Assembly: GCA_022821905.1 (NCBI GenBank)
Contig: JAJECS010000024.1
Coordinates: forward strand, 320,682 to 384,681
Reading direction: 5' to 3'
Length of the DNA: 64,000 nucleotides
From: Chloroflexota bacterium
GTDB lineage: Bacteria; Chloroflexota; UBA11872
The translations under genes were made by a program, and so were the position numbers. Each line of letters opens with the position of its first letter. Position 1 is the first letter of the stretch. Positions 1-64,000 of the stretch are shown here, piece after piece. The notes beneath the pieces are model-generated. The model searched no databases, was not told the DNA's origin, and saw nothing but the letters and a program-made list of their open reading frames with translations.

Positions 1-793
1 CTCATTGACTGGCATCGTTCAGAAAAGCGACGACCTCTCGGAGTCCGACCGCATGGAAACACGAATCGCAGATCAGCACCGCCGGTGCATTGACCACTGG
101 AATACTTTTCTTGACGCCCTGCCTGAGGATGAGGTTTCACTGCCGTCATTCCCGATATGGGGGGACGAGATAGACGCAAACTATTCATATGAGGAAACTA
201 CCCCCTGGGCTCAACTGCTCGCTGCGACTGCTGGCCTAGAGCACAACTTGAATGGGAACGTCTCTTCTAGGGAAGACTTCGAATCCCTTCCGAGCTACGC
301 GCGGAGAGAGGTCGTCGAGTTTCCAGATTGGAAGGTTCGGTTCATCAGGTCAAACCGTGATTGGTTCGCATCAATTCGTGATGAACTTTCACCAGAGTGG
401 CTCACTAGCCTTCGCACGTTCCCCCCGTCTCTCCGAAAGCTTGAGTGGAATTGCCAAGGCGAAGAGAGAGATCTCTGGAAGCACATCCTGCAGTTCAGGC
501 CCTCCGGGCTACGCGTCAAGAGGTACGCAAACAGCCCGTCGCTGGTCGCGATGACCAGCACACAGATTCCTATACTCGGGCCCGAACAGCGACACCTATC
601 CAGGATCGAAGGGCTGCGACTACAGGGCTTCAAAGACAACTTTCGTATTCCGGAGTCTAGGACGGAGACATTCAAGGCGCTTGGGAATGCGGTACATGTG
701 GACGTCGTATACGAGATTGCGAAGCGACTTTTGCGCGGAGAAGAGACCAACGTGGCGCCCGCAAAAAACCCCTCAGGTGCGGGTGCGAGCTAG
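1..793 (+). CDS. dcm: DNA (cytosine-5)-methyltransferase, C-terminal part; 5' end lies outside the window
   Basis: The C-terminus matches C5-MTase motifs IX/X, with ...LRLQGFKDNF...ETFKALGNAVHVDVVYEIAKRLL (ENV/QxxGN[AS]V motif X and the RLQGFPDxF box). The reading frame is open to the window edge. The stop TAG lies at 791-793. Confidence 0.75.
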   Translation, partial: SLTGIVQKSDDLSESDRMETRIADQHRRCIDHWNTFLDALPEDEVSLPSFPIWGDEIDANYSYEETTPWAQLLAATAGLEHNLNGNVSSREDFESLPSYARREVVEFPDWKVRFIRSNRDWFASIRDELSPEWLTSLRTFPPSLRKLEWNCQGEERDLWKHILQFRPSGLRVKRYANSPSLVAMTSTQIPILGPEQRHLSRIEGLRLQGFKDNFRIPESRTETFKALGNAVHVDVVYEIAKRLLRGEETNVAPAKNPSGAGAS

Positions 794-799
794 AGGAGT
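793..799 (+). promoter_or_regulatory. Shine-Dalgarno sequence (AGAGGAG) for the GHKL ATPase gene
   Basis: The motif 'agaggag' sits 5 nt upstream of the ATG at 804 and directly follows the dcm stop codon. Confidence 0.45.
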
Positions 800-803
800 T
801 CGG

Positions 804-2375
804 ATGGTGGCGTCAGAGAGTCAGGAAACGATAGACATTCGACCAGCAGTCAGCGTCTACGCAACCTACAGAAGGCTGAGTTACAAGCCATGGTACGCCA
901 TTGCTGAGTTTGTAGACAACTCTACACAGAGCTACTACGACCATCGAAGTGAACTCGTCGGGATGTACAAGCTAGGCGAAGACCCCGGAAACTTGCGGGT
1001 CGAGGTGGCCTATGACAGCGAGAGAAACGCGCTCACTATCGTGGACAACGCGCATGGGATGGAGATGGATGAACTCACTAGAGCGGTTGTACTTGATAGT
1101 CCACCTCCAAATCCAACGGGACGTTGCGAGTATGGCATGGGGCTAAAGACGGCCGCCTGCTGGTTTGGCACGACTTGGACGATTCGTACCAGCAAGCTAC
1201 GCTCCAATAGGGAGTACACGGCTCGTGTGCATGTCCCAGAGCTGGTAGACAGTCATCTGGACAGCATCGCTGTAGAGGTCGGTCCTACCAAGCCGGAGAC
1301 ACACTACACGTCTATCACCATTGAGGGTCTCTACAAGCCAATCCGCGGAAAGACTCAGAGCCGCGTGAAGGACCAATTGGGCAGCATGTACCGAGAGGAC
1401 CTCCGCTCAGGAGAGATCGAGATCCTATGGAATGGCGAACCCATCTCATACGAAGAGCCCAGATTCCTCGAAGAGGACCTAGGCAACGGCGTCAACAACG
1501 TATGGAAGAAGAGCTTCACCATCGATGTGCCCTGGGAGTCTGACCGGTCGACACTGCACGCCACAGGGTGGGTTGGGGTGAGGACACCAGGAAACCAAAG
1601 AGATTCCGGGTTCGCCTTGCTGAGGCGTGGGCGGGTCATTGTGGGCGGACCGGGCGAAGGCTACAAGCCAGCCGAGGTTTTCGGCCAAGGAAATACATTC
1701 CGCTCTCAGCGTCTCGTCGGTGAGATCAATATGGATGCTTGGCCGGTTACCCAAGCGAAGGATGCGTTCGACTGGTCCGGGGGGCTAGAGGATGACTTCA
1801 TCGAGCAGCTAAAGCGGATATGCCAAGACTATATGGACAAGGCCGAAGGCCATAGAGAGCCCGGCAAGCCTATCACTCAGCCAGTGATGGAGGTGGTATC
1901 AGAACCTCTGAGAAAGGTCTTCTCTGACCAGAGGTTCAGCAATGCAGTGCACGACGAGATCAGGATCCCTGATCCTCCGAAGACTGAGGAGGCAGAGCGG
2001 GCCGACACTGAAATGATACGAAGTGCTAGCAACGGTCCAGTCTCGTATCGTCTAGAGGTAGGGGCAGAGGTCTGGCTCTTCAGGCTCCACTGGCAAGACC
2101 AGCTCAGTGACGCCCATTGGATGCAAGTGAGCGTTAGCCGTGAGAACGAGATTGATATCTTTCTCAACACTGCCCATCCCTTCCTAGCGCCATATGTTTC
2201 CAATCGAGACTCACTTGCCCTACTTCAGAAATTCGTCCTTTCCCTGGCATTGGCCGAGCGTATGGCTCTTCAAATCTCGTCGAGTGGACTCGTAAGCCCT
2301 AGTGACTTTCGAATGTACATGAACAAAGTTCTCAGGCGGGCTGGCGAGATTGAGGTCGAATATGGTCGAGCCTAG
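804..2375 (+). CDS. GHKL-superfamily ATPase (HATPase_c_3 / MORC-MutL-like)
   Basis: Bergerat-fold boxes are present: N box IAEFVDNSTQSY, G1 LTIVDNAHGM and G2 GMGLKTAA. The provided ORF track starts at 681 (MGMRYM...), overlapping the dcm stop; the ATG at 804 with a strong RBS is more plausible. Confidence 0.7.
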   Translation: MVASESQETIDIRPAVSVYATYRRLSYKPWYAIAEFVDNSTQSYYDHRSELVGMYKLGEDPGNLRVEVAYDSERNALTIVDNAHGMEMDELTRAVVLDSPPPNPTGRCEYGMGLKTAACWFGTTWTIRTSKLRSNREYTARVHVPELVDSHLDSIAVEVGPTKPETHYTSITIEGLYKPIRGKTQSRVKDQLGSMYREDLRSGEIEILWNGEPISYEEPRFLEEDLGNGVNNVWKKSFTIDVPWESDRSTLHATGWVGVRTPGNQRDSGFALLRRGRVIVGGPGEGYKPAEVFGQGNTFRSQRLVGEINMDAWPVTQAKDAFDWSGGLEDDFIEQLKRICQDYMDKAEGHREPGKPITQPVMEVVSEPLRKVFSDQRFSNAVHDEIRIPDPPKTEEAERADTEMIRSASNGPVSYRLEVGAEVWLFRLHWQDQLSDAHWMQVSVSRENEIDIFLNTAHPFLAPYVSNRDSLALLQKFVLSLALAERMALQISSSGLVSPSDFRMYMNKVLRRAGEIEVEYGRA

Positions 2376-4512
2376 TCGGACTATCGGGATCGATCCGTTA
2401 CCGGCGGCAGTGGCGTTGTGGGGACCGTCAATCGATGGCGAGGAAATCCGACGCCTTAGAAGTCGATACCAAGAGCGTGTCAGCGAAGAGGATTGGGACG
2501 ATGTTGTAGAAACTGCGGCGTTCATTTTGGGTCGGTGCCCGGCACCGACCGACAACGACCGGAGAGTCACTGGGCTGGCACTAGGCAAGGTTCAGAGCGG
2601 CAAGACTCTCTCCTACACATGCCTTGTTGCGTTGGGCATAGACAATGGCTACCGAGTTACGGTGGTGCTAGCCGGAACGAAGAACCCGCTCTTGGAGCAG
2701 AACTTCACACGGCTCTATAACGACCTGGAAGCCAGACGACCGAGTCTGACCCCTTTCAGGAATCCAATCCCCCAAGATGCGGAGGTCATCAAGAGCGTAC
2801 TCCACGGTAGTGGTCACGCAATGATTGTATTGCTAAAACATCGCAAGCGCCTTGAAGACGCTAGGCGCCTTCTGGCAATCCCAGAGCTAAGGAGTTGCCC
2901 AATCCTCATCATTGATGATGAGGGAGACGAAGCGTCCCTCAACACCCAGTTCCGCCGCGGACGACGGTCCGCGATTTACGAGAGCATCCGTAGGCTAAGG
3001 GGTGCGCTCCGGGTCCACGCCTACGTGGCGTACACCGCAACTCCTCAGGCGAACCTTCTGATATCAGGAATCGATGGCCTCTCACCCGACTTTGGCGCTC
3101 TCGTTGAGCCGGGAAAGGGATACTGTGGCGGAGCTACCTTCTTCGGCTCAGATCGCGATCAATACATCAGAACCGTGCCTTTGGCAGAGTCCGAAGACGA
3201 GCAGGCTTGGGGAATTCCAAATGGCCTCAGGCAGGCTATCGCAACCTTCTTGGTCGGTGGTTCGATCCGCCACCTACGAGAGTCGAACGCATGGCACTCG
3301 ATGCTCATTCACAACAGCAACCTGCGCGCCGACCACGAGAGACTTCAGACGGCGATTCGAAACCTCGTTGAGCTTTGGCGCGAAAGCCTCAGCCTGCCGG
3401 ATTATGACCCTGCCACCCATGAACTTATAGCACTGATGCGCGCGGCCTACGATGACTTGTGCTCCACGGTACCTGATCCCCCGACTTGGGAAGATGTTCG
3501 TCAGCGATTGCGTGATGAGGTCTGGCTCGTCGAGGTGTGGATGGTCAATAGCTTGCCTCTAGGACGTGATCCCATTGGGACACCGTTCAGGCTAAAGAAC
3601 AACATCCTCGTCGGAGGCAACATGCTTGGCCGAGGCGTCACCATCGAGGGCCTCGCGGTCACGTACATAACTCGTCGAGCTAAGAATGAGACTAACGCTG
3701 ACACCATGGAGCAGCGAGCGCGATGGTTTGGCTACAAGAGGGACTATCTTGACGTTTGCCGCATATTCGTAACTGCTCAGCTTCGGGACGACTACACCGA
3801 GATCTTGAGGCACGAAGACGATTTTTGGGAAGCTCTCCGCCGTAACCAACGGCAACGACTGTCTATCCGTGAGTGGCCTCGTATGCTCTCGCTGGATATG
3901 AACTTGGGACTCAAGCCGACTAGGTCACACGTAGCGAACTATCGGCGATTCCGAGGCGGCGGCTGGGACATACAGAACCGCCTCATGGAGAATGAGGCCG
4001 TAGCTAGGCGAAACGTTCGAAAGGTCAGGGCGTTCTTTGCCCAGCGCGAGACGGCGGTCGTCAAATGGTTTGGGAACGTTGCACACCTTGTTGTCGAGGA
4101 CTGCCCAACTGAGGAGGCTGTATCACAACTACTGGCCAACATCGAAGCAGACGGGACAGACTGGGATTTATCCTATACGAGTGAGTACTTGGCACGACTG
4201 CTGCTAGCAGGGGTTCTCCCCCATCTCGACGTTGTATTCATGTCGAGCGGCCAGACACGAGAGCGGACCAAGCGGCAGGGGCGAGTCAACCCAATGCAGG
4301 GTCGCACGCCGGATCGGGACCCTTCTGATCCTGCCTACTACCCCGGGGACGAGAATATTCACGCGGGCCGGGTACAGCTCCAGGTACACGTGATTAGAGT
4401 TCGCGGTGATGGACTGAATCACACCGTCCAGACCACCGCACTAGCCCTCTTTGTGCCGAGCGACGATCCGCGCCTTGACCTCCGATACGTTGTCCGGGAT
4501 GAGAGTCAATGA
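2350..4512 (+). CDS. Z1-domain P-loop NTPase (putative restriction-type enzyme component)
   Basis: The Walker A motif GKVQSGKTLSY is typical of Z1 domains (PF10593-like). Walker-B-like ILIIDDEGDEAS is present. The gene overlaps the 3' end of the GHKL gene (an alternative start at 2362 is possible). Confidence 0.7.
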   Translation: MRSNMVEPSRTIGIDPLPAAVALWGPSIDGEEIRRLRSRYQERVSEEDWDDVVETAAFILGRCPAPTDNDRRVTGLALGKVQSGKTLSYTCLVALGIDNGYRVTVVLAGTKNPLLEQNFTRLYNDLEARRPSLTPFRNPIPQDAEVIKSVLHGSGHAMIVLLKHRKRLEDARRLLAIPELRSCPILIIDDEGDEASLNTQFRRGRRSAIYESIRRLRGALRVHAYVAYTATPQANLLISGIDGLSPDFGALVEPGKGYCGGATFFGSDRDQYIRTVPLAESEDEQAWGIPNGLRQAIATFLVGGSIRHLRESNAWHSMLIHNSNLRADHERLQTAIRNLVELWRESLSLPDYDPATHELIALMRAAYDDLCSTVPDPPTWEDVRQRLRDEVWLVEVWMVNSLPLGRDPIGTPFRLKNNILVGGNMLGRGVTIEGLAVTYITRRAKNETNADTMEQRARWFGYKRDYLDVCRIFVTAQLRDDYTEILRHEDDFWEALRRNQRQRLSIREWPRMLSLDMNLGLKPTRSHVANYRRFRGGGWDIQNRLMENEAVARRNVRKVRAFFAQRETAVVKWFGNVAHLVVEDCPTEEAVSQLLANIEADGTDWDLSYTSEYLARLLLAGVLPHLDVVFMSSGQTRERTKRQGRVNPMQGRTPDRDPSDPAYYPGDENIHAGRVQLQVHVIRVRGDGLNHTVQTTALALFVPSDDPRLDLRYVVRDESQ

Positions 4513-5501
4513 GCCTCGCCACGCTTTTCTCAGAGCTGAAAGATAGGCCATCTGGCCATGCTTTTACCGTAGCCCGAGTATCCGAACATCAGGAGGTTCT
4601 CCTGGGTGTTGATACGACCGGTCACCCAGTTCTATTTGTTCTAGCTGAAGCAGGAGATGTTGAGCCTCCTCTGCGTACCGAGAGAATCTCTCTTCACATC
4701 GGGCAAAGCTACCTCTTGGCGGATATTGATGACTCCCGCAGCGTTGAATTACTGCACGCTCTGCGATGTGAAACCTCTGCGTCAGCCGACGTCGAGACAT
4801 TTCTCCTGCTGGCAGACGCCTTCCTGGCGCGCCAGCAGGAGAGTGGGGCGAACCGACAATCTCTAACGTCGTTCTTTCGCTCTATGGTCCGACTATTCGC
4901 AGTTGCGCCGGCCAAGGATCTCCAGGCAGAGCGACGCGGACTGTGGGGTGAACTGTTTATGATGAGCCGTGTGCGAGGCTTTCGATTCTGGGCACCCTTC
5001 TGGCACAGCGAAGTTTCGCGACGCTTCGATTTCTCTTGCGGTCGCAATCGAGTCGAAGTGAAGATCACGACACGTCCAGAGCGCACGCATCACTTCTCAC
5101 ATAGGCAGATTTATGCCATCGAAGGAGAAGAGATTGTTGTCACATCCATACTTGCGACGGAGGACGACTCTGGCCTTAGCCTACGGCAACTCATCGAAAA
5201 ATGTAGAGCTGCTCTAATGGGAACACCCGATTACCTGAAGCTTGAGAGAGCAGTGCGTCGGGCCGGTATGGAGTCCTCAACAGAAACGGGGCCCGTTATC
5301 GGCGTCGCCGAAGCAGAGGAAGGCCTCGCCTGGTTCCGATCGAGGGATGTCCCGCACTTTCTGGTGCCGGAGCCTCCAGGCGTCACGGAGACCCGCTACA
5401 GAGTGGATCTGTCGACAGCGCCACGACTTACGACCGTGGAGCTCGACGAGTGGCTGCATCATTGGCCCCTAGCGGATTTTCCCAAAGCAGTGAACTGGTA
5501 A
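4509..5501 (+). CDS. PD-(D/E)XK nuclease-fold protein (DUF4420-like)
   Basis: The ATG overlaps the Z1 stop (ATGA). A candidate catalytic core is GLWGELFM...RFDFSCGRNRVEVKIT (D...E-V-K). Confidence 0.55.
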   Translation: MSLATLFSELKDRPSGHAFTVARVSEHQEVLLGVDTTGHPVLFVLAEAGDVEPPLRTERISLHIGQSYLLADIDDSRSVELLHALRCETSASADVETFLLLADAFLARQQESGANRQSLTSFFRSMVRLFAVAPAKDLQAERRGLWGELFMMSRVRGFRFWAPFWHSEVSRRFDFSCGRNRVEVKITTRPERTHHFSHRQIYAIEGEEIVVTSILATEDDSGLSLRQLIEKCRAALMGTPDYLKLERAVRRAGMESSTETGPVIGVAEAEEGLAWFRSRDVPHFLVPEPPGVTETRYRVDLSTAPRLTTVELDEWLHHWPLADFPKAVNW

Positions 5502-5506
5502 GCACG

Positions 5507-6211
5507 GTGCTTCAGCTAGATCAACGGCCGAAGACGGGCTGTAAGCGGAAGATTAGCCAAGAACTTGCAACCACCGTTGTGAGTTGGTTTCGCTGTAATG
5601 GACGGGATTTCCCTTGGCGCGACACCAAAAACCCGTTCCACATCCTCATAGCTGAAGTCTTGCTACGCCAGACCCAGGCGCCTAGAGTGGTCGCACCATA
5701 CGTCCACCTCGTTACCACCTACCCTGATCCTGCTTCTCTAGCCACGGCAGATGTAGATGGTCTTCGTCAGTGGTTTAGGCCTCTCGGTCTAGTTCGGCGT
5801 GCCGATAGCCTCGTCGAATGCGCGCATCGACTGCTGCGAGACTTCCGAGGGCAAGTGCCACAAGACCTGCGGGACCTCCAGTCGCTTCCGGGCATCGGTA
5901 GGTACAGCGCACAAGCAACCCTTTGTATGGCTTTCAATTATTCGCTGCCGATAATCGACGAAAGCTCGGGCCGGGTCCTTCGCCGCGCCCTCGGACTCTC
6001 AGATACTGGCCCAGCATACCGCGACATTCGCCTCATAGAGATCGCTGGACGAGTCGTACCCGACAGTCATCCACGGGACTTCAACTTGGGCCTCCTCGAT
6101 ATAGGGGCGGCCTACTGTCACCCAAGAACACCCGACTGTCTTGAGTGCCCTCTATTGGAGCGCTGCATAGTCGGCTCACAAAAAGCCGGTATCATGAGGC
6201 TACAAGTCTGA
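5507..6211 (+). CDS. HhH-GPD DNA glycosylase with a 4Fe-4S cluster (EndoIII/MutY/Mig family); candidate T:G mismatch glycosylase
   Basis: The N-terminus has the MutY/Nth signature SWFRCNGRDFPWR...HILIAEVLLRQTQ. An HhH motif LPGIGRYSA is present. The C-terminal Cys ligands are C-X6-C-X2-C-X5-C (CHPRTPDCLECPLLERC). A GTG at 5507 lies just after the preceding stop; the ORF track's ATG at 5450 would overlap by 52 nt. Confidence 0.7.
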   Translation: MLQLDQRPKTGCKRKISQELATTVVSWFRCNGRDFPWRDTKNPFHILIAEVLLRQTQAPRVVAPYVHLVTTYPDPASLATADVDGLRQWFRPLGLVRRADSLVECAHRLLRDFRGQVPQDLRDLQSLPGIGRYSAQATLCMAFNYSLPIIDESSGRVLRRALGLSDTGPAYRDIRLIEIAGRVVPDSHPRDFNLGLLDIGAAYCHPRTPDCLECPLLERCIVGSQKAGIMRLQV

Positions 6212-6295
6212 CAACAGATGGACCGCCAGCTAACACAAACTTCAGCGACTGAACGTACACGTCGATCAATGTCGAGAGGAAACTTATTCTCCTAA

Positions 6296-6302
6296 AGGAA
6301 GG
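6296..6302 (+). promoter_or_regulatory. Shine-Dalgarno sequence (AGGAAGG) for the ParB-like gene
   Basis: The motif 'aaggaagggaac' lies immediately upstream of the ATG at 6311. Confidence 0.4.
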
Positions 6303-6310
6303 GAACGATC

Positions 6311-7438
6311 ATGCCTTTGTCCCACACAATTGAATTTCTCACTCTGGACGAACTTTCCTTAGACCCCGGCAACCCACGATTGGCCCTTCCCCGTACCGAC
6401 CCGCCCGTCACTCAGGAGCGCGTATTGGAGCTAATGCGCAGCTGGAATCTTGAGGAATTAGCTGTCTCATTCCTTGAAAGCGGCTTTTGGCCCCAAGAGG
6501 CTGTGATCGTAGTGAAAGAAGAATTGCACGGTAAGCCTGACACGTTGGTAGTCGTGGAAGGTAACCGCCGAATCGCCGCCCTCAAATGCCTTAAGCAAGC
6601 ATTCGATGGAAAAGCCCCTTCCAGGAAATGGCGCACATTAGTAGAAGGAGCCACATCCAATAGTGAGCTATTTTCAAGAATTCCTTACATCCTTGCCGAC
6701 TCCCGTGCCGACGTCACTGCCTATCTTGGCTTCAGACACGTGACAGGAATAAAGCAATGGGAACCAACTCAAAAGGCCGAGTTCATCGCGACCATGATTG
6801 ATGATTTGGGGATGACTTACGATTCAGTACGCAAGCAGATTGGAATGCGGACCGATACGGTGCGCAGAAACTACATCGCCTACCGCATCGTCAAACAGAT
6901 GGAAGCACTAGACATAGACGTCTCGGAGCGGGGAGTTGAGAGCAGGTTCAGTGTGCTTTTCCTGTCTCTTAGAGAAGAAGGTGTGCGTTCTTTTCTGGGA
7001 ATAGACATACAGTCTGATCCTGGCAACGCTCAACTCCCGGTACCAGAAGAAATGAAAGACAGCTTATCAGACTTCGCCAAATGGATGTTCGGTACAGACC
7101 AACAGCGCCCCCTCTTTGCTGACTCCAGATATGTGGGCAGTTTAGCCCGAATCCTGTCAAGCCCCGAGGCTGTCGATTATCTCAGGTCATCGCCCGTGCC
7201 CAGCTTTGATGTAGCTCTCCAAAAGGCTGGAGTCGAAGACGAGGAAATCGAAAGTCAACTCAAAGAAGCCAGCAACCAAATGGAGTTAGCTCTGAGCAAA
7301 GTACATTTGCACCTTGATTCCGAAGCAATTCAAAAGGCAATGGTGCGACTTGCATTGAACGCCAAGGAGCTTGTATCTAAGTTTCCATCCATTGCTAACA
7401 CAATTGGACTGAGAACAGGTGACAATAGCAATGCTTAG
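6311..7438 (+). CDS. ParB/Srx-fold N-terminal domain protein with central HTH
   Basis: The N-terminus reads LDELSLDPGNPRL...VVVEGNRRIAALKCL (ParB box-II-like G-N-R-R). An HTH-like segment is TQKAEFIATMIDDLGMTYDSVRKQIGMRTDTVRRNY. No ParA partner lies nearby. Confidence 0.55.
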   Translation: MPLSHTIEFLTLDELSLDPGNPRLALPRTDPPVTQERVLELMRSWNLEELAVSFLESGFWPQEAVIVVKEELHGKPDTLVVVEGNRRIAALKCLKQAFDGKAPSRKWRTLVEGATSNSELFSRIPYILADSRADVTAYLGFRHVTGIKQWEPTQKAEFIATMIDDLGMTYDSVRKQIGMRTDTVRRNYIAYRIVKQMEALDIDVSERGVESRFSVLFLSLREEGVRSFLGIDIQSDPGNAQLPVPEEMKDSLSDFAKWMFGTDQQRPLFADSRYVGSLARILSSPEAVDYLRSSPVPSFDVALQKAGVEDEEIESQLKEASNQMELALSKVHLHLDSEAIQKAMVRLALNAKELVSKFPSIANTIGLRTGDNSNA

Positions 7439-8348
7439 ACATCCCGCTGGATTTCTTCAATCCGTCCGTGACCAAAACACATCAGTGTTCCTCGACTGGT
7501 TGGAGGCGACTAACCTGTTCTTGGAGGAAGAACTCTCCCAAACTGTAGTCGTCGACCACCTGATGCAGGAACAGATTTTTCAAGACCAAGACAGTGCCTA
7601 CACGTTTGTCGCGGCCGCGTGGTCCGCTCTAGATAGGCGCTTGTCCTGGCTAGGATCGCACACACCCATCGTCTTCAAGGACAGATGGATGATCAGGCAG
7701 TTGGATTGGCAAGATGTCCCCGCCCATAGCTACTGCCTGATCGTATCTCTCGGTTCTCAATACGAAGATTGGCATGCCACGTTTGGGCCTAGCTACATTA
7801 AACAAGGTTGCTTGTTTGAGTCGATTACAAGTGCAGCGATGGAGTCCAGGTTTCGCGGGTGGACATTCCTTCAGACTGGGTGGAGCAGAGACAACGCCTC
7901 CAAGCTCGCCGAAGTCATCGATGACCTGGTGTCGGACATCGACGAACGGAAGGGAAATCCCGACGTCTACCTTGACGAAGACGCTAAGGATGCCGGAGTC
8001 GATTTGGTATGGCATCTGCGATTCACCGATGCCCGAGGTGGTGCGCCGATATACCTTGCGCAATGCGCCAGCGGCAAGAACTGGGTCGACAAGGTTAACG
8101 AGCCCAACATCAAGGAGTGGACTAAGATTGTCGACTTCGCGGTACCACCCAGTAAGGCATTCTCGCTTCCCTTTTCCCTTAGCGAATCGGAGATGCGTCG
8201 CCAGAGCAACCGAGCCGGTGGTGTAATGGTCGATAGATACAGGCTTCTTGCACAAGATGGCTCCGAGAGTACGTGGCTTCCTGGCCCATTACGCCATAAA
8301 TTGATTGACTGGCTTGATCAGAGGATAGACTGGATCATAGGCGAATAG
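7419..8348 (+). CDS. hypothetical protein, translationally coupled to the ParB-like gene
   Basis: The ORF is 309 aa and its start lies 20 nt before the upstream stop. It has normal amino-acid composition and no domain I can name with confidence. A possible nuclease-like segment is DAGVDLVWHL...IYLAQCASGKNW. Confidence 0.5.
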   Translation: MTIAMLRHPAGFLQSVRDQNTSVFLDWLEATNLFLEEELSQTVVVDHLMQEQIFQDQDSAYTFVAAAWSALDRRLSWLGSHTPIVFKDRWMIRQLDWQDVPAHSYCLIVSLGSQYEDWHATFGPSYIKQGCLFESITSAAMESRFRGWTFLQTGWSRDNASKLAEVIDDLVSDIDERKGNPDVYLDEDAKDAGVDLVWHLRFTDARGGAPIYLAQCASGKNWVDKVNEPNIKEWTKIVDFAVPPSKAFSLPFSLSESEMRRQSNRAGGVMVDRYRLLAQDGSESTWLPGPLRHKLIDWLDQRIDWIIGE

Positions 8349-8399
8349 GAGACTTGCTATGACCTTCGTTCAACTGTGACGAGCACGTCCACCAGACAA

Positions 8400-8560
8400 T
8401 CCTGGAAGAGCGCTGCCGGCCCACATTCAAACGTGCCTTGATTCCCCGATCCACCGCCCTGCGAGCCGATCCGGCGCGGAATCTCCAATACTACAACCAC
8501 GACCGGGCTCACACCGGACGCCGGGCCCAAGGCCGCGCCCCGGCGCAGGTCTTGGGGGGC
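8400..8560 (+). pseudogene. transposase C-terminal remnant (IS481/IS3-type integrase core tail)
   Basis: Translation gives ...LQYYNHDRAHTGRRAQGRAPAQVLGG, the conserved Y-N-x-x-R-P-H...TP-A-x-V tail of DDE transposases. Only about 50 codons remain and the upstream part is absent. It sits exactly at the GC transition. Confidence 0.5.
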
Positions 8561-9084
8561 CGCAGCGGCCGCAGAGATGAGTGCCGCCAATCGCTACATC
8601 TCGGGAAGAGGACACCCTAGTCCGATTGATTACCCCTTCGACAAGCTCAGGACGAACGGATTGGGACAGAGCCGACCGGCTTCTTCAGGCCATTCCGAGC
8701 CACCAACGCATCTGGCGACCCGCCAGATGCGGCGAAGGTTCGCGTCGGCCTGGCCGCGCGTCCGACCGGCGACGGCGCTGCTGGGCCGGCAAGGAACGCC
8801 TGACGGCTCCGCAGGCCGCGGCGAAACGGCCCTTCCGGCATCGCGCGTTACATCGCCGAACTCATCGTCTCGCGGCCCGACACCGTCGCCTCGCAGAAAG
8901 GGACATTCCGAGACACGTCGAACCCGGGCGAATACTCCGTGCGAGTAGTTTCCCGACAAAACGATCAGGTTCACGTCGTGTAACTATTGTGACGATCCCT
9001 CAATTCTCCCCACAATCTGTGCCGTCTCCCGCGGGCAGGCCCCCTGCCTGCTCGGTGCCTACCGCTTGCCGGACACCCCGCAAT

Positions 9085-9513
9085 TCACGGCGTAGCGTCG
9101 ACTAGGCTGCGGAGCGCAACTGCCACCGCCTCGCCCACGGTCGGTCGATAGACACTTGAGAGATGCGAGCGGCTCATCCCCATCTCGCGACCGATGGCAG
9201 CGATGGATTGGCCGCCGGCGTAGCGCTCGAGGAACCGGCGTTCGCGTGGGGACAGGGCGGGAAGCGAGACGTCTACAGCGCGCAGCAAGAGCTCCTGCAG
9301 CGCGAGCACGCAGCCATGTGGGTTGTTTGGATGTCGCCGCTTGGCGAAGCGGAGCACACCGGGCAGTTTGACCAGAGGGGATCGACGCAGCCGCATGGGA
9401 CGATCGAGGTCCCTCAGACACGTATCCACAAGGCGCGTCCACTCCGCCAGCGATCGACGACCCGGCTGGGCGGCCCCACGACGCCCGACTACTGCTGTAG
9501 GCATAGCGTCCAC
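9085..9513 (-). CDS. HTH DNA-binding protein (LuxR/GerE or sigma-70 region-4 type)
   Basis: The C-terminal HTH is LSPRERRFLERYAGGQSIAAIGREMGMSRSHLSSVYR. It is located next to the integrase. Confidence 0.4.
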   Translation of the reverse strand: MDAMPTAVVGRRGAAQPGRRSLAEWTRLVDTCLRDLDRPMRLRRSPLVKLPGVLRFAKRRHPNNPHGCVLALQELLLRAVDVSLPALSPRERRFLERYAGGQSIAAIGREMGMSRSHLSSVYRPTVGEAVAVALRSLVDATP

Positions 9514-9639
9514 GATCAGGCCTCGCCAACTCGCGGGGAATACAGGAATCCGTAATCCGGGCCGCCTTCACGCCGGCGGGTCACCGCATCCCGTGCCAGC
9601 CGGCCATCGGCAAACGGCTGTCTCGCGCAAATGGTCGGC

Positions 9640-10737
9640 CTACGTGGCGATTTCGATGAGGTCGCCGTTGTCCGTGCGCAGGACGAGTTGTCCGCCCTTG
9701 ACGGCGACGATTCGCGCGCTCGCGGCGCGCCGTCCCGACCGGGCCGCCCGGCGAAACGTCCGCCCGTTCGGCAGCCGATCCAGGGGCGAGTGCGCCCGGT
9801 GGCGGCTGACCACGTCAGACGAGGCGAGATGCAGATAGTGGTTCACCATCATCAGCGTCGTGTGGCCCAGGATCCGCTGCAGCGTCAGCACGTCGCCGCC
9901 GGCTCGGAGGTAGGTCACCCCGAACGTGTGGCGAAAGCGATGCGGGTGGATGTTCGCCAGATCGGCTCGCTCCGCCAGCCGCTTGAGCACGCGCCCGAGG
10001 GTGTAGCGCGTCAACGGCCGGCGCTGGCGCGTCAGAAACACCCGGTCCGCGGCCGGGTCCGGGTCGTCCGGCCACGGGCGCGCGAGCTGCAGGTACCGAT
10101 CCACCATCGACCGGGCGCGCTGGCCCAGCGCCACCGTGCGGTCGCGGGCACCCTTGCCTCCGCGCACGCGCACCTCGCCCGAGGCCAGGTCGAGATCCGC
10201 CACGCGCAGGCGGCAGAGCTCCGAGGAGCGCAGGCCGGTATCGAGCAGCACGCTCAGGATGGCCAGGTCGCGCAGGCCCAGCGGCGAGCGCGGATCGCAC
10301 GCGTCCAGCAGGCGCTGCTGGTCGTCCGCCGCGATGGGCTCGACCTCGCGCGTCGGCAGCCGCCCCGGTCGAAACGTCCCCAGGGGATGGGCGTCCACGT
10401 ACCCCGCCTCGGCGAGCCAGCCGGCGAACGCCCGCAGCACGCGGCAGTAGCCGTTGACGGTGTGGGCGGCCCGGCGCTCGCCCTCGTGTCCCGGCTTGCG
10501 CCGCGGGCGTGCCATCGGCGCGGTGCGCAGATGGCGCTGCCAGCGACGGGCCAGCTCCAGCGTCAGGGCGCCGACATCGCTCGCCGCCACGCTATCGGCG
10601 TAGTGCGCGAAGCGGCGCAACACGGCGCGTTTCCAGCCCAGCGTGGCGCGCGACTGGCCCTCGGCCTCGCAGGCCGCCAGGTACTCCGCGATGGCCTCGG
10701 GGAGCGGCGCGCTGGTCCCGATCGGCATGTCTCCCAT
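9640..10737 (-). CDS. int: tyrosine recombinase/integrase (phage integrase family)
   Basis: The catalytic region contains LDTGLRSSEL...HPHRFRHTFGVTYL...ILGHTTLMMVNHYLHL (R...HxxR...Y). The likely start is the ATG at 10735-10737 (MGDMPIG...); the longer track ORF extending to 10989 would run into the tRNA. Confidence 0.75.
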   Translation of the reverse strand: MGDMPIGTSAPLPEAIAEYLAACEAEGQSRATLGWKRAVLRRFAHYADSVAASDVGALTLELARRWQRHLRTAPMARPRRKPGHEGERRAAHTVNGYCRVLRAFAGWLAEAGYVDAHPLGTFRPGRLPTREVEPIAADDQQRLLDACDPRSPLGLRDLAILSVLLDTGLRSSELCRLRVADLDLASGEVRVRGGKGARDRTVALGQRARSMVDRYLQLARPWPDDPDPAADRVFLTRQRRPLTRYTLGRVLKRLAERADLANIHPHRFRHTFGVTYLRAGGDVLTLQRILGHTTLMMVNHYLHLASSDVVSRHRAHSPLDRLPNGRTFRRAARSGRRAASARIVAVKGGQLVLRTDNGDLIEIAT

Positions 10738-10962
10738 GATCCTGCCTCCAGCGTCGGCGGAGCGGTCAAGCGTCCGCCGACCGTTGGCCGGACGTCGGAA
10801 AGCGCAGGGGAGCGTTTGGCAAGCGTTCGATTTCGTGGGTGAGGCTAGTGCCCTTGGTCCCAACCTCGAAAAAGCTAGTGACCCTTCGCGCGCCTCACCG
10901 TGGCGGCGGTCGCTGCCGCCGCCACGCCGCTCCATCAGGTTTGACGGAGCCGCTGTCGAGGG

Positions 10963-11046
10963 TGCCGAGGGCGGGACTCGAACCCGCACAGCCCGGAGGC
11001 CACTAGCCCCTCAAGCTAGCGCGTCTACCAATTCCGCCACCTCGGC
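10963..11046 (-). tRNA. tRNA-Leu (anticodon GAG), class II with a long variable arm
   Basis: The reverse complement folds as GCCGAGG acceptor / GCGG D-stem / CTAGC-TTGAGGG-GCTAG anticodon arm / long V-arm / GCGGGTTCGAGTCCCGC T-arm / CCTCGGC-A. It is near-identical in architecture to E. coli tRNA-Leu. No CCA is encoded. Confidence 0.85.
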
Positions 11047-11151
11047 CGGGCGCCCGATTATAGGCGTGGCAGGCCATCGCTGTCCGACGCGACGTTTGGC
11101 GCCTGCGGATGGCGTACGCTGGACACAATCGGACCATCGCGAGGGACATTT

Positions 11152-11592
11152 ATGTCAAGCTCACCGCACGTCGCATGGCTGCGCCTCTCTCCAACCTCCG
11201 GACAAAACGTCGGCGTCAGCAGCCTTAGCTTCGTGGCCGATTTGGGCATCGAGGGCGACCGCCACGCCAAACCGGATTCGCGCAATCAGGTGCTGCTCAT
11301 GGACACCGAAACTCTCGACGTGCTGGAGCTTGGCCCCGGCGATATCCGCGAGAACGTCGCCACCACCGGCATCGACCTGGCATCGTTGAACGAGGGCGAT
11401 CGTGTGCGCATCGGGGCCGAGGTGGAGGTGGTGATCTCCCACCCGTGCGAGCCGTGCTACAAGATGGACATTCTCCGTCCGGGGCTCCAGGAGGAGATCA
11501 GGGGACGACGGGGCATGCTGGCCACCGTCAGCGTCGGCGGCGTGGCCATCGCCGGCGATCCAATCTCCCTGACCACCGCGGCGGAGGCCTGA
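11152..11592 (+). CDS. MOSC domain-containing protein
   Basis: Small β-barrel MOSC-like sequence with a GDRH motif (LGIEGDRHAKP). The C-terminal half matches YiiM/MOSC-type proteins. Confidence 0.5.
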   Translation: MSSSPHVAWLRLSPTSGQNVGVSSLSFVADLGIEGDRHAKPDSRNQVLLMDTETLDVLELGPGDIRENVATTGIDLASLNEGDRVRIGAEVEVVISHPCEPCYKMDILRPGLQEEIRGRRGMLATVSVGGVAIAGDPISLTTAAEA

Positions 11593-11642
11593 AAGCTCGT
11601 CGAAAGTCCAGACGCCGGAGCCACGCGCTTCTCGGAGGTCGC

Positions 11643-12173
11643 ATGAATCTCTACATCCTGCGGCATGGCAAGGCCGAGGCCTTTGGCTCAACCTATCCCC
11701 GGGATGCCCTCCGCCCGCTCAGTCCGCGGGGCTGGCGACGAACCGAGCAGTCCACCAGGGGCATGGCCGCGGCCAACGTCGTCGTCGACACCATCATCTC
11801 CAGCCCACTCCTGCGCGCCCGACAGACTGCCGAGATTGTGCACCGGGGCCTCGGCGTCACCGCCGATATCGAGTATTCCGACGCGCTCGCCACCGGCGAC
11901 CTCAACGGGATTGTCGACGCGGTGCGCGCCCATGAACGCACCAAGGGCGTCATGCTGGTTGGACACGAGCCGACGCTGACCGAGCTCATTTCGGTATTGG
12001 CGTTCGGCGCGCCGGGCGGGTCGTTTGGTCTGAAGCCAGGCGGGCTCTGCAAGCTCCAGACCTACGCCATCGCTTTGGGGCAGTGCGCCGCGGTGCGGTG
12101 GTTTCTGACACCGAGACAGCTCGTGGGGCTGGGCAGAGGCTCGCGCGGAGACAAACACGGCGCGGCGGCGTAA
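11643..12173 (+). CDS. sixA: histidine phosphatase family protein (SixA-like phosphohistidine phosphatase)
   Basis: The N-terminus reads MNLYILRHGKAE (RHG catalytic motif). It continues with ...SSPLLRARQTAEI...LVGHEP. Confidence 0.6.
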   Translation: MNLYILRHGKAEAFGSTYPRDALRPLSPRGWRRTEQSTRGMAAANVVVDTIISSPLLRARQTAEIVHRGLGVTADIEYSDALATGDLNGIVDAVRAHERTKGVMLVGHEPTLTELISVLAFGAPGGSFGLKPGGLCKLQTYAIALGQCAAVRWFLTPRQLVGLGRGSRGDKHGAAA

Positions 12174-12195
12174 GGCGGCCCACGGACTCCCGCGA

Positions 12196-13443
12196 ATGAG
12201 GCGCCGCCGGTCCCTACGAGCCGAGTACTCATCGGCCCGCGTCCGATCCTGGGGATTCGGCGCGGCTATCGCGGGTGCGGCGTTGGTTCTGCTAGTGGCC
12301 TGCAACGGCGGCTCGTCAGGGGTGATCCGCGTGCCGATCGAGCGCGTCACGGCAGATGTACGGGCGACACCCGTCCCTGTCGCCGAACTCCCCGTCGGCC
12401 GACCCCGACCAACCCCCACGGCCCCGGTGAACCTGCCGCCTCCCACACCCACGGCGACACCGACCGCCACGCCCAGCCCAACGCCGGAGCCCACGGCCAC
12501 GCCCAGCCCCACCCCATCTCCCACGCCCACGGCAACGCCGACGCCCACGCCAAGCCCCACGCCGACGGCCACGCCCACGCCGGCGCCAACGCCCACTCCC
12601 GCGCCGCCCGATCCCGACACCCCGTTCCCGCTCCTCTGGGTCGCCTACCAGGTCGACATCGGCCGCAATCTCGAGATCTACGTCATCGCCACCGACGGCA
12701 CCGGCCTGCGCCGGCTAACCATCAATCCCGCCGACGACGCGCAGCCCGCGTGGTCGCCCGATGGATCGACCATCGCCTTCGCCAGCAACCGCGACGGCGA
12801 GTTCCGCATCTGGCTGATGAGCTCACTTGGCCGCGACATTCGCCCACTCACGCAGGGTCCCGGCGACTCCCGGCCCTCCTGGTCGCCCGACGGATCGACC
12901 ATCGCCTTCCAGTCCCAGCGCCGCGGCAGCCCCGACATATGGATCGTGGACGTCGAGACCGGCGAGGAGACGCAGGTCGTCGGCAGCGGCCGCGCCGAGA
13001 ACTCACCGTCCTTCTCACCTGATGGCAGCCGCATCGTCTACAGCGCCGATCGCTTCGGCCAGTTCGACCTTTTCACCGTCGCCGTGGACGGCAGCGACGT
13101 ACAGCGCCTGACCGACGCCGCCGGCGCCGACCTCGAACCGCGCTGGTCGCCAGACGGCACGCGCGTCGCCTTTGCCACCATCCGCGAGCGCCAGCCGCAT
13201 GTGGCCATCGTGAACGCCGACGGCACGGGCACGATCGTGCTGCCGCTGTCGGAGTTCAGGTACACGCTGGGCGATCGCGCCCCGGTCTGGACGCCGGACG
13301 GCCGCGCCCTGGTCTATGTGACGGCTGATGGCGACTCGTCTAATCTGGCCGTGATGTGGGTCGATGGTTCGGGGCGGACATTGTTTGTCTTTCGCTTTGG
13401 TGACGACTCGGCACCCTCGCTCGGTCCCGCCGTAGCGCCATGA
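12196..13443 (+). CDS. TolB-like PD40 β-propeller lipoprotein with Pro/Thr-rich linker
   Basis: It has a signal/lipobox-like N-terminus (LLVACNG). A long (TPxP)n linker follows. WSPDGSTIAF/WSPDGTRVAF PD40 blades are repeated. Confidence 0.55.
   Translation: MRRRRSLRAEYSSARVRSWGFGAAIAGAALVLLVACNGGSSGVIRVPIERVTADVRATPVPVAELPVGRPRPTPTAPVNLPPPTPTATPTATPSPTPEPTATPSPTPSPTPTATPTPTPSPTPTATPTPAPTPTPAPPDPDTPFPLLWVAYQVDIGRNLEIYVIATDGTGLRRLTINPADDAQPAWSPDGSTIAFASNRDGEFRIWLMSSLGRDIRPLTQGPGDSRPSWSPDGSTIAFQSQRRGSPDIWIVDVETGEETQVVGSGRAENSPSFSPDGSRIVYSADRFGQFDLFTVAVDGSDVQRLTDAAGADLEPRWSPDGTRVAFATIRERQPHVAIVNADGTGTIVLPLSEFRYTLGDRAPVWTPDGRALVYVTADGDSSNLAVMWVDGSGRTLFVFRFGDDSAPSLGPAVAP
12400..12610 (+). repeat. 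coding low-complexity tandem repeat (Pro-Thr-Ala linker)
   Basis: Imperfect 'acgcccac(g)gcc/ccaacgccg' units encode PTPTATPTPSP. They produce a spurious Gly/Val-rich antisense ORF (11688-12620). Confidence 0.6.
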
Positions 13444-14732
13444 GCCGCGCCGCGGAGATCACCCGCCGCTCCGCGTTCTTCCTGGTTCGCATCAGCCTGT
13501 TCTGGTTTGGGTTGTCGTTCCTCTGGGGCGGCATGAACATCCAGCTGCTGCCGACCCGCGTGCCGGAGCTGGTCGACGACGAGATCAAGGGCACCGCCAT
13601 CGGCGCCATCGTGGTGGTGGGCCTCATCGTGGCCATCCTGGTGCAGCCCATGGCCGGGGCCTTTAGCGACCGGGTGCGCCTGCGCTGGGGTCGACGGCGG
13701 CCGATCATGGCGGCGGGCATCGCCGCGGCCATTCCGTGCCTGCTGTTCGTGGCCTACGCGCCCAACTACGGCCTGCTCTTCGTGGCCATGGTGCTGCTCC
13801 AGATCGCGGCCAACATCGCCCACGGGCCCTACCAGGGCGTGATCCCGGACCAGGTGCCGCGCGAAGCCCGCGGGCGCGCGTCCGGCTTCTTTGGATTGGC
13901 CAATCTCATGGGTACGCTCGTCGGCGCAGGCGTCGCCGGCGCGTGGCTCAGCATGGCCGCCGAGGGCCAGGACCCCAACCCGTTCTTCGCCCCTGCCCTC
14001 ATCACCATCATGGTCGTGCTGGCAGTGTTTTCCGTGGCGGCCTGGTTCGCCGTGCGCGAACAGCGACCGCCCGAGGCGGTTCCATTCGAAGGCGTCCTGC
14101 AAGAGGTTCGCATCCGCCTGCGCGAGCTGACCCAACGCTCGGCCTTCGCGTGGCTCATGCTCTCCCGGCTGCTCTACTTCATGGGCCTGCAGGCCATGGA
14201 CAACTTCATCCAGCTTTTCCTCAAGGGCGACCAGGTCGACGGCGGCCTGGCCGAAAGCGACGCCGAGTTCAAGACCACCATCGTCCTGGCCGCGGTGCTG
14301 TTGACGGCGCTCATCACCACCGTTCCCGCCGGATGGCTGGCCGACCGCTACGGCAAGCTGCGGCTGGTGGCGACGGCGGCGGCGCTGGGTCTCATCGCGG
14401 CCGCCGTACTAATGACCTCGCAGTCGTTCGTGCAGGTCGTGATCTTCGCCGCGGTGCTGGGCGTCGGCGTGGGGCTGTTCACGGCCGCGGACTGGGCCGT
14501 GGCCATCGACCTGATTCCCGACCAGCGCGCGCCCGGCCTCTACATGGGCCTCTCGAACGTCGCCACCGCCGGCGGCGACGGCCTGGCCACGCTCTCCGCC
14601 GGCATCGCCCTCGACCTGTTCGGCTACCGCGCCGTGTTCGCCATGATGGCGGTCTTCTTCGGCCTGAGCCTGGTCGTGCTCCCCGTCGTCCGCGCCCGTC
14701 TGGCGGCCGCGCAGGCGCCGCCGCCTACGTGA
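13440..14732 (+). CDS. MFS transporter
   Basis: 430 aa and highly hydrophobic, with about 12 predicted TM segments. Its start overlaps the upstream stop (ATGA). Confidence 0.55.
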   Translation: MSRAAEITRRSAFFLVRISLFWFGLSFLWGGMNIQLLPTRVPELVDDEIKGTAIGAIVVVGLIVAILVQPMAGAFSDRVRLRWGRRRPIMAAGIAAAIPCLLFVAYAPNYGLLFVAMVLLQIAANIAHGPYQGVIPDQVPREARGRASGFFGLANLMGTLVGAGVAGAWLSMAAEGQDPNPFFAPALITIMVVLAVFSVAAWFAVREQRPPEAVPFEGVLQEVRIRLRELTQRSAFAWLMLSRLLYFMGLQAMDNFIQLFLKGDQVDGGLAESDAEFKTTIVLAAVLLTALITTVPAGWLADRYGKLRLVATAAALGLIAAAVLMTSQSFVQVVIFAAVLGVGVGLFTAADWAVAIDLIPDQRAPGLYMGLSNVATAGGDGLATLSAGIALDLFGYRAVFAMMAVFFGLSLVVLPVVRARLAAAQAPPPT

Positions 14733-14747
14733 TGTAGGGGCGCCCGC

Positions 14748-14775
14748 CTCCGTCATTCCGGCGCACGCCGGAAGG
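14748..14775. repeat. short hairpin repeat (gtcattccggcgcacgccggaa) abutting the IS30 end
   Basis: It is a member of the dispersed 'gtcattcc...ggaatgac' hairpin family seen elsewhere in the window. Confidence 0.4.
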
Positions 14776-15762
14776 TGGATTCACATTTCAAGTGCAACGG
14801 CTGATCCCAGAAAACCTCGGCTGGGGTTTGGTAGCCGAGGCATTTGCGCGGCGTGTTGTTGTAGGCCTGGACGAGCTGGGTGAAGCGGGCCGCGGACAGG
14901 GTCGCCAGGTCGGTTTTGCGGGGCAGAGTGCGCCGCAGGCGCCCGATGGCGTTCTCGATCCCGCCTTTCTGCCAGGGCGCGTGGGGATCGCAGAAGAAGG
15001 TCTGGATGCCGCGGGCGTGGAGCTGGTAATGGCGGGCAAACTCGGTGCCGTTGTCGAAGGTGACGGTCTGGCGCCAGGCCGGCGGCAGGGGGCGAGGAGG
15101 CGGGTGAGGGCCTGGGCGATGGGAGCGGCGGCTTTGCCGGGGGCCCGGACGGCGAGGAGGAGGCGGGAGTGGCGCTCGTGCAGGGTGAGGACGGCCTGGC
15201 GGTGGAAGCGGAAGAGCATGAGGTCGGCCTCCCAATGGCCGGGGGTGAGGCGGTCGGCGGCGGTGGCGGGGCGCTCGACGAGGGGCCGGCGGTGCTGGAT
15301 AAAGGAGACGGGGCTGCGCCCGGAGCGACGGCGGCGGCCGCGGCGGGACTTCGCCTGGGGCAGATAGTGGCGCCAGGCGAAGTCGTTGGTGCGGCGGCGC
15401 TGGGCGTCGATGAAGCGGTAGATGGACTCGTAGGAGATGACGGGGTGGCCGGCGGCGCGGGCGAGGCGCCCGGCCACCTGCTCGGGGGAGCAGCCCTGGG
15501 CGAGGTGGACCAGGACCTGGGTGCGCAGGCCGGAGTCGCGATCGAGGCGGGAGCCGGTCCAGCGGCGGGCGCGGGCCTGCTGCTCGGCATACCGGGGCCA
15601 GTAGCCCTGGGTCCGCGAGCCATTGCGGTTTACCTCTCGAGCAATCGTTGATGGCGCGCGATCCAGACTTGCCGCGATTTGGCGGATGGAGTGACCCGCG
15701 GCTTGTAGGCGGGCAATCTCACACCGGTCTTCAATGGCGAGGTGGGTGTAGGAGCGTGGCAT
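14753..15762 (-). pseudogene. IS30-family transposase, frameshifted
   Basis: The N-terminal ORF (MPRSYTHLAIEDRCEIARLQAAGHSIRQIAASLDRAPSTIAREVNRNG...HWEADLMLF...) loses similarity near 15110. The DDE C-terminus continues in another frame (TVTFDNGTEF...CDPHAPWQKGGIENAIGRLRR...YNNTPRKCLGYQTPAEVF). Confidence 0.65.
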
Positions 15763-15821
15763 GGCAGCACCTTTGCGAGGTGTTGCACTTCGTTTGTGAA
15801 TTTAGGGAATCCAGTCCGCAC
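14753..15821. mobile_element. IS30-family insertion sequence (about 1.05 kb) with imperfect terminal inverted repeats
   Basis: The left IR is gttgcacttcgtttgtgaatttagggaatccag at 15789-15821. The right IR is the reverse complement of 14778-14797 (gttgcacttgaaatgtgaat), matching 16 of 20 positions. The transposase start lies about 27 bp inside the left IR. Confidence 0.65.
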
Positions 15822-15946
15822 CGAATCTGCTCGATCGATAAGCGCGCGCTTCTTCGCCCCAGGCATGGAACGATTCCACCAACCCGCACGTAGTATCCAA
15901 TGGAGCACCTGGCAACCGACACCATCAACGAGCGGGAGGCGGACCC

Positions 15947-17926
15947 GTGAAAGGTCACCGCAGGGCACTACGCGCGGCCGTCGCTCTGCTGGTTGGGCTA
16001 GTCGTCGCGCTCAGCGCGATAGGCTGCGATCCGCCGCCACCTGGCGAGGCGGACGCCACACCCACGCCGGGGGACTCCACGCCCCCACCGGTCAAGCCGG
16101 AGGCGTCCCCAACACGGCCGCCGGTGGAAGTGCACGTCACGCGGCCTCCAGTGGAAATAAACGGCACAGGAACGGTCTGTTCGCCCCAGTGGGACCGGCC
16201 GGAATGGCTGTTCCGGGATTTCGTGCAGTGGACGCCGGACGGATCAACAGTGCTCTTCACGGACGGGCCGTATATCTACGCGGTTGCAGCGGACGGGTCG
16301 CGGCTCTGGAGCGTGGTGGTTCCGAATCCCCCGGAGGGCAAGCAGGCATGGCCGATGGCGCCGTTCACGATCTCGTCTGACAGCGAGCACGTCGTGTTTG
16401 CCACCTGCGACTTCGGCGGGTCTTACGAGTTGGCGCGCGTGCGCCTCGACGGCACCGGGGTTCAGCGGCTGACTCGCAACCTGAGGAGTTTCGATAGCTA
16501 TCCGGCGTGGTCGCCGGATGGTACGCGCATTGCCTTCCTCGCCGCTTACTTCGACGTGGACGGTTCTACGGGCGACTACCCATCGGGCATTCGTCCGCGT
16601 CTTTACACGCGTGCGCCGGATGGCGCGTACCTCACGGAACTTCCGATCGGGCTTGTGGACCGCGAGAGACACTTGGACTTCGTTCCGCCCCGGTGGTCGC
16701 CGGACAGTCAACAGCTGGCATTTGTCAAGCGGGAAGGAGTCACGGCGCTCTATACGGTTGCGGTGGACGGGGGAGCACCGCGGCGGCTGTCGGACGCGGT
16801 GAGCGAGCCATCGTGGTCACCGGACGGGACGCGCCTCGCGTTCGCCAAGCCCGACGGCGATGAGGTGGCCCTCTATACCATCAACGCGGACGGAACTGAC
16901 GCTCAGCGGGTGACGACGATCACCGGCTGGCGCCCGGAGTACGGGGAGCCGAATCCGCGCCGCGCGTGGATCGAAACCGTCGCCTGGTCGCCGGACGGCT
17001 CGAGAATTCTCTACTCATGTGGCGTGATCTGCGTAGTCGATCTGGCCGACGCGGCGACGACTCAAGCGAGCTCGGCCGCGAACACGTCCTCGGCCGAGGA
17101 CGAGGTGCACCAGTTGCCTAAGAACGATGCGGCGGCATATACGACGCGCTTGCCCGCGATCCTCGCGGCCTGGTCACCCGACGGCTCCCGCATCGCATTG
17201 CTCGGCAGCCTCGGAAGTCTCGCTACCGTAGCGCCCGACGGCAGTGACGTGCAGATCCTGGTAGTGCAGGATGCGGAGGGCAGACTCCAGAGCGCAGACG
17301 ACCTGCGACAGGCGGAGATCGCCGCGCGTCAGGCCGAGATTGCGGCGTGCGCCGCGGGGACGGCCGTCCCCAAGCCGGAGGCCAATCCCGATCTGGTCCG
17401 CGACTGCGAGACGCTGCTGCGGGTGCGCGATGAGCTACGCGGAACCGCCGAGCTGTACTGGACCTCCAATCGTCCCCTCGACAAGTGGGAGGGCGTGAAC
17501 GTCAGCGGTTGGCCGCAGCGAATCTTCGACATTTCTCTCAACGGGCGCGACTTGACCGGGGAGATTCCCCCGGAGCTGGGAGAGCTGACGCACCTGCGGC
17601 GGCTGAGTCTTCGTGGAAACAGGCTGGGCGGAGCCATCCCACCCGAGATGGGCCAACTGACACCGCTTGCGCGCCTGGACTTGTCCGGCAACTCGCTCAC
17701 CGGTGGTATTCCTCGCGAGCTGGGCGCGCTTAGCCATCTGGTCGCATTGGATCTGAGCAACAACCAGTTGACGGGTCCAATCCCGCCGGAAGTGAGCCAA
17801 TTGGCCAACCTGGAGATGATCTTCCTGGGAGGCAACGACCTAAGTGGCTGCATCCCACCCACACTATTGGCCGTTCGCCGAAACGATCTGCACACCCTCG
17901 GGCTGCCGCCGTGTGAGCCAGCGTGA
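15947..17926 (+). CDS. lipoprotein with Pro-rich linker, PD40 β-propeller repeats and C-terminal plant-type leucine-rich repeats
   Basis: Lipobox ALSAIGCD is present. WSPDGTRIAF/WSPDGSRI PD40 blades are repeated. The C-terminus has LxxLxLxxNxLxGxIPxxL repeats (LSGNSLTGGIPRELGALSHLVALDLSNNQLTGPIPPEV). Confidence 0.6.
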   Translation: MKGHRRALRAAVALLVGLVVALSAIGCDPPPPGEADATPTPGDSTPPPVKPEASPTRPPVEVHVTRPPVEINGTGTVCSPQWDRPEWLFRDFVQWTPDGSTVLFTDGPYIYAVAADGSRLWSVVVPNPPEGKQAWPMAPFTISSDSEHVVFATCDFGGSYELARVRLDGTGVQRLTRNLRSFDSYPAWSPDGTRIAFLAAYFDVDGSTGDYPSGIRPRLYTRAPDGAYLTELPIGLVDRERHLDFVPPRWSPDSQQLAFVKREGVTALYTVAVDGGAPRRLSDAVSEPSWSPDGTRLAFAKPDGDEVALYTINADGTDAQRVTTITGWRPEYGEPNPRRAWIETVAWSPDGSRILYSCGVICVVDLADAATTQASSAANTSSAEDEVHQLPKNDAAAYTTRLPAILAAWSPDGSRIALLGSLGSLATVAPDGSDVQILVVQDAEGRLQSADDLRQAEIAARQAEIAACAAGTAVPKPEANPDLVRDCETLLRVRDELRGTAELYWTSNRPLDKWEGVNVSGWPQRIFDISLNGRDLTGEIPPELGELTHLRRLSLRGNRLGGAIPPEMGQLTPLARLDLSGNSLTGGIPRELGALSHLVALDLSNNQLTGPIPPEVSQLANLEMIFLGGNDLSGCIPPTLLAVRRNDLHTLGLPPCEPA

Positions 17927-18052
17927 TATGTCTAGTTCGCTGCGACCGGCAGCCCGCGGCCGCAGACATCGTGTGGTAACCAACTAGAGTGAATTCCCGG
18001 TAACCAGCCATTTCAGTGCGGAGCGCGCCATCATTCGACGCGAAGCCGAGAC

Positions 18053-19069
18053 ATGAACCACACCCTGCCCGCCTACAAGCTCAACCTTCCGCCTGAGCGG
18101 TACGTCTCGGTGCCGGCGGAGCGGTTGCAGCGCTTCGCGCGCGGCATCGGGCTGGCCCTGGGTCTGCCGGATGCTCACGCCGGTCAACTGGCCGAGTTGC
18201 TGACGGGAAACGACCTCCGCGGCGTGCACTCGCATGGGACGCGGATGATTGCCTCCTACGCCGACGAGATTCGCGGGGGTCGGCTCAATCCGACGCCGGA
18301 GCCGCGCGTCGTGCGCGAGACTCCGGTGAGCCTGGTCGTCGACGGCGACGGCGGCCTGGGGTATTTCGCGGCGCACCTGGCCGCGGAACGGGCCATCGAC
18401 AAAGCTCGCGATACCGGCGTCGCGGTGGCCGTCACCCGCAATCACGGACACATCGGCGCCGCCGGCATCTACGCCCGCATGACCCTGCCGCACGATCTGC
18501 TGTGCTTCGTCACCGGCGGCGCGCGCCTCGAAATGGAACCGGGCATGCCGGTCTACAGCTCGGCCGTCGGGTCGCCCATGTGCTTCAGCGGTCCGGCGGG
18601 CGATGCCGACCCGCTGATCGTCGACTTCTCGCCGGTCTACGACCTGCGCTCGTCGCCGCACCGCGAGGAGCTCGAGGACTGGATCCCCGGCACGATCTTC
18701 CGTTGCATCGGCCTGGGCAACATTGCCCAGGCCTGGGGCGGAATCCTGGCCGGCGTGCCGCAGGAGCGCGACGCCCCGCCGCCCCGCTTCCCCTCGGCGC
18801 ACCAGGCCGCCACGTTCATGATGTTCCGCATCGACCTGTTCCTGGACCCGGTGGTGTTCCGGCGGCAGATGGACGTGATGGCGGAGCGCGTCGCGGAGCT
18901 GGCCCCGCTGCCGGGGTTTTCGAAGGCGCAGTTCGCCGGAGCGCCGGAAGCCGAGCACGCGCGGCGCTATGCGGATGAGGGGATTCCGGTTGGCGACGAG
19001 CATCGGCGGGAGTTGGAAGCGCTGGCGGACGACCTGGGCATTGACACGCCGTGGAGTAGCGACGGCTGA
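18053..19069 (+). CDS. Ldh_2 family malate/L-lactate/sulfolactate dehydrogenase-like oxidoreductase
   Basis: The length and motifs (SHGTRM...DGDGGLGYFAA...TRNHGHIGAAG) are consistent with the Ldh_2 family. Confidence 0.5.
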   Translation: MNHTLPAYKLNLPPERYVSVPAERLQRFARGIGLALGLPDAHAGQLAELLTGNDLRGVHSHGTRMIASYADEIRGGRLNPTPEPRVVRETPVSLVVDGDGGLGYFAAHLAAERAIDKARDTGVAVAVTRNHGHIGAAGIYARMTLPHDLLCFVTGGARLEMEPGMPVYSSAVGSPMCFSGPAGDADPLIVDFSPVYDLRSSPHREELEDWIPGTIFRCIGLGNIAQAWGGILAGVPQERDAPPPRFPSAHQAATFMMFRIDLFLDPVVFRRQMDVMAERVAELAPLPGFSKAQFAGAPEAEHARRYADEGIPVGDEHRRELEALADDLGIDTPWSSDG

Positions 19070-19168
19070 GATTCTCAGGCCCGGCGCGTAGCAGAAACCC
19101 TTGGATGGAAGAACGGCCGCGCTTCGCAACACGCGCCAGTTCGAAGGCCGACAGACTCTGGGGCCAGT

Positions 19169-19243
19169 GGATTCCCGCCTTCGCGGGAATGACGGATTTG
19201 TTTGGCGGAAGCCTGCCGCACGGTCAGGTTTGAAACCCGCCCT
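19169..19243. repeat. composite hairpin repeat (ggattcccgccttcgcgggaatgac plus gtttgaaacccgccc)
   Basis: The perfect hairpin ggattcccgcc/ggcgggaatcc-type unit has copies at 58478-58503. The second module recurs at 54852-54873. Confidence 0.55.
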
Positions 19244-19291
19244 TCCCAAGTCTCGTCGACCTGGCAAAGCCGCGTCGGACAGCCCGCGCGC

Positions 19292-20041
19292 CTAGTCCGT
19301 ACACCCAAGCAGCGCCCGCCGCACGGGATCGGTCTGGCGGGCGATGAACTCCGGCGAGTGATACCACTCCGGTCGCACGTCATAGACCTGCGTGGACCAC
19401 TTGTAGACCACCCACACCAGGCGGCGCGGGCGTGACGAGCGGTTGGGCATGGCCGTGTGCCAGATGTTGGTGTCGTTGATCAGGCACGTGCCCGCCGGCG
19501 CCGGCAGCGGCGCCATGCCCGGCAGCGCCCGCGGCTGATTCTCGTGATTGGCCCACGGCGGCGGACGGTTCGGGTCCTTGTGGCTCCCGGGAACCACCGC
19601 CGTCGGGCCCATCTCTTCCGTCACGTCGTCCAGGTAGATCGTGAGTCGCATGTACGGTCCGCCGTCGCGGTGCCAGAGCGTCGCCGCCGGCGTATTGGGC
19701 GCCCGGAAGTTGCCCATGGCGCTCGACAGGAGCACGACGTCGTGATTCCGGGCGGCCTGGACGATCGGCAGCACCGCCGGCAGGTCCATGAAATCCTCGA
19801 ACACCGGATTGAGCTCGAAAAACCGGTGCAGATCGATCGACCCGACGCCTTTGACAGACGTCGACGCGCCGTCCACCACCGCCGACGGCACGTTCTCGTG
19901 GTCGGCGATCAGCGCGTCGAAGCGCTCGCGAATCGGCTCCAGGCGCTCGGGGCTGACGGCGTTGGGCACCACCGTATAGCCGACGTGATCGAGCCGCCGC
20001 ACGTGCATGAACAGCTCATGCACGCTGGGAATCGGTTGCAT
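19292..20041 (-). CDS. phytanoyl-CoA dioxygenase (PhyH) family protein
   Basis: 2OG-Fe(II) oxygenase PhyH-like residues are present (...LWHRDGGPY...VVPGSHK...IWHTAMPN). Confidence 0.55.
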   Translation of the reverse strand: MQPIPSVHELFMHVRRLDHVGYTVVPNAVSPERLEPIRERFDALIADHENVPSAVVDGASTSVKGVGSIDLHRFFELNPVFEDFMDLPAVLPIVQAARNHDVVLLSSAMGNFRAPNTPAATLWHRDGGPYMRLTIYLDDVTEEMGPTAVVPGSHKDPNRPPPWANHENQPRALPGMAPLPAPAGTCLINDTNIWHTAMPNRSSRPRRLVWVVYKWSTQVYDVRPEWYHSPEFIARQTDPVRRALLGCTD

Positions 20042-20066
20042 CGCCGCTCCGTCCGGTGCCCGCCCG

Positions 20067-21071
20067 TTAGGCTACCCGCTCCAGCTCGACCGCGCGGCCC
20101 AAGCGCATCGCCTCGTAGAGGCCGTCGGCCAATTGCACGGCCCGCACGCCAGCGGCGCTGTCGGCCAGGGGCCTTCCGCCGCCGCGCACGGCGGCCACGA
20201 ACGAGTCCAGCATCGCGGTGGAGCCGTCGTTCCCACCCACCGGTTCCGGCGTCTCTACCACAACCCGCTCGCCTTCGAACACGCGAGCTTCGGTCAGGTC
20301 GTTGCAGAGCTCGGCGCGGCGAGATCCATCGTCCATCGCACCCCAATGGGTTCCGCCGTGCTCGGAGCGGCCGAACTCGCCAACCACCACCTGCGCGACG
20401 CTGCCGCCGGCGAATTTGATGGTCGCCGTCAGAGTGTCGGGCAGCCCTGAGCGGCGCACGTAGCGACCGCCGGTTCCATACACCCGCAGCGGACGCGAGC
20501 CGGTCAAATAGACGGCCATATCAAGCACGTGACTGCCAAACGTGCCGAGCACGCCGCCATGCTCGGGCGCGCCTTCCCAGCTATCGGCCAACGAATCGAC
20601 CGTGGCGTGCAGCACGACGGCCCGCGGTCCCGGCACCGTCGATCGGACCAATGCGACGCCCGGCGCGCTGCGTAACGCAAAGTCGACGCCCGCCACTACG
20701 CCCGCCTGGCGCACCGCCGCATGCGCCTGCAGCGCGTCGGGCAGCTTGGTCGCCAGCGGCGCCTTTACGAACACGTGCTTCCTGGCGCGGGCCGCCGCCG
20801 TCACCAGTTGCGCGTGCGAGTCGGGCCGCGTCGCGATCAGTACCGCCTGGACCTGGACCCTATGCAGCACCCCGTCGAAGTCGTCGTCCGCCTGCGCCTC
20901 ATCGAATTCGGCGGCGATCCGCCGGGCAGCCTCGAGATCGCGATCGACGCACCACACCAGGCGGCAGTCGGATCGCCGCGCCACCGCTCGGGCCAGGCAG
21001 CCGCCCATCGCGCCACACCCGATGAGGGCCAACGACAAGGGCTCCGCGCCGCCGCCGGACATCCTCGTCAC
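20067..21071 (-). CDS. Gfo/Idh/MocA family oxidoreductase
   Basis: The N-terminal Rossmann fold reads LSLALIGCGAMGGCLARAV. The length is 334 aa. Confidence 0.55.
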   Translation of the reverse strand: MTRMSGGGAEPLSLALIGCGAMGGCLARAVARRSDCRLVWCVDRDLEAARRIAAEFDEAQADDDFDGVLHRVQVQAVLIATRPDSHAQLVTAAARARKHVFVKAPLATKLPDALQAHAAVRQAGVVAGVDFALRSAPGVALVRSTVPGPRAVVLHATVDSLADSWEGAPEHGGVLGTFGSHVLDMAVYLTGSRPLRVYGTGGRYVRRSGLPDTLTATIKFAGGSVAQVVVGEFGRSEHGGTHWGAMDDGSRRAELCNDLTEARVFEGERVVVETPEPVGGNDGSTAMLDSFVAAVRGGGRPLADSAAGVRAVQLADGLYEAMRLGRAVELERVA

Positions 21072-21212
21072 CGATTCCTGCCCGCCGTGCGTAACGTCAC
21101 GCCGGCCTATGGCGATCTATCGCGAGAGACAGCCCATGCTCCGCCAATCTCACGTCGTGCAAGCCCACCGCAGCCGATTCCTGTCGTATAGTGGACGCCA
21201 CAATTCGACATA

Positions 21213-22394
21213 ATGCCTAACCGCCTGATGCCCGACGGTTCCGAGCGCCTTGCCAGGCGTCTGCACCGCGCCGAAATGATAAGCCTCAGCGCCTCGTTGG
21301 CGGTCTTCGTCGTCATCGGAGTCATCGGGCTGTTCGTTTGGCGCAGCAACAGCGCCGAGCCTGTCACTGCCGCGCCGCAATCGACGCCCACCGTCGTGGC
21401 GCGTCCGACGGTGGCCCCGGAACCTATCTCCGCGGTCACGGCGGCAACCCCTGCAGCGACCGAGGCGGTCCAGGTGGACATCGAGCCGCCCCCGGTCGCC
21501 GAACAGGTGGAGCAGCCCAATCCGCTCGACCTGATCCAAACATGGCCCGGCAATCGGCCGTTCTCCCTGCTGCTGCTGGGGCTCGACCAGCGGCCCGGAG
21601 AAGCCAGCGGTCGCACCGACGCCATGGTGCTCACCCGCATCGAGCCGGCCAACAACTCGGCGGCCCTGATCTCCATTCCGCGCGATCTGTGCATCGCCAA
21701 CTGCCGCACGGATCCCTACCGCATCAACTCCGTCTACCAGAATGAGGGTCCCGATGTCCTCCGACGGCGCGTGGGAGAGATCATGGGGATCAACGTGGAC
21801 TATGTGATGGTGCTGGACTTCTTCGGCTTCCGGCGGCTGGTCGACTTCTTTGGCGGCGTCGAGGTCGACGTGAGCACCACGATCTACGACGAGAGCTATC
21901 CGAATGCCACCGACACCGGCTTCGAGCCCCTGTACATCCCCGCCGGCGTCAACCACTTCGACGGGGACATGGCGCTGCGCTACGCGCGCTCGCGCCACCA
22001 GGACGGGGCCATTGCACGCGATCAGCGGCAGCAGCAGATTCTCCTTGCGCTCCGCGACCAGATTCTCACCCCGCGCACCATCCTTCAGTGGCCCAACTTC
22101 CTCGAGCGTCTGCGCAACACCTTCAGAACCGACGTGCCGTTCGAGCTGGTCCCCTCCATGCTCAAGCTCGCGCTCTCGATCGACTCCTCGCGTGTGGTTC
22201 AGGGCGCGGTTGGGTTCGATCGCGGGTTGTCGCGCACGGTGATCGCCGAAAACGGCGCCTACGTGCTGGAACCCAACGTGCCGCTCATCCAGGCCTACGC
22301 CGCCGAGCTGATCCGCAACGGTGAGGCCCTGCCGGCAATGGAAGGCACCGCCGATAGTCCCGAATTCGCCGACCGGCAGCACCTGGAGCCCTAG
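21213..22394 (+). CDS. LytR-CpsA-Psr (LCP) family protein
   Basis: It has an N-terminal TM segment. The LCP core is RTDAMVLTRIEPANNSAALISIPRDL...GINVDYVMVLDFFGFRRLVDFFGGVEV. Confidence 0.65.
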   Translation: MPNRLMPDGSERLARRLHRAEMISLSASLAVFVVIGVIGLFVWRSNSAEPVTAAPQSTPTVVARPTVAPEPISAVTAATPAATEAVQVDIEPPPVAEQVEQPNPLDLIQTWPGNRPFSLLLLGLDQRPGEASGRTDAMVLTRIEPANNSAALISIPRDLCIANCRTDPYRINSVYQNEGPDVLRRRVGEIMGINVDYVMVLDFFGFRRLVDFFGGVEVDVSTTIYDESYPNATDTGFEPLYIPAGVNHFDGDMALRYARSRHQDGAIARDQRQQQILLALRDQILTPRTILQWPNFLERLRNTFRTDVPFELVPSMLKLALSIDSSRVVQGAVGFDRGLSRTVIAENGAYVLEPNVPLIQAYAAELIRNGEALPAMEGTADSPEFADRQHLEP

Positions 22395-22398
22395 CGCC

Positions 22399-23205
22399 TC
22401 ACTCCTCGGACCGGCGAGCCACCACGTAGATTTCCGACGGCTCGTAGGCAACCTCGAGCGCCCGGCGCAGAATGGCGGACACCTTGGACAACTCGTCACG
22501 CGTGTGGCGCAACTCGGCGCTCACTGCGTGCAGCGCCGTTTCGAGATCCGCCGCATAGCGCGTCCGCGCCACGCGGCCGCCCACCCACCGCGTCACGCGG
22601 TCTTCGTCGGGCTGCGCCTTGCGTTCGGGTGACGATTCTCCCGTTATGTCAAGATCGTCGAGCGTCACCGGCAGGCCACGCGCGGACGTGGGATTGACCC
22701 CGGACGCCTGCACCTCGAGTCCCGCGTCCCGGCACAGGAACTCAAGCAACTCCACGTCGTACGGCCGCACGTGCGTCGGGTCCTTCCAGAACTCGTGGGC
22801 AATGGTCGGCAGGCTGCCCGGATTCGGCGTAGCCACGATCAACGATCCTCCGGGGACGAGGCGGCTTCCGCCGAGCCGCACGAGCGCCGCGCCCTCGTCC
22901 ACCGGAAAGTGCTCGATGACGTGCAGCGCGCTCACCACGTCAAACGTCTCGGGCGTCGACTGCAGGTAGTCCAGCACTTCGGCCTCGATCACGCGGTGAG
23001 CCGCGGCATGCGCCAGCATGGCCGCGTCCAGATCGACGCCGTTCGTATCCATTCCGGCGGCAGCCGCCACGTCCAGAAACTCGCCGCGACCGCAACCGAC
23101 GTCGAGGATTCGTCCCGCGGAGGGCAGGAATTGGGCATACCAGGCCCGCGCGTCGCGGATCATCTCGGGGTCGAATCCGCGAAACGAATACCAATCGGAC
23201 GCCAT
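22399..23205 (-). CDS. class I SAM-dependent methyltransferase
   Basis: SAM-binding motif I is ILDVGCGRGEFLDVAAAAG. The start was chosen at the ATG 23203-23205 (MASDWYSF...); the track ORF extends to 23307. Confidence 0.55.
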   Translation of the reverse strand: MASDWYSFRGFDPEMIRDARAWYAQFLPSAGRILDVGCGRGEFLDVAAAAGMDTNGVDLDAAMLAHAAAHRVIEAEVLDYLQSTPETFDVVSALHVIEHFPVDEGAALVRLGGSRLVPGGSLIVATPNPGSLPTIAHEFWKDPTHVRPYDVELLEFLCRDAGLEVQASGVNPTSARGLPVTLDDLDITGESSPERKAQPDEDRVTRWVGGRVARTRYAADLETALHAVSAELRHTRDELSKVSAILRRALEVAYEPSEIYVVARRSEE

Positions 23206-23312
23206 CAGGGCGTGAAGTGGTCGCCGTGCGAAGTCGTGGACATGGCAATCAGCGGCGGGTCGCGGTCTTGGCGCGACCGTACAATACCGGGCCGCTCTTG
23301 AGGTCACCGCCC

Positions 23313-24116
23313 GTGCGCAACGACGACGTCGAAATATTCGCCATCGGCACGGAGCTCGTGACCGGGCTGATTCTCGATACCAACTCGCATTGGATCGCCG
23401 GCGAGGTGGCCGTGGCCGGGGGCGACGTGCGGCGCATCACCGCGCTTGCCGACGACCTGGACGCGCTCACGGCCGAGCTTCGGGCCGCGGTGGCCCGCCG
23501 CGCCCGCGTGATCATCACCACCGGCGGCCTGGGCCCCACGCCCGACGACCTGACGGTCGAGGCCGTGTCCCTGCTGGCCGGTTGCGGCGTGCACACGCCC
23601 CACGAGGTGCTGGAGGACTACGCGCGCCGGCGCGGCATCAGTCTCGAAGAAGCCTCAAGCCCGCCGCGACTGAAAATGGGCACTGTGCCGGACGCCGCTC
23701 GCGTGCATCTCAATCCGGTGGGATGGGCGCCCTGCTTCATGGTCCAAATCGAATCGTCCAGCATCTGGTGCATGCCGGGTCCGCCGCGCGAGGTCCAGGG
23801 CTGCTTCCGCGCCCACATTCAGCCCGTCGTCGAGCGCATGTTCGCCGGCCAGTCGGCGCGGATGCGCGTGTTCATCGACGCCCACGAGTCCGAAACGTCG
23901 CCGCTCATGCAGTCGGTCATGCGCCGCATTCCGTCGGCCTACCTCAAGGCCTATGTCGGCATGTCCAACCCCGAGGGGCTGCCCGTCGACATCGTCGTGC
24001 GCAGCACGGACGGCGCGGCGCCCAACGAATTGCTGCAGCAGGCCTACGACGAGTTCTGCGCCGTCGCCGCCGCGTCCGGCAAGACGGTGACCCTGGAAGC
24101 GCCGGCCGCGTCCTGA
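23313..24116 (+). CDS. CinA-like molybdopterin-binding (MoCF biosynthesis) domain protein
   Basis: The N-terminus reads VEIFAIGTELVTGLILDTNSHWIAGE...VIITTGGLGPTPDDLT. A GTG start at 23313 is assumed; the track ORF starts at 23217. Confidence 0.55.
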   Translation: MRNDDVEIFAIGTELVTGLILDTNSHWIAGEVAVAGGDVRRITALADDLDALTAELRAAVARRARVIITTGGLGPTPDDLTVEAVSLLAGCGVHTPHEVLEDYARRRGISLEEASSPPRLKMGTVPDAARVHLNPVGWAPCFMVQIESSSIWCMPGPPREVQGCFRAHIQPVVERMFAGQSARMRVFIDAHESETSPLMQSVMRRIPSAYLKAYVGMSNPEGLPVDIVVRSTDGAAPNELLQQAYDEFCAVAAASGKTVTLEAPAAS

Positions 24117-24167
24117 TCCGCTCGCAGTAGACTGCCCGCGCCTAATCGAAACCCCGGTCGCGTTCAC

Positions 24168-26171
24168 ATGGAATCCCGCTGGTCCGACGACGACGCGCGA
24201 GGCCTCGACCCGGTAGGTCTCAGGGTCTACACCTCGCGGCTGATCGGCGCAGAACCGGCGCTGGTGCTGCACGGGGGCGGCAACACGTCCGTCAAGCTCG
24301 ACGACCACGACCACCGCGGACGCCCCTGCCGCGCCCTGGCGATCAAGGGCAGCGGGTCCGACCTGCGGACCATTGAGCCCAGCGACTTCGCACGGTTGCA
24401 CTTGGACGACCTCGAGGCGTTGCGCCCGCGGTCCGAGATGTCGGACGACGAGATGCTGGCCTATCTCGCGCGCAGCTCGCTCGATCCCGACGCTCCACGT
24501 CCGTCGATCGAGACGCTGCTTCACGCGTTCCTGCCAGATGCGTGGGTCGACCACTCGCACGCGGACGCCGTGCTGGCCCTCACCAACCAGGCCGACGGCC
24601 AGCGCCTCGTGCGCGAGGTCTACGGCGACCGGGTGGCGGTGGTGCCCTACATACTGCCCGGCTTCAAGCTGGCGCAGCTCACCGCCGACGTTTACGACGC
24701 AAGTCCCGGCGTCGAGGGTCTGGTGCTCGACATGCACGGGCTGGTGACGTTCGGGGCGACGGCCCGAGAGTCCTACGAGCGGCACATCGAGCTGGTATCC
24801 CTGGCCGAGGACTATGTGCGCCCGCAACTGCCGGCGCACGGAAGCGCATCCGGCAACGAGGCGACCGCGGCCGAGCTGGCCCCGGTGCTGCGCGGCGCGC
24901 TCTCGACCTCCAGGCGAGTCATCGTGCGCTACGACGGCTCGCCCCGCGTGCGTGCCTTCGTCGACCGGCCCGATCTCGAGCAAATCTCACAGCAAGGACC
25001 GGTCACGCCCGACCACGTGCTGCGCACCAAGCGGCTGCCGCTGGTGCTGCGCGCCACCGATCCCGAAGGTGTGCGCGACGCCGTGGCGGCCTACCGAGCG
25101 GCCTACGAGCGCTACGCACGCGAGCACGGCGGCGCCGACGCGTTTCAGCACGACTCCGGGCCGCGCGTTGTGCTCGCCCCCGGCATCGGCATGTTCACCA
25201 CAGGCGCCTCATGGGACGAAGCCGGGATGGTGGCCGACATGTACCGCCACAGCATGGACGTCATCGAGGCCGCCACGGCCATCGGCGCCTACCGCGCCCT
25301 GCCGGCGGGCGATCTCTACGACATGGAGTATTGGCCGCTCGAGCTCTACAAGCTCACCCGCGCGCCGCCCGAGCGGGAGCTGGCGCGGCGCGTGGCGCTG
25401 GTGACCGGCGCCGGGCGCGGGATCGGACGCGCCATCGCGCAGGCCCTGGCGTCTGACGGGGCATATGTATTCGTCACCGACGTCGACCGCGACGCGGCAA
25501 CCGCCGTCTCTCAGGCCATCACCGCCAATGGCGATCGAGCGCAAGCGCTGGCGCTCGACGTCACCAGCGAACGCCAGACGGCGGAAGCCTTCGAGGCCGT
25601 GGCCCGGCAAGTGGGCGGCGTGGACATCGTGGTGTCCAATGCCGGCATCGCGGCCGCCGCGCCGCTTGACGACCTGGAGCTCGACACCTGGCAGCGCAGC
25701 CTCGACGTCAACGCCACCGGGCATTTCCTCGTCTGCCGCGCCGCGTTGCGCCAGATGCGGTCGCAAGGTCTCGGCGGGAGCATCGCGCTCATCTGCACCA
25801 AGAACGCGCTCGATCCGGGCGCCGGGTTCGGCGCCTACAGCGCCGCCAAGGCGGCGCAGCTTCAGCTTGGCCGCGTGCTCGCCGTGGAAGGCGGGGCCGA
25901 CGGCATCCGCGTCAACATGGTCAATCCCGACGCCGTGTTCGAAGGCTCGGGGCTATGGGACGCGGACCTGCGGGCCGGTCGCGCCGCCGCGCACGGCGTG
26001 GCGGTCGACGACCTGGAGTCGTTCTACGCGCAGCGAAACCTGCTGGGGCGTCGAGTGACGGGTCCGGATGTCGCCGAGGCCGTGTCGTTTCTCGCGTCGG
26101 ATCGATCCGCCAAGACGACGGGAGCCGTAATCCCAGTCGACGGCGGTCTCCGCGGCGCGTTTCCGCGGTAG
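24168..26171 (+). CDS. bifunctional class II aldolase / short-chain dehydrogenase (rhamnulose-1-phosphate aldolase/SDR-like)
   Basis: The N-terminal half is an aldolase_II fold. The C-terminal half is an SDR with VALVTGAGRGIGRAIAQAL and the catalytic YSAAK. Confidence 0.7.
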   Translation: MESRWSDDDARGLDPVGLRVYTSRLIGAEPALVLHGGGNTSVKLDDHDHRGRPCRALAIKGSGSDLRTIEPSDFARLHLDDLEALRPRSEMSDDEMLAYLARSSLDPDAPRPSIETLLHAFLPDAWVDHSHADAVLALTNQADGQRLVREVYGDRVAVVPYILPGFKLAQLTADVYDASPGVEGLVLDMHGLVTFGATARESYERHIELVSLAEDYVRPQLPAHGSASGNEATAAELAPVLRGALSTSRRVIVRYDGSPRVRAFVDRPDLEQISQQGPVTPDHVLRTKRLPLVLRATDPEGVRDAVAAYRAAYERYAREHGGADAFQHDSGPRVVLAPGIGMFTTGASWDEAGMVADMYRHSMDVIEAATAIGAYRALPAGDLYDMEYWPLELYKLTRAPPERELARRVALVTGAGRGIGRAIAQALASDGAYVFVTDVDRDAATAVSQAITANGDRAQALALDVTSERQTAEAFEAVARQVGGVDIVVSNAGIAAAAPLDDLELDTWQRSLDVNATGHFLVCRAALRQMRSQGLGGSIALICTKNALDPGAGFGAYSAAKAAQLQLGRVLAVEGGADGIRVNMVNPDAVFEGSGLWDADLRAGRAAAHGVAVDDLESFYAQRNLLGRRVTGPDVAEAVSFLASDRSAKTTGAVIPVDGGLRGAFPR

Positions 26172-26292
26172 GAGTTCCCTCGCTTGATTAGCGAGTTGGG
26201 TCCCCTCTCCATCGATGGAAGAGGGATAGCGCCTGCCCCGGACTTGATCCGGGGGTGAGGGTGAACTGGCCGAGAATTGTCCCGGCCGAACG

Positions 26293-26751
26293 CTACTTGC
26301 CGCAGGCCCCCGCGGTGACTCCGGACCCGTCGGTGTTGAACGAGCTGCCGCAACCGCAGGTCGTCTGCGCGTTCGGGTTTCGCACCGAGAAACCGCGACC
26401 CATCATGCTGTCGATGAAGTCGATCTCCGCCCCAGCGATTAGGTGCGCCGTATGCCCGTCGATGTAGACCTCGACGCCGTTCGACTGGGCCGTGATGTCG
26501 GTCGGCTCCGGCTCGTGGGCCAGCGCCATGGCGTATTCGTAGCCCGCGCAACCGCCGCCGGTCACCGCGACCTTGAGCGCGCCGTGGGAGTGTCCCCGCT
26601 CCGTAAGGATTTCGCCGAACGCGCGCGCGGCGCGATCGGTCACCGCCACTGGCGAGGGCGGCGGCGGAGCAGCCATCGGCAGCCCCATCCGTTCATCAGC
26701 CGGGCTGTCCATCGGCAGCGAGATGCGGCCGTCAGTCTGCACTGCGCTCAT
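26293..26751 (-). CDS. HesB/IscA/ErpA family iron-sulfur cluster insertion protein
   Basis: The protein contains ...KVAVTGGGCAGYEY... and the C-terminal CGCGSSF. The start is uncertain (possibly MGLPMAAP... at 26688). Confidence 0.6.
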   Translation of the reverse strand: MSAVQTDGRISLPMDSPADERMGLPMAAPPPPSPVAVTDRAARAFGEILTERGHSHGALKVAVTGGGCAGYEYAMALAHEPEPTDITAQSNGVEVYIDGHTAHLIAGAEIDFIDSMMGRGFSVRNPNAQTTCGCGSSFNTDGSGVTAGACGK

Positions 26752-26940
26752 CGTGCGTCGTTCCTCAATTGCGGGGCGTTTGCAGCCTCACCCCGAAGCT
26801 AGCACGAGCCACGCTTTGCGGCGAGCCCGGCAAGCGTGTCTCCGTGCGTTTGGACTCAAGGCAACACGCGCACATATCCCGCATCGCCGCATGTCTTCTA
26901 GGATCAACGGTTACGCACGAACTCCCAAGCGGCGTTCCGT

Positions 26941-28317
26941 TTGCCGCGTGAAGAACGTCCCTCAGTGACCTATGAAGAGGCCCTGCGCTGGATCTACGGC
27001 TTCGCCGACCTGGAGCGCGGCGTGGGCCACGCGGGTCGGGAGGCCTACGCGGCTGGACCGGCGCGCACCCGGCGCCTGCTGAGCGCCGTCGGCGATCCGC
27101 ACCACAAGCTGACCTGCGTCCACGTCGGCGGCAGCAAGGGCAAGGGCAGCGTCTGCGCCCTGGTCGCGAGCGCGGCCGAGGCCGCCGGCCTGCGCACCGG
27201 CGCCTACACCCAGCCGCATCTGCATTCGTTTCGCGAACGATTCGCCATCGACGGTCGCCCCATCGAACCGCAGGCCTTCGCCGACCTCTGCCGGCGACTG
27301 GCCCCTCACGTGGAGACGACGACCGACGCCCACTCCGAGGACGGTCCGTACTCAACCTTCGAGCTGGCCACGGTGCTCGCGTTGCTGTGGTTCGCCGAGC
27401 AGGAGGTTGACCTGGCCGTGATCGAGGTGGGGTTGGGCGGGCGTCTGGATGCTACCCGCGTGATCGACCCGGCCGTGGTCGGCCTGACGACCATCGTGTT
27501 GGAGCACACGCGCGTGCTGGGAGACTCGCTCGAAGCCATCGCCCACGAAAAGGCCGGAATCATCAAGCCGGGAGTGCCGGTGGTCGCCGCGGCGCAGTCC
27601 GACGGGGCGCTGGCGGTGTTCCGCGCGGCCTGCGAGGAACGAGGCGCGCCGCTGGCCGTGGCCGACCCCCTGGCCTGGGAGGGCGCAGCCAGGCGCGAGT
27701 CACGCCCGCTGATGATGGCGCGATCCCCCGACGACGGCGGCAGCCTCCCGGTGGGACTCGTCGGCCCGCACCAGCGCCAGAATGCCGCCGTCGCGTGGCA
27801 CCTCTGCCGCGAGCTGGCGGACCACGGACTGCCAATCGACCGCGGCGCCATCCGCGCCGGATTCGGCGCCGCGGCGTGGCCGGGACGACTGGAAGTCGTG
27901 GCCGGCAATCCACTCACCATCGTGGACGGCGCTCACACCCCGGAGGCCATCGCGGCCATCGTGACGGCGCTGCGAGAAGTCTTCGGCGTGCGGCGCGGCC
28001 CCGTGATCTTCGGTGCGCTGCGCGACAAGCGTGTGCCGCAGATGCTGGACGCGCTGGGCGACTACGCAACCCGCCTGCTCCTCGTGCAGCCGGATCACCC
28101 GCGAGGCTGGACGCCCGAGCGCATGGTCCGCCGATATGGGCTCACCTCGGATTTTGAGATCGCGCCGTCGATCGCTGCAGCCTTGCGGCAGGCGCAGGCG
28201 GCCTACCGGCCCGACGAGGCGGTGCTGGCGACCGGCAGCCTGGCGGTCGCGGCCGACGCGCGCGCAGCCGCTGGCGTGCCGCATGAGGTCGACCCTGAGC
28301 CGTGGGCGGGGGCGTAG
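26941..28317 (+). CDS. folC: bifunctional folylpolyglutamate synthase / dihydrofolate synthase
   Basis: The Mur-ligase P-loop reads HVGGSKGKGSV. Overall architecture is FolC-like. Confidence 0.65.
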   Translation: MPREERPSVTYEEALRWIYGFADLERGVGHAGREAYAAGPARTRRLLSAVGDPHHKLTCVHVGGSKGKGSVCALVASAAEAAGLRTGAYTQPHLHSFRERFAIDGRPIEPQAFADLCRRLAPHVETTTDAHSEDGPYSTFELATVLALLWFAEQEVDLAVIEVGLGGRLDATRVIDPAVVGLTTIVLEHTRVLGDSLEAIAHEKAGIIKPGVPVVAAAQSDGALAVFRAACEERGAPLAVADPLAWEGAARRESRPLMMARSPDDGGSLPVGLVGPHQRQNAAVAWHLCRELADHGLPIDRGAIRAGFGAAAWPGRLEVVAGNPLTIVDGAHTPEAIAAIVTALREVFGVRRGPVIFGALRDKRVPQMLDALGDYATRLLLVQPDHPRGWTPERMVRRYGLTSDFEIAPSIAAALRQAQAAYRPDEAVLATGSLAVAADARAAAGVPHEVDPEPWAGA

Positions 28318-28389
28318 GGTGGGGATTGGGTCTTTGTTGCTTGCTGGCGACTTGGGGCGGCGAGAACGCACAACGCCTGTGGACTCCCC

Positions 28390-28560
28390 ACTGCGTCGGA
28401 ATGACACTTTCGGGACATCACCGCGGTCATTCCGAGCCGCTCCTACCTGTCACTCCACGCCGCCCCCGCCTGTCATTCCGAGCCGCAGGCGAGGAATCTA
28501 AGGGGCACAGGAGAATGCACAGCGTCCTTAGATTCCTCACTTCGTTCGGAATGACCTTTC
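28390..28560. repeat. cluster of hairpin repeats (gtcattccgagccgc...gaggaatctaagg...ccttagattcctc...ggaatgac)
   Basis: Nested inverted repeats are visible directly. The same unit recurs at 54693-54770. Confidence 0.6.
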
Positions 28561-28596
28561 TGGTGCTCTCAGCGACGACTGGTCGTCGATTGCCTC

Positions 28597-29112
28597 ATGA
28601 CTAACGACGAAGTGCGTCCCATCCGACAGCGCGTGGAGCAGGCCATCGAGCAGGCCGCCGCCGAGGGCGTGTTCGACAACCTCGCGGGAACCGGCCGCCC
28701 GCTCAAGTCGGATGCAGGGCTCGTTCCAAACGAGCTGCGGGTCCCGTTCAAAGTGCTGGAAAACGCCGGTATGGCTCCTGCCTGGGTAGAGCTGGCCGCC
28801 GAAATCGAGCGGCGAATCGACGAGTTTCGAGCGGCTCGGCGTGACCACGAGCGGCGGATGCGCCGGGCGCGCGAGCACGCGCTGGCGGGGACGGCCGGCG
28901 ATTTCGCCGCGCGGTTTCGAGCCGCGGGGAACGCCCACGCGGAGCTGCGGGAAATCCTGGCTAAGGACGCGAGAGGCATCGTGCGACTGATCGATCGGTT
29001 CAACACGATGGCGCCGGCGAGCGCGCCGCGATTCGGCTTTCTGGCGCGCGCCGAGCTCGAAGCCGTGGACGCCATATGGCCATGGCCGGCGCCGGGTAGC
29101 GATCCGACGTGA
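28597..29112 (+). CDS. DUF1992 (DnaJ-C28-like) domain protein
   Basis: The motif GVFDNLAGTGRPL matches the FDNLPGxGKPL signature. Confidence 0.5.
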   Translation: MTNDEVRPIRQRVEQAIEQAAAEGVFDNLAGTGRPLKSDAGLVPNELRVPFKVLENAGMAPAWVELAAEIERRIDEFRAARRDHERRMRRAREHALAGTAGDFAARFRAAGNAHAELREILAKDARGIVRLIDRFNTMAPASAPRFGFLARAELEAVDAIWPWPAPGSDPT

Positions 29113-30245
29113 AGCGGCAAACCCGGGCCGTGCTCGGTCGAATCATCGCCGCGCTCCTCGTTCCGCTGCTCGGCGCAATCGTGCTTTGGCGCAAGACATT
29201 AGGAGTTGGAAGCGACCGCGGCGAGCCTAGGTCTGTGCTGCTGGTTCGCCTCGACCTGATGGGTGACGTGGTCAACGGGCTACAGGCCGCCCACGCGGCG
29301 CGCCGCAAGTGGCCCGGGGCCCACATCGCCTTCATGGCGCCGCCGCAGTGGCGGGCAATCGTGGAATGCTGCACGGCCGTGGACGAAACGATTGGCCTTG
29401 ACCCCGCGGTCGTCACGCATTGGCCCGCCTGCCTGGACCCGCGTCGCTGGTGGAATCTGCTGCGAGCGCTCATGAGCTTGCGCCGGCGGCGCTTCGACCT
29501 GGCCGTGAGCATCTACGGGCCGATTGCCGGGACGGTGGTGGCGCTCAGTGGCGGCCGCGAGCGCCGCGGCTATCGCCGCGAGGCACCACCGTTCAGCTTC
29601 GACCGGGCCATCGTTGGTGAACGCCGCAATGGCGGGCCGCACGAGTCCGAGCTGGCCGCGCGCCTGATTGGTGACGACCTTCCCACCTGGCGCACCATCG
29701 ACCGCACTGACGACCTCCCCGTGCCGTCGGCGCTGGCCGGCATCGGCCGGCCGTTGGTGGTTGCGCATGCGGGCGCGGCGCACGGCGACGCCAAGCGCTG
29801 GCGCGAGGAACACTGGGAGCGCACGCTGGCGGAACTAGCGGCCGGTGGTGCGACGGTCGCGCTCATCGGTCTGGCCGGAGACCGCGCGCTGGCGCGGCGG
29901 CTGCAGGGCTCGGTCCATTGTCTGATCGACCTCACCGGCGAAACATCGCTCGAATCGCTTATGGGCACGCTCCAGGCGGCGGAGCTCGTGATCTCCACGG
30001 ACAGCGGTCCGGCGCACCTGGCGCGGGCGCTCGGTACCCGGGTCGTTGCGCTGCACGGGCCCACGGACACGGCGCTGCACGGTCCGGGCGATCCCTCGTG
30101 CACTGCACTGCGAGTCGACATGCCGTGCGGGCCTTGCTACGACTTCCGCCGCGCGGCGACCTGCCAGTTCGACGACACGCTCTGCATGGAATGGCTCCAC
30201 CCCGACCGCGTCGTCGACGCTGCGCGCTCGATGCTCGCCACGTGA
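29109..30245 (+). CDS. glycosyltransferase family 9 (ADP-heptose:LPS heptosyltransferase-like)
   Basis: The GTG start overlaps the upstream stop (GTGA). The protein contains LLVRLDLMGDVVN...ISTDSGPAHLARALG. Confidence 0.6.
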   Translation: MKRQTRAVLGRIIAALLVPLLGAIVLWRKTLGVGSDRGEPRSVLLVRLDLMGDVVNGLQAAHAARRKWPGAHIAFMAPPQWRAIVECCTAVDETIGLDPAVVTHWPACLDPRRWWNLLRALMSLRRRRFDLAVSIYGPIAGTVVALSGGRERRGYRREAPPFSFDRAIVGERRNGGPHESELAARLIGDDLPTWRTIDRTDDLPVPSALAGIGRPLVVAHAGAAHGDAKRWREEHWERTLAELAAGGATVALIGLAGDRALARRLQGSVHCLIDLTGETSLESLMGTLQAAELVISTDSGPAHLARALGTRVVALHGPTDTALHGPGDPSCTALRVDMPCGPCYDFRRAATCQFDDTLCMEWLHPDRVVDAARSMLAT

Positions 30246-31030
30246 GCAGCGCACTCGCCACCGAGATCGAGGCACTTCGAGCAGTCGAGTTTCGCATGCT
30301 CGGCACGCGCATTCACGGCGTCGACCTGGGACAGGCCGCCGCGTGGATCGACGCCTGGGCGCAGGCCGGCACGCGCGCGCACGTCGCCACCGTCAACCCC
30401 GAGTTCGTGATGCGCGCGCGCCAAGACGCCGAATTCAACGACCTGCTGGAGCGCACCCGCCTCAACGTGCCGGATGGGGTCGGCGTGGTGGTCGCCGGTC
30501 GCCTGGGCGGCGCGCGCGTTCCTGGCCGCGTGACCGGCGTGGCGCTGATGCACGAAGCGATGCGACTGGCCGCCGTCCGGGAGTGGCCCACGGCGCTTGT
30601 CGGCGGCGCGCCGGGAGTGGCCGAGGCCGCGGCGGAGCGCCTGATCCACGACGTGCCGGGACTGCGTCCGCCGCACACCTACGGCGGCGCGCGCGGACCC
30701 GAGGGAGACGACGCAGCGCGGGAGTTCTTACAAGCGGTGCGCCCGCGCATCCTCTGTGTCGGCTACGGCGCCCCGCACCAGGAGTTCTGGATCGATCGCA
30801 ACGTCAGCTCCGGCGCGGCGTGCGTGGCCATTGGCGTCGGCGGGACGCTGGACTACCTGAGCGGCCGCGTGCCGCGCGCGCCTGCCGCACTGCGATCGGC
30901 CGGCCTGGAGTGGGCGTACCGGCTGTGGCGGCAACCGTCACGCTGGCGCCGCATGCGGGTCTTGCCAGTCTTCGCCGTGCTCGCAGCGCGCGAAATTCTT
31001 GGCCTCGAGACCAAGGACGCCGCCGAATGA
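30242..31030 (+). CDS. WecB/TagA/CpsF family glycosyltransferase (GT26)
   Basis: The GTG start overlaps the upstream stop (GTGA). The protein contains GVDLGQAAAWI...LNVPDGVGVV...LCVGYGAPHQEFWI. Confidence 0.6.
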   Translation: MSSALATEIEALRAVEFRMLGTRIHGVDLGQAAAWIDAWAQAGTRAHVATVNPEFVMRARQDAEFNDLLERTRLNVPDGVGVVVAGRLGGARVPGRVTGVALMHEAMRLAAVREWPTALVGGAPGVAEAAAERLIHDVPGLRPPHTYGGARGPEGDDAAREFLQAVRPRILCVGYGAPHQEFWIDRNVSSGAACVAIGVGGTLDYLSGRVPRAPAALRSAGLEWAYRLWRQPSRWRRMRVLPVFAVLAAREILGLETKDAAE

Positions 31031-31941
31031 GCCGCGTGGTCGTGGTCGGCAGCCTCAACCTGGACATCGTCATGCGCTTGCCGCGCATCCCGCGTCCAGG
31101 CGAGACCGTGCACGGCGGGCGCATCGGCCGCTATCCCGGCGGCAAAGGCGCGAATCAGGCCGTCGCGGCCGCGCGCGCCGGGGCGGCGGTGGCCATGGTT
31201 GGCGCCGTGGGTCGGGACGATGCCGGCGACGCGTTGCTCAGGTCACTCGCCGCGGCAGGCGTGGATCGGGCCGATGTGCGCCGGAACACCGACTCCGCCA
31301 CCGGCACCGCGATGATCGTCGTCGACAACTCGGGCGCCAATGCCATCGCCTTGGCGGAGGGGGCCAACCTGGCCGTGCGGCCGGAGGACGCGGCCCGCGC
31401 GGTGTCCGCACACGATCCCGCGGTCGTCGCGGTCCAGCGCGAAGTGCCGGAATCGGCCGTTCGTGCCGCCCTGAGTCATGCGCCCGAGGGGGCCATCCGC
31501 CTGATGAATGCCGCGCCTCTCGAGCCGGACGCCGACCTGCCGCTCGACGTGATCGACCTGCTCGTCGTGAACGAGATCGAGGCGTCGGACCTGTTGGGAT
31601 CGCCGGTCACGAGCGACGACGCGCCCGTCGCCGCGCGACGCCTGGCCGCAGGCGTGCAGCGGGGATGCGTGGTCACGCTGGGCGGCGACGGCCTGGCGGC
31701 GTGCGTGGACGGTCATGTCCTCCGCCTAAACGCCCACCCCGTCAACGTCGTCGATACGACGGGGGCCGGAGATGCGTTTTGCGGTGCCATGGCTGCGGCG
31801 CTGTCGCTGGGCGAGCCGATGCCGACCGCGCTCGCCTGGGGCAACGCCGCCGGGGCGTTGGCGGCGAGCCGGCCCGGCGCGCAGCCGTCGATGCCCACCC
31901 GCGCGGAGATTACCGCGCAGCTCGCCACGGCCCTCGTCTAG
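31027..31941 (+). CDS. rbsK: ribokinase / PfkB family sugar kinase
   Basis: The ATG overlaps the upstream stop (ATGA). The protein contains VVGSLNLD...GGKGANQAVAAAR...DTTGAGDAF. Confidence 0.7.
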   Translation: MSRVVVVGSLNLDIVMRLPRIPRPGETVHGGRIGRYPGGKGANQAVAAARAGAAVAMVGAVGRDDAGDALLRSLAAAGVDRADVRRNTDSATGTAMIVVDNSGANAIALAEGANLAVRPEDAARAVSAHDPAVVAVQREVPESAVRAALSHAPEGAIRLMNAAPLEPDADLPLDVIDLLVVNEIEASDLLGSPVTSDDAPVAARRLAAGVQRGCVVTLGGDGLAACVDGHVLRLNAHPVNVVDTTGAGDAFCGAMAAALSLGEPMPTALAWGNAAGALAASRPGAQPSMPTRAEITAQLATALV

Positions 31942-31960
31942 CCCGAAGACAGCGTCCTCG

Positions 31961-33118
31961 TCAGGCTCCCGCCGCCGATGGCGACGGCTCGACCTGCTCT
32001 CGGCGCGGCATCCAGGGCAGCACCGCCAGCACCACCAATTGCGCCAGCGCCATGCCGGCGAACGCCACGTTCAATCCCGCGGCGTCGCCGATGATGCCGG
32101 TGACGTAGTTGCCAACGGCGCCGGCGCCGAAGGACAAGCCGAGCACGACGCCGCTGGCCGCCCCCATGTGACCCGGCAGCAACCGCTGCACCATCACGAC
32201 GGTGGGCGTGAAACCGGCGCCAAGGAACGCCCCCATCACCGCGCCAAGCGGAATGTGCCACGGGCCGAACGGCAGCAGGCCAAAGGCCAGCATCGCCGGA
32301 ATCATCACCAGCGATGACACGGCGAGAATCCGGCGCACGCCGAAGCGGTCGGTGGAGACGCCGCCGGCGAAGGCGCCCACCGCGTGGCCGATCAGATAAG
32401 CCGAAAGCACGATGCCCGCGCGCACGGGGTCCGGCCGGTCGGGCGACACGAACACGGGCACGAAGGTCACCAGCGCGGCGTAGGCCCAGCCGCGCACCAC
32501 GGCCACCAGCAAAAGTCCGACGAGCGCCGCCGAAATCCCGCCGAACGCGGTCCGCCCCACGGCGACGCCGACGCTCGGCCGTTGCGGGGCCTGGAAGTTC
32601 CGCAGCGACCACGCCATGAACGCCGACACCACGAGCACCGGCGCCAGCACCACCGGCATCCAGTCGGTGCCGCCGGCCTCGAGCACCCCACCAAGGATCA
32701 GCGGCGCGACGGCGAACGCGGCGTGACCGCCCAAGAAGAACAGCGCGACGTTCGTGCCGGTGTTGCGGCCCTGGGCCTCGTTGGCAATGGCCGCGCCCTG
32801 CGGGTGAAACGCCGCGACGCCAACGGCAGCCACCACCAGGTACACCACCAGCAACGGATAGCTGGGCGCGAACGCGGCCACGGCCACCCACACCGCGATC
32901 CAGGCCGGGCTGAGCGAGGCGAGCCAGCGCCTTCCCGCGCGGTCGCCGATGTAGCCAAAGAGCGGCTGGATTACCGAGGTCGTCAGGGCCCAGGCAAGCG
33001 CCGCCAGACCGATCATGCCGTAGGACATATCCAGCCGCACGGCCAGGATGGGATAGAGCATGCTCGGCCCCAGGGCGGAGAAGTCCGACGCGAAATGGCC
33101 CACGGCAACGGTGAACAC
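31961..33118 (-). CDS. MFS transporter
   Basis: 385 aa, about 12 TM segments, MFS-like loop GYIGDRAGRR. An alternative long ORF in another frame (31938-33272) has biased, non-protein-like composition. Confidence 0.55.
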   Translation of the reverse strand: MFTVAVGHFASDFSALGPSMLYPILAVRLDMSYGMIGLAALAWALTTSVIQPLFGYIGDRAGRRWLASLSPAWIAVWVAVAAFAPSYPLLVVYLVVAAVGVAAFHPQGAAIANEAQGRNTGTNVALFFLGGHAAFAVAPLILGGVLEAGGTDWMPVVLAPVLVVSAFMAWSLRNFQAPQRPSVGVAVGRTAFGGISAALVGLLLVAVVRGWAYAALVTFVPVFVSPDRPDPVRAGIVLSAYLIGHAVGAFAGGVSTDRFGVRRILAVSSLVMIPAMLAFGLLPFGPWHIPLGAVMGAFLGAGFTPTVVMVQRLLPGHMGAASGVVLGLSFGAGAVGNYVTGIIGDAAGLNVAFAGMALAQLVVLAVLPWMPRREQVEPSPSAAGA

Positions 33119-33264
33119 GGCCTGCCGGCCGGTAAAGATTCGCGAGGCGATTCGACCCTTGGGGCGTCGGCGCTACAGCCGGGACGGCCCCGTGACGGTG
33201 GTACATTCGCAGGCCAAGCGTACGCACCGTCGGCGCACCCTGCATGCCACCTCCCGCCGCCGTC

Positions 33265-35916
33265 ATGTCCAAGTGGGTCTATCCCTTCCGCGAGGGCGGC
33301 GAGTCCATGCGCAACCTGCTGGGCGGCAAGGGCGCCGGATCGGCCGAGATGACCAAAGCCGGCATGCCCGTGCCGCCCGGATTCACCATCACCACGGCCG
33401 CGTGCCTGGAGTACTACGCGAACGACAAGGATTTCCCGGCCGGTCTCGACGCCCAGGTGGACGTGGCGCTGGCCGAGGTCGAGTCAGCCGTCGGCCGGAA
33501 GTTCGGCGACTCGCAAGACCCGCTGCTGGTCTCGGTTCGGTCGGGTGCGCGCGTGTCAATGCCCGGCATGATGGACACGGTGCTCAACCTGGGCCTGAAC
33601 GCGGACACGCTGGAGGGCCTGATCGCCGCCACCGGCGACGCGCGCTTCGGCTGGGACGCCTACCGCCGCTTCATCCAGGGGTTCGGATCGATCGTGTTGG
33701 GCGTGGAGAGTCACGCATTCGAAGACTGCATCGACGCCCACAAATCCCGCCTGGGCGTGGCTCAGGACACGGAACTCAGCGCCTCGGATTGGCAAGCGGT
33801 GGCGGACGACTTTCGCCGGATCATCCGCGACGCCACCAATACCGACTTCCCCGACGACCCCCGCCAACAGCTCGATCACGCCATCCGCGCGGTGTTCGAC
33901 TCATGGTTCGGTCGCCGCGCCGTGGACTATCGCCGGGTCCACGGGCTGCCCGATGACTGGGGCACGGCGGTCAACGTCCAGACCATGGTGTTCGGCAACA
34001 TGGGCGAGACGTCGGGCACGGGCGTGGCCTTCACCCGCAACCCCAACACCGGCGACCGGGAGCTCTTCGGCGAGTATCTGCTCAACGCCCAGGGCGAGGA
34101 CGTGGTGGCCGGCGTGCGCACGCCGACGCCGATCGCCACGCTCGAAACCTCGATGCCGGAGGTTTTCGGCCAGTTCGAGGACTACGCCACCCGGCTGGAG
34201 CAGCACTACCGCGAGATGCAGGACCTCGAGTTCACCATCGAGTCCGGCAAGCTCTACATGCTGCAAACGCGCGCCGGCAAGCGCAGCCCGGCGGCGGCAG
34301 TCAAGATCGCCGTCGACCTGGTGCGCGAGGGCGTCATCGACAAGACCACCGCCGTACAGCGCGTGGAGCCGGAGCAGGTCGGGGCGGTGCTGCACCCGCG
34401 CGTGGACCCGGAGCACTGGGACCATCCCATCGCCACCGGGCTCAACGCGTCGCCGGGCGCGGCGCACGGCCACGTGGTGTTCACCGCCGACGAGGCTGCG
34501 GCGCTGGCGGGCGCCGACCACCCGGTGATCCTGGTGCGGCCCGAGACCTCACCCGACGACTTCCACGGCATGGCCGTCTCGGCGGCCATTCTCACGGCGC
34601 GCGGCGGTGCGACCAGCCACGCGGCCATCGTGGCGCGCCAGCTCGGCATACCGGCCGTCGTGGGCTGCGACGCCCTGCGCCTCGATCTCAACGCGAAGCA
34701 GTTCACGGCCCACGGCGTCACGGTGAACGCCGGCGACGTGATCACCGTCGACGGCACGGACGGCGAGGTGCTGACGGGCGCCCCGCCGCTCATCCCCGGC
34801 TCGATGACCCCCGAGCTGAAGGTCCTGCTGAGCTGGGCCGACAACATCCGGCGGCTGAGCACCTGGGGCAACGCCGACACGCCGGAAGAAGCGGCGCTGG
34901 CCCGCGAGCACGGCGCCGAGGGCATCGGGCTCTGCCGCACCGAGCACATGTTCCGCGAAGGCGACCGCTTGCCCATCGTGCAGGAGATGATCCTGGCCGA
35001 GACCGTCGAGGAGCGGCAGAAGGCCCTCGACCGGCTGCTGCCGATTCAGCGCGAGGACTTCGTCGGCATCCTGCGCGCCATGGACCGCTTCCCGGTCGTG
35101 ATCCGGCTGCTCGACCCGCCGCTGCACGAGTTTCTGCCGGACCACGAGCCGCTCGCCGCCGAGTTGGCGTCGCTCATCGCCAATGACGCCGACCCAGAGC
35201 GCCGGGCGCACCTCGAGCGCATGCTGCGCCGCGTCGAGGAGATCCAGGAAGTCAACCCCATGCTCGGCTTGCGGGGCTGTCGCCTGGGCATCCAGCAGCC
35301 CGAGGTCTACGAGATGCAGGTGCGCGCGATCATCGAGGCGGCGCTGGAGCTGAGCGCCGCCGGCCTCCAGCCGCGGCCCAAGATCATGATTCCGCTGATC
35401 AGCCACGTGAACGAGCTGCGAAAGGTCGAGGGGCGGCTTCACGCGGTCGCGGACGACGTGGTGCACGACAGGGGCGCCAAGGTGTCCTACGAGTTCGGCA
35501 CCATGATCGAGGTCCCCCGCGCCTGCCTGACCGCCGGGGCGCTCGCCGAGGTCGCGGACTTCTTCAGCTTCGGCACCAACGACCTCACCCAGACCACCTA
35601 CGGCATCTCGCGCGACGACGCCGAGGGCAAGTTTCTCATTGATTATGTCGAGTCAGAGATCCTGCCCGCGAATCCCTTCCAGGTCATGGACCCGGACGGC
35701 GTCGGCGCGCTGCTGCGGCTGGCGGTGGAGCAGGGGCGGCAGGCCGACCCCGACATCGAAATGGGCATCTGCGGCGAGCACGGCGGCGACCCGGACTCGA
35801 TTCAGATCTGCGAGCAACTCGGCCTGGACTACGTCAGCGCCTCGCCCTTCCGCATCCCCGTCTCCCGCATGGCCGCCGCCCACGCCCGCCTGGCCGAAAT
35901 CGAACGGGATCGCTAG
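33265..35916 (+). CDS. ppdK: pyruvate, phosphate dikinase
   Basis: The N-terminus reads MSKWVYPFREGG...LLGGKGAGSAEMT. The phosphohistidine region is GGATSHAAIVARQLGIPAVVG. The C-terminus is the PEP-utilising TIM barrel. Confidence 0.85.
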   Translation: MSKWVYPFREGGESMRNLLGGKGAGSAEMTKAGMPVPPGFTITTAACLEYYANDKDFPAGLDAQVDVALAEVESAVGRKFGDSQDPLLVSVRSGARVSMPGMMDTVLNLGLNADTLEGLIAATGDARFGWDAYRRFIQGFGSIVLGVESHAFEDCIDAHKSRLGVAQDTELSASDWQAVADDFRRIIRDATNTDFPDDPRQQLDHAIRAVFDSWFGRRAVDYRRVHGLPDDWGTAVNVQTMVFGNMGETSGTGVAFTRNPNTGDRELFGEYLLNAQGEDVVAGVRTPTPIATLETSMPEVFGQFEDYATRLEQHYREMQDLEFTIESGKLYMLQTRAGKRSPAAAVKIAVDLVREGVIDKTTAVQRVEPEQVGAVLHPRVDPEHWDHPIATGLNASPGAAHGHVVFTADEAAALAGADHPVILVRPETSPDDFHGMAVSAAILTARGGATSHAAIVARQLGIPAVVGCDALRLDLNAKQFTAHGVTVNAGDVITVDGTDGEVLTGAPPLIPGSMTPELKVLLSWADNIRRLSTWGNADTPEEAALAREHGAEGIGLCRTEHMFREGDRLPIVQEMILAETVEERQKALDRLLPIQREDFVGILRAMDRFPVVIRLLDPPLHEFLPDHEPLAAELASLIANDADPERRAHLERMLRRVEEIQEVNPMLGLRGCRLGIQQPEVYEMQVRAIIEAALELSAAGLQPRPKIMIPLISHVNELRKVEGRLHAVADDVVHDRGAKVSYEFGTMIEVPRACLTAGALAEVADFFSFGTNDLTQTTYGISRDDAEGKFLIDYVESEILPANPFQVMDPDGVGALLRLAVEQGRQADPDIEMGICGEHGGDPDSIQICEQLGLDYVSASPFRIPVSRMAAAHARLAEIERDR

Positions 35917-36054
35917 CTTCAACGGCATCCGGGGTCTTGAGACACCATTGACGCGCAATCAAGTCCGGCTTGCGACGCCTGGAACGGGAGATCGCCGGAC
36001 CGCTGTTCGAGGTGACGGCTTGACCGCAATCATGAATCTGACCGCGCAGACACG

Positions 36055-36306
36055 ATGCGGCTGACATTTACCAGGCACGCCCTCCGCGTCATGACCGAGC
36101 GACTGATCCGTGAGGATTGGGTCGAGCGCGCGGTGGCCACGCCGACATTGCGGACGCCTGATCCAGACGATTCCGAGGTGGAGCGTTTCTTCCGACGCAT
36201 TCCGGAGCGCGGTGACCGAGTGCTCCGCGTGGCTGTCAACACTCGCGTTGTGCCGTGGCGAGTCGTGAGCGTATTCTTTGATCGCCGGATGCGAGGTGAA
36301 CTATGA
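36055..36306 (+). CDS. DUF4258 domain protein (toxin-like partner of DUF2283)
   Basis: 83 aa. It overlaps the next gene by 4 nt (ATGA). Confidence 0.45.
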   Translation: MRLTFTRHALRVMTERLIREDWVERAVATPTLRTPDPDDSEVERFFRRIPERGDRVLRVAVNTRVVPWRVVSVFFDRRMRGEL

Positions 36307-36503
36307 AGCTGCGCGTCGACCGCGAAGCCGACGCCCTCTACCTGCGTCTCGACGACGCGGAGATTGTCGAGTCCGAGGAAGTCTCGCCGGGCGTCGTGCT
36401 CGACTATAACGACGCCCACGAGGTCGTCGGAGTCGAAATGCTCCACCTCTCGAAGCGGTCCGCAGACCTGAATCTCTCCGGCCTCGAGTTCGAGACCGTT
36501 TAG
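36303..36503 (+). CDS. DUF2283 domain protein
   Basis: The motif DREADALYLRLDDAEIVESEEV matches the DUF2283 signature (D.LYI.L). Confidence 0.5.
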   Translation: MKLRVDREADALYLRLDDAEIVESEEVSPGVVLDYNDAHEVVGVEMLHLSKRSADLNLSGLEFETV

Positions 36504-36581
36504 CGAAACGCCGCCTCTGTAGGACGGCGGCGGCCACGGACTAGAATTGACCGCGTCCACACGCACGCCCTGGGAGGCCGC

Positions 36582-38405
36582 GTGGCTTCGCCTGTTGAGG
36601 ACATCAAATCCCGGCTGAACGCGGCTGAGGTCATTGGCCGCGACGTGCGCTTGCAGCGCTCGGGGCGGTACCTCAAGGGGCTGTGCCCGTTCCATCAAGA
36701 GAAGACGCCGTCGTTCTTCGTATTTGGGGATCGCGGCACATTTCGCTGCTTTGGCTGCGGCGAGGGCGGCGATCTCTTCACCTACGTCATGCGGCGCGAC
36801 GGCAGCAGCTTTCCGGATGCGCTGCGCCTGCTGGCCGGCGAGGCCGGCGTGGAGCTGCGGGCGCAGGACCGCGATCCCGAGGCCGACCGCCAGCGGCGGA
36901 GCACGCGGGCCGCGCTGGAAGAAGCGGCCAACCTCATGCACCGGTTGCTGCGCGAAGCGCGCGAGGCCGCCGCCGTCCGCGCCTATCTGGACGAACGTGG
37001 GGTATCGAAGGAGATGCTCGCCGCGTTCCGGCTGGGCTTTGCGCCGGCACGCGGATCGCCGGTCACGACGCACCTGCGTCAGCTGGGCACCGACGCGGAG
37101 GCGCTGAGCGCCACGGGCCTCGTCCGGGACGACGACGGACCGCCGCGCGACTACTTCTTCAACCGCTTGATCTTCCCCATCAGCGAGCGGCGGGGGGCGG
37201 TGATCGGATTTGGCGCACGGGCCCTGGGCGACGCGACGCCCAAGTACCTGAACTCACGCGAGAGCGACACCTTCCGCAAGGGCAACCATCTCTACGGCTT
37301 CAACCTGGCGGCGGACTCCATCCGGCGCGAGCGCGAGGCGGTGCTGGTGGAGGGCTATATGGACGCCATCGCCGCCCACCAGTTCGGCTTCGCCAACACC
37401 GTGGCGTCCATGGGCACGGCGCTGACACACGAACAGGGCCGGCTGCTCGCCGGATCGGGCGCGCAACGCATCGTCCTGGCGCTTGACGCCGACACGGCCG
37501 GCGCCGCCGCGACGCGCCGCGGCGTGGACGTGCTGCGCGACGCCGGTCGCGACGCGGCGGACGCGGAGGTGGACTTCCGCGGCTTGATTCGACACGAGGC
37601 ACGGCTGTCGATCGACATCGCCGTGGTCGAGCTGCCGGCCGGCGAGGACCCGGACTCCGTGATCCGCGCCGACTCGGCGCGCTGGCGCTCGCTGCTGGAA
37701 GCCGCGGTACCCCTGGCGGACTACTACTTTCGCTGGGCGCTCGAGGAGCACGACGTGTCGTCGATCGTCGGGCGGCGACGGGCGGTGGCCGACTTGACGC
37801 CGGTCATCACGGAAATCAACGAACCCGCCGTGCGCGCGCACTACTACGAGCGCCTCTCGCACGTATCGGGCGTGCCAGTTGAGGAGCTGCGCCGCGCAGC
37901 CCCGCGGCGTCAACGTCGGATTGGCGCGGCGCCCGCAGCCGCGAGTCAGCCGGTCGACCGGGTCGAGGAAGGGCTGCTGGAGCTCGTGCTCCAGGCCCCG
38001 CCCGAGGCAGCCGGCGCAGTTGCGGGACTGAAGGCATCGAACGTATCCGATCCGTCGCTGCGCTATGTGATCGAGGCCCTGGCGCGAAACGCCGGCGATC
38101 CCTCAAGCAACTCCTGGGAAATGGTTCTCGAAGGGCTGGATGATCAATCGCGCGAGCAGGTGGAGGCCGTGCACGCCCGCGTGGCCGGTCTGCCCGCGCT
38201 GGAGGGGGACGCGTTCCGCAGCGCGCTGGAGGTGACGCTGCTGCGGCTGCGTGAGCGGCGCATCCTGGAAGAGCTGCGCGAGGTCGGCGCCATGGACGAT
38301 GGCGCCGCCGCGGCCGCGCGCTCGCGTGAGCTGGGCGCGCAGAAGCGCAGCGTCGAAATGGCCATGCGCGAGCTTTCCGTGCTCACCCACGGACCGACGG
38401 CCTAG
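36582..38405 (+). CDS. dnaG: DNA primase
   Basis: A CHC2 zinc finger is present (CPFHQEKTPSFFV...GCGEGGDLFTYV). A TOPRIM region is present (VLVEGYMDAIA). Confidence 0.85.
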   Translation: MASPVEDIKSRLNAAEVIGRDVRLQRSGRYLKGLCPFHQEKTPSFFVFGDRGTFRCFGCGEGGDLFTYVMRRDGSSFPDALRLLAGEAGVELRAQDRDPEADRQRRSTRAALEEAANLMHRLLREAREAAAVRAYLDERGVSKEMLAAFRLGFAPARGSPVTTHLRQLGTDAEALSATGLVRDDDGPPRDYFFNRLIFPISERRGAVIGFGARALGDATPKYLNSRESDTFRKGNHLYGFNLAADSIRREREAVLVEGYMDAIAAHQFGFANTVASMGTALTHEQGRLLAGSGAQRIVLALDADTAGAAATRRGVDVLRDAGRDAADAEVDFRGLIRHEARLSIDIAVVELPAGEDPDSVIRADSARWRSLLEAAVPLADYYFRWALEEHDVSSIVGRRRAVADLTPVITEINEPAVRAHYYERLSHVSGVPVEELRRAAPRRQRRIGAAPAAASQPVDRVEEGLLELVLQAPPEAAGAVAGLKASNVSDPSLRYVIEALARNAGDPSSNSWEMVLEGLDDQSREQVEAVHARVAGLPALEGDAFRSALEVTLLRLRERRILEELREVGAMDDGAAAAARSRELGAQKRSVEMAMRELSVLTHGPTA

Positions 38406-38429
38406 CGCCGGCGGCGCGGGTCCCGGTCG

Positions 38430-38759
38430 CTACGCGGCGAGCGCCTGGTCGATCTGGCTCTTGATATCCGCCTTGGGGCGAAAGCCGACGATGCGGCCCA
38501 CCTCCGCGCCGCCGCTGAAGATGATCAGCGTGGGGATGCCGCGGATGCCGAATTGCATGGGCGTGTCCGGATTCTCGTCCACGTCCATCTTGGCGAACGT
38601 CACCTGGCCGTCGTAATCCTGCGCCAGCTCTTCGACCACCGGCGCCACCATCTTGCACGGCCCGCACCACTCCGCCCAGAAGTCCACCAGCACGGGCGTT
38701 TCGGCGTCAAGCACCGTCGATTGAAACTCAGCGTCCGTCACTGCAACGGGAGCCGCCAT
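38430..38759 (-). CDS. trxA: thioredoxin
   Basis: The active site reads WAEWCGPCK. The length is 109 aa. Confidence 0.85.
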   Translation of the reverse strand: MAAPVAVTDAEFQSTVLDAETPVLVDFWAEWCGPCKMVAPVVEELAQDYDGQVTFAKMDVDENPDTPMQFGIRGIPTLIIFSGGAEVGRIVGFRPKADIKSQIDQALAA

Positions 38760-38826
38760 GTGATCCTGTCATCCTTCGCGTGCGCCACGATATAGCGCGC
38801 CCGAGACTAGAAACGGCACCGTAGTC

Positions 38827-39456
38827 ATGTCAACGGCAGATGGCGCGTCGGGAGCCGCGGCGGCTTCGGCGGTGGTGCTCGCCGGCGGCGCCAGCCGTCG
38901 CATGGGGCGCGACAAGCGGCTGTTGCCTTGGGGGGTGGACGCCGACGGAAAGCCCCGCACGCTCCTGCAATCGGTCGTCGACAAGTTGGCGGCCGTGGCC
39001 GACGACGTGATCGTGGTGGCCAACGATGAGCCAGACGTCCTGGGCGCCCGCGTGGTTCCCGACGCGATTCCCGGCTCGGGCAGCCTGGGCGGCATCCTGT
39101 CCGGCGTCGAAGCGGCCCGGCACGACCGGGTGTTCGTGGCCGCCGCCGACATGCCGTTTCTGAGCCTGGCGCTCGTGCGCGACCTGCTGGGCCGGCTCGA
39201 AGGCCACGACGCGGTTGTGCCGATCGTCGGCGGCCGACCCGAGCCGCTGCACGCGGTCTACGGCCCTACCGTGGCGACCGCGGCCCGGCGGCAGATCGCG
39301 CGTGGGCAACTGAAGATCGCGCTGGCCTTCGAGGGACTTGACGTCGTGCGGGTGTCGGAGGCGGACCTGCGCCGGTTGGACCCGGAGCTGCGCTCGTTCC
39401 GCAACGTCAACACGCCGGAGGACTATAAGGGTGCGCGACGGGATGCGGGGGCGTAG
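38827..39456 (+). CDS. mobA: molybdenum cofactor guanylyltransferase
   Basis: The protein contains AVVLAGGASRRMGRDKRLLPW and downstream MobA-like sequence. Confidence 0.6.
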   Translation: MSTADGASGAAAASAVVLAGGASRRMGRDKRLLPWGVDADGKPRTLLQSVVDKLAAVADDVIVVANDEPDVLGARVVPDAIPGSGSLGGILSGVEAARHDRVFVAAADMPFLSLALVRDLLGRLEGHDAVVPIVGGRPEPLHAVYGPTVATAARRQIARGQLKIALAFEGLDVVRVSEADLRRLDPELRSFRNVNTPEDYKGARRDAGA

Positions 39457-39520
39457 GGAGTGGCCAACGTGCGCGCCCTCGGAGAACTCTGTCGATAGCG
39501 CATTATGATATCATCAAGGC

Positions 39521-39790
39521 ATGCGACGGCGGCATCGCAGAACCCTGGCCGCGATCTTCAAGCGTCCAACCCAAGCGGGCATCCGCTGGGCAGACATTGA
39601 ATCGCTGCTGCAAGCCTGCGGCGCCGATATTGAGGAGCGGGCCGGCTCACGCGTAGCCGTTGAGCTCAACGACGTAGTCGCCATTTTCCACCGTCCACAC
39701 CCGCGGCCACAGGCCGACAAGGGGGCGGTGGCTTCGGTGCGGCGGTTTCTGGTCGCCGCCGGGGTTGACATGGAGGCAGACGGACCATGA
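39521..39790 (+). CDS. hicA: HicA-family toxin (putative)
   Basis: 89 aa and basic. It sits immediately upstream of, and overlapping, a clear HicB gene. Confidence 0.4.
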   Translation: MRRRHRRTLAAIFKRPTQAGIRWADIESLLQACGADIEERAGSRVAVELNDVVAIFHRPHPRPQADKGAVASVRRFLVAAGVDMEADGP

Positions 39791-40116
39791 TGGAATACGA
39801 GGGCTACCGAGCTGCGGTGAGCTACGACGACGACGCCGGAGTGTTTCACGGCGAGGTCGTCGACACGCGCGACGTGATTACCTTTCAGGGCACGTCGGTC
39901 CCGGAGCTGCGACGGGCGTTTCGAGAGTCGGTGGACGAGTACCTGAAGGTGTGCAAGGAGCGCGGCCGGACCCCGGACAAGCCATTCTCAGGGAATGTCG
40001 CGCTTCGGCTCCCGCCATCGGTTCACCGGGACGCGACAGCCGCGGCTCGCTCGGCGGACCAGAGCCTCAACGCCTGGCTGACGGACACGATTCGACGAGC
40101 CGCGCGAACCTCCTGA
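39787..40116 (+). CDS. hicB: HicB-family antitoxin
   Basis: The HicB N-terminal fold reads YRAAVSYDDDAGVFHGEVVDTRDVITFQGTSVPELRRAFRESVDEYLKVCKERGRTPDKPFSGNVALRL. Confidence 0.6.
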   Translation: MMEYEGYRAAVSYDDDAGVFHGEVVDTRDVITFQGTSVPELRRAFRESVDEYLKVCKERGRTPDKPFSGNVALRLPPSVHRDATAAARSADQSLNAWLTDTIRRAARTS

Positions 40117-40152
40117 CCACCGACCAGATTGGCCAGCCGTCGCTCGGACGGC

Positions 40153-42660
40153 CTAGTGCGCAATCCCCAACTGGTGCATGCGCCGGTGGATGGCGTCGCG
40201 GGCGGCGAGTAGCGGGCGCTCCAAATACGCCGTGTGGTCCGGCTCCCCGTGGTGGTGGGTGACCGAGTCGTCGTCCGGCTCGCTGCCCGCCCGGCGGCGG
40301 ACGTAGCTGAGGTTGCCGTCGATCATGGTGAGCATGTATTGCGCGGTGGCGTCGTTCCACATGCGCCAGTCGCCGCCGGTCGAGACATATACCGGCGACG
40401 TGTGGGCGAAGCGCTGCCGCTGCCAGCTATCCAGGTAGTAGGGCGCGTCGTAGTAGGTCGCCCCGCCGGTGCGGGCCGCGAACCAGGTGTGGCCGTCGGC
40501 GCTTAGCCGTTCGCTCAGCTCCAGCCGCCGGGCGCCGTCGGACGCCACGGTCTCCGCGACGACCCGGCCTTCCTGCACGATTTGCAGGTTGTGGATGGGC
40601 AGGCTGCCTTCCGCCCAGGCCTCCACGTGCAACGTGCCGCCGTTGCCGCGCAGATGCACCGTGTCGCCGATGGCCTGGCCTTCGACGCTGAGCCCGATGA
40701 GGGGACCGCTGGACATGAAGGTGCGTCCGGCGCTCATCTGCGCGCGCCAAGCGTCGTAGGTGAAGGGCATGTCCTCGGCAAGCTGGACATAGGTGCGGTA
40801 GATCCCCACCGGCGTATCCGCGGCCATCTTGTCGGTGCCGCCGACCAGCGGCAGGCGATAGCCCGCGTTGAGATAGCGGTAGTACTCGTCGTGGTCGAAC
40901 GGCACCTGCCGGCACATCTCGACGGCGTCGGCAAGCCCCAGCGCAATCAGCGCCACCGGGTCGCCGTTGGGCCAGGGGAAGTGCGGCAGCACAACCGTCC
41001 CGCCCTGCTCGCGACAGGCCTCGGCCCAGTGGGACATGGTGGTCTGGAGTGGGCCGCCGAGCTCGGCCTCGCCGGGGCCGTCGGTGCACCACGGCATGAT
41101 CGGCTCGGTATGGCCGAGCAGATTCAGGTGTCCCAGAAAGTGCTGCCGGTTCTCCTGGCCGTAGGAGACGATGGTCTTGCCGTCGTCCGACACCTGGGGC
41201 CGGCCGGTGAAGTCGTCGGTGTTGCTGAAGAAGTGGCCCCACTGCGACTGGAGCACGTTGGCGACGTTCAGGTCTTCACCCGCCGACTCCAGCACCGCGC
41301 CGTTGCCGGCCAGAAGGTGCACGTGCGTGTCGCCGCTGTACCAGCCCTGGGCGTTCATGTCGGTCCAGCGACCAATGCGCAGCTCCAACTCGCGTTGCCC
41401 CGGCTTGATCTCGACCTCCGTCCGTAACGGCTCGTACTCGAAACCGCGCGCGACATCCACGACGACCCGACCGCGCGGCAGCCAGCCCTGGCAGGCGCCG
41501 TCGATGTAGGCATAGGTGACCTGGTCCATGCGCACATCGCCGAAGAGATCGCGGCCCCAGGTCGAGAAGCCGGAAAACAGGTGCGGGTGGTGGCCATAGG
41601 GCTGGTAGGGAATGCCCTCCGGCGAGCGGAAGTGGATGCGGCACGGCACCGGCTGACCCGTGTCGGCGTCGAGCACGCGCGTGTGCACCCAGTTGCGGCC
41701 GGATTCGGGCAGGCTGAGCCGCAGGCGCGGCGAGGCTTGCACCGCGCCCTGGTCCTGCAGATCGCCGAACCGTGCCGTGCCGAGCACATCGTCGCCCTGC
41801 GTGACGCTGACCTCGGCGGAAGGGACGGCGCTGACTTCGGTGTACGCCGGGCTCGACTCGAGATTGTTCGCCTCGCCCCAGCCCTTGTCGACCGCGTCGA
41901 CGAACGATTCGGGGTCCTCCGGCAGCGGCTGGGCATAGGTCGCCGAGCCGCGTTTAACCTGCACGTCGAGATCGAATGGCTTCTCGGCGTCCTCGGGGCG
42001 CGTCAGCTCGATCCGGACGGGACGGCGCGGCGCACGCTCCAGCGGATCCTCATCGACGAACCCGGCCGATACGCCGCCCAGCACCCACGGCAACGGACCG
42101 CCGCGAATCTCGATGCTCGCAAGCGCATCCTCGGGATGTGGGTTGCGCCAGGCCCAGAGGTAGAAGGACCGCAGCCGCCCCGTGGCCACCTCCGTGATCC
42201 GCCGTTGTTGCTCGTCGTAGGGGCCCTCGTAGCGCGGCTGCATACCGTCCTCGCCGTCGCGCGCGGCCAGATACGGCTGGCCGGGCCGCATCGTGAAATG
42301 GCGCGAAATCCAGCCGATCTCGAACCGGTCGCGCAGGGGAACATCAATGCGCGATCCGTTCTCGTAGACAAACGTGTAGCGACCGACCTCGCCGCCAGGC
42401 GCTCCGCCGTGAGCAATGGCCGTATCGAGCAGCGCGTGCGCAAACGTAAGCGTGTGCACGGCGCGTCCCACCGGCAGCGTTTGCGGCTCGGAGTGACCGC
42501 CGGGGCCGAACTGCGCAATCGTGCCGCGCGCCGGGTCGCCCACGTCGAACGCCAGCCCACGAAGGTCCTGCGCCCCGAGCAGATCGGGCGTTTCGGGTCC
42601 GGCCACCTCGGCGGGAACGTTGCATAGGTCAGCGATCGGAACGGATTCGTAGGGATTCAT
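40153..42660 (-). CDS. large uncharacterised protein (835 aa), possibly with a metal-dependent hydrolase (PHP/CehA-McbA-like) domain
   Basis: It is a long ORF with ordinary composition. A GDTHVHLLAGNG motif is present. The start was chosen at the ATG 42658-42660 (MNPYESV...); the track extension to 42876 is the translation of a dispersed repeat (FVLSLSKD). Confidence 0.5.
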   Translation of the reverse strand: MNPYESVPIADLCNVPAEVAGPETPDLLGAQDLRGLAFDVGDPARGTIAQFGPGGHSEPQTLPVGRAVHTLTFAHALLDTAIAHGGAPGGEVGRYTFVYENGSRIDVPLRDRFEIGWISRHFTMRPGQPYLAARDGEDGMQPRYEGPYDEQQRRITEVATGRLRSFYLWAWRNPHPEDALASIEIRGGPLPWVLGGVSAGFVDEDPLERAPRRPVRIELTRPEDAEKPFDLDVQVKRGSATYAQPLPEDPESFVDAVDKGWGEANNLESSPAYTEVSAVPSAEVSVTQGDDVLGTARFGDLQDQGAVQASPRLRLSLPESGRNWVHTRVLDADTGQPVPCRIHFRSPEGIPYQPYGHHPHLFSGFSTWGRDLFGDVRMDQVTYAYIDGACQGWLPRGRVVVDVARGFEYEPLRTEVEIKPGQRELELRIGRWTDMNAQGWYSGDTHVHLLAGNGAVLESAGEDLNVANVLQSQWGHFFSNTDDFTGRPQVSDDGKTIVSYGQENRQHFLGHLNLLGHTEPIMPWCTDGPGEAELGGPLQTTMSHWAEACREQGGTVVLPHFPWPNGDPVALIALGLADAVEMCRQVPFDHDEYYRYLNAGYRLPLVGGTDKMAADTPVGIYRTYVQLAEDMPFTYDAWRAQMSAGRTFMSSGPLIGLSVEGQAIGDTVHLRGNGGTLHVEAWAEGSLPIHNLQIVQEGRVVAETVASDGARRLELSERLSADGHTWFAARTGGATYYDAPYYLDSWQRQRFAHTSPVYVSTGGDWRMWNDATAQYMLTMIDGNLSYVRRRAGSEPDDDSVTHHHGEPDHTAYLERPLLAARDAIHRRMHQLGIAH

Positions 42661-42807
42661 GCGGCGTACCCCGGCGCACCGGCCGTTCGCATAGTGGCGG
42701 TCTGCCTCGACCCCGGCAACCCGCGGCGCGGCCGATACACTGCTGGCGCTTGCCGTGCGCCGGTCATCCGCGCCCCCGACACAGGGCCACTCACGGGAGA
42801 ACCGGGG

Positions 42808-42862
42808 CCGTTCGTGGTGAGCCTGTCGAACCACGTCCTTCGACAAGCTCAGGACGAACGGA
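42808..42862. repeat. dispersed repeat (gtggtgagcctgtcgaaccacgtccttcgacaagctcaggacgaacgg)
   Basis: The same unit recurs at 8635-8659 and 53232-53345. It translates as VVSLSNHVLRQAQDER / FVLSLSKD in spurious ORF extensions. Confidence 0.55.
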
Positions 42863-42915
42863 CGTATGGAGGTCATCTAGGCCGGGTGGCTGGCGCCAGT
42901 GCACGAGGATCGGCC

Positions 42916-44592
42916 ATGCACCCCACCTACGGCGTTCGCTACGCGCTGGATATCAAGATGCCGATGCGCGACGGCGTGGAGCTCTCGGGCGACATCTATA
43001 TGCCGGACGCTCCCGGACCGTTCCCAACCGTGCTCATCCGCACGCCGTACGACAACAACACGCCGGAGACGATCGCGTCGGCCCGCGCCTTCGCACAGGA
43101 CGGCTACGCGTGCGTGGTCCAGGACGTGCGCGGGCGCTGGGACTCGGACGGCGTCTATTACCCCTTCCACAACGAGGGAGCCGACGGGTTCGACACCCAC
43201 GAGTGGATCGGGCGGCAGCCGTGGAGCAACGGCCGCATCGGCATGAGCGGCCCCTCATATCTCGGGCTGGTGCAGTGGCTCAGCGCGCCTCAGGGCAGCC
43301 AATACCTCACGTGTCTCGCGCCGCGGGTGGTGTGCCCGGAGTTTCTGGGCGGACTGGTGCGGCCGGGCGGCGCATTGCAGCTCACCACGGCGCTCACCTG
43401 GGGCATGCGCACCAACGCCCGCACGGCGCAGAGCATCGCGTTTCACAACTGGACCGAGGCGTTTCATACGCTGCCGATCGTCGACCTGGATCTGCGCGCC
43501 GGTCGACGCCTCGACTTCTGGCGCGACTGGCTGGAGCACGACCGCTACGACGACTACTGGGAAGAGGTCAGCGTTTCCCACCGCTGGCACGAGATCCGGG
43601 TACCGGCATTCACCATGGGCGGCTGGTACGACCTCTACGCCGCCGACACGCTCGACAACTTCAACAACTTGCGGCGCTTCGGCGCGACGCCGGAGGCGCG
43701 CCAGAGCCGCGCGATCGTCGGGCCCTGGCCGCATCGCCTGGCGGAGTCCTCGCGGCTCGGCGACGTCGACTTCGGAGTCGATTCGCTGGTGAGCCTCACG
43801 CAGCTCGAGCGGCGCTGGTTCAACCTCTGGCTCAAGGGTGAGGACGACGGCTTGAGCGAGGAGCCGCCGTTGCGACTGTTCACCATGGGCATCAACGCGT
43901 GGCGCGACGAGCACGAATGGCCGCTGGCGCGCACCGACTGGCAGATGTGGTACCTGCACTCGGAGGGCGGCGCCAACACCGCGCGCGGGGACGGCATGCT
44001 TACGACCATGGCGCCCGCGGAGGAGCCGCCCGATCGCTACGTCTACGACCCTCGGCTGCCGGTGCAAACGCTCGGCGGCACCACCTGCTGCACGCCGGAG
44101 ATCGTCGCCTGGGGGCCGTATGACCAGCGGCCGGTCGAGGCCCGTTCGGACGTGCTCTGCTACACGTCGGAGCCGCTGCAAGCCGACCTGGACATCACCG
44201 GACCGATCACGGCAGTGCTGTTCGCCGCCACCGACGGCCGCGATACCGACTGGACCGCCAAGCTGGTGGACGTTTCGCCCAGCGGCTACGCGATGAACAT
44301 TTGCGACGGCATCGTGCGCGCCCGGTACCGCGATGGCATGGCCGAGCCGGCGCTGCTGGAGCCGGACAAGGTCTATCGCTACGAGATCGACGTGGGCGTT
44401 ACCAGCAACGTCTTTCGCGCCGGGCATCGCATCCGGCTGGAAGTCTCGTCGTCGAACTTCCCCTGCTACGACCGAAACCTGAACACCGGCAACGACCTCG
44501 CCACCGACACCGAAATGCGCGCCGCCTCGCAGACCGTGCTGCACGCGCACTCGCACCCGTCGCATCTGCGGCTGCCGGTCATTCCCAAGTAG
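42916..44592 (+). CDS. CocE/NonD family hydrolase (X-Pro dipeptidyl-peptidase S15-like)
   Basis: The protein contains GVELSGDIYMP...VLIRTPYDNN...GYACVVQDVRG...GMSGPSYLG. The start was chosen at the ATG 42916 (MHPTYGV...). Confidence 0.65.
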   Translation: MHPTYGVRYALDIKMPMRDGVELSGDIYMPDAPGPFPTVLIRTPYDNNTPETIASARAFAQDGYACVVQDVRGRWDSDGVYYPFHNEGADGFDTHEWIGRQPWSNGRIGMSGPSYLGLVQWLSAPQGSQYLTCLAPRVVCPEFLGGLVRPGGALQLTTALTWGMRTNARTAQSIAFHNWTEAFHTLPIVDLDLRAGRRLDFWRDWLEHDRYDDYWEEVSVSHRWHEIRVPAFTMGGWYDLYAADTLDNFNNLRRFGATPEARQSRAIVGPWPHRLAESSRLGDVDFGVDSLVSLTQLERRWFNLWLKGEDDGLSEEPPLRLFTMGINAWRDEHEWPLARTDWQMWYLHSEGGANTARGDGMLTTMAPAEEPPDRYVYDPRLPVQTLGGTTCCTPEIVAWGPYDQRPVEARSDVLCYTSEPLQADLDITGPITAVLFAATDGRDTDWTAKLVDVSPSGYAMNICDGIVRARYRDGMAEPALLEPDKVYRYEIDVGVTSNVFRAGHRIRLEVSSSNFPCYDRNLNTGNDLATDTEMRAASQTVLHAHSHPSHLRLPVIPK

Positions 44593-44619
44593 CGCTGAGG
44601 GCAGCCACGAGGGCTGCCC

Positions 44620-44979
44620 CTACAAGGACTCGGCCCGTGGCGCATCCGATTCGACAGCCTCGAACATCGGTCCACGGTCCGGATCGACACGGCGCAACCG
44701 AACGTGGGCGCCAAGCTCGCGCCCGGCGTTGCCGGTCAGGCGCCCCATGGTGCGCAAACCAGCTTCGAGCTCGACGATCGCCACCGTATAGGGCGCCTCG
44801 TCGGCGTAGCGCGTCGGGGGCACATGGATGGTGGTCCAAACAATGACCCGCCCCTCTCCGGCGATCTCGTGAGGCTCGAGGTCGGAGCGGCCACAGATTG
44901 GGCAGACATCACCGCGCGCCATCAGCAAGTGACCGTCGTGACGACAGCGATAGACCGTAAGCCGTGGCGGACTAGTCAC
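44620..44979 (-). CDS. Zn-ribbon/OB-fold protein (DUF35) partner of SCP2-type thiolase
   Basis: A zinc ribbon is present (CRHDGHLLMARGDVCPICG). An OB-fold-like tail follows. A GTG start at 44979 is assumed. Confidence 0.5.
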   Translation of the reverse strand: MTSPPRLTVYRCRHDGHLLMARGDVCPICGRSDLEPHEIAGEGRVIVWTTIHVPPTRYADEAPYTVAIVELEAGLRTMGRLTGNAGRELGAHVRLRRVDPDRGPMFEAVESDAPRAESL

Positions 44980-46129
44980 GGGCCAGGATGTGCACCGTGG
45001 CCGCCGCGCCGCAGCCGCCCATGCTGTGGGCCAGGCCGATGCGGGCACCGGCGACCTGATTGGCGGCCTCGCCGCGCAGCTGCAGCGCGAGATCGTAAAC
45101 CTGTCCCACGCCGCTGGCGCCGACCGGGTGCCCCTTGGCAATCAGCCCGCCGCTGGGATTGACCGGCAACCGGCCGTCCACGGCGGTCTCGCCGGCTTCC
45201 GCAGCACGGCCGCTGTCGCCGCGCGCCACCAGACCGAGATCCTCGGTCGCCACCAGCTCCGCAATCGTGAAGCAGTCGTGCAGCTCGGCCACGTCTATCT
45301 CGCCGGGTGCGAGTCCCGCCTGCCCGAACGCCTCGGATGCCGCGCGCACCGTGGCGGGAAAGCTCGTCAGATCATCCATGCCGCTCAGAGCCACCGGCCC
45401 CGACCCCTGACCGGAGGCAAGGATTCGCACGCCGCGACTGGTGTATCGGCGCGCGATGTCCGCGGTGCAAACCACCGCCGCTGCCGCGCCGTCACTGATG
45501 GGCGGACAGTCGAACAGCCGCAGCGGCTCGGCGACAAACCGTGAGTTGACCACCTGGTCAATGGTCGTCGGCTTCCGAAACTGGGCCTTGGGATTCACTG
45601 CGCCGTTGTCGTGGTTCTTGACCGAGACTGCGGCAATCTGCTCGCGCGAGGTGCTATATCGCGCCATATGCGCCTGCATCACCATGGCAAAAGCACCCGG
45701 AAAGGTGAGCCCGGTGCGCATCTCCAGCCATTCGTCGCCGGCGGTTGCCAGCGCGGCGGTGACGTCGCCGGTGGAAATGTTCGACATCTTCTCGACCCCG
45801 GCCACGAGCACGACATCGTGGATGCCCGCAGTGACGGTCAGGTAGCCGTGACGCAGGGCAATGCCCCCGGACGCGCAGGCGGCCTCCACCTTCGTGGCGG
45901 GGATCCCGTCGAGACCCAGCCGCCGCGCGACGATGGGCGCCAGCGCTCCCTGGTCGGCCAGCCGCTCGCCGATGAAGTTACCGAGATAGAGCGCCTGCAC
46001 CCGCTCGCGCGGAATGCCGCTGTCATCGAGCGCCGCGCGGCAAGCCTGGGTGGCCAGCTCGACAATCCCGTTGTCCGGCAACTTGCCGAACGATGTCGAG
46101 CCGACGCCGGCGATACTTACGTCGCGCAA
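44972..46129 (-). CDS. thiolase-domain protein (SCP2/lipid-transfer-protein-type)
   Basis: The protein contains VSIAGVGSTSFGK...KVEAACASGG. The start is uncertain (a TTG at 46129 is assumed). Confidence 0.6.
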   Translation of the reverse strand: MRDVSIAGVGSTSFGKLPDNGIVELATQACRAALDDSGIPRERVQALYLGNFIGERLADQGALAPIVARRLGLDGIPATKVEAACASGGIALRHGYLTVTAGIHDVVLVAGVEKMSNISTGDVTAALATAGDEWLEMRTGLTFPGAFAMVMQAHMARYSTSREQIAAVSVKNHDNGAVNPKAQFRKPTTIDQVVNSRFVAEPLRLFDCPPISDGAAAAVVCTADIARRYTSRGVRILASGQGSGPVALSGMDDLTSFPATVRAASEAFGQAGLAPGEIDVAELHDCFTIAELVATEDLGLVARGDSGRAAEAGETAVDGRLPVNPSGGLIAKGHPVGASGVGQVYDLALQLRGEAANQVAGARIGLAHSMGGCGAAATVHILARD

Positions 46130-46224
46130 TCTGGTCTCACCGCTGCAACCGAGACGTTCACGGTCCCTATCATGCGACCATACGCCTCCGAGATGGGAGA
46201 GACCACCGCCACGGCCGTGCGCCA

Positions 46225-47313
46225 ATGAGCAAGCGTTCGCCGGATACCCCGTTCGACGTCCTGGTGATCGGGTGCGGTCCGGCAGGAACCCAGGCCGCCG
46301 TAAGCGCCGCGCACCAGATGCGGCACGTGGCGCTGATCGACGGTGGGGCGGTGAGCCTGCGACGCGGCCGGCACTTCTGGTCCAAGTCGGTCGAGTTCGT
46401 AGATGCGCCGGTGTTTCCGGGCATCACGGGACCGGCGTTCAACCGGGCGTTGAAGGAGTGGACCGAAGCTCAGCCCGAACACGAGGTCACCATCGACGGC
46501 GAGTCGCGCTACATCGGGATTCGCCGCATCCCCGGCTACGTCACTGATGTCGAGCGGGCGCCGGACGGCACGCTGGCGGTGACCATGTCGACGGCGATGC
46601 TGCCGCGCGATGGCACGGCGCCGCCCACGCAGACGGTCCGGGCGTGCACGGTGGTGGTGGCCTCCGGGTTCGAGGACGGCTGGCCGGACATCGAGATCGA
46701 GTCCTCGGCCGAGCGCGCCTACGCAAAGTACGGCGTGGTTTTCCGCTACGCCGGCAACCACCGCGGGTGGCACGTCTGCGTGCGCTGCGACGGGCATCTG
46801 CACACCGACCGGGAGCTCGCCATCGTCGGCGTCGGGGACTATATCTTCGATGTCGTGCACGGCGCCCAGGACTTCACCCACCGGATGACCGTGCTGACCA
46901 ATGGACGACCGCACGGCATGTCGGACGCAGTGCTGGCGGAAATGAAGCGCCGGGGCGTGCGGCTCGAAACGGAGCGGATCGAGGCCCACATCGGCAGCGG
47001 ACGCGACCTGCTCGGTCTACGCCTGGCTGACGGCCGCGAGCTCTTCTTCGACGGTTTCTTCGTCGACGAGGGCCTCGTGCCCAACGACGAGTTCCTGGCC
47101 AGGTTTTCTCCCCAGCATGACGATGAAGGACTCCTGGTTTGCGACGAGGACCACCGCATATTGGACGTTGACGGCAATGCCATCCCCGGCATCTGGGCCT
47201 GCGGCGACATCGTGGCGGGCGAGCGAAACCTCATCGCGTCCGCCTTTGCCAGCGGGCAAGACGCGGGTCTGGAAGCCAGCGACAGCTTGCGCCGGTGGGC
47301 GCCCGTCAACTGA
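46225..47313 (+). CDS. FAD/NAD(P)-binding oxidoreductase (pyridine nucleotide-disulfide oxidoreductase-like)
   Basis: The motif FDVLVIGCGPAGTQAA is a GxGxxG FAD-binding motif. Confidence 0.55.
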   Translation: MSKRSPDTPFDVLVIGCGPAGTQAAVSAAHQMRHVALIDGGAVSLRRGRHFWSKSVEFVDAPVFPGITGPAFNRALKEWTEAQPEHEVTIDGESRYIGIRRIPGYVTDVERAPDGTLAVTMSTAMLPRDGTAPPTQTVRACTVVVASGFEDGWPDIEIESSAERAYAKYGVVFRYAGNHRGWHVCVRCDGHLHTDRELAIVGVGDYIFDVVHGAQDFTHRMTVLTNGRPHGMSDAVLAEMKRRGVRLETERIEAHIGSGRDLLGLRLADGRELFFDGFFVDEGLVPNDEFLARFSPQHDDEGLLVCDEDHRILDVDGNAIPGIWACGDIVAGERNLIASAFASGQDAGLEASDSLRRWAPVN

Positions 47314-47333
47314 GCGAAGGGCTAGGCACGGAC

Positions 47334-48305
47334 ATGGAGTACTTCTCGGTCACCACTGAGCAGATCGATCTGCCCCGTTCAGCCACGCCTCAGGCGCGTC
47401 GGGTAGCCGTCGCCTGGCGCGGCCGGCCCATCGGCGCCTTCACCCAGGGCGAGCACCGGTGCTATCTCTACCCGCTGTACTCGCCCGCCGGCGTGCCGCT
47501 GACGGCCGAGAGTCCTGTCGATCATCCGCACCACGACTCGATCACGGTCGGCGCGGACGTGCTCAAGGCGAAGTTTCCGCCGCTGACGCCGGCGGTATCC
47601 CCTCTAGCGGAGTCCGGCACCTACAACCTTTACGCCAACAACGTGTTTCAAGGACGCGCGCCCGGCCGCACCTGGTCCGTGGATGTCAACGCCACCGAGC
47701 TTGCCCCCGATCACCTGCGCGTGGTGCAGACGGTCGAGTGGCAGGGACCGGAGGAATGGGGGGCGGCAGACGGGCGCCGCGTGCTGGCCGTGGAGACCAG
47801 GACGACGGACCTCCGCCCCGGCGACGTCGTCAACTCCGTCGACATCCGGTCGCAGCTGCAGCCCACCGACTGGGACCTGACCATCGGGCCGACCCGCCAC
47901 GCCTATTTCACCGTGCGCCTGGCGTTTGGTCTGCGTGTGGTCGACAGCGGGACCCTGATCGACGCCGACGGACGCAGCGGCGGGGCGGCGATCACCAATC
48001 ACGCGTCCGCCTGGGTGGATGCGTCCGGTCCGGCGCCACACGGCGCCAGGGCGGGCCTGACCATCCTGGGACACGCGTCCACGGCGCGCGTCCCCTGGGT
48101 GGCCTACGACTGGGGCACCGTGAACGTGAACCCGTTTGCCCGCGAGGCCGCCACCGTGCGGCGAGGCGACACGCTAGACCTGGGCATTCGGCTGCTCGCG
48201 CACGACGGCGACGCCAGCGAGGTCGACATTGCGGCGCACGCCGCCGATCTGGCCTCCGAACCCGGCGCCGGTGCTAGCATGCCGCGCGCGGCCACCCGCC
48301 CCTAG
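47334..48305 (+). CDS. PmoA-like / DUF6807-type protein (paralogue of 54954-55784)
   Basis: It shares the YLYPLYSPAGVPLTAESPVDHPHHDSI block with the other paralogue (YVFPVRTAQGHVV...PADHPHHLSI). Confidence 0.45.
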   Translation: MEYFSVTTEQIDLPRSATPQARRVAVAWRGRPIGAFTQGEHRCYLYPLYSPAGVPLTAESPVDHPHHDSITVGADVLKAKFPPLTPAVSPLAESGTYNLYANNVFQGRAPGRTWSVDVNATELAPDHLRVVQTVEWQGPEEWGAADGRRVLAVETRTTDLRPGDVVNSVDIRSQLQPTDWDLTIGPTRHAYFTVRLAFGLRVVDSGTLIDADGRSGGAAITNHASAWVDASGPAPHGARAGLTILGHASTARVPWVAYDWGTVNVNPFAREAATVRRGDTLDLGIRLLAHDGDASEVDIAAHAADLASEPGAGASMPRAATRP

Positions 48306-48313
48306 GACGCTTC

Positions 48314-49675
48314 ATGCTTGAATCCACGACGCGCGATGCGCTGGCGTCCGCCGACATCGAGCACCTGATCCATCAACTCACGCGCGCCGGTCACCACGCG
48401 CGCACCGGTCCCGTGATCGTCGAGTCCGCCAGCGGCGCCACGCTGCGGCTGGCCGACGGTCGCGAGATTCTGGACGGTACGTCTGGCCTCTGGTGCGTCA
48501 ACGTCGGCCATGGTCGCGCCGAGCTGGCCGATGCGGCGGCCGAGCAAATGCGGCGCCTGGCGTTCGCCCACACGTCGAGCGGGTTTTCCCACCAGCCGGC
48601 CATCGAGTTGGCGGCACGGTTAGCAACTCTAACCCCCGACGACCTCACCGCAGCCTACTTCACGTCAGGCGGGGCAGAAGCCAACGAGACCGCATTCAAG
48701 TTCGCGCGCTACTACTGGCGGTTGCAGGACAAGCCCACGAAATCGCTGGTGCTCTCGCACGCACGCGGCTATCACGGCCTTACCCATGGGGCAGGGTCGG
48801 CAACCGGGCTCACCGAATACCACGGCGTATTTGGCGACCTTGCCGAGGGTTTCGACAAGGTGCCGCCTCCGTACCCCTATCGCTGGGACGAGTACGGTCC
48901 CGCCGACATCGACGAAGACGGCATGGCCCGTGCGGACGCGGTGGCGCGGCGAATCGAGGAGCTTGGGCCGGAGAGTGTGGCCGCCGTGATCATGGAACCC
49001 GTGCTCGGCACCGGCGGCGTGATCGTGCCGCCGGACGGCTATTTGCGCGCCGTGCGAGAGGTCTGCGATCAATACGACGTGCTCATGATCGCGGACGAGG
49101 TGATCACGGGCTTCGGGCGCACGGGCACATGGTTCCGCTCGGAGCACGAGGACGTAGTACCCGACATGATGACCTTCGCCAAGGGCGTCACCAGCGGCTA
49201 TCTGCCCCTGGGCGGCGTGATGCTGCGAGAGCACCTGCGGGACGCCATGCGCGAGGCCCCGGGCGATCCGCCCCTCATGCACGTGTTCACCTATTCGGGA
49301 CACCCCGTGCCGTGCGCCGTGGCGCTGGCGAACCTGGCAATCCTGGAGGACGAGGGCATCGTCGCCGGCGTCGCCGCCAAGGGCCGCCGCTTACGCCAGC
49401 GCCTGGACGAGTTGCACGACCTTCCCGAGGTCGGCGACATCCGTTCGGCGGGCCTCATGTCCGGGGTGGAGCTGGTGCGCGACCAGGACACGAGGGAGCC
49501 CTACCACGTCAGCGAGCGGCCGACCGCCGTGGCGGCGGAGGCGCTGGAGCGCGGGCTGGCCACGCGCGCTCTTCTGGGCGGAACTATGCAGCTGGCCCCG
49601 CCCCTGATCATTAGCGACGAGGAGATCGACCGTGCGGTGGGAATCCTGGCGGAGTCCATCATCGCCACGCGCTGA
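48314..49675 (+). CDS. class III (omega) aminotransferase
   Basis: The protein contains LWCVNVGHGRAELADAA...DEVITGFGRTG...TFAKG (PLP lysine). Confidence 0.7.
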   Translation: MLESTTRDALASADIEHLIHQLTRAGHHARTGPVIVESASGATLRLADGREILDGTSGLWCVNVGHGRAELADAAAEQMRRLAFAHTSSGFSHQPAIELAARLATLTPDDLTAAYFTSGGAEANETAFKFARYYWRLQDKPTKSLVLSHARGYHGLTHGAGSATGLTEYHGVFGDLAEGFDKVPPPYPYRWDEYGPADIDEDGMARADAVARRIEELGPESVAAVIMEPVLGTGGVIVPPDGYLRAVREVCDQYDVLMIADEVITGFGRTGTWFRSEHEDVVPDMMTFAKGVTSGYLPLGGVMLREHLRDAMREAPGDPPLMHVFTYSGHPVPCAVALANLAILEDEGIVAGVAAKGRRLRQRLDELHDLPEVGDIRSAGLMSGVELVRDQDTREPYHVSERPTAVAAEALERGLATRALLGGTMQLAPPLIISDEEIDRAVGILAESIIATR

Positions 49676-49702
49676 CCGGGGACAGCGCCTACGATTCGAG
49701 CC

Positions 49703-50560
49703 ATGAATCCAAGTTGCCTGGCGCATGTGCTGAACGACGACGAACGAGCCCGCTTCGACGCCGAGGGCTACCTGGTAGTCGAAGGCGCGCTGAGCGACGC
49801 GGAGGTCACGGCGCTCAACGCGGTGCTCGATCGGTTGCGGGATGCCAACCGGCTGGCATCGCCCGAACGCTACGCCGGCATCGACCAGCGCGTGCTGCAC
49901 CTTGGATTCATCACGCTCGATCGGGCGTTCATGGATCTGATCGACCATCCCCGTCTGTTCCCCAAGGTCTGGGGAATCTTGGGGCCCAACATCTATCTCT
50001 ACAGCACGCATCTCATCATCACGCCGCCGCAGGCCGACGAGTTCGACCCCGCGCGGGACACGCTCAACTGGCACCAGGATTCGAGCTGGATGGGCCGGGA
50101 CATGCCGGAGCTCGCCGTGCCGGCGCGCCTGTCGGTGAAGGTGGCGTACCTGCTCACCGATCACTCGCAGCCCGGCAGCGCCAACCTGTGGGTGCTGCCC
50201 GGGGCCCACACTCGGTCCTCGATCGACATCCCGCCGGACGGACAGGGCCAGCCGCCCGGCGCCATCCCCGTCTGCGCGCCCGCCGGCAGCGCGGTCATTT
50301 TCGACCGGCGGCTCTGGCACGACGGCAGCCCCAACGCCGCGCCGTGGTCGCGTCGAGCGCTGTTCTACGGCTATGGCTATCGCTGGATTCGACGGCGCGA
50401 CAAGGATGCAATGCCGGTTCCGCCCGACCAGCTCGCGGACGCGGGCCCGATCCGCCGGCAACTGCTGGACTACCCCAGTGAGGGTCACGAGCCGCTGCAG
50501 TTCATCGGCGGTGAGTCGCCGCTGCGGGACTGGTTGCAGCGGCACGGTCAGCTTGCCTAG
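49703..50560 (+). CDS. phytanoyl-CoA dioxygenase family protein
   Basis: The motifs WHQDSSW...LPGAHT...LWHDGSPN match the PhyH family. Confidence 0.55.
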   Translation: MNPSCLAHVLNDDERARFDAEGYLVVEGALSDAEVTALNAVLDRLRDANRLASPERYAGIDQRVLHLGFITLDRAFMDLIDHPRLFPKVWGILGPNIYLYSTHLIITPPQADEFDPARDTLNWHQDSSWMGRDMPELAVPARLSVKVAYLLTDHSQPGSANLWVLPGAHTRSSIDIPPDGQGQPPGAIPVCAPAGSAVIFDRRLWHDGSPNAAPWSRRALFYGYGYRWIRRRDKDAMPVPPDQLADAGPIRRQLLDYPSEGHEPLQFIGGESPLRDWLQRHGQLA

Positions 50561-50671
50561 GGTTGATACAGGCCCATGTGGACGCTCGGGCGTCTGCGCC
50601 GAATCTGCACATGGCCTGCATGGCTGGCGCATGCGCCCGACCTACGCTGACACGCTGAGGGTCGCGCTGAC

Positions 50672-51643
50672 GTGGCTCGATTCGACCGGTCCGATTGGAG
50701 TGTCGTGATGCGCGGAGGACTTGTGCGGTGGCTGGTCGCTATCGCCCTGCTTGGCGTCGCCATCGCCGGCGTGGCCTACCTGTTTGTCTTCATTTCCGGC
50801 GGCGCCGGCGAAGCCAGTGAGCCCATAAGCGCGCCTCAACTGGCCTTGCCCACGGCAACCGCGACCGCCGAGCCGCCCGCCCCGACGGCGACCGCGGCTC
50901 CCACGCCAACCGCGACGGAGGCCCCAACCGTCGCTGCGACGGCAGCCCCTCAGCCGACGGCGACCGCTGCCCCCGAACCTACCGCGACCGAGGCGCCGAC
51001 GCCTGCCGCGACCGAAGCCCCCGCGCCGACGGCAACGCCGGAGGCCACGCCAACCGCAGCCGCCGCTGAAGCACCCTCGGGTGACGCCCCGACGGCGGCC
51101 GTGCTCTATCGCATCGTGCCGGAGGAGTCGGAGGTCCGGTTCGAGATCGACGAGATCCTGCGCGGTGCGCCCACGCTCGTAGTCGGCACGACCAATCAGG
51201 TGGCCGGCGACTTCATCATCGACTTCGCCGACCTTGGCGCCTCGCAGCTAGGCGCGATTCGGATCAACGTGCGGACGCTGCGCACCGACGAGGAGCGGCG
51301 CGACCGGGCCATCCGCTCGCGGATTCTCGAATCGGCAAGCGATCAGTACGAGTTCACCACGCTCGAGCCCGTGCGCCTCGAAGGACTCCCCGAAACGATA
51401 GAGATTGGCCAGCCGGCGACGTTTCAAATCGTCACCAACCTGACAATCCGCGACATCACGCGCGAGGTCACCTTCGACGCCGAGCTGACCGTGGTGGCCC
51501 CAGACCGCGTCGAAGGCACGGCGGTGACCACCATCCTGCGTGGCGACTACAACCTGACCATTCCCAACGTGCCGTTCGTGGCCTCGGTGGACGAGGACGT
51601 GTTACTCGGCATCAGCTTCGTCGCAGTCGCCGTTCCCCAATAG
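50672..51643 (+). CDS. YceI-like domain protein with N-terminal TM segment and Ala/Pro/Thr-rich linker
   Basis: A TM helix is present (LVAIALLGVAIAGVAYLFVFI). An (APTATA)n linker follows. The C-terminal half is YceI-like. Confidence 0.45.
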   Translation: MARFDRSDWSVVMRGGLVRWLVAIALLGVAIAGVAYLFVFISGGAGEASEPISAPQLALPTATATAEPPAPTATAAPTPTATEAPTVAATAAPQPTATAAPEPTATEAPTPAATEAPAPTATPEATPTAAAAEAPSGDAPTAAVLYRIVPEESEVRFEIDEILRGAPTLVVGTTNQVAGDFIIDFADLGASQLGAIRINVRTLRTDEERRDRAIRSRILESASDQYEFTTLEPVRLEGLPETIEIGQPATFQIVTNLTIRDITREVTFDAELTVVAPDRVEGTAVTTILRGDYNLTIPNVPFVASVDEDVLLGISFVAVAVPQ

Positions 51644-51683
51644 CGGCGGCGCCGGCCCGGCATCGCGCAAGTAGAATCCGCGC

Positions 51684-53198
51684 ATGCTTGCCAAGGTGCA
51701 TAGCTGTGCACTGGTGGGACTTGACGGCGTGCTCGTCGACGTCGAGGTCGACGTCGCCCAGGGCCTGCCCGCCTACACCATCGTCGGCCTGCCCGACGCC
51801 GCCGTGCAGGAGGCGCGGGAACGCACGCGCGCGGCGATTCGCAACAGCGGCGCGGTGTTCCCGAACCGCCGCCTCACGGTCAACCTGGCGCCGGCGGACG
51901 TGCGCAAGGTCGGGCCAGTGCACGATCTGTCCATCGCCGCCGCCATCCTGGCCGCCACCGGACAGCTGGGCGATTTCACTGAGAACCGCGCGGTCTTTCT
52001 GGGCGAGCTGTCGCTCGACGGCGCCCTGCGGCATACCGACGGGATTCTGCCGATGGTGGCCGAGGCGCGGACGGAGGGCATGGAACGCGCCTTCGTTCCG
52101 TCCATGAACGGGGCCGAGGCAGCCGTCGTGAGCGGCATCGAGGTGCTGCCGGTGAACTCGCTGCAGCAGCTCATCGCACACTTCATGGGCTTGATCCGGA
52201 TCGAGCCGCTGCCGGCCACCCAAACGACCGTCGATCGCTCCAGCTACCCGGTCGATCTCGCCGACGTGCGCGGGCAGGCCCACGTGAAGCGGGCGCTGGA
52301 GATCGCCGCGGCCGGCGCGCACAACGTGTTGATGATCGGCCCGCCCGGCGCCGGCAAGACCCTGCTGGCGCGCTGCGTGCCGTCGATCCTGCCGCCGCTC
52401 GAGCTGGAAGAGGCCATCGACGTCACCAAGATCTACAGCGTGGCCGGCCTGATCCCGCAGCGGACGTCGCTGATCGCCGAGCGACCGTTCCGCGCACCGC
52501 ACCACACCGTGTCGCATGTGGGCCTGGTCGGCGGCGGCGTGAGCCCGCAACCGGGCGAGATCAGCCTCGCCCACCGGGGCGTGCTCTTTCTGGATGAGTT
52601 TCCCGAGTTCAGCCGGCAGTCGCTCGAAGCTTTGCGTCAGCCGCTGGAGGACGGCACCGTCAGCGTCGTGCGTGCCAACTACTCCGTCACGCTGCCCGCT
52701 CGCCTCATGCTGGTGGCGGCCATGAACCCGTCGCCCGGCGGCTATGCCGAAGGCGACGGCGACTCGACGGTGACCGACGCCGCGCGGCGCTATCGACGGC
52801 GCATCTCGGGACCATTGCTGGACCGCATCGACGTGTATGTCGATGTGCCGCAGATTCCGTATGAGGACATGGCGGGAGGCGACCGCGGCGAATCGTCCGA
52901 AGCCGTCCGTGAGCGCGTCGAGGCTTGTCGCGACATTCAGGCGGAGCGCCTCAACCCTCACGATCTGCGGGTGAATGCCGAGATCACCGCGCGCCTCGTG
53001 CCGGAGCTATGCGTGGTCGACAAGCGTGCCGAGGCGCTGCTGCGCGGCGCGCACGACCGGATGGGCCTCAGCGGACGCGGGCATCACCGCACGCTGAAGC
53101 TATCCCGCACCATCGCCGACCTGGACGGCGCGGAGGTGATCGGCGCGGCCCACGTGGCCGAGGCGCTGCAATACCGCGCCCGCCTCGACGACGTGTAG
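51684..53198 (+). CDS. comM: YifB/ComM family Mg-chelatase-like AAA+ ATPase
   Basis: The N-terminus reads MLAKVHSCALVGLDGVLVDVEVDVAQGLPAYTIVGLPDAAVQEARER. Walker A is GPPGAGKT. Confidence 0.8.
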   Translation: MLAKVHSCALVGLDGVLVDVEVDVAQGLPAYTIVGLPDAAVQEARERTRAAIRNSGAVFPNRRLTVNLAPADVRKVGPVHDLSIAAAILAATGQLGDFTENRAVFLGELSLDGALRHTDGILPMVAEARTEGMERAFVPSMNGAEAAVVSGIEVLPVNSLQQLIAHFMGLIRIEPLPATQTTVDRSSYPVDLADVRGQAHVKRALEIAAAGAHNVLMIGPPGAGKTLLARCVPSILPPLELEEAIDVTKIYSVAGLIPQRTSLIAERPFRAPHHTVSHVGLVGGGVSPQPGEISLAHRGVLFLDEFPEFSRQSLEALRQPLEDGTVSVVRANYSVTLPARLMLVAAMNPSPGGYAEGDGDSTVTDAARRYRRRISGPLLDRIDVYVDVPQIPYEDMAGGDRGESSEAVRERVEACRDIQAERLNPHDLRVNAEITARLVPELCVVDKRAEALLRGAHDRMGLSGRGHHRTLKLSRTIADLDGAEVIGAAHVAEALQYRARLDDV

Positions 53199-53231
53199 CC
53201 TGCGTCGGCGATGACCATGATTCTGTTTGCG

Positions 53232-53345
53232 GTGAGCCCGCTCCGCCTGTGGTGCGCCTGTCTCCGTTCGTGGCGAGCCTGTCTCCGTTCGTGGTGAGCC
53301 TGTCGAACCACGCCCTTCGACTTCGCTCAGGGCGAACGGAGTAGG
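53232..53345. repeat. three tandem partial copies of the 'gagcctgtc(tc/ga)...cgttcgtgg' dispersed repeat
   Basis: The sequence ggtgcgcctgtctccgttcgt / ggcgagcctgtctccgttcgt / ggtgagcctgtcgaaccacgcccttcgacttcgctcagggcgaacgga is directly visible. Confidence 0.55.
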
Positions 53346-53378
53346 CGGCGCCAAATCTCCAACAGGCTCTCAGGTCGC

Positions 53379-54335
53379 CTAGCCCCCCACCACCTCCCGC
53401 AGGACGTCCTTCCGCAGCTTGCAGATCATGGTGTAGGCCGGGTCGAACATATTCCCCAGGTCGTATTCGACCATGCGACCGAGCAGCAGGTGCGCCTCGC
53501 GCGTCGTGAGGCCGTAGTCCGCCTCGAGCCAGCGCACCATCTCGGACGTGGCGTGTTGCACGGCCTGGTCGAGCGGTCGCAAGTTTCCGGCCGTCATGAT
53601 GTGGGTATCGTTCTCGAAGCGCGGCCACTCGATGGTCTTGTCCTTGATCAGATCGAGCGTGAAGGTCACGTCCATCGGCACCTCAACGCCGGTGCCGTCC
53701 ATCTCGCCGTCCCCCTGCAAGGCGTGACCGTCCCCGGTGTGGAACAGCCCGCCCGGCGCGAACACCGGAAAGTACATCCGCAACCCCTCGACCACGCCGT
53801 TGTAATCCATATTGCCGCCGAAGGGACCGGAGGTGGCGGTGGAGATGTGCTGCCGTCCCGGCGGCGCCACCGCCACGCATCCGACCATGGTCCGCAGCGG
53901 CAGCGCCACGTCGTGAATGCGGTTCCGCGCCGGCGTGGGCTCTCCCGCCGGCGCACGCTCGGGCGGCTGAAGCCGGATGGTGCCTGCCTCGAGATCGATG
54001 TCCCAGAAGGATCGGTCGGCCTCGTCCTCGAACGGCGGCACATCGTCGAACTCAAGCACGTTGGCCGCCAGCGCCGACGAGCTGAAGCCCCACGATCGCG
54101 TGATGCGCACCCGGTCGAGCGTGACGACCAGCGTGTCGCCCGGCTCCGCGCCGGCAACCGCGAACGGCCCCGATTGCGGGTTCCCTCGATTGGCGACGGT
54201 GTTCCCGTGCCGGTCGCCGCCCCGCGCGTCCACCGTGCTCGTGCGCACGCTGTCACCGGGCTGCACCGTCAGCGGCGGCTCGTGCCAGCCAAAGGTGTTG
54301 TGATACGTCGTAGGCTCGAACTCGTGATGCGCCAT
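53379..54335 (-). CDS. acetamidase/formamidase (FmdA_AmdA) family protein
   Basis: 318 aa with conserved His/Asp-rich segments typical of the family. The assignment is tentative. Confidence 0.45.
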   Translation of the reverse strand: MAHHEFEPTTYHNTFGWHEPPLTVQPGDSVRTSTVDARGGDRHGNTVANRGNPQSGPFAVAGAEPGDTLVVTLDRVRITRSWGFSSSALAANVLEFDDVPPFEDEADRSFWDIDLEAGTIRLQPPERAPAGEPTPARNRIHDVALPLRTMVGCVAVAPPGRQHISTATSGPFGGNMDYNGVVEGLRMYFPVFAPGGLFHTGDGHALQGDGEMDGTGVEVPMDVTFTLDLIKDKTIEWPRFENDTHIMTAGNLRPLDQAVQHATSEMVRWLEADYGLTTREAHLLLGRMVEYDLGNMFDPAYTMICKLRKDVLREVVGG

Positions 54336-54692
54336 GGGTTAATCTCCCGTCCGGTCGTGGCATAGCTATAGCACGCGCCAGCCAAGCGTCCTTCCAGCCC
54401 CGATCCCAATGTCACCGATAGACTGCGACAGCCTCACCACGTGGCCGGGTGATGAGGTGGACGCGAGGGGCGCGTCGTCCCTTCGGCATTCCGGCGAACA
54501 GCCTGCCCCGTACTAGATACGGGGCCGGAATCCAGTCCGGTCGATCCTGGCGGCGGGGCATCGACCCTGGACCCCGGCCTCCGCCGGGGTGACGGGGAAA
54601 CGCCGGTGAATTCGCTGGGTCGCGTAAACCGCCGCGACAGCCTGAACTCCCTTGACGGACAACACCGCAACTCTGAACCGGACGACACACCC

Positions 54693-54873
54693 CTTGTCAT
54701 TCCGAGCCGCAGGCGAGGAATCTAAGGAGCTGGGGAGAAGGCACAACGCCTGTCGACTCCTTACGGCCGCCCACCTTCGCCGGCCGTTGCACATCGTTTG
54801 TGAACTTGGGGAATCCAGGCCCGACCAAGCTGGCGCGCTGGAATCCGAGGCAGGGGCGGGTTTGAAACCCGCC
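54693..54873. repeat. composite repeat cluster: hairpin unit (54693-54770), solo IS30-type inverted repeat (54786-54818), hairpin gggcgggtttgaaacccgccc (54852-54873)
   Basis: The stretch gttgcacatcgtttgtgaacttggggaatccag matches the IS30 left IR at 15789-15821 at about 29 of 33 positions. The flanking hairpins match 28472-28500 and 19225-19243. Confidence 0.55.
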
Positions 54874-54953
54874 CTTACGGTCGGTTGGAATAGGGTCGCG
54901 CCGCGACGTTCCAGATGGGGCTAGTCAGCCGTCCCGCCGAGATCGATCGGCCG

Positions 54954-55784
54954 CTATTGATCCCGCTCGTGCCGAAAGCGCCGGAACAACCCGTCGATGT
55001 CCACGTCGTCCGGACCGCCGTCGTGCGCGACGAACCGCGCGCCCAGCGTGAATGACTCGCCGGGCTCCAGCGTCATGGCCGCGTGCCGCCACGGTCCCAC
55101 ATAGATCGGGCCGTAGTCGCGCGTGAACCAGGGCGTGTCGGCCACCTCGGGATAAGGAAAGATGGCGACGCCGGCGACGTGGTCGTGTGTCACCGGACCG
55201 GAGTAGTCCACCCAGTCCGCGTGGGTGTCGAACGTCGCGGCTTCGTTGCGGGCGCCGGTGGCGCTGAGGATTTCGCCGCCGTCCAGCACGTCGATCTGGT
55301 CCGCGATCCGCAGGGCCAGGCCGGCGTCCTTGTCCTGGCCAAACTCCACCAAGTGCCCCGGCGCGGTGAGCGTGGAGACCACGTCCACGGCCACGTGACC
55401 GGCCCACAGGCGCACGCCGGTGCGGCGCCGCTCGCCCAGCACCAACCCGCCGTCGCCGTCGACCCACTCGATGCGCTGGTCGAAGTTGACGCCGTCCAGT
55501 GAGACATCAGTGCGGGTGTCGCGCACCTGAATCTTGGACGGAGGACATAGGCCCAGCGTCTCGGGCGCCCAAAAGTTGAGTCCGTTGACCTTTGAGTGCG
55601 CCACCCAGATGGAGAGATGATGCGGGTGGTCCGCCGGCCCGGCCTGCGTGACCACGTGGCCCTGCGCGGTGCGCACCGGAAACACGTAGGGCCGGTAGAG
55701 CCCCTGCTGCACCGCCGCCAGGTAACGTCCGTCGGCAAACACCTTCAGCTGGGCCTGGCGCTCGAATACCTCGTACTTGGTCAT
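54954..55784 (-). CDS. PmoA-like / DUF6807-type protein (paralogue)
   Basis: See 47334-48305; it shares the DHPHH-SI block. Confidence 0.45.
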   Translation of the reverse strand: MTKYEVFERQAQLKVFADGRYLAAVQQGLYRPYVFPVRTAQGHVVTQAGPADHPHHLSIWVAHSKVNGLNFWAPETLGLCPPSKIQVRDTRTDVSLDGVNFDQRIEWVDGDGGLVLGERRRTGVRLWAGHVAVDVVSTLTAPGHLVEFGQDKDAGLALRIADQIDVLDGGEILSATGARNEAATFDTHADWVDYSGPVTHDHVAGVAIFPYPEVADTPWFTRDYGPIYVGPWRHAAMTLEPGESFTLGARFVAHDGGPDDVDIDGLFRRFRHERDQ

Positions 55785-56021
55785 GTCCCTTCCGATCGCG
55801 ACAGGGGATCGCCAGGCAGTCTACGCAAGCGACCGATAACGGTGGCCGGTCGCGTGATTAGCGAGTCCGGATGCGCGACGGTTCGACACGCTCGCCACAA
55901 GCTGACGGCGACTTCGCCCACGCAACGTCGACGCACCATGCCGACAATGCTTCCCAGCCGCCTATAGTTCGCTCAGGCGGGACTGTCGACGGTCCGCCGG
56001 TGACCGAGGCCGGGTGCGTTC

Positions 56022-57263
56022 GTGGCGGCACGAATCGGAGAGACGGTGAGGGCGGTGTTGGGCACGGGGGCGGCCGGCCCGCTCACGGGGGAGGCGAGGG
56101 CCAACTTCCGGCGAGATCTCGCCTTTCAGCTGCTCACTGGCGTGTTCCTGGGAGTGGTGCTCAACTTCTTTCCGGTGGTGGCTCGCCGTCTCGGCGCCGG
56201 CGAGTTTCTCCTCGCGCTGCTCACAGCGGGCACCTATCTGGGGGCGCTGGTGAGTCTGGGCGCGCCATACGTGCTGCGCACGCTGCAGCCGGCGCGCCGT
56301 ATCGCACTGATCTGGGCGGTCGGACGGGCGCTGTGGATCGCGGCGCTGTTTGTGACGGCGCCCACATGGTTCGCAATCATCGCGCTCGGCTACTTCCTCC
56401 TCTCGGGTCTCCCGCGGCCAGGCGTCACCTGGCTCATGCAAGGGGCCTATCCCGCCCCGCTACGCGGACGCCTCCTGGCCGCCGCGCGCATGGCCATGGC
56501 CGTCGCGGCGCTGATCACCGCTCCGATCGCCGGCCTGCTGCTCGACGTCGTTGGCCACGGTCCGATCCTCGCCGGTGCATCCGTCGTCGGCGTGCTCGCC
56601 ACGGCGGCTTTCGCCGGCATCAAATCCTCGGACCCCCGCCCGTTTCGACGGCGGAACCCCTGGGTGCTCGCGCGCGGGGCCTTTGCCACGCCGTCCTTCC
56701 GCGGATTCGTGGGCGCCTGGAACACGATGGGCTTCGGGATCGCCGTGATGATGCCTGCGGTTCCGATCGTGCTGGTGGATCATTTGCACGCCAGCTTCGG
56801 CACAGTGGGCGTGCTCTCGCTGCTCGCCGGTGTCGCGCAGGCGGTCTGCTTCCCCCTGTGGGGTCGGCTGATCGACCGGCGCACGGGGCCGTTCGGCGCC
56901 GCGCTGGCCATATGCGTTCAATTAGCGTCGCCGGTCATATTCCTCGTCGCCATGGCCACGACTCAGGTGGGAGTCCTCGCCGCGGCCTATCTGGCGATGG
57001 GCGTTGCCGGCGCGGGATTCGTCCTGGGATCGCAGACGACCCTGATGTCGCTGGCGCGCCCCGAGGACACGCCGCCGCTGGCCACGACCTTCAATGCTTC
57101 CGCCGGGCTCTTTGGCGTCGCGGGCCCGTTTGCCGGCGGTCTCCTGCTCATTGCGGGCGGGCCGAATCTCGCGCTCTCCGTCGCCGCCGCGCTCACATTT
57201 GCCGGGGCCGTTCTGATGCTCCGCGTCGCGCGCTCGTTTCGGCCCGCCGATGCCCTAGCGTAG
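56022..57263 (+). CDS. MFS transporter
   Basis: 413 aa and hydrophobic, with about 12 TM segments. Confidence 0.5.
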   Translation: MAARIGETVRAVLGTGAAGPLTGEARANFRRDLAFQLLTGVFLGVVLNFFPVVARRLGAGEFLLALLTAGTYLGALVSLGAPYVLRTLQPARRIALIWAVGRALWIAALFVTAPTWFAIIALGYFLLSGLPRPGVTWLMQGAYPAPLRGRLLAAARMAMAVAALITAPIAGLLLDVVGHGPILAGASVVGVLATAAFAGIKSSDPRPFRRRNPWVLARGAFATPSFRGFVGAWNTMGFGIAVMMPAVPIVLVDHLHASFGTVGVLSLLAGVAQAVCFPLWGRLIDRRTGPFGAALAICVQLASPVIFLVAMATTQVGVLAAAYLAMGVAGAGFVLGSQTTLMSLARPEDTPPLATTFNASAGLFGVAGPFAGGLLLIAGGPNLALSVAAALTFAGAVLMLRVARSFRPADALA

Positions 57264-58380
57264 GGACCATCGGGACATCCGACCGCGGCTCCCCCTTTGG
57301 CGCCAGCAACCCAATGCAGTCCAGATCGACAACCGCCCCCGCAACGCGTTCAACCAGCACGTCGAAGACCGACCAGCCCGCCGTGCCTTCGGGCAGGACC
57401 CGCGTCGTGAGCACGACGATGCGGGAGAGCACGTCGGCCATGGCGAGGCGGTAGTCGGTGAGGCACTGCTCGGCGCTGTAGCCGGTCACGCCGCCTCGCG
57501 TCAGCGCCTGCCGATAGGCGTGCAGAACGTCTGTCTCCAGCGCGCGGCGCGTGTCGCGGTCCGTTGCCGACAGCAGGAAGTAGGCCACGTCCACCGGGCC
57601 AGGCCCGCGGAGCATCACCTGCCAGTCGACGAGTGCCGCCGGCGCTCCGGCGCCGTCCGCCTCGAACATCACGTTGTCGGGGCGGAAGTCCCCGTGCAGC
57701 AGGGTGGGAGGCGCCTGGGACAGGGCGAGGCGGACGGTGTCGAGGCCGTCGATCAGCGCCGGACCGACGCGGTTGCACAGGTTGGGAACGTGGTCGCGAT
57801 ACCGTTCCACGAACTCCGGCCAGGCCTCGCGGCAAATCGCGTGACGCGTGGCGGTCAGGTGGTCGAAGTCAGGGATCCAGTCCAGCGCGGCGAGCGCCGG
57901 GCTGTCCCACCACGCGGCGTGCATCCCGGCCACGCCGGCGACGGCGGCCTGGACCTGCCCCACGGAGCACCCGACCGACGGATCGCCGGCGCGGGCCGGG
58001 GCGAGGTCTTCCAGCAGCAGGACGTAGCGCTCGCCGTCTTGGGCGGCGAAGTGCAGCGTCGCGGTGGGCACGCCCGCCTGATCGGCCAGTTCGCGGTAGA
58101 AGCGAATCTCACGCGCGGCCGCGCCGATGCGCCGGATCAGCTCTCGCGTGACGGCGTTGGGGCTATGCAGCTTGACGATGAAGCTGGGCGGGGCACCGTC
58201 CGCCTCGCCGTCGTAGGTCGCGCGCAGACGCCGCAACTGCCCGGCGAATCCCTGGCTGCCGCCAAGCGACTCGACCTGCACGGCTGAGACCGATCCATCA
58301 GTGAGCACCCCGCTCGACCACAGCGCGCACGTGAGCCAGGCCGCGTCGATGGCCGATGCGTCGGCGGGTACCTCGGTCAT
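57193..58380 (-). CDS. phosphotransferase (APH/choline-kinase-like) family protein
   Basis: The Brenner/catalytic motif LLHGDFRPDNVMF is present, followed by ...VDWQ. Confidence 0.55.
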   Translation of the reverse strand: MTEVPADASAIDAAWLTCALWSSGVLTDGSVSAVQVESLGGSQGFAGQLRRLRATYDGEADGAPPSFIVKLHSPNAVTRELIRRIGAAAREIRFYRELADQAGVPTATLHFAAQDGERYVLLLEDLAPARAGDPSVGCSVGQVQAAVAGVAGMHAAWWDSPALAALDWIPDFDHLTATRHAICREAWPEFVERYRDHVPNLCNRVGPALIDGLDTVRLALSQAPPTLLHGDFRPDNVMFEADGAGAPAALVDWQVMLRGPGPVDVAYFLLSATDRDTRRALETDVLHAYRQALTRGGVTGYSAEQCLTDYRLAMADVLSRIVVLTTRVLPEGTAGWSVFDVLVERVAGAVVDLDCIGLLAPKGEPRSDVPMVPTLGHRRAETSARRGASERPRQM

Positions 58381-58477
58381 CGCGATGCCTCATCGTGGGC
58401 GCTCTGAGAAGCGCTGCGCACCTAAAGTCGCTCCCGTCTACGGCTGGTTGGCCGGAGGGTAATACGTCGGGCAGATC

Positions 58478-58503
58478 CGTCATTCCCGCGGAGGCGGGAA
58501 TCC
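58478..58503. repeat. hairpin repeat gtcattcccgcggaggcgggaatcc
   Basis: The palindrome is near-perfect. It belongs to the same family as 19169-19193. Confidence 0.5.
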
Positions 58504-58596
58504 ACGCTCAATTCGCTCGCGAGTCAACTGAGGTCGCTGCGGACGAATACACTCCGGTCGCGCCCTCCGATCGCGCGACACGCAAGGCCGCCCGCC

Positions 58597-59517
58597 ATGA
58601 CCAAACACGCATTCACCTACAGCCTGGTGGTCAATGAGGTCAGCGACGACCTCGACAAGTCCATGTCGTTTGCCCGGACACACGGAATGTCGGCCCTGGA
58701 GCTGGACACGGTGTGGGGCGTGCCAATCGAGACGGCAGACGCCAACGACCACGCGCGGGTGCGCGACGCCCTGCAAGGCGTGGGGCTGGAAGCGTGCATG
58801 GTGCTCTCACCCGCCTTCAAGGCCCTGCGGCTGGCGGACGCCGACCCCGACGACATCGAGTCGCTGCCCGGCTGGCGCGCGCATTTGGCCGAGCTCGAAG
58901 CGGCGATGGGTTTCGCCGCGGCCATCGGCTGTCCGCGGGTGCGGCTCTTCACGGGCCGGCGCGACGTGGGCGGCGACAACCCCAGCCCCCGTCTTGCCGA
59001 CGGCGGCGGCCTGCCCGCCGCGCGCCTGGCCGCGATCCGGGCAATCTTGCTCGACGCCGCCCGTCGGGCCGAAGACCTGGGGCTCACCCTGTGCGTGGAG
59101 AACGTGCGCAGCTGTTTCGGCAACACCGGCGTCAACACGGCGGCGATTCTGGCGGCGGTCGACCACCCGAACGTGCGCGCCATCTGGGACCCGGCCAATG
59201 ACTTTGTCTCCGGCGGCGACGACTTCCGCGCAGGCTTCGAAGCGGTCAAGCCCTGGATGGTCCACGTCCACGCCAAGGACGCCACCGAGGTCGATGCCGT
59301 CACAGGGCTCACGGCGTGGACGGCCATCGGCCAGGGTGACCTGGACTGGCCGGCGCAGATACGCGCCTTGATCGACGACGGCTACAGCGGCCACATCAGC
59401 CTGGAAACCCACTGGCATCCGGAAGGCCGCAGCCGGGCGCAGAACTCCCACGACTCGTTCATGGGCCTGCGCCAGGCGGTTCAGGCGGCGGCAGCCCTCG
59501 GTTCCGGCGAGGGGTGA
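58597..59517 (+). CDS. sugar phosphate isomerase/epimerase (xylose-isomerase-like TIM barrel)
   Basis: The protein contains ...LCVENV...VHVHAKD...GHISLE, typical of AP-endonuclease-2/xylose-isomerase TIM barrels. Confidence 0.5.
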   Translation: MTKHAFTYSLVVNEVSDDLDKSMSFARTHGMSALELDTVWGVPIETADANDHARVRDALQGVGLEACMVLSPAFKALRLADADPDDIESLPGWRAHLAELEAAMGFAAAIGCPRVRLFTGRRDVGGDNPSPRLADGGGLPAARLAAIRAILLDAARRAEDLGLTLCVENVRSCFGNTGVNTAAILAAVDHPNVRAIWDPANDFVSGGDDFRAGFEAVKPWMVHVHAKDATEVDAVTGLTAWTAIGQGDLDWPAQIRALIDDGYSGHISLETHWHPEGRSRAQNSHDSFMGLRQAVQAAAALGSGEG

Positions 59518-59885
59518 CCGGGAATTGCGTCGCACGCAAGTCCGATAACGTTGGATAATGGCCCCGGCGCGTCGCCGCAGTCCGGCGAACCCGACCGCGC
59601 GGAACGACCCGAGGGGGACATGGCCGAGGAACGCCAGCAAATCCTCATCCTGCATTCGAACAATCTCAACCTCACGGCATCGGTCGTGGCTTGGGCGCTG
59701 TTCGACGGTGCGCAGCCCATCGACGACCAGATGAAGACCGGCGACGCCGACGAACCGCCCTACGCCAGCGTGGTGGACGCCATGCGCGACGGCTGGCGCG
59801 TCATCCAGCTTCCCCAACCGCCCAACGAGCTCGATCCCGGTTACCTGGACCACGAATTCGTGCTGGAGAGGATGGTGCCCGCCCC

Positions 59886-60701
59886 ATGACTACCGCCGCC
59901 CCGCCCGCCGAGACCGCCGCCCGACTGGATATGCACCAGATGGCCCAGTTCGTCATGGACGGTTTCATTGAGTTTGACGACCTGGTGCCGGAGGACCTCA
60001 ACGCCGCGGTCCACGAGGAACAGCTCCGCGCGCCCACCGACGCCCGCTGGGAGCCCAAGATTCCCGACGCCTTCCTGGACACCTCGCCCGCCACGCAGGC
60101 CGTGCTCGAGCTGCCGCGCTTCAAGGCGATCCTGGCCAGCCTGCTCGGCCCGTCCTACATCCACGACCACTCGTACTTGCACATCACGCCCGCGGGCCAG
60201 CGAAGCGCCCAGTCCTGGCACGTCGATCACGACCGCGCCGGGCGGCGGCTCACGCGAGACGACTTCTACCGCTTCAACATTCTGATCGCCTACTTCACCC
60301 ACGACGTGCCGCGCGAGATGGGGCCCACGCTGATCCTGCCCGGGTCGCACCTGCGCCAGGTGGGGCACGACATCGCGCGCTACCGCAACATCGCCGGACA
60401 GAAGCACCTCTCCGGTCCGGGCGGGCGCATCGCCTTCATCCACGACGCCGTCTGGCATTGCGCCCAACCGAACCTCACCGACCGGCCGCGCTTCATGTTC
60501 AAGGTGCGCTACCACCCCGCCGAGCCCCAGCGCGGACACTTCGACGCCACGGGCTGGGACAGCCTGGACATGTGGCGCCTGTTCCGCGACAACGTGAACC
60601 GTCACGCCTGGCAGGGCTCCGCCAGCGACCGCGTCGCCGCCCTGCGGGACGATTGGTGGCGCTACCTCTGCGGGGCCGAGGCCGAGAATGTAGCGGCGTA
60701 G
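59886..60701 (+). CDS. phytanoyl-CoA dioxygenase family protein
   Basis: The motifs WHVDHD...LPGSH...WHCAQPN match the PhyH family. The start was chosen at the ATG 59886 (MTTAAPP...). Confidence 0.5.
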   Translation: MTTAAPPAETAARLDMHQMAQFVMDGFIEFDDLVPEDLNAAVHEEQLRAPTDARWEPKIPDAFLDTSPATQAVLELPRFKAILASLLGPSYIHDHSYLHITPAGQRSAQSWHVDHDRAGRRLTRDDFYRFNILIAYFTHDVPREMGPTLILPGSHLRQVGHDIARYRNIAGQKHLSGPGGRIAFIHDAVWHCAQPNLTDRPRFMFKVRYHPAEPQRGHFDATGWDSLDMWRLFRDNVNRHAWQGSASDRVAALRDDWWRYLCGAEAENVAA

Positions 60702-60945
60702 CCGCCCAGGTCAACGCGTCGTGTGCCGCTCCCGCAGCCGCGCGACGACGTCAGCGGCAGGCTGAACCTCGCCCGCGGCAATCTGGCGGTCGCCGAGAGC
60801 CAGGATCTTCAGCAGGACCAGGGTCTGCTCACTGCTTGACGGCTTGATCTGCCTGGACCGCTTCACGGGCGACCTCCTTCTACACCAGATAGCGACCACA
60901 TATAGATTTTCAACGAGCCCTTGCCGAGAACGGTCCTGTGCAGGC

Positions 60946-61368
60946 TCACGTCTCCAAGGCCTCACGAAAGGGATTGATCACTCGCAGGCCGTCGTAATCC
61001 TGGTCGGGGTTGAAGTCTTCGGAATACACCGCATCGCACCCGGCGGCGCGCGCCGCGGCGAGGATCGCGCCGTCCCAATAGGACAGCTGAAACCGTTGGC
61101 TGATGGCAACGGCGGCACGAAACACCTGTAAGGTCATGGGCTGAATCGGAAGCGTGAGAACAGACTCCAGAAACTGCATCGCCTGTCCGTGAGTCAGCCA
61201 CCCTGGCCGCGTCGGCCGCGTGGCCTGATGATAGAACTCTTGCAGCACCTGCACCGACACGGCAAGGTCAGGCTGGGTCAGGAGTTGTCGCGCCCGACGG
61301 TGCTTGTCAGGCTCGATGATCGCTCGGCTCGCCGCGTAGATCAGCACGTTGGTGTCGACGAGGCGCAC
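60946..61368 (-). CDS. vapC: PIN-domain toxin
   Basis: The protein contains MRLVDTNVLIYA...YSEDFN; the acidic PIN residues D5, E and D are present. Confidence 0.65.
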   Translation of the reverse strand: MRLVDTNVLIYAASRAIIEPDKHRRARQLLTQPDLAVSVQVLQEFYHQATRPTRPGWLTHGQAMQFLESVLTLPIQPMTLQVFRAAVAISQRFQLSYWDGAILAAARAAGCDAVYSEDFNPDQDYDGLRVINPFREALET

Positions 61369-61373
61369 AACGA

Positions 61374-61724
61374 TTACTCGCCCGTCTGCGCCGACCGCTC
61401 CGCCGCTGATTCGGCGATCTCCGCTCTGGCCCGAGCTCGGTCGTACAGCTCCTCCCGCGGCAAGTTGTGCCGCGGGTCCAGGCCCACGCCTCGTTTGTCG
61501 AAGTCGGCAAATACCTCGCGAAGCTGGCGGCGCCGGAGCTGCAGCGGCGCCTCGGCTTCTACGCCTATATCCGGACCGGCGCTTGGCGGGGCGCTCTCGC
61601 CGCCCGCCTCCAGGCTCCTGAGGAAGTTGCGCACCAGCGCCGAAACCGACGTGTCCAGCTCCGCCGCGCGGATGCGGGCGCGCCGGTAGGTGCCTTCGTC
61701 CACGGAGACGGTGATGTTCTTCAT
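61374..61724 (-). CDS. vapB: antitoxin (RHH/CopG-type) partner of VapC
   Basis: The protein starts MKNITVSVDEGTYRRARIRAAELDTSVSALV. It ends 5 nt before vapC. Confidence 0.5.
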   Translation of the reverse strand: MKNITVSVDEGTYRRARIRAAELDTSVSALVRNFLRSLEAGGESAPPSAGPDIGVEAEAPLQLRRRQLREVFADFDKRGVGLDPRHNLPREELYDRARARAEIAESAAERSAQTGE

Positions 61725-62148
61725 CGTCACAGTTTCACATATTCTGTGATTCACAGCACGGCGGCCCACGTCCTCAATCGGACCACCCGCTGAACTTCGG
61801 GCTCCCCGCCCCAACGGCGCAATCGCACAGATCGGTGTCGACGAAGGTCAGCAGTTGGGAAGTCCCGCCGCGCGCGACGCTTCAATCGTGTGCAAGTGCT
61901 CGTCCCAATCGGGTTCCGTACCGGCATTGCGGCGGGTGTCGCACTCGTCGAAGAACCTCCGAAGGTCCTCCGGGGATTTGAACGGTCCCGCCCGTTGTAC
62001 AGACCGGTCGCGGTCGTCCTCAGGGATGCTCGACTGAACTCTGGACATCGGGACTCTCGGCCTGCGGCTAGCAGGGTGTACGCGCGATACACATTACTTG
62101 CCCGTTCGACCAGGTGTGCCCGGCATCCCACGTCGCTAGGGTTGCCTC

Positions 62149-62790
62149 ATGAGTGACGAACTGCCCGCCGACCTGACGTTTCGGCCGGTTGAGGTCTCGA
62201 CGTGGGCAGATTTCGAGCGGCTGTTCGAGTCGCGGGGCGGGCCGTCGTATTGCTGGTGCATGCCGTATCGGGCGACGGCCGAAGAGAACCGGCGGCTCGA
62301 TAGAACAACTCGGAAAGAAGGGATGCGGGCGCGGGTGACGGCGGGCGTGCCGGTGGGAATCCTGGCCTACGCCGGCGGCGAGCCCGTCGGCTGGTGCTCG
62401 ATCGCGCCGCGCCCCACGTTCCCCCGGCCCAAGACATCGGCGGTCCCGGGCGCCGCCAACGCCGACGATCCGTCGGTCTGGTCGCTCACGTGCTTCTACG
62501 TGCCGCGGCGGTTGCGCGGATTCGGCCTGGCGCCGCGCCTGCTGCGGGCCGCCCTGGACTATGCCCGCGAGCAGGGCGCGGCGGCGGTGGAGGCCTATCC
62601 CGTTGATCCCGACTCGCCGAGCTACCGCTTTGGCGGGCTGCGGCCGATGTTCCAAGCCGCGGGCGCGCGCGAGCTGGGACCTCTGGGGCGCCGTCGGCAC
62701 GTGGTGCGGATCGATTTCACGGGCGAATCTCCCTCACCCCGACCCTCTCCCGCGGTGGGGAGAGGGGGTTCCGACGACCCGCTCGACTGA
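62149..62790 (+). CDS. GNAT family N-acetyltransferase
   Basis: The protein contains ...GGPSYCWCMPYR...FYVPRRLRGFGLAPRLL (acetyl-CoA binding R/QxxGxG/A). Confidence 0.55.
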   Translation: MSDELPADLTFRPVEVSTWADFERLFESRGGPSYCWCMPYRATAEENRRLDRTTRKEGMRARVTAGVPVGILAYAGGEPVGWCSIAPRPTFPRPKTSAVPGAANADDPSVWSLTCFYVPRRLRGFGLAPRLLRAALDYAREQGAAAVEAYPVDPDSPSYRFGGLRPMFQAAGARELGPLGRRRHVVRIDFTGESPSPRPSPAVGRGGSDDPLD

Positions 62791-62956
62791 GGCCCGACTA
62801 CCCACGGTGAGAGGGCGGCCCGGGCCACCGGACTCTTGCCCGCGGTGCCATGGAGCCGGGTTCGGTCCCTTCTCCCCTGGTGGGAGAAGGTGCGGATGAG
62901 GGGGAATCACGCCGAGACTCATGTGACCATCCTCGTATGCGAGCCTATCCGCCGAT

Positions 62957-63850
62957 ATGGGATATCTCGTAGCGGCCGTGGCGCTGGCGGTGTCGTTTGG
63001 GCTGATTCAGCGTGCGGCCCAGCGGCGGCGCGGGCACTACTTCTATGTGACCGGCACAAACTACGCCGTCGCCGCGCTCGTGGCGCTGGCGTGGGTGGCT
63101 GTACGGAGCGACTGGCAGGCGTCGGCGCTGACCTATTGGGTGGGTGCGCTCAACGGCGTGGGATTCGCCGTGCTCATCATCTTGCAGTACTTCATGCTTG
63201 GTCAGCGTGGGGTGGGCGTCACCTTTGCTCTCGGTTCGCTGGCACTGCTGGCGCCGATCACGGTTTCTCTGGTGGTGTTTGGCGAGCCCGCCGACCTCGT
63301 CACGCTCGTCGGCATCGCCCTGCTCGTGGTCGCGGCGCCGCTAATCGCCTACCGCCGCATGCCCATGCTGCCGGCGGTGCGGGTGGGCCTCTATTGGGCC
63401 GTGGTCGCCGGCCTGCTGGGATTCACCGCCGGCACGCTGATCTCGTGGAAGGTCATCAACGAGGTCACGCCCGCCGCCGATCGCGGAGCGTTCGTGCTGG
63501 CAACGTTTGCCGGCGCGACCGTGATCGCGGGACTAACGCTCGCCATCCGGCGCTGGAGCGAGGGTCCGGGTCCGCCGGTGCGTCGGGAGGGCCACGCCGG
63601 TGCGCTGGCGTGGATCCCGCTGCCGGTCGTGATGGGCGTGGGCCTGGGTCTGTGCAACGTGGTGCAGCTGTGGCTGTTCCTGGCCGCGCTGCGCGAGGTG
63701 CCGGGGGCGGTGGCCTTTCCGGTGCACAGTGCGGGCACGGTGCTCCTCATCACCCTGGCCGGCTGGATCGTCTGGCGCGAGCGACACGGGCCGGTCACGT
63801 TGGTCGGCATCGCGGCGGCGCTGGCTGGGTTGGTGCTGGTCAATCTGTGA
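62957..63850 (+). CDS. DMT/EamA-like integral membrane protein
   Basis: 297 aa with about 10 hydrophobic helices and two internally similar halves. Confidence 0.4.
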   Translation: MGYLVAAVALAVSFGLIQRAAQRRRGHYFYVTGTNYAVAALVALAWVAVRSDWQASALTYWVGALNGVGFAVLIILQYFMLGQRGVGVTFALGSLALLAPITVSLVVFGEPADLVTLVGIALLVVAAPLIAYRRMPMLPAVRVGLYWAVVAGLLGFTAGTLISWKVINEVTPAADRGAFVLATFAGATVIAGLTLAIRRWSEGPGPPVRREGHAGALAWIPLPVVMGVGLGLCNVVQLWLFLAALREVPGAVAFPVHSAGTVLLITLAGWIVWRERHGPVTLVGIAAALAGLVLVNL

Positions 63851-64000
63851 GCCGCCCGGACCCCTCACCCCAACCCTTGTATGTGCCAGGGCGGGTATGT
63901 TCCGAGGACTCTCGGAATGTCCGAGGGCATAGCCCGGGCCGGGACAGACCGATTGACCCTGGGGCCCTTGCGAGCCCGTGGGAGAGCGGGGTCGTCCCGG

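What the first reader, a model, noticed from the sequence alone, without database searches (positions are those of the whole stretch)
6311..8348. ParB-like/HTH protein translationally coupled to an unknown 309-aa protein: candidate two-gene defence or partition-derived cassette
It sits on the same AT-rich cargo immediately after the dcm cluster. The first protein has a ParB/Srx N-domain (VVEGNRRIAAL) plus an HTH but no ParA partner. The second gene starts 20 nt before the first gene's stop. ParB/Srx-fold domains recur in defence proteins (DndB, the DUF262 domain of GmrSD/BrxU). A split GmrS/GmrD-like or DndB-like function is conceivable; the second protein has a weak D...Q/N...K/N nuclease-like patch (DAGVDLVWHL...YLAQCASGKNW).
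Basis: inference. Interest (0 to 1): 0.6.

Follow-up and report, generated by a model that had tools for sequence, protein, structure and literature searches.

The report
ParB-like switch plus nuclease, methylase-linked
The two overlapping genes are real and encode a ParB-type nucleotide-binding DNA-binding protein and a restriction-endonuclease-like protein; across many bacterial phyla and P2-like phages this pair sits beside a DNA-modifying enzyme, usually a cytosine methylase, so it is most likely the DNA-cutting half of an uncharacterised restriction-modification-like defence system.

Summary
Gene A (6311-7438, 375 aa) and gene B (309 aa from GTG 7419; homologues support ATG 7431, 305 aa, 8-nt overlap) are intact and coupled. 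They lie on a low-GC island (0.55 vs 0.69) next to an integrase and tRNA-Leu.

A folds as a ParB/KorB/Noc N-domain plus HTH. Its DxxNPR, EGNRR and GxxHxxG...W...KA motifs are invariant. B is a winged helix plus an Mrr/MspJI-like PD-(D/E)XK fold, with invariant D191, Q211 and K221. Neither protein matches any Pfam or NCBIfam model.

The pair is not a free-standing cassette. Of 43 informative loci, 36 have a C5 methylase beside A-B, often with Vsr or a MutY-like glycosylase. Two have a partial Dcm cluster, three have dndCDEA phosphorothioation genes instead, and two have no modification gene.

Remote A-like/B-like pairs sit beside a C5 methylase in the P2-phage cargo hotspot (Wphi gp98-gp96-mth) and beside a Dam-like methylase in Vibrio.

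Best reading (0.55): A-B is the restriction half of a modular, modification-linked system. The nearest validated relative is PD-lambda-5 (ParB/HEPN plus methyltransferase). The mechanism is inferred, not shown. Novelty: a new variant of a known kind.

The parts
6311..7438 (+). Gene A, 375 aa: ParB-fold N-domain, then an HTH DNA-binding domain, then an all-helical C-terminal region (about residues 206-364) with no recognisable family
   Evidence: ORF. AlphaFold model pLDDT 85. Foldseek PDB hits are ParB, KorB, Noc and Spo0J (E 2e-5, prob 1.0) followed by sulfiredoxin. PADLOC PD-Lambda-5_A E 1.5e-20 over residues 10-219, and PDC-M38A 1.7e-18. phrog_3694 2e-57 full length. No Pfam or NCBIfam hit.
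6362..6379 (+). A residues D18-R23 (LDPGNPR): ParB box-I-like motif
   Evidence: D18, N21, P22 and R23 are invariant in 49 homologues and in 5 remote A-like proteins.
6557..6571 (+). A residues E83-G-N-R-R87: ParB box-II / P-motif equivalent (GxRR), the predicted NTP-phosphate-binding arginines
   Evidence: Invariant in close and remote relatives. Sub-threshold PF02195 ParB_N hits cover the same region in all 5 remote A-like proteins.
6728..6778 (+). A residues G140-A156 (GFRHVTGIKQWEPTQKA): box-III-like segment leading into the HTH
   Evidence: G140, H143, G146, W150, K155 and A156 are invariant, remote relatives included.
6764..6907 (+). A residues about 152-199: helix-turn-helix domain. The recognition helix ..TVRRNYIAYRI.. 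is conserved within the Dcm-linked family and variable in remote clades with other methylases.
   Evidence: Helices H152-164, H170-177 and H181-199 in the model. The structural alignment to ParB N-domain plus HTH spans 260-280 columns.
7431..7438 (+). 8-nt overlap ATGCTTAG between the start of B and the stop of A (translational coupling)
   Evidence: Sequence. Junction distances are -17 to +8 nt in 48 of 48 loci, with modes at -1, -8 and -4.
7431..8348 (+). Gene B, 305 aa from ATG 7431 (the ORF is open from GTG 7419): N-terminal winged helix (about residues 1-95) plus an Mrr/MspJI-like PD-(D/E)XK nuclease fold (about residues 120-275)
   Evidence: Model pLDDT 90, pTM 0.90. Foldseek PDB hits: MspJI (E 8e-3, prob 0.99), VC1899/Can2/Card1/Cdn1 nucleases, BsaWI, EcoT38I, BspD6I small subunit, Ecl18kI, SgrAI; the E2F-DP and cullin winged helices match the N-terminal part. 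BFVD hits: 'Restriction endonuclease', 'type IV Mrr domain', RPB5, UL24. phrog_14650 1e-20. No Pfam, NCBIfam or PADLOC hit.
8001..8093 (+). Putative active-site residues of B: D191 (8001-8003, in AGVDLVW at the start of a beta strand), Q211 (8061-8063, in YLAQCASG at the end of the next strand) and K221 (8091-8093, in NWVDK)
   Evidence: Invariant in 49 homologues and in 5 remote B-like proteins. The strand positions come from the DSSP of the model. E130 (QGxLFE) is invariant only within the close family.
5..793 (+). C-terminal part of a C5 cytosine DNA methyltransferase (Dcm), cut by the window edge: the predicted modification partner
   Evidence: PF00145 2e-10. phmmer E 4.5e-134 to the Dcm of the three-gene locus L006. 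Dcm lies beside A-B in 36 non-redundant loci.
681..5501 (+). [not shown]
   Evidence: Pfam hits. PADLOC 'Type II helicase domain protein' 6e-53. These genes are absent from many A-B plus Dcm loci.
5450..6211 (+). MutY/EndoIII-family glycosylase, a likely stand-in for Vsr in T:G repair after 5mC deamination
   Evidence: HhH-GPD, TIGR01084 4e-45, and PADLOC 'Type II nicking endonuclease' 1e-36. It alternates with Vsr next to Dcm in related loci.
9640..11046 (-). Tyrosine integrase (9640-10989) and tRNA-Leu(gag) (10961-11046): the integration module and attachment side of the low-GC island
   Evidence: PF00589 1.6e-40. ARAGORN tRNA call. GC profile.

Best explanation
A and B are the effector ('restriction') half of a modular DNA-modification-linked defence system. 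Its modification half in this window is the Dcm methylase at the left edge.

Shown. A is a ParB-fold protein (N-domain, HTH, helical C-terminus) with invariant box I/II/III-like residues. B is a winged helix plus an Mrr-like PD-(D/E)XK fold with invariant D191, Q211 and K221. The two genes are always adjacent and overlapping, and they diverge together. The pair sits next to a DNA-modifying enzyme in nearly every informative locus.

For: Structure and motifs:
- A model matches ParB/KorB/Noc (E 2e-5, prob 1.0).
- B model matches MspJI and other restriction endonucleases and Mrr-type 'restriction endonuclease' viral proteins.
- Motifs are invariant out to remote relatives.

Gene coupling:
- A stop to B start is -17 to +8 nt in 48/48 loci.
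- Pairwise identities of A and B correlate (Mantel rho 0.74, p 5e-4).

Context census. The loci span Chloroflexota, Latescibacterota, Planctomycetota, Poribacteria, Acidobacteriota, Pseudomonadota and Verrucomicrobiota.
- Dcm lies beside A-B in 36 non-redundant loci, in every order and orientation. Many are bare triads, with or without Vsr (L006, L003, L016, L019-L024).
- 2 further loci have a partial Dcm cluster, cut by a contig end or an IS21 insertion.
- 3 loci have dndC-D-E-A instead (L031, L037, L047).
- Only L017 and L054 lack a modification gene despite at least 6.8 kb of flank on each side.
- A also co-diverges with Dcm (rho 0.51, p 5e-4). The partner Dcm proteins mostly form one clade of 42-63% identity.

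Remote pairs with the same layout:
- E. coli phage 12474III, Wphi gp98-gp96-mth and Pseudomonas phage D14A carry a convergent C5 methylase.
- Vibrio campbellii carries a D12 N6-adenine methylase.
- L068 is A-B-Dcm.

Precedents:
- PD-lambda-5 is 'ParB/HEPN' plus a methyltransferase, is a validated anti-phage system, and shares A's N-terminal module (PMC9519451).
- SspE, GmrSD and BrxU couple a ParB-fold NTPase to a nuclease (PMC10952713).
- CglI/NgoAVII couple an NTP-driven subunit and a nuclease to a C5 methylase (PMC5861437, PMC4267653).
Against: There is no biochemical or genetic evidence for this family.

B lacks the canonical lysine two residues after Q211 (QCA rather than QxK). The proposed K221 is inferred from conservation alone, and the fold matches are weak (TM about 0.3, E 5e-4 to 1e-2).

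A's box III (GFRHVTG) differs from ParB's ENLQR, so NTP hydrolysis, and even which nucleotide is bound, is uncertain.

Some pairs have no visible modification gene: L017, L054, Persicobacter pPP2 and the conjugative-element locus L070. That is unexpected for a nuclease that attacks unmodified DNA, unless the methylase is encoded elsewhere.

It is unclear how one protein pair could read three chemically different marks. In this window A-B is separated from Dcm by four genes.

B's closest structural matches (MspJI, Mrr) are modification-dependent enzymes.
Confidence: 0.55

Rival explanations
1. Modification-sensing or modification-dependent enzyme (Type IV-like or SspE-like). A-B recognises a modified base or backbone rather than its absence. 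It would either cut foreign modified DNA, or be switched on by the host's own mark as SspE is by phosphorothioate.
For: B's best structural matches are MspJI and Mrr-type domains. ParB-fold NTPase plus nuclease proteins such as GmrSD and BrxU are Type IV enzymes, and SspE is stimulated by the host mark (PMC10952713). A few pairs have no methylase nearby.
Against: A pure Type IV enzyme has no reason to sit beside a methylase in 36 of 43 informative loci and to co-diverge with it. An enzyme attacking 5mC would be self-toxic next to Dcm. The SspE-like version, activated by the self mark, is not excluded and overlaps with the best explanation.
Confidence: 0.15
2. A is a KorB- or C-protein-like transcriptional controller of the restriction-modification genes, and B alone is a conventional sequence-specific Type II endonuclease.
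For: A lies directly upstream of B and overlaps it, as control (C) genes do with R genes (established knowledge of C-R operons). A matches KorB, a CTP-dependent repressor clamp. A has an HTH.
Against: No conserved palindrome or operator lies upstream of A in 10 related loci. A is more conserved than B (mean identity 0.52 vs 0.41) and keeps an invariant NTP-pocket motif. In PD-lambda-5 the same N-terminal module is fused directly to an effector domain, which points to a role in effector control rather than transcription.
Confidence: 0.12
3. A back-up abortive-infection or toxin module that guards the methylase or restriction system (the 'RM+Abi' idea proposed for PD-lambda-5). A-B would fire on host or phage nucleic acid when a phage disables methylation or restriction.
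For: The authors of PD-lambda-5 describe it as a compacted RM+Abi system (PMC9519451). In this window a separate candidate restriction module already accompanies Dcm. Stand-alone nucleases in Dnd neighbourhoods have been proposed as suicide effectors (PMC10853773).
Against: Many loci are bare A-B plus Dcm triads with no other restriction gene to guard. B has a DNA-binding winged helix and a DNase-type fold rather than an RNase such as HEPN.
Confidence: 0.1
4. [not shown]
Confidence: 0.04
5. A remnant plasmid or chromosome partition ParB with an unrelated neighbour.
For: The ParB N-domain plus HTH fold. One remote homologue is annotated 'ParB/RepB/Spo0J family partition protein'.
Against: There is no ParA here or in related loci. 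The pair sits in chromosomal islands and in a phage cargo hotspot, and it is invariably coupled to B and to modification genes.
Confidence: 0.02

Closest known systems
PD-lambda-5 (Vassallo et al. 2022, PMC9519451): 'ParB/HEPN' protein plus methyltransferase, from an E. coli ECOR7 prophage
   Same: It pairs a ParB-fold N-terminal module with an effector and a DNA methyltransferase. A matches the PADLOC PD-Lambda-5_A models (E 1.5e-20). Relatives of A occupy the P2-type prophage cargo hotspot. PD-lambda-5 is a validated broad anti-phage system that methylates host DNA (a delta-mrr host was needed).
   Different: Only about the first 160-220 residues of the roughly 470-position PD-Lambda-5_A profile match. 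There the effector is a fused HEPN domain. Here it is a separate winged-helix plus PD-(D/E)XK protein with no PADLOC model, and A carries a full ParB-type HTH and a helical C-terminus. That system has two genes and this one has three. Whether the methylase classes match was not tested.
GmrSD / BrxU / SspE (DUF262 ParB-fold NTPase plus DUF1524 HNH nuclease)
   Same: A ParB/Srx-fold NTPase controls a DNA nuclease in a system that reads DNA modification. SspE works with a host modification module, SspABCD (PMC10952713).
   Different: A gives no DUF262 or DndB hit. Its motif is EGNRR rather than DGQQR or DGQHR, and its structure matches canonical ParB with an HTH. The nuclease is PD-(D/E)XK rather than HNH. 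The two functions lie on separate proteins. GmrSD and BrxU have no cognate methylase.
ParB / KorB / Noc CTP-dependent DNA clamps
   Same: The N-domain plus HTH fold. Box I and box II residues are conserved. A helical C-terminal region could dimerise.
   Different: There is no ParA and no identified parS. Box III differs (GFRHVTG against ENLQR). Sequence similarity falls below Pfam and PDB-profile detection. The obligatory partner is a nuclease-fold protein.
[not shown]
   Different: The proteins are unrelated. CglI uses an SF2 motor and a B3-PLD nuclease, whereas this system uses a ParB-fold switch and a PD-(D/E)XK nuclease.
Mrr / MspJI-type endonucleases
   Same: B has an N-terminal winged-helix-like domain and a C-terminal Mrr-like fold with a D...Q... 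motif.
   Different: There is no Mrr_cat or Mrr_N Pfam hit. The lysine of QxK is missing, and K221 is proposed to replace it. B is always paired with A and usually with a methylase, unlike the solitary Type IV enzymes.

Membership tests
ParB/Srx (ParB-CTPase fold) superfamily | ParB N-terminal domain fold | tested here: met
   Foldseek hits to ParB, KorB, Noc and Spo0J at E 2e-5 to 3e-3 with prob 1.0, followed by sulfiredoxin. phrog_1033 ParB-like 6e-4. Sub-threshold PF02195 hits in 5 remote relatives.
ParB/Srx (ParB-CTPase fold) superfamily | Box II / P-motif arginines (GxRR) | tested here: met
   E83-G-N-R-R87 is invariant in close and remote homologues.
ParB/Srx (ParB-CTPase fold) superfamily | Binding or hydrolysis of CTP, ATP or GTP | not testable with these tools
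   This needs a DRaCALA or ITC assay. A published survey found that sequence cannot predict which NTP a ParB fold binds (PMC12704722).
Canonical ParABS partition ParB | Adjacent ParA ATPase and parS sites | tested here: not met
   No ParA-like ORF lies in the window's first 16 kb or in about 60 related loci. No conserved palindrome lies upstream of A.
PD-lambda-5 defence system | Homology to PD-Lambda-5_A | tested here: inconclusive
   The match is significant but partial: E 1.5e-20 over residues 10-219 against profile positions 14-219 of 473. In the phage relatives only about residues 1-160 match.
PD-lambda-5 defence system | HEPN effector domain fused to the ParB module | tested here: not met
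   The C-terminal half of A has no Pfam or PADLOC match. The effector candidate is the separate protein B.
PD-lambda-5 defence system | Adjacent DNA methyltransferase | tested here: met
   Dcm lies in the same island and directly beside A-B in 36 loci. Whether it is homologous to PD-Lambda-5_B was not examined.
GmrSD / SspE / BrxU (DUF262 plus DUF1524) | DUF262 domain with DGQQR motif | tested here: not met
   No PF03235 or NCBIfam hit at E<=5. The motif is EGNRR.
GmrSD / SspE / BrxU (DUF262 plus DUF1524) | HNH/DUF1524 nuclease | tested here: not met
   B has a PD-(D/E)XK-like fold and no HNH motif.
DndB | DndB/DGQHR domain, encoded with dndCDE | tested here: not met
   No DndB Pfam or NCBIfam hit. 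Three loci do place A-B beside dndCDEA, but A keeps the ParB-like HTH architecture.
PD-(D/E)XK (Mrr-like) nucleases | Restriction-endonuclease core fold | tested here: met
   [not shown]
PD-(D/E)XK (Mrr-like) nucleases | Catalytic D...(E/Q)xK triad | tested here: inconclusive
   D191 and Q211 are invariant and sit on successive strands. The +2 position is Ala213. K221, in the following helix, is invariant and could substitute. The geometry could not be checked.
Restriction-modification system (generic) | Nuclease gene genetically linked to a DNA-modification gene | tested here: met
   41 of 43 informative loci. Co-divergence with Dcm.
Restriction-modification system (generic) | Cleavage of unmodified DNA that is blocked by the cognate modification | not testable with these tools
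   This requires in vivo restriction assays and in vitro cleavage assays.

The most novel reading that the evidence does not exclude
A is a ParB-type NTP-gated DNA clamp that loads at unmodified target sites and then licenses or delivers nuclease B. That would make A-B a new class of nucleotide-dependent restriction enzyme whose 'reader plus cutter' pair has been combined in evolution with three unrelated marking chemistries (5mC, m6A, phosphorothioate). It would be the first case of the ParB CTPase clamp mechanism being used for self/non-self discrimination.
Probability: 0.3. Interest if true: 0.85.

Novelty: new variant of a known kind. Interest (0 to 1): 0.66.

Why it matters
If the reading is right, it defines a widespread family of modification-linked defence systems that current annotation misses. 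B alone has 2489 clusters at 50% identity, spread over many phyla and P2-like coliphages. Pfam and NCBIfam have no model for either protein, and PADLOC has none for B.

It would connect the well-studied ParB/KorB nucleotide-switch mechanism to restriction. It would also give a mechanistic context for the validated but unexplained PD-lambda-5 system.

Homologous triads occur in E. coli phages: Wphi gp98-gp96-mth and vB_EcoM-12474III. The hypothesis can therefore be tested in E. coli with standard phage and plasmid restriction assays.

Tried and rejected
Searches that returned nothing:
- Pfam and NCBIfam on A and B, even at E<=5.
- PDB sequence searches with single sequences and with profiles.
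- tblastn of B against phage records and a scan of viral contigs with the B alignment. Phage relatives of B emerged only by profile comparison, after they had been located through A.
- Cluster look-up, which gave no source names, and a look-up of the exact window protein on contigs.

Ideas tested and dropped:
- A HEPN domain in A's C-terminal half, as in PD-lambda-5_A. There is no match, and the conserved SRVH lacks the Rx4-6H spacing.
- A conserved operator or parS-like palindrome, or a promoter or terminator, around A. None was found.
- The literature was searched for a described ParB plus restriction-endonuclease plus methylase system. The ParB-fold survey (PMC12704722), the Dnd reappraisal (PMC10853773), the BREX survey (PMC12839542) and the Menshen paper (PMC12065111) do not describe this pair. 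'MTaX1' could not be resolved.
Full report
**1. The observation**

The two ORFs are present as described: 6311-7438 (375 aa, ATG) and 7419-8348 (309 aa, GTG). They lie on a low-GC segment. GC is 0.548 for 1-8348 against 0.688 for the rest of the window; A is 0.498 and B is 0.531.

The upstream genes were identified:
- the C-terminal part of a C5 methylase (5-793);
- a GHKL-type HATPase_c_3 protein (681-2375);
- a DUF4420 PD-(D/E)XK protein (4509-5501);
- a MutY/EndoIII-like glycosylase (5450-6211).

Downstream lie a remnant of a transposase C-terminus, a tyrosine integrase (9640-10989, minus strand) and tRNA-Leu (10961-11046). The pair is therefore cargo of an island integrated at a tRNA gene.

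One detail needs correcting. The database version of B has 305 aa (P0001) and the family profile starts at ATG 7431. The overlap with A is then 8 nt (ATGCTTAG), not 20 nt.

**2. What the proteins are**

Neither protein matches Pfam or NCBIfam, and neither matches PDB sequences.

*Protein A.* It has 1796 homologues. Its AlphaFold model has pLDDT 85. The model matches the N-domain plus HTH of ParB, KorB, Noc and Spo0J (E 2e-5, prob 1.0, 260-280 aligned columns), followed by sulfiredoxin. Three motifs are invariant in 49 homologues and in five remote relatives:
- D18-x-x-N-P-R23;
- G140-x-x-H-x-x-G146...W150...K155-A156.

The last 160 residues are helical and match nothing.

*Protein B.* Its model is confident (pLDDT 90, pTM 0.90). 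It has an N-terminal winged-helix-like domain and a C-terminal alpha/beta core.
- The best PDB matches are weak but uniformly restriction-endonuclease folds: MspJI, BsaWI, EcoT38I, the BspD6I small subunit, Ecl18kI, SgrAI, and the Can2/Card1/VC1899 nucleases.
- In the viral library the matches are 'Restriction endonuclease', 'type IV Mrr domain', UL24 and RPB5.
- D191 (in AGVDLVW), Q211 (in YLAQCASG) and K221 (in NWVDK) are invariant even in remote relatives. So are D22, R70, R269 and R271.
- An HMM search of 1.84 billion cluster representatives finds 2489 B-like clusters, almost all stand-alone proteins of 300-320 aa.

**3. The pair and its neighbours**

I scanned genome and metagenome collections with the B alignment. 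I added loci found by exact-protein look-up. I then annotated all loci with my own profiles and with Pfam for the exceptions.

A lies directly upstream of B wherever the upstream DNA is present. The distance from A's stop to B's start is -17 to +8 nt in 48 of 48 cases.

The key result is the third partner.

| Context of A-B | Loci | Examples |
|---|---|---|
| C5 methylase beside or clustered with A-B | 36 | bare triads L006, L016, L019, L021-L023; triads with Vsr L003, L020, L024, L033, L039, L049, L050; with a MutY-like glycosylase L028, L043; the seven-gene form in the window, L007-L010, L012, L013 |
| Partial Dcm cluster | 2 | L041 (contig end), L018 (IS21 insertion) |
| dndC-dndD-dndE-dndA on the opposite strand, no methylase | 3 | L031, L037, L047; L031 also has an upstream Pbe-like ABC-ATPase/DndE module (cf. 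PMC10853773) |
| No modification gene despite at least 6.8 kb of flank on both sides | 2 | L017, L054 |

The loci come from Chloroflexota, Latescibacterota, Planctomycetota, Poribacteria, Acidobacteriota, Pseudomonadota and Verrucomicrobiota. The methylase appears in every order and orientation relative to A-B.

Pairwise identities of A and B correlate strongly (Mantel rho 0.74). A also correlates with Dcm (rho 0.51). The partner methylases mostly belong to one clade of 42-63% identity.

**4. More distant relatives**

tblastn with A finds P2-like phages. Three of them carry an A-like protein, an overlapping gene of 300-370 aa and a convergent C5 methylase, located in the cargo hotspot next to the portal gene:
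- E. coli phage vB_EcoM-12474III;
- Wphi (gp98, gp96, mth);
- Pseudomonas phage D14A.

The middle proteins are remote homologues of B (hhalign 82-95%), and they share the GxD, QC, W..K and DRxR motifs.

Other remote cases:
- Vibrio campbellii has the same layout with a D12-class N6-adenine methylase.
- A Persicobacter plasmid and a conjugative element (L070) carry the pair with no recognisable methylase.

The link to a modification gene is therefore strong but not absolute in remote clades.

**5. Interpretation**

A nuclease-fold protein, obligatorily paired with a nucleotide-switch-fold DNA-binding protein, recurs next to three unrelated DNA-marking enzymes. This is the genomic signature of the restriction half of a restriction-modification-like system.

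The closest validated system is PD-lambda-5. Its two genes are annotated 'ParB/HEPN' and 'methyltransferase', and it protects E. coli broadly (PMC9519451). A matches its ParB module (E 1.5e-20) but not its effector half. B has no PADLOC model.

Functional precedents exist. SspE, GmrSD and BrxU each pair a ParB-fold NTPase with a nuclease (PMC10952713). CglI/NgoAVII combine a C5 methylase, a nuclease and an NTP-driven subunit.

The proposed mechanism is that A reads unmodified sites, that NTP-dependent closure or conformational change follows, and that B then cuts. This is inference. Nothing here shows NTP binding, complex formation, cleavage or sensitivity to modification.

Points that count against it:
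- Q211 is not followed by a lysine at +2.
- The fold scores for B are weak.
- A has a non-ParB box III.
- Some pairs are orphans with no modification gene nearby.
- B's nearest structures are modification-dependent enzymes.

**6. Rivals**

- A modification-sensing, SspE-like or Type IV-like reading (0.15) is not excluded.
- The idea that A is a KorB- or C-protein-like regulator of an ordinary endonuclease (0.12) fits the gene order. It finds no conserved operator. It also sits poorly with the fusion of the same module to an effector in PD-lambda-5.
- A back-up abortive-infection module (0.10) is possible.

**7. Novelty and verdict**

I found no description of this pair in the surveys of the ParB fold, Dnd, BREX or Menshen systems. 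The principle, a ParB-fold switch plus a nuclease plus a modification enzyme, is known. The architecture and the family are not. I therefore class it as a new variant of a known kind.

- Interest: 0.66.
- Confidence in the main reading: 0.55.
- The clamp-restriction reading has a probability of about 0.3 and would deserve about 0.85 interest if true.

Noticed in passing
[not shown]
   Followed up: partly
window 5450-6211: A MutY/EndoIII-family glycosylase (TIGR01084 4e-45; PADLOC 'Type II nicking endonuclease') occupies the place that Vsr holds next to Dcm in other loci. This suggests a glycosylase route for repairing T:G mismatches that arise from 5mC deamination.
   Followed up: partly
window about 8361-8560: Directly after B's stop, one reading frame gives ..ILEERCRPTFKRAL...LQYYNHDRAHTGRRAQG.., which looks like the C-terminal end of an IS481/IS3-type DDE transposase. 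It is a truncated remnant lying where GC rises from about 0.52 to 0.60-0.68, and it may mark the edge of the acquired cassette.
   Followed up: no
window 9640-11046: A tyrosine integrase sits next to tRNA-Leu(gag). The longest integrase ORF overlaps the tRNA, so its true start is probably further downstream. The island extends beyond the left end of the window, so its other boundary is unseen.
   Followed up: partly
L031 418-12275 (also L037, L047): Here A-B is sandwiched between a Pbe-like module (a 693-aa protein, a DndD/CxC-type ABC ATPase and a small DndE-like protein) and a convergent dndC-dndD-dndE-dndA operon that has no dndB. The ParB-fold protein A may stand in for DndB there.
   Followed up: partly
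[not shown]
   Followed up: no
L063-L065 (phages vB_EcoM-12474III, Wphi, vB_PaeM-D14A): The P2-type cargo hotspot next to portal gene Q carries an A-like, B-like and C5-methylase triad. A DUF3850 (PUA-like) gene lies nearby in the two coliphages.
   Followed up: partly
window 32001-33000, 56001-57000, 63001-64000: The 1-kb composition profile shows strong local AT-skew excursions in these bins (+0.42, -0.31, -0.29). They are unrelated to this finding and unexplained.
   Followed up: no
PADLOC model PDC-M38A (715 positions): A and its phage relatives match positions about 56-355 of this candidate-defence protein model. That is a longer stretch than the match to PD-Lambda-5_A, so a larger ParB-like defence protein shares A's N-domain, HTH and part of its helical region. 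Its partners were not examined.
   Followed up: no
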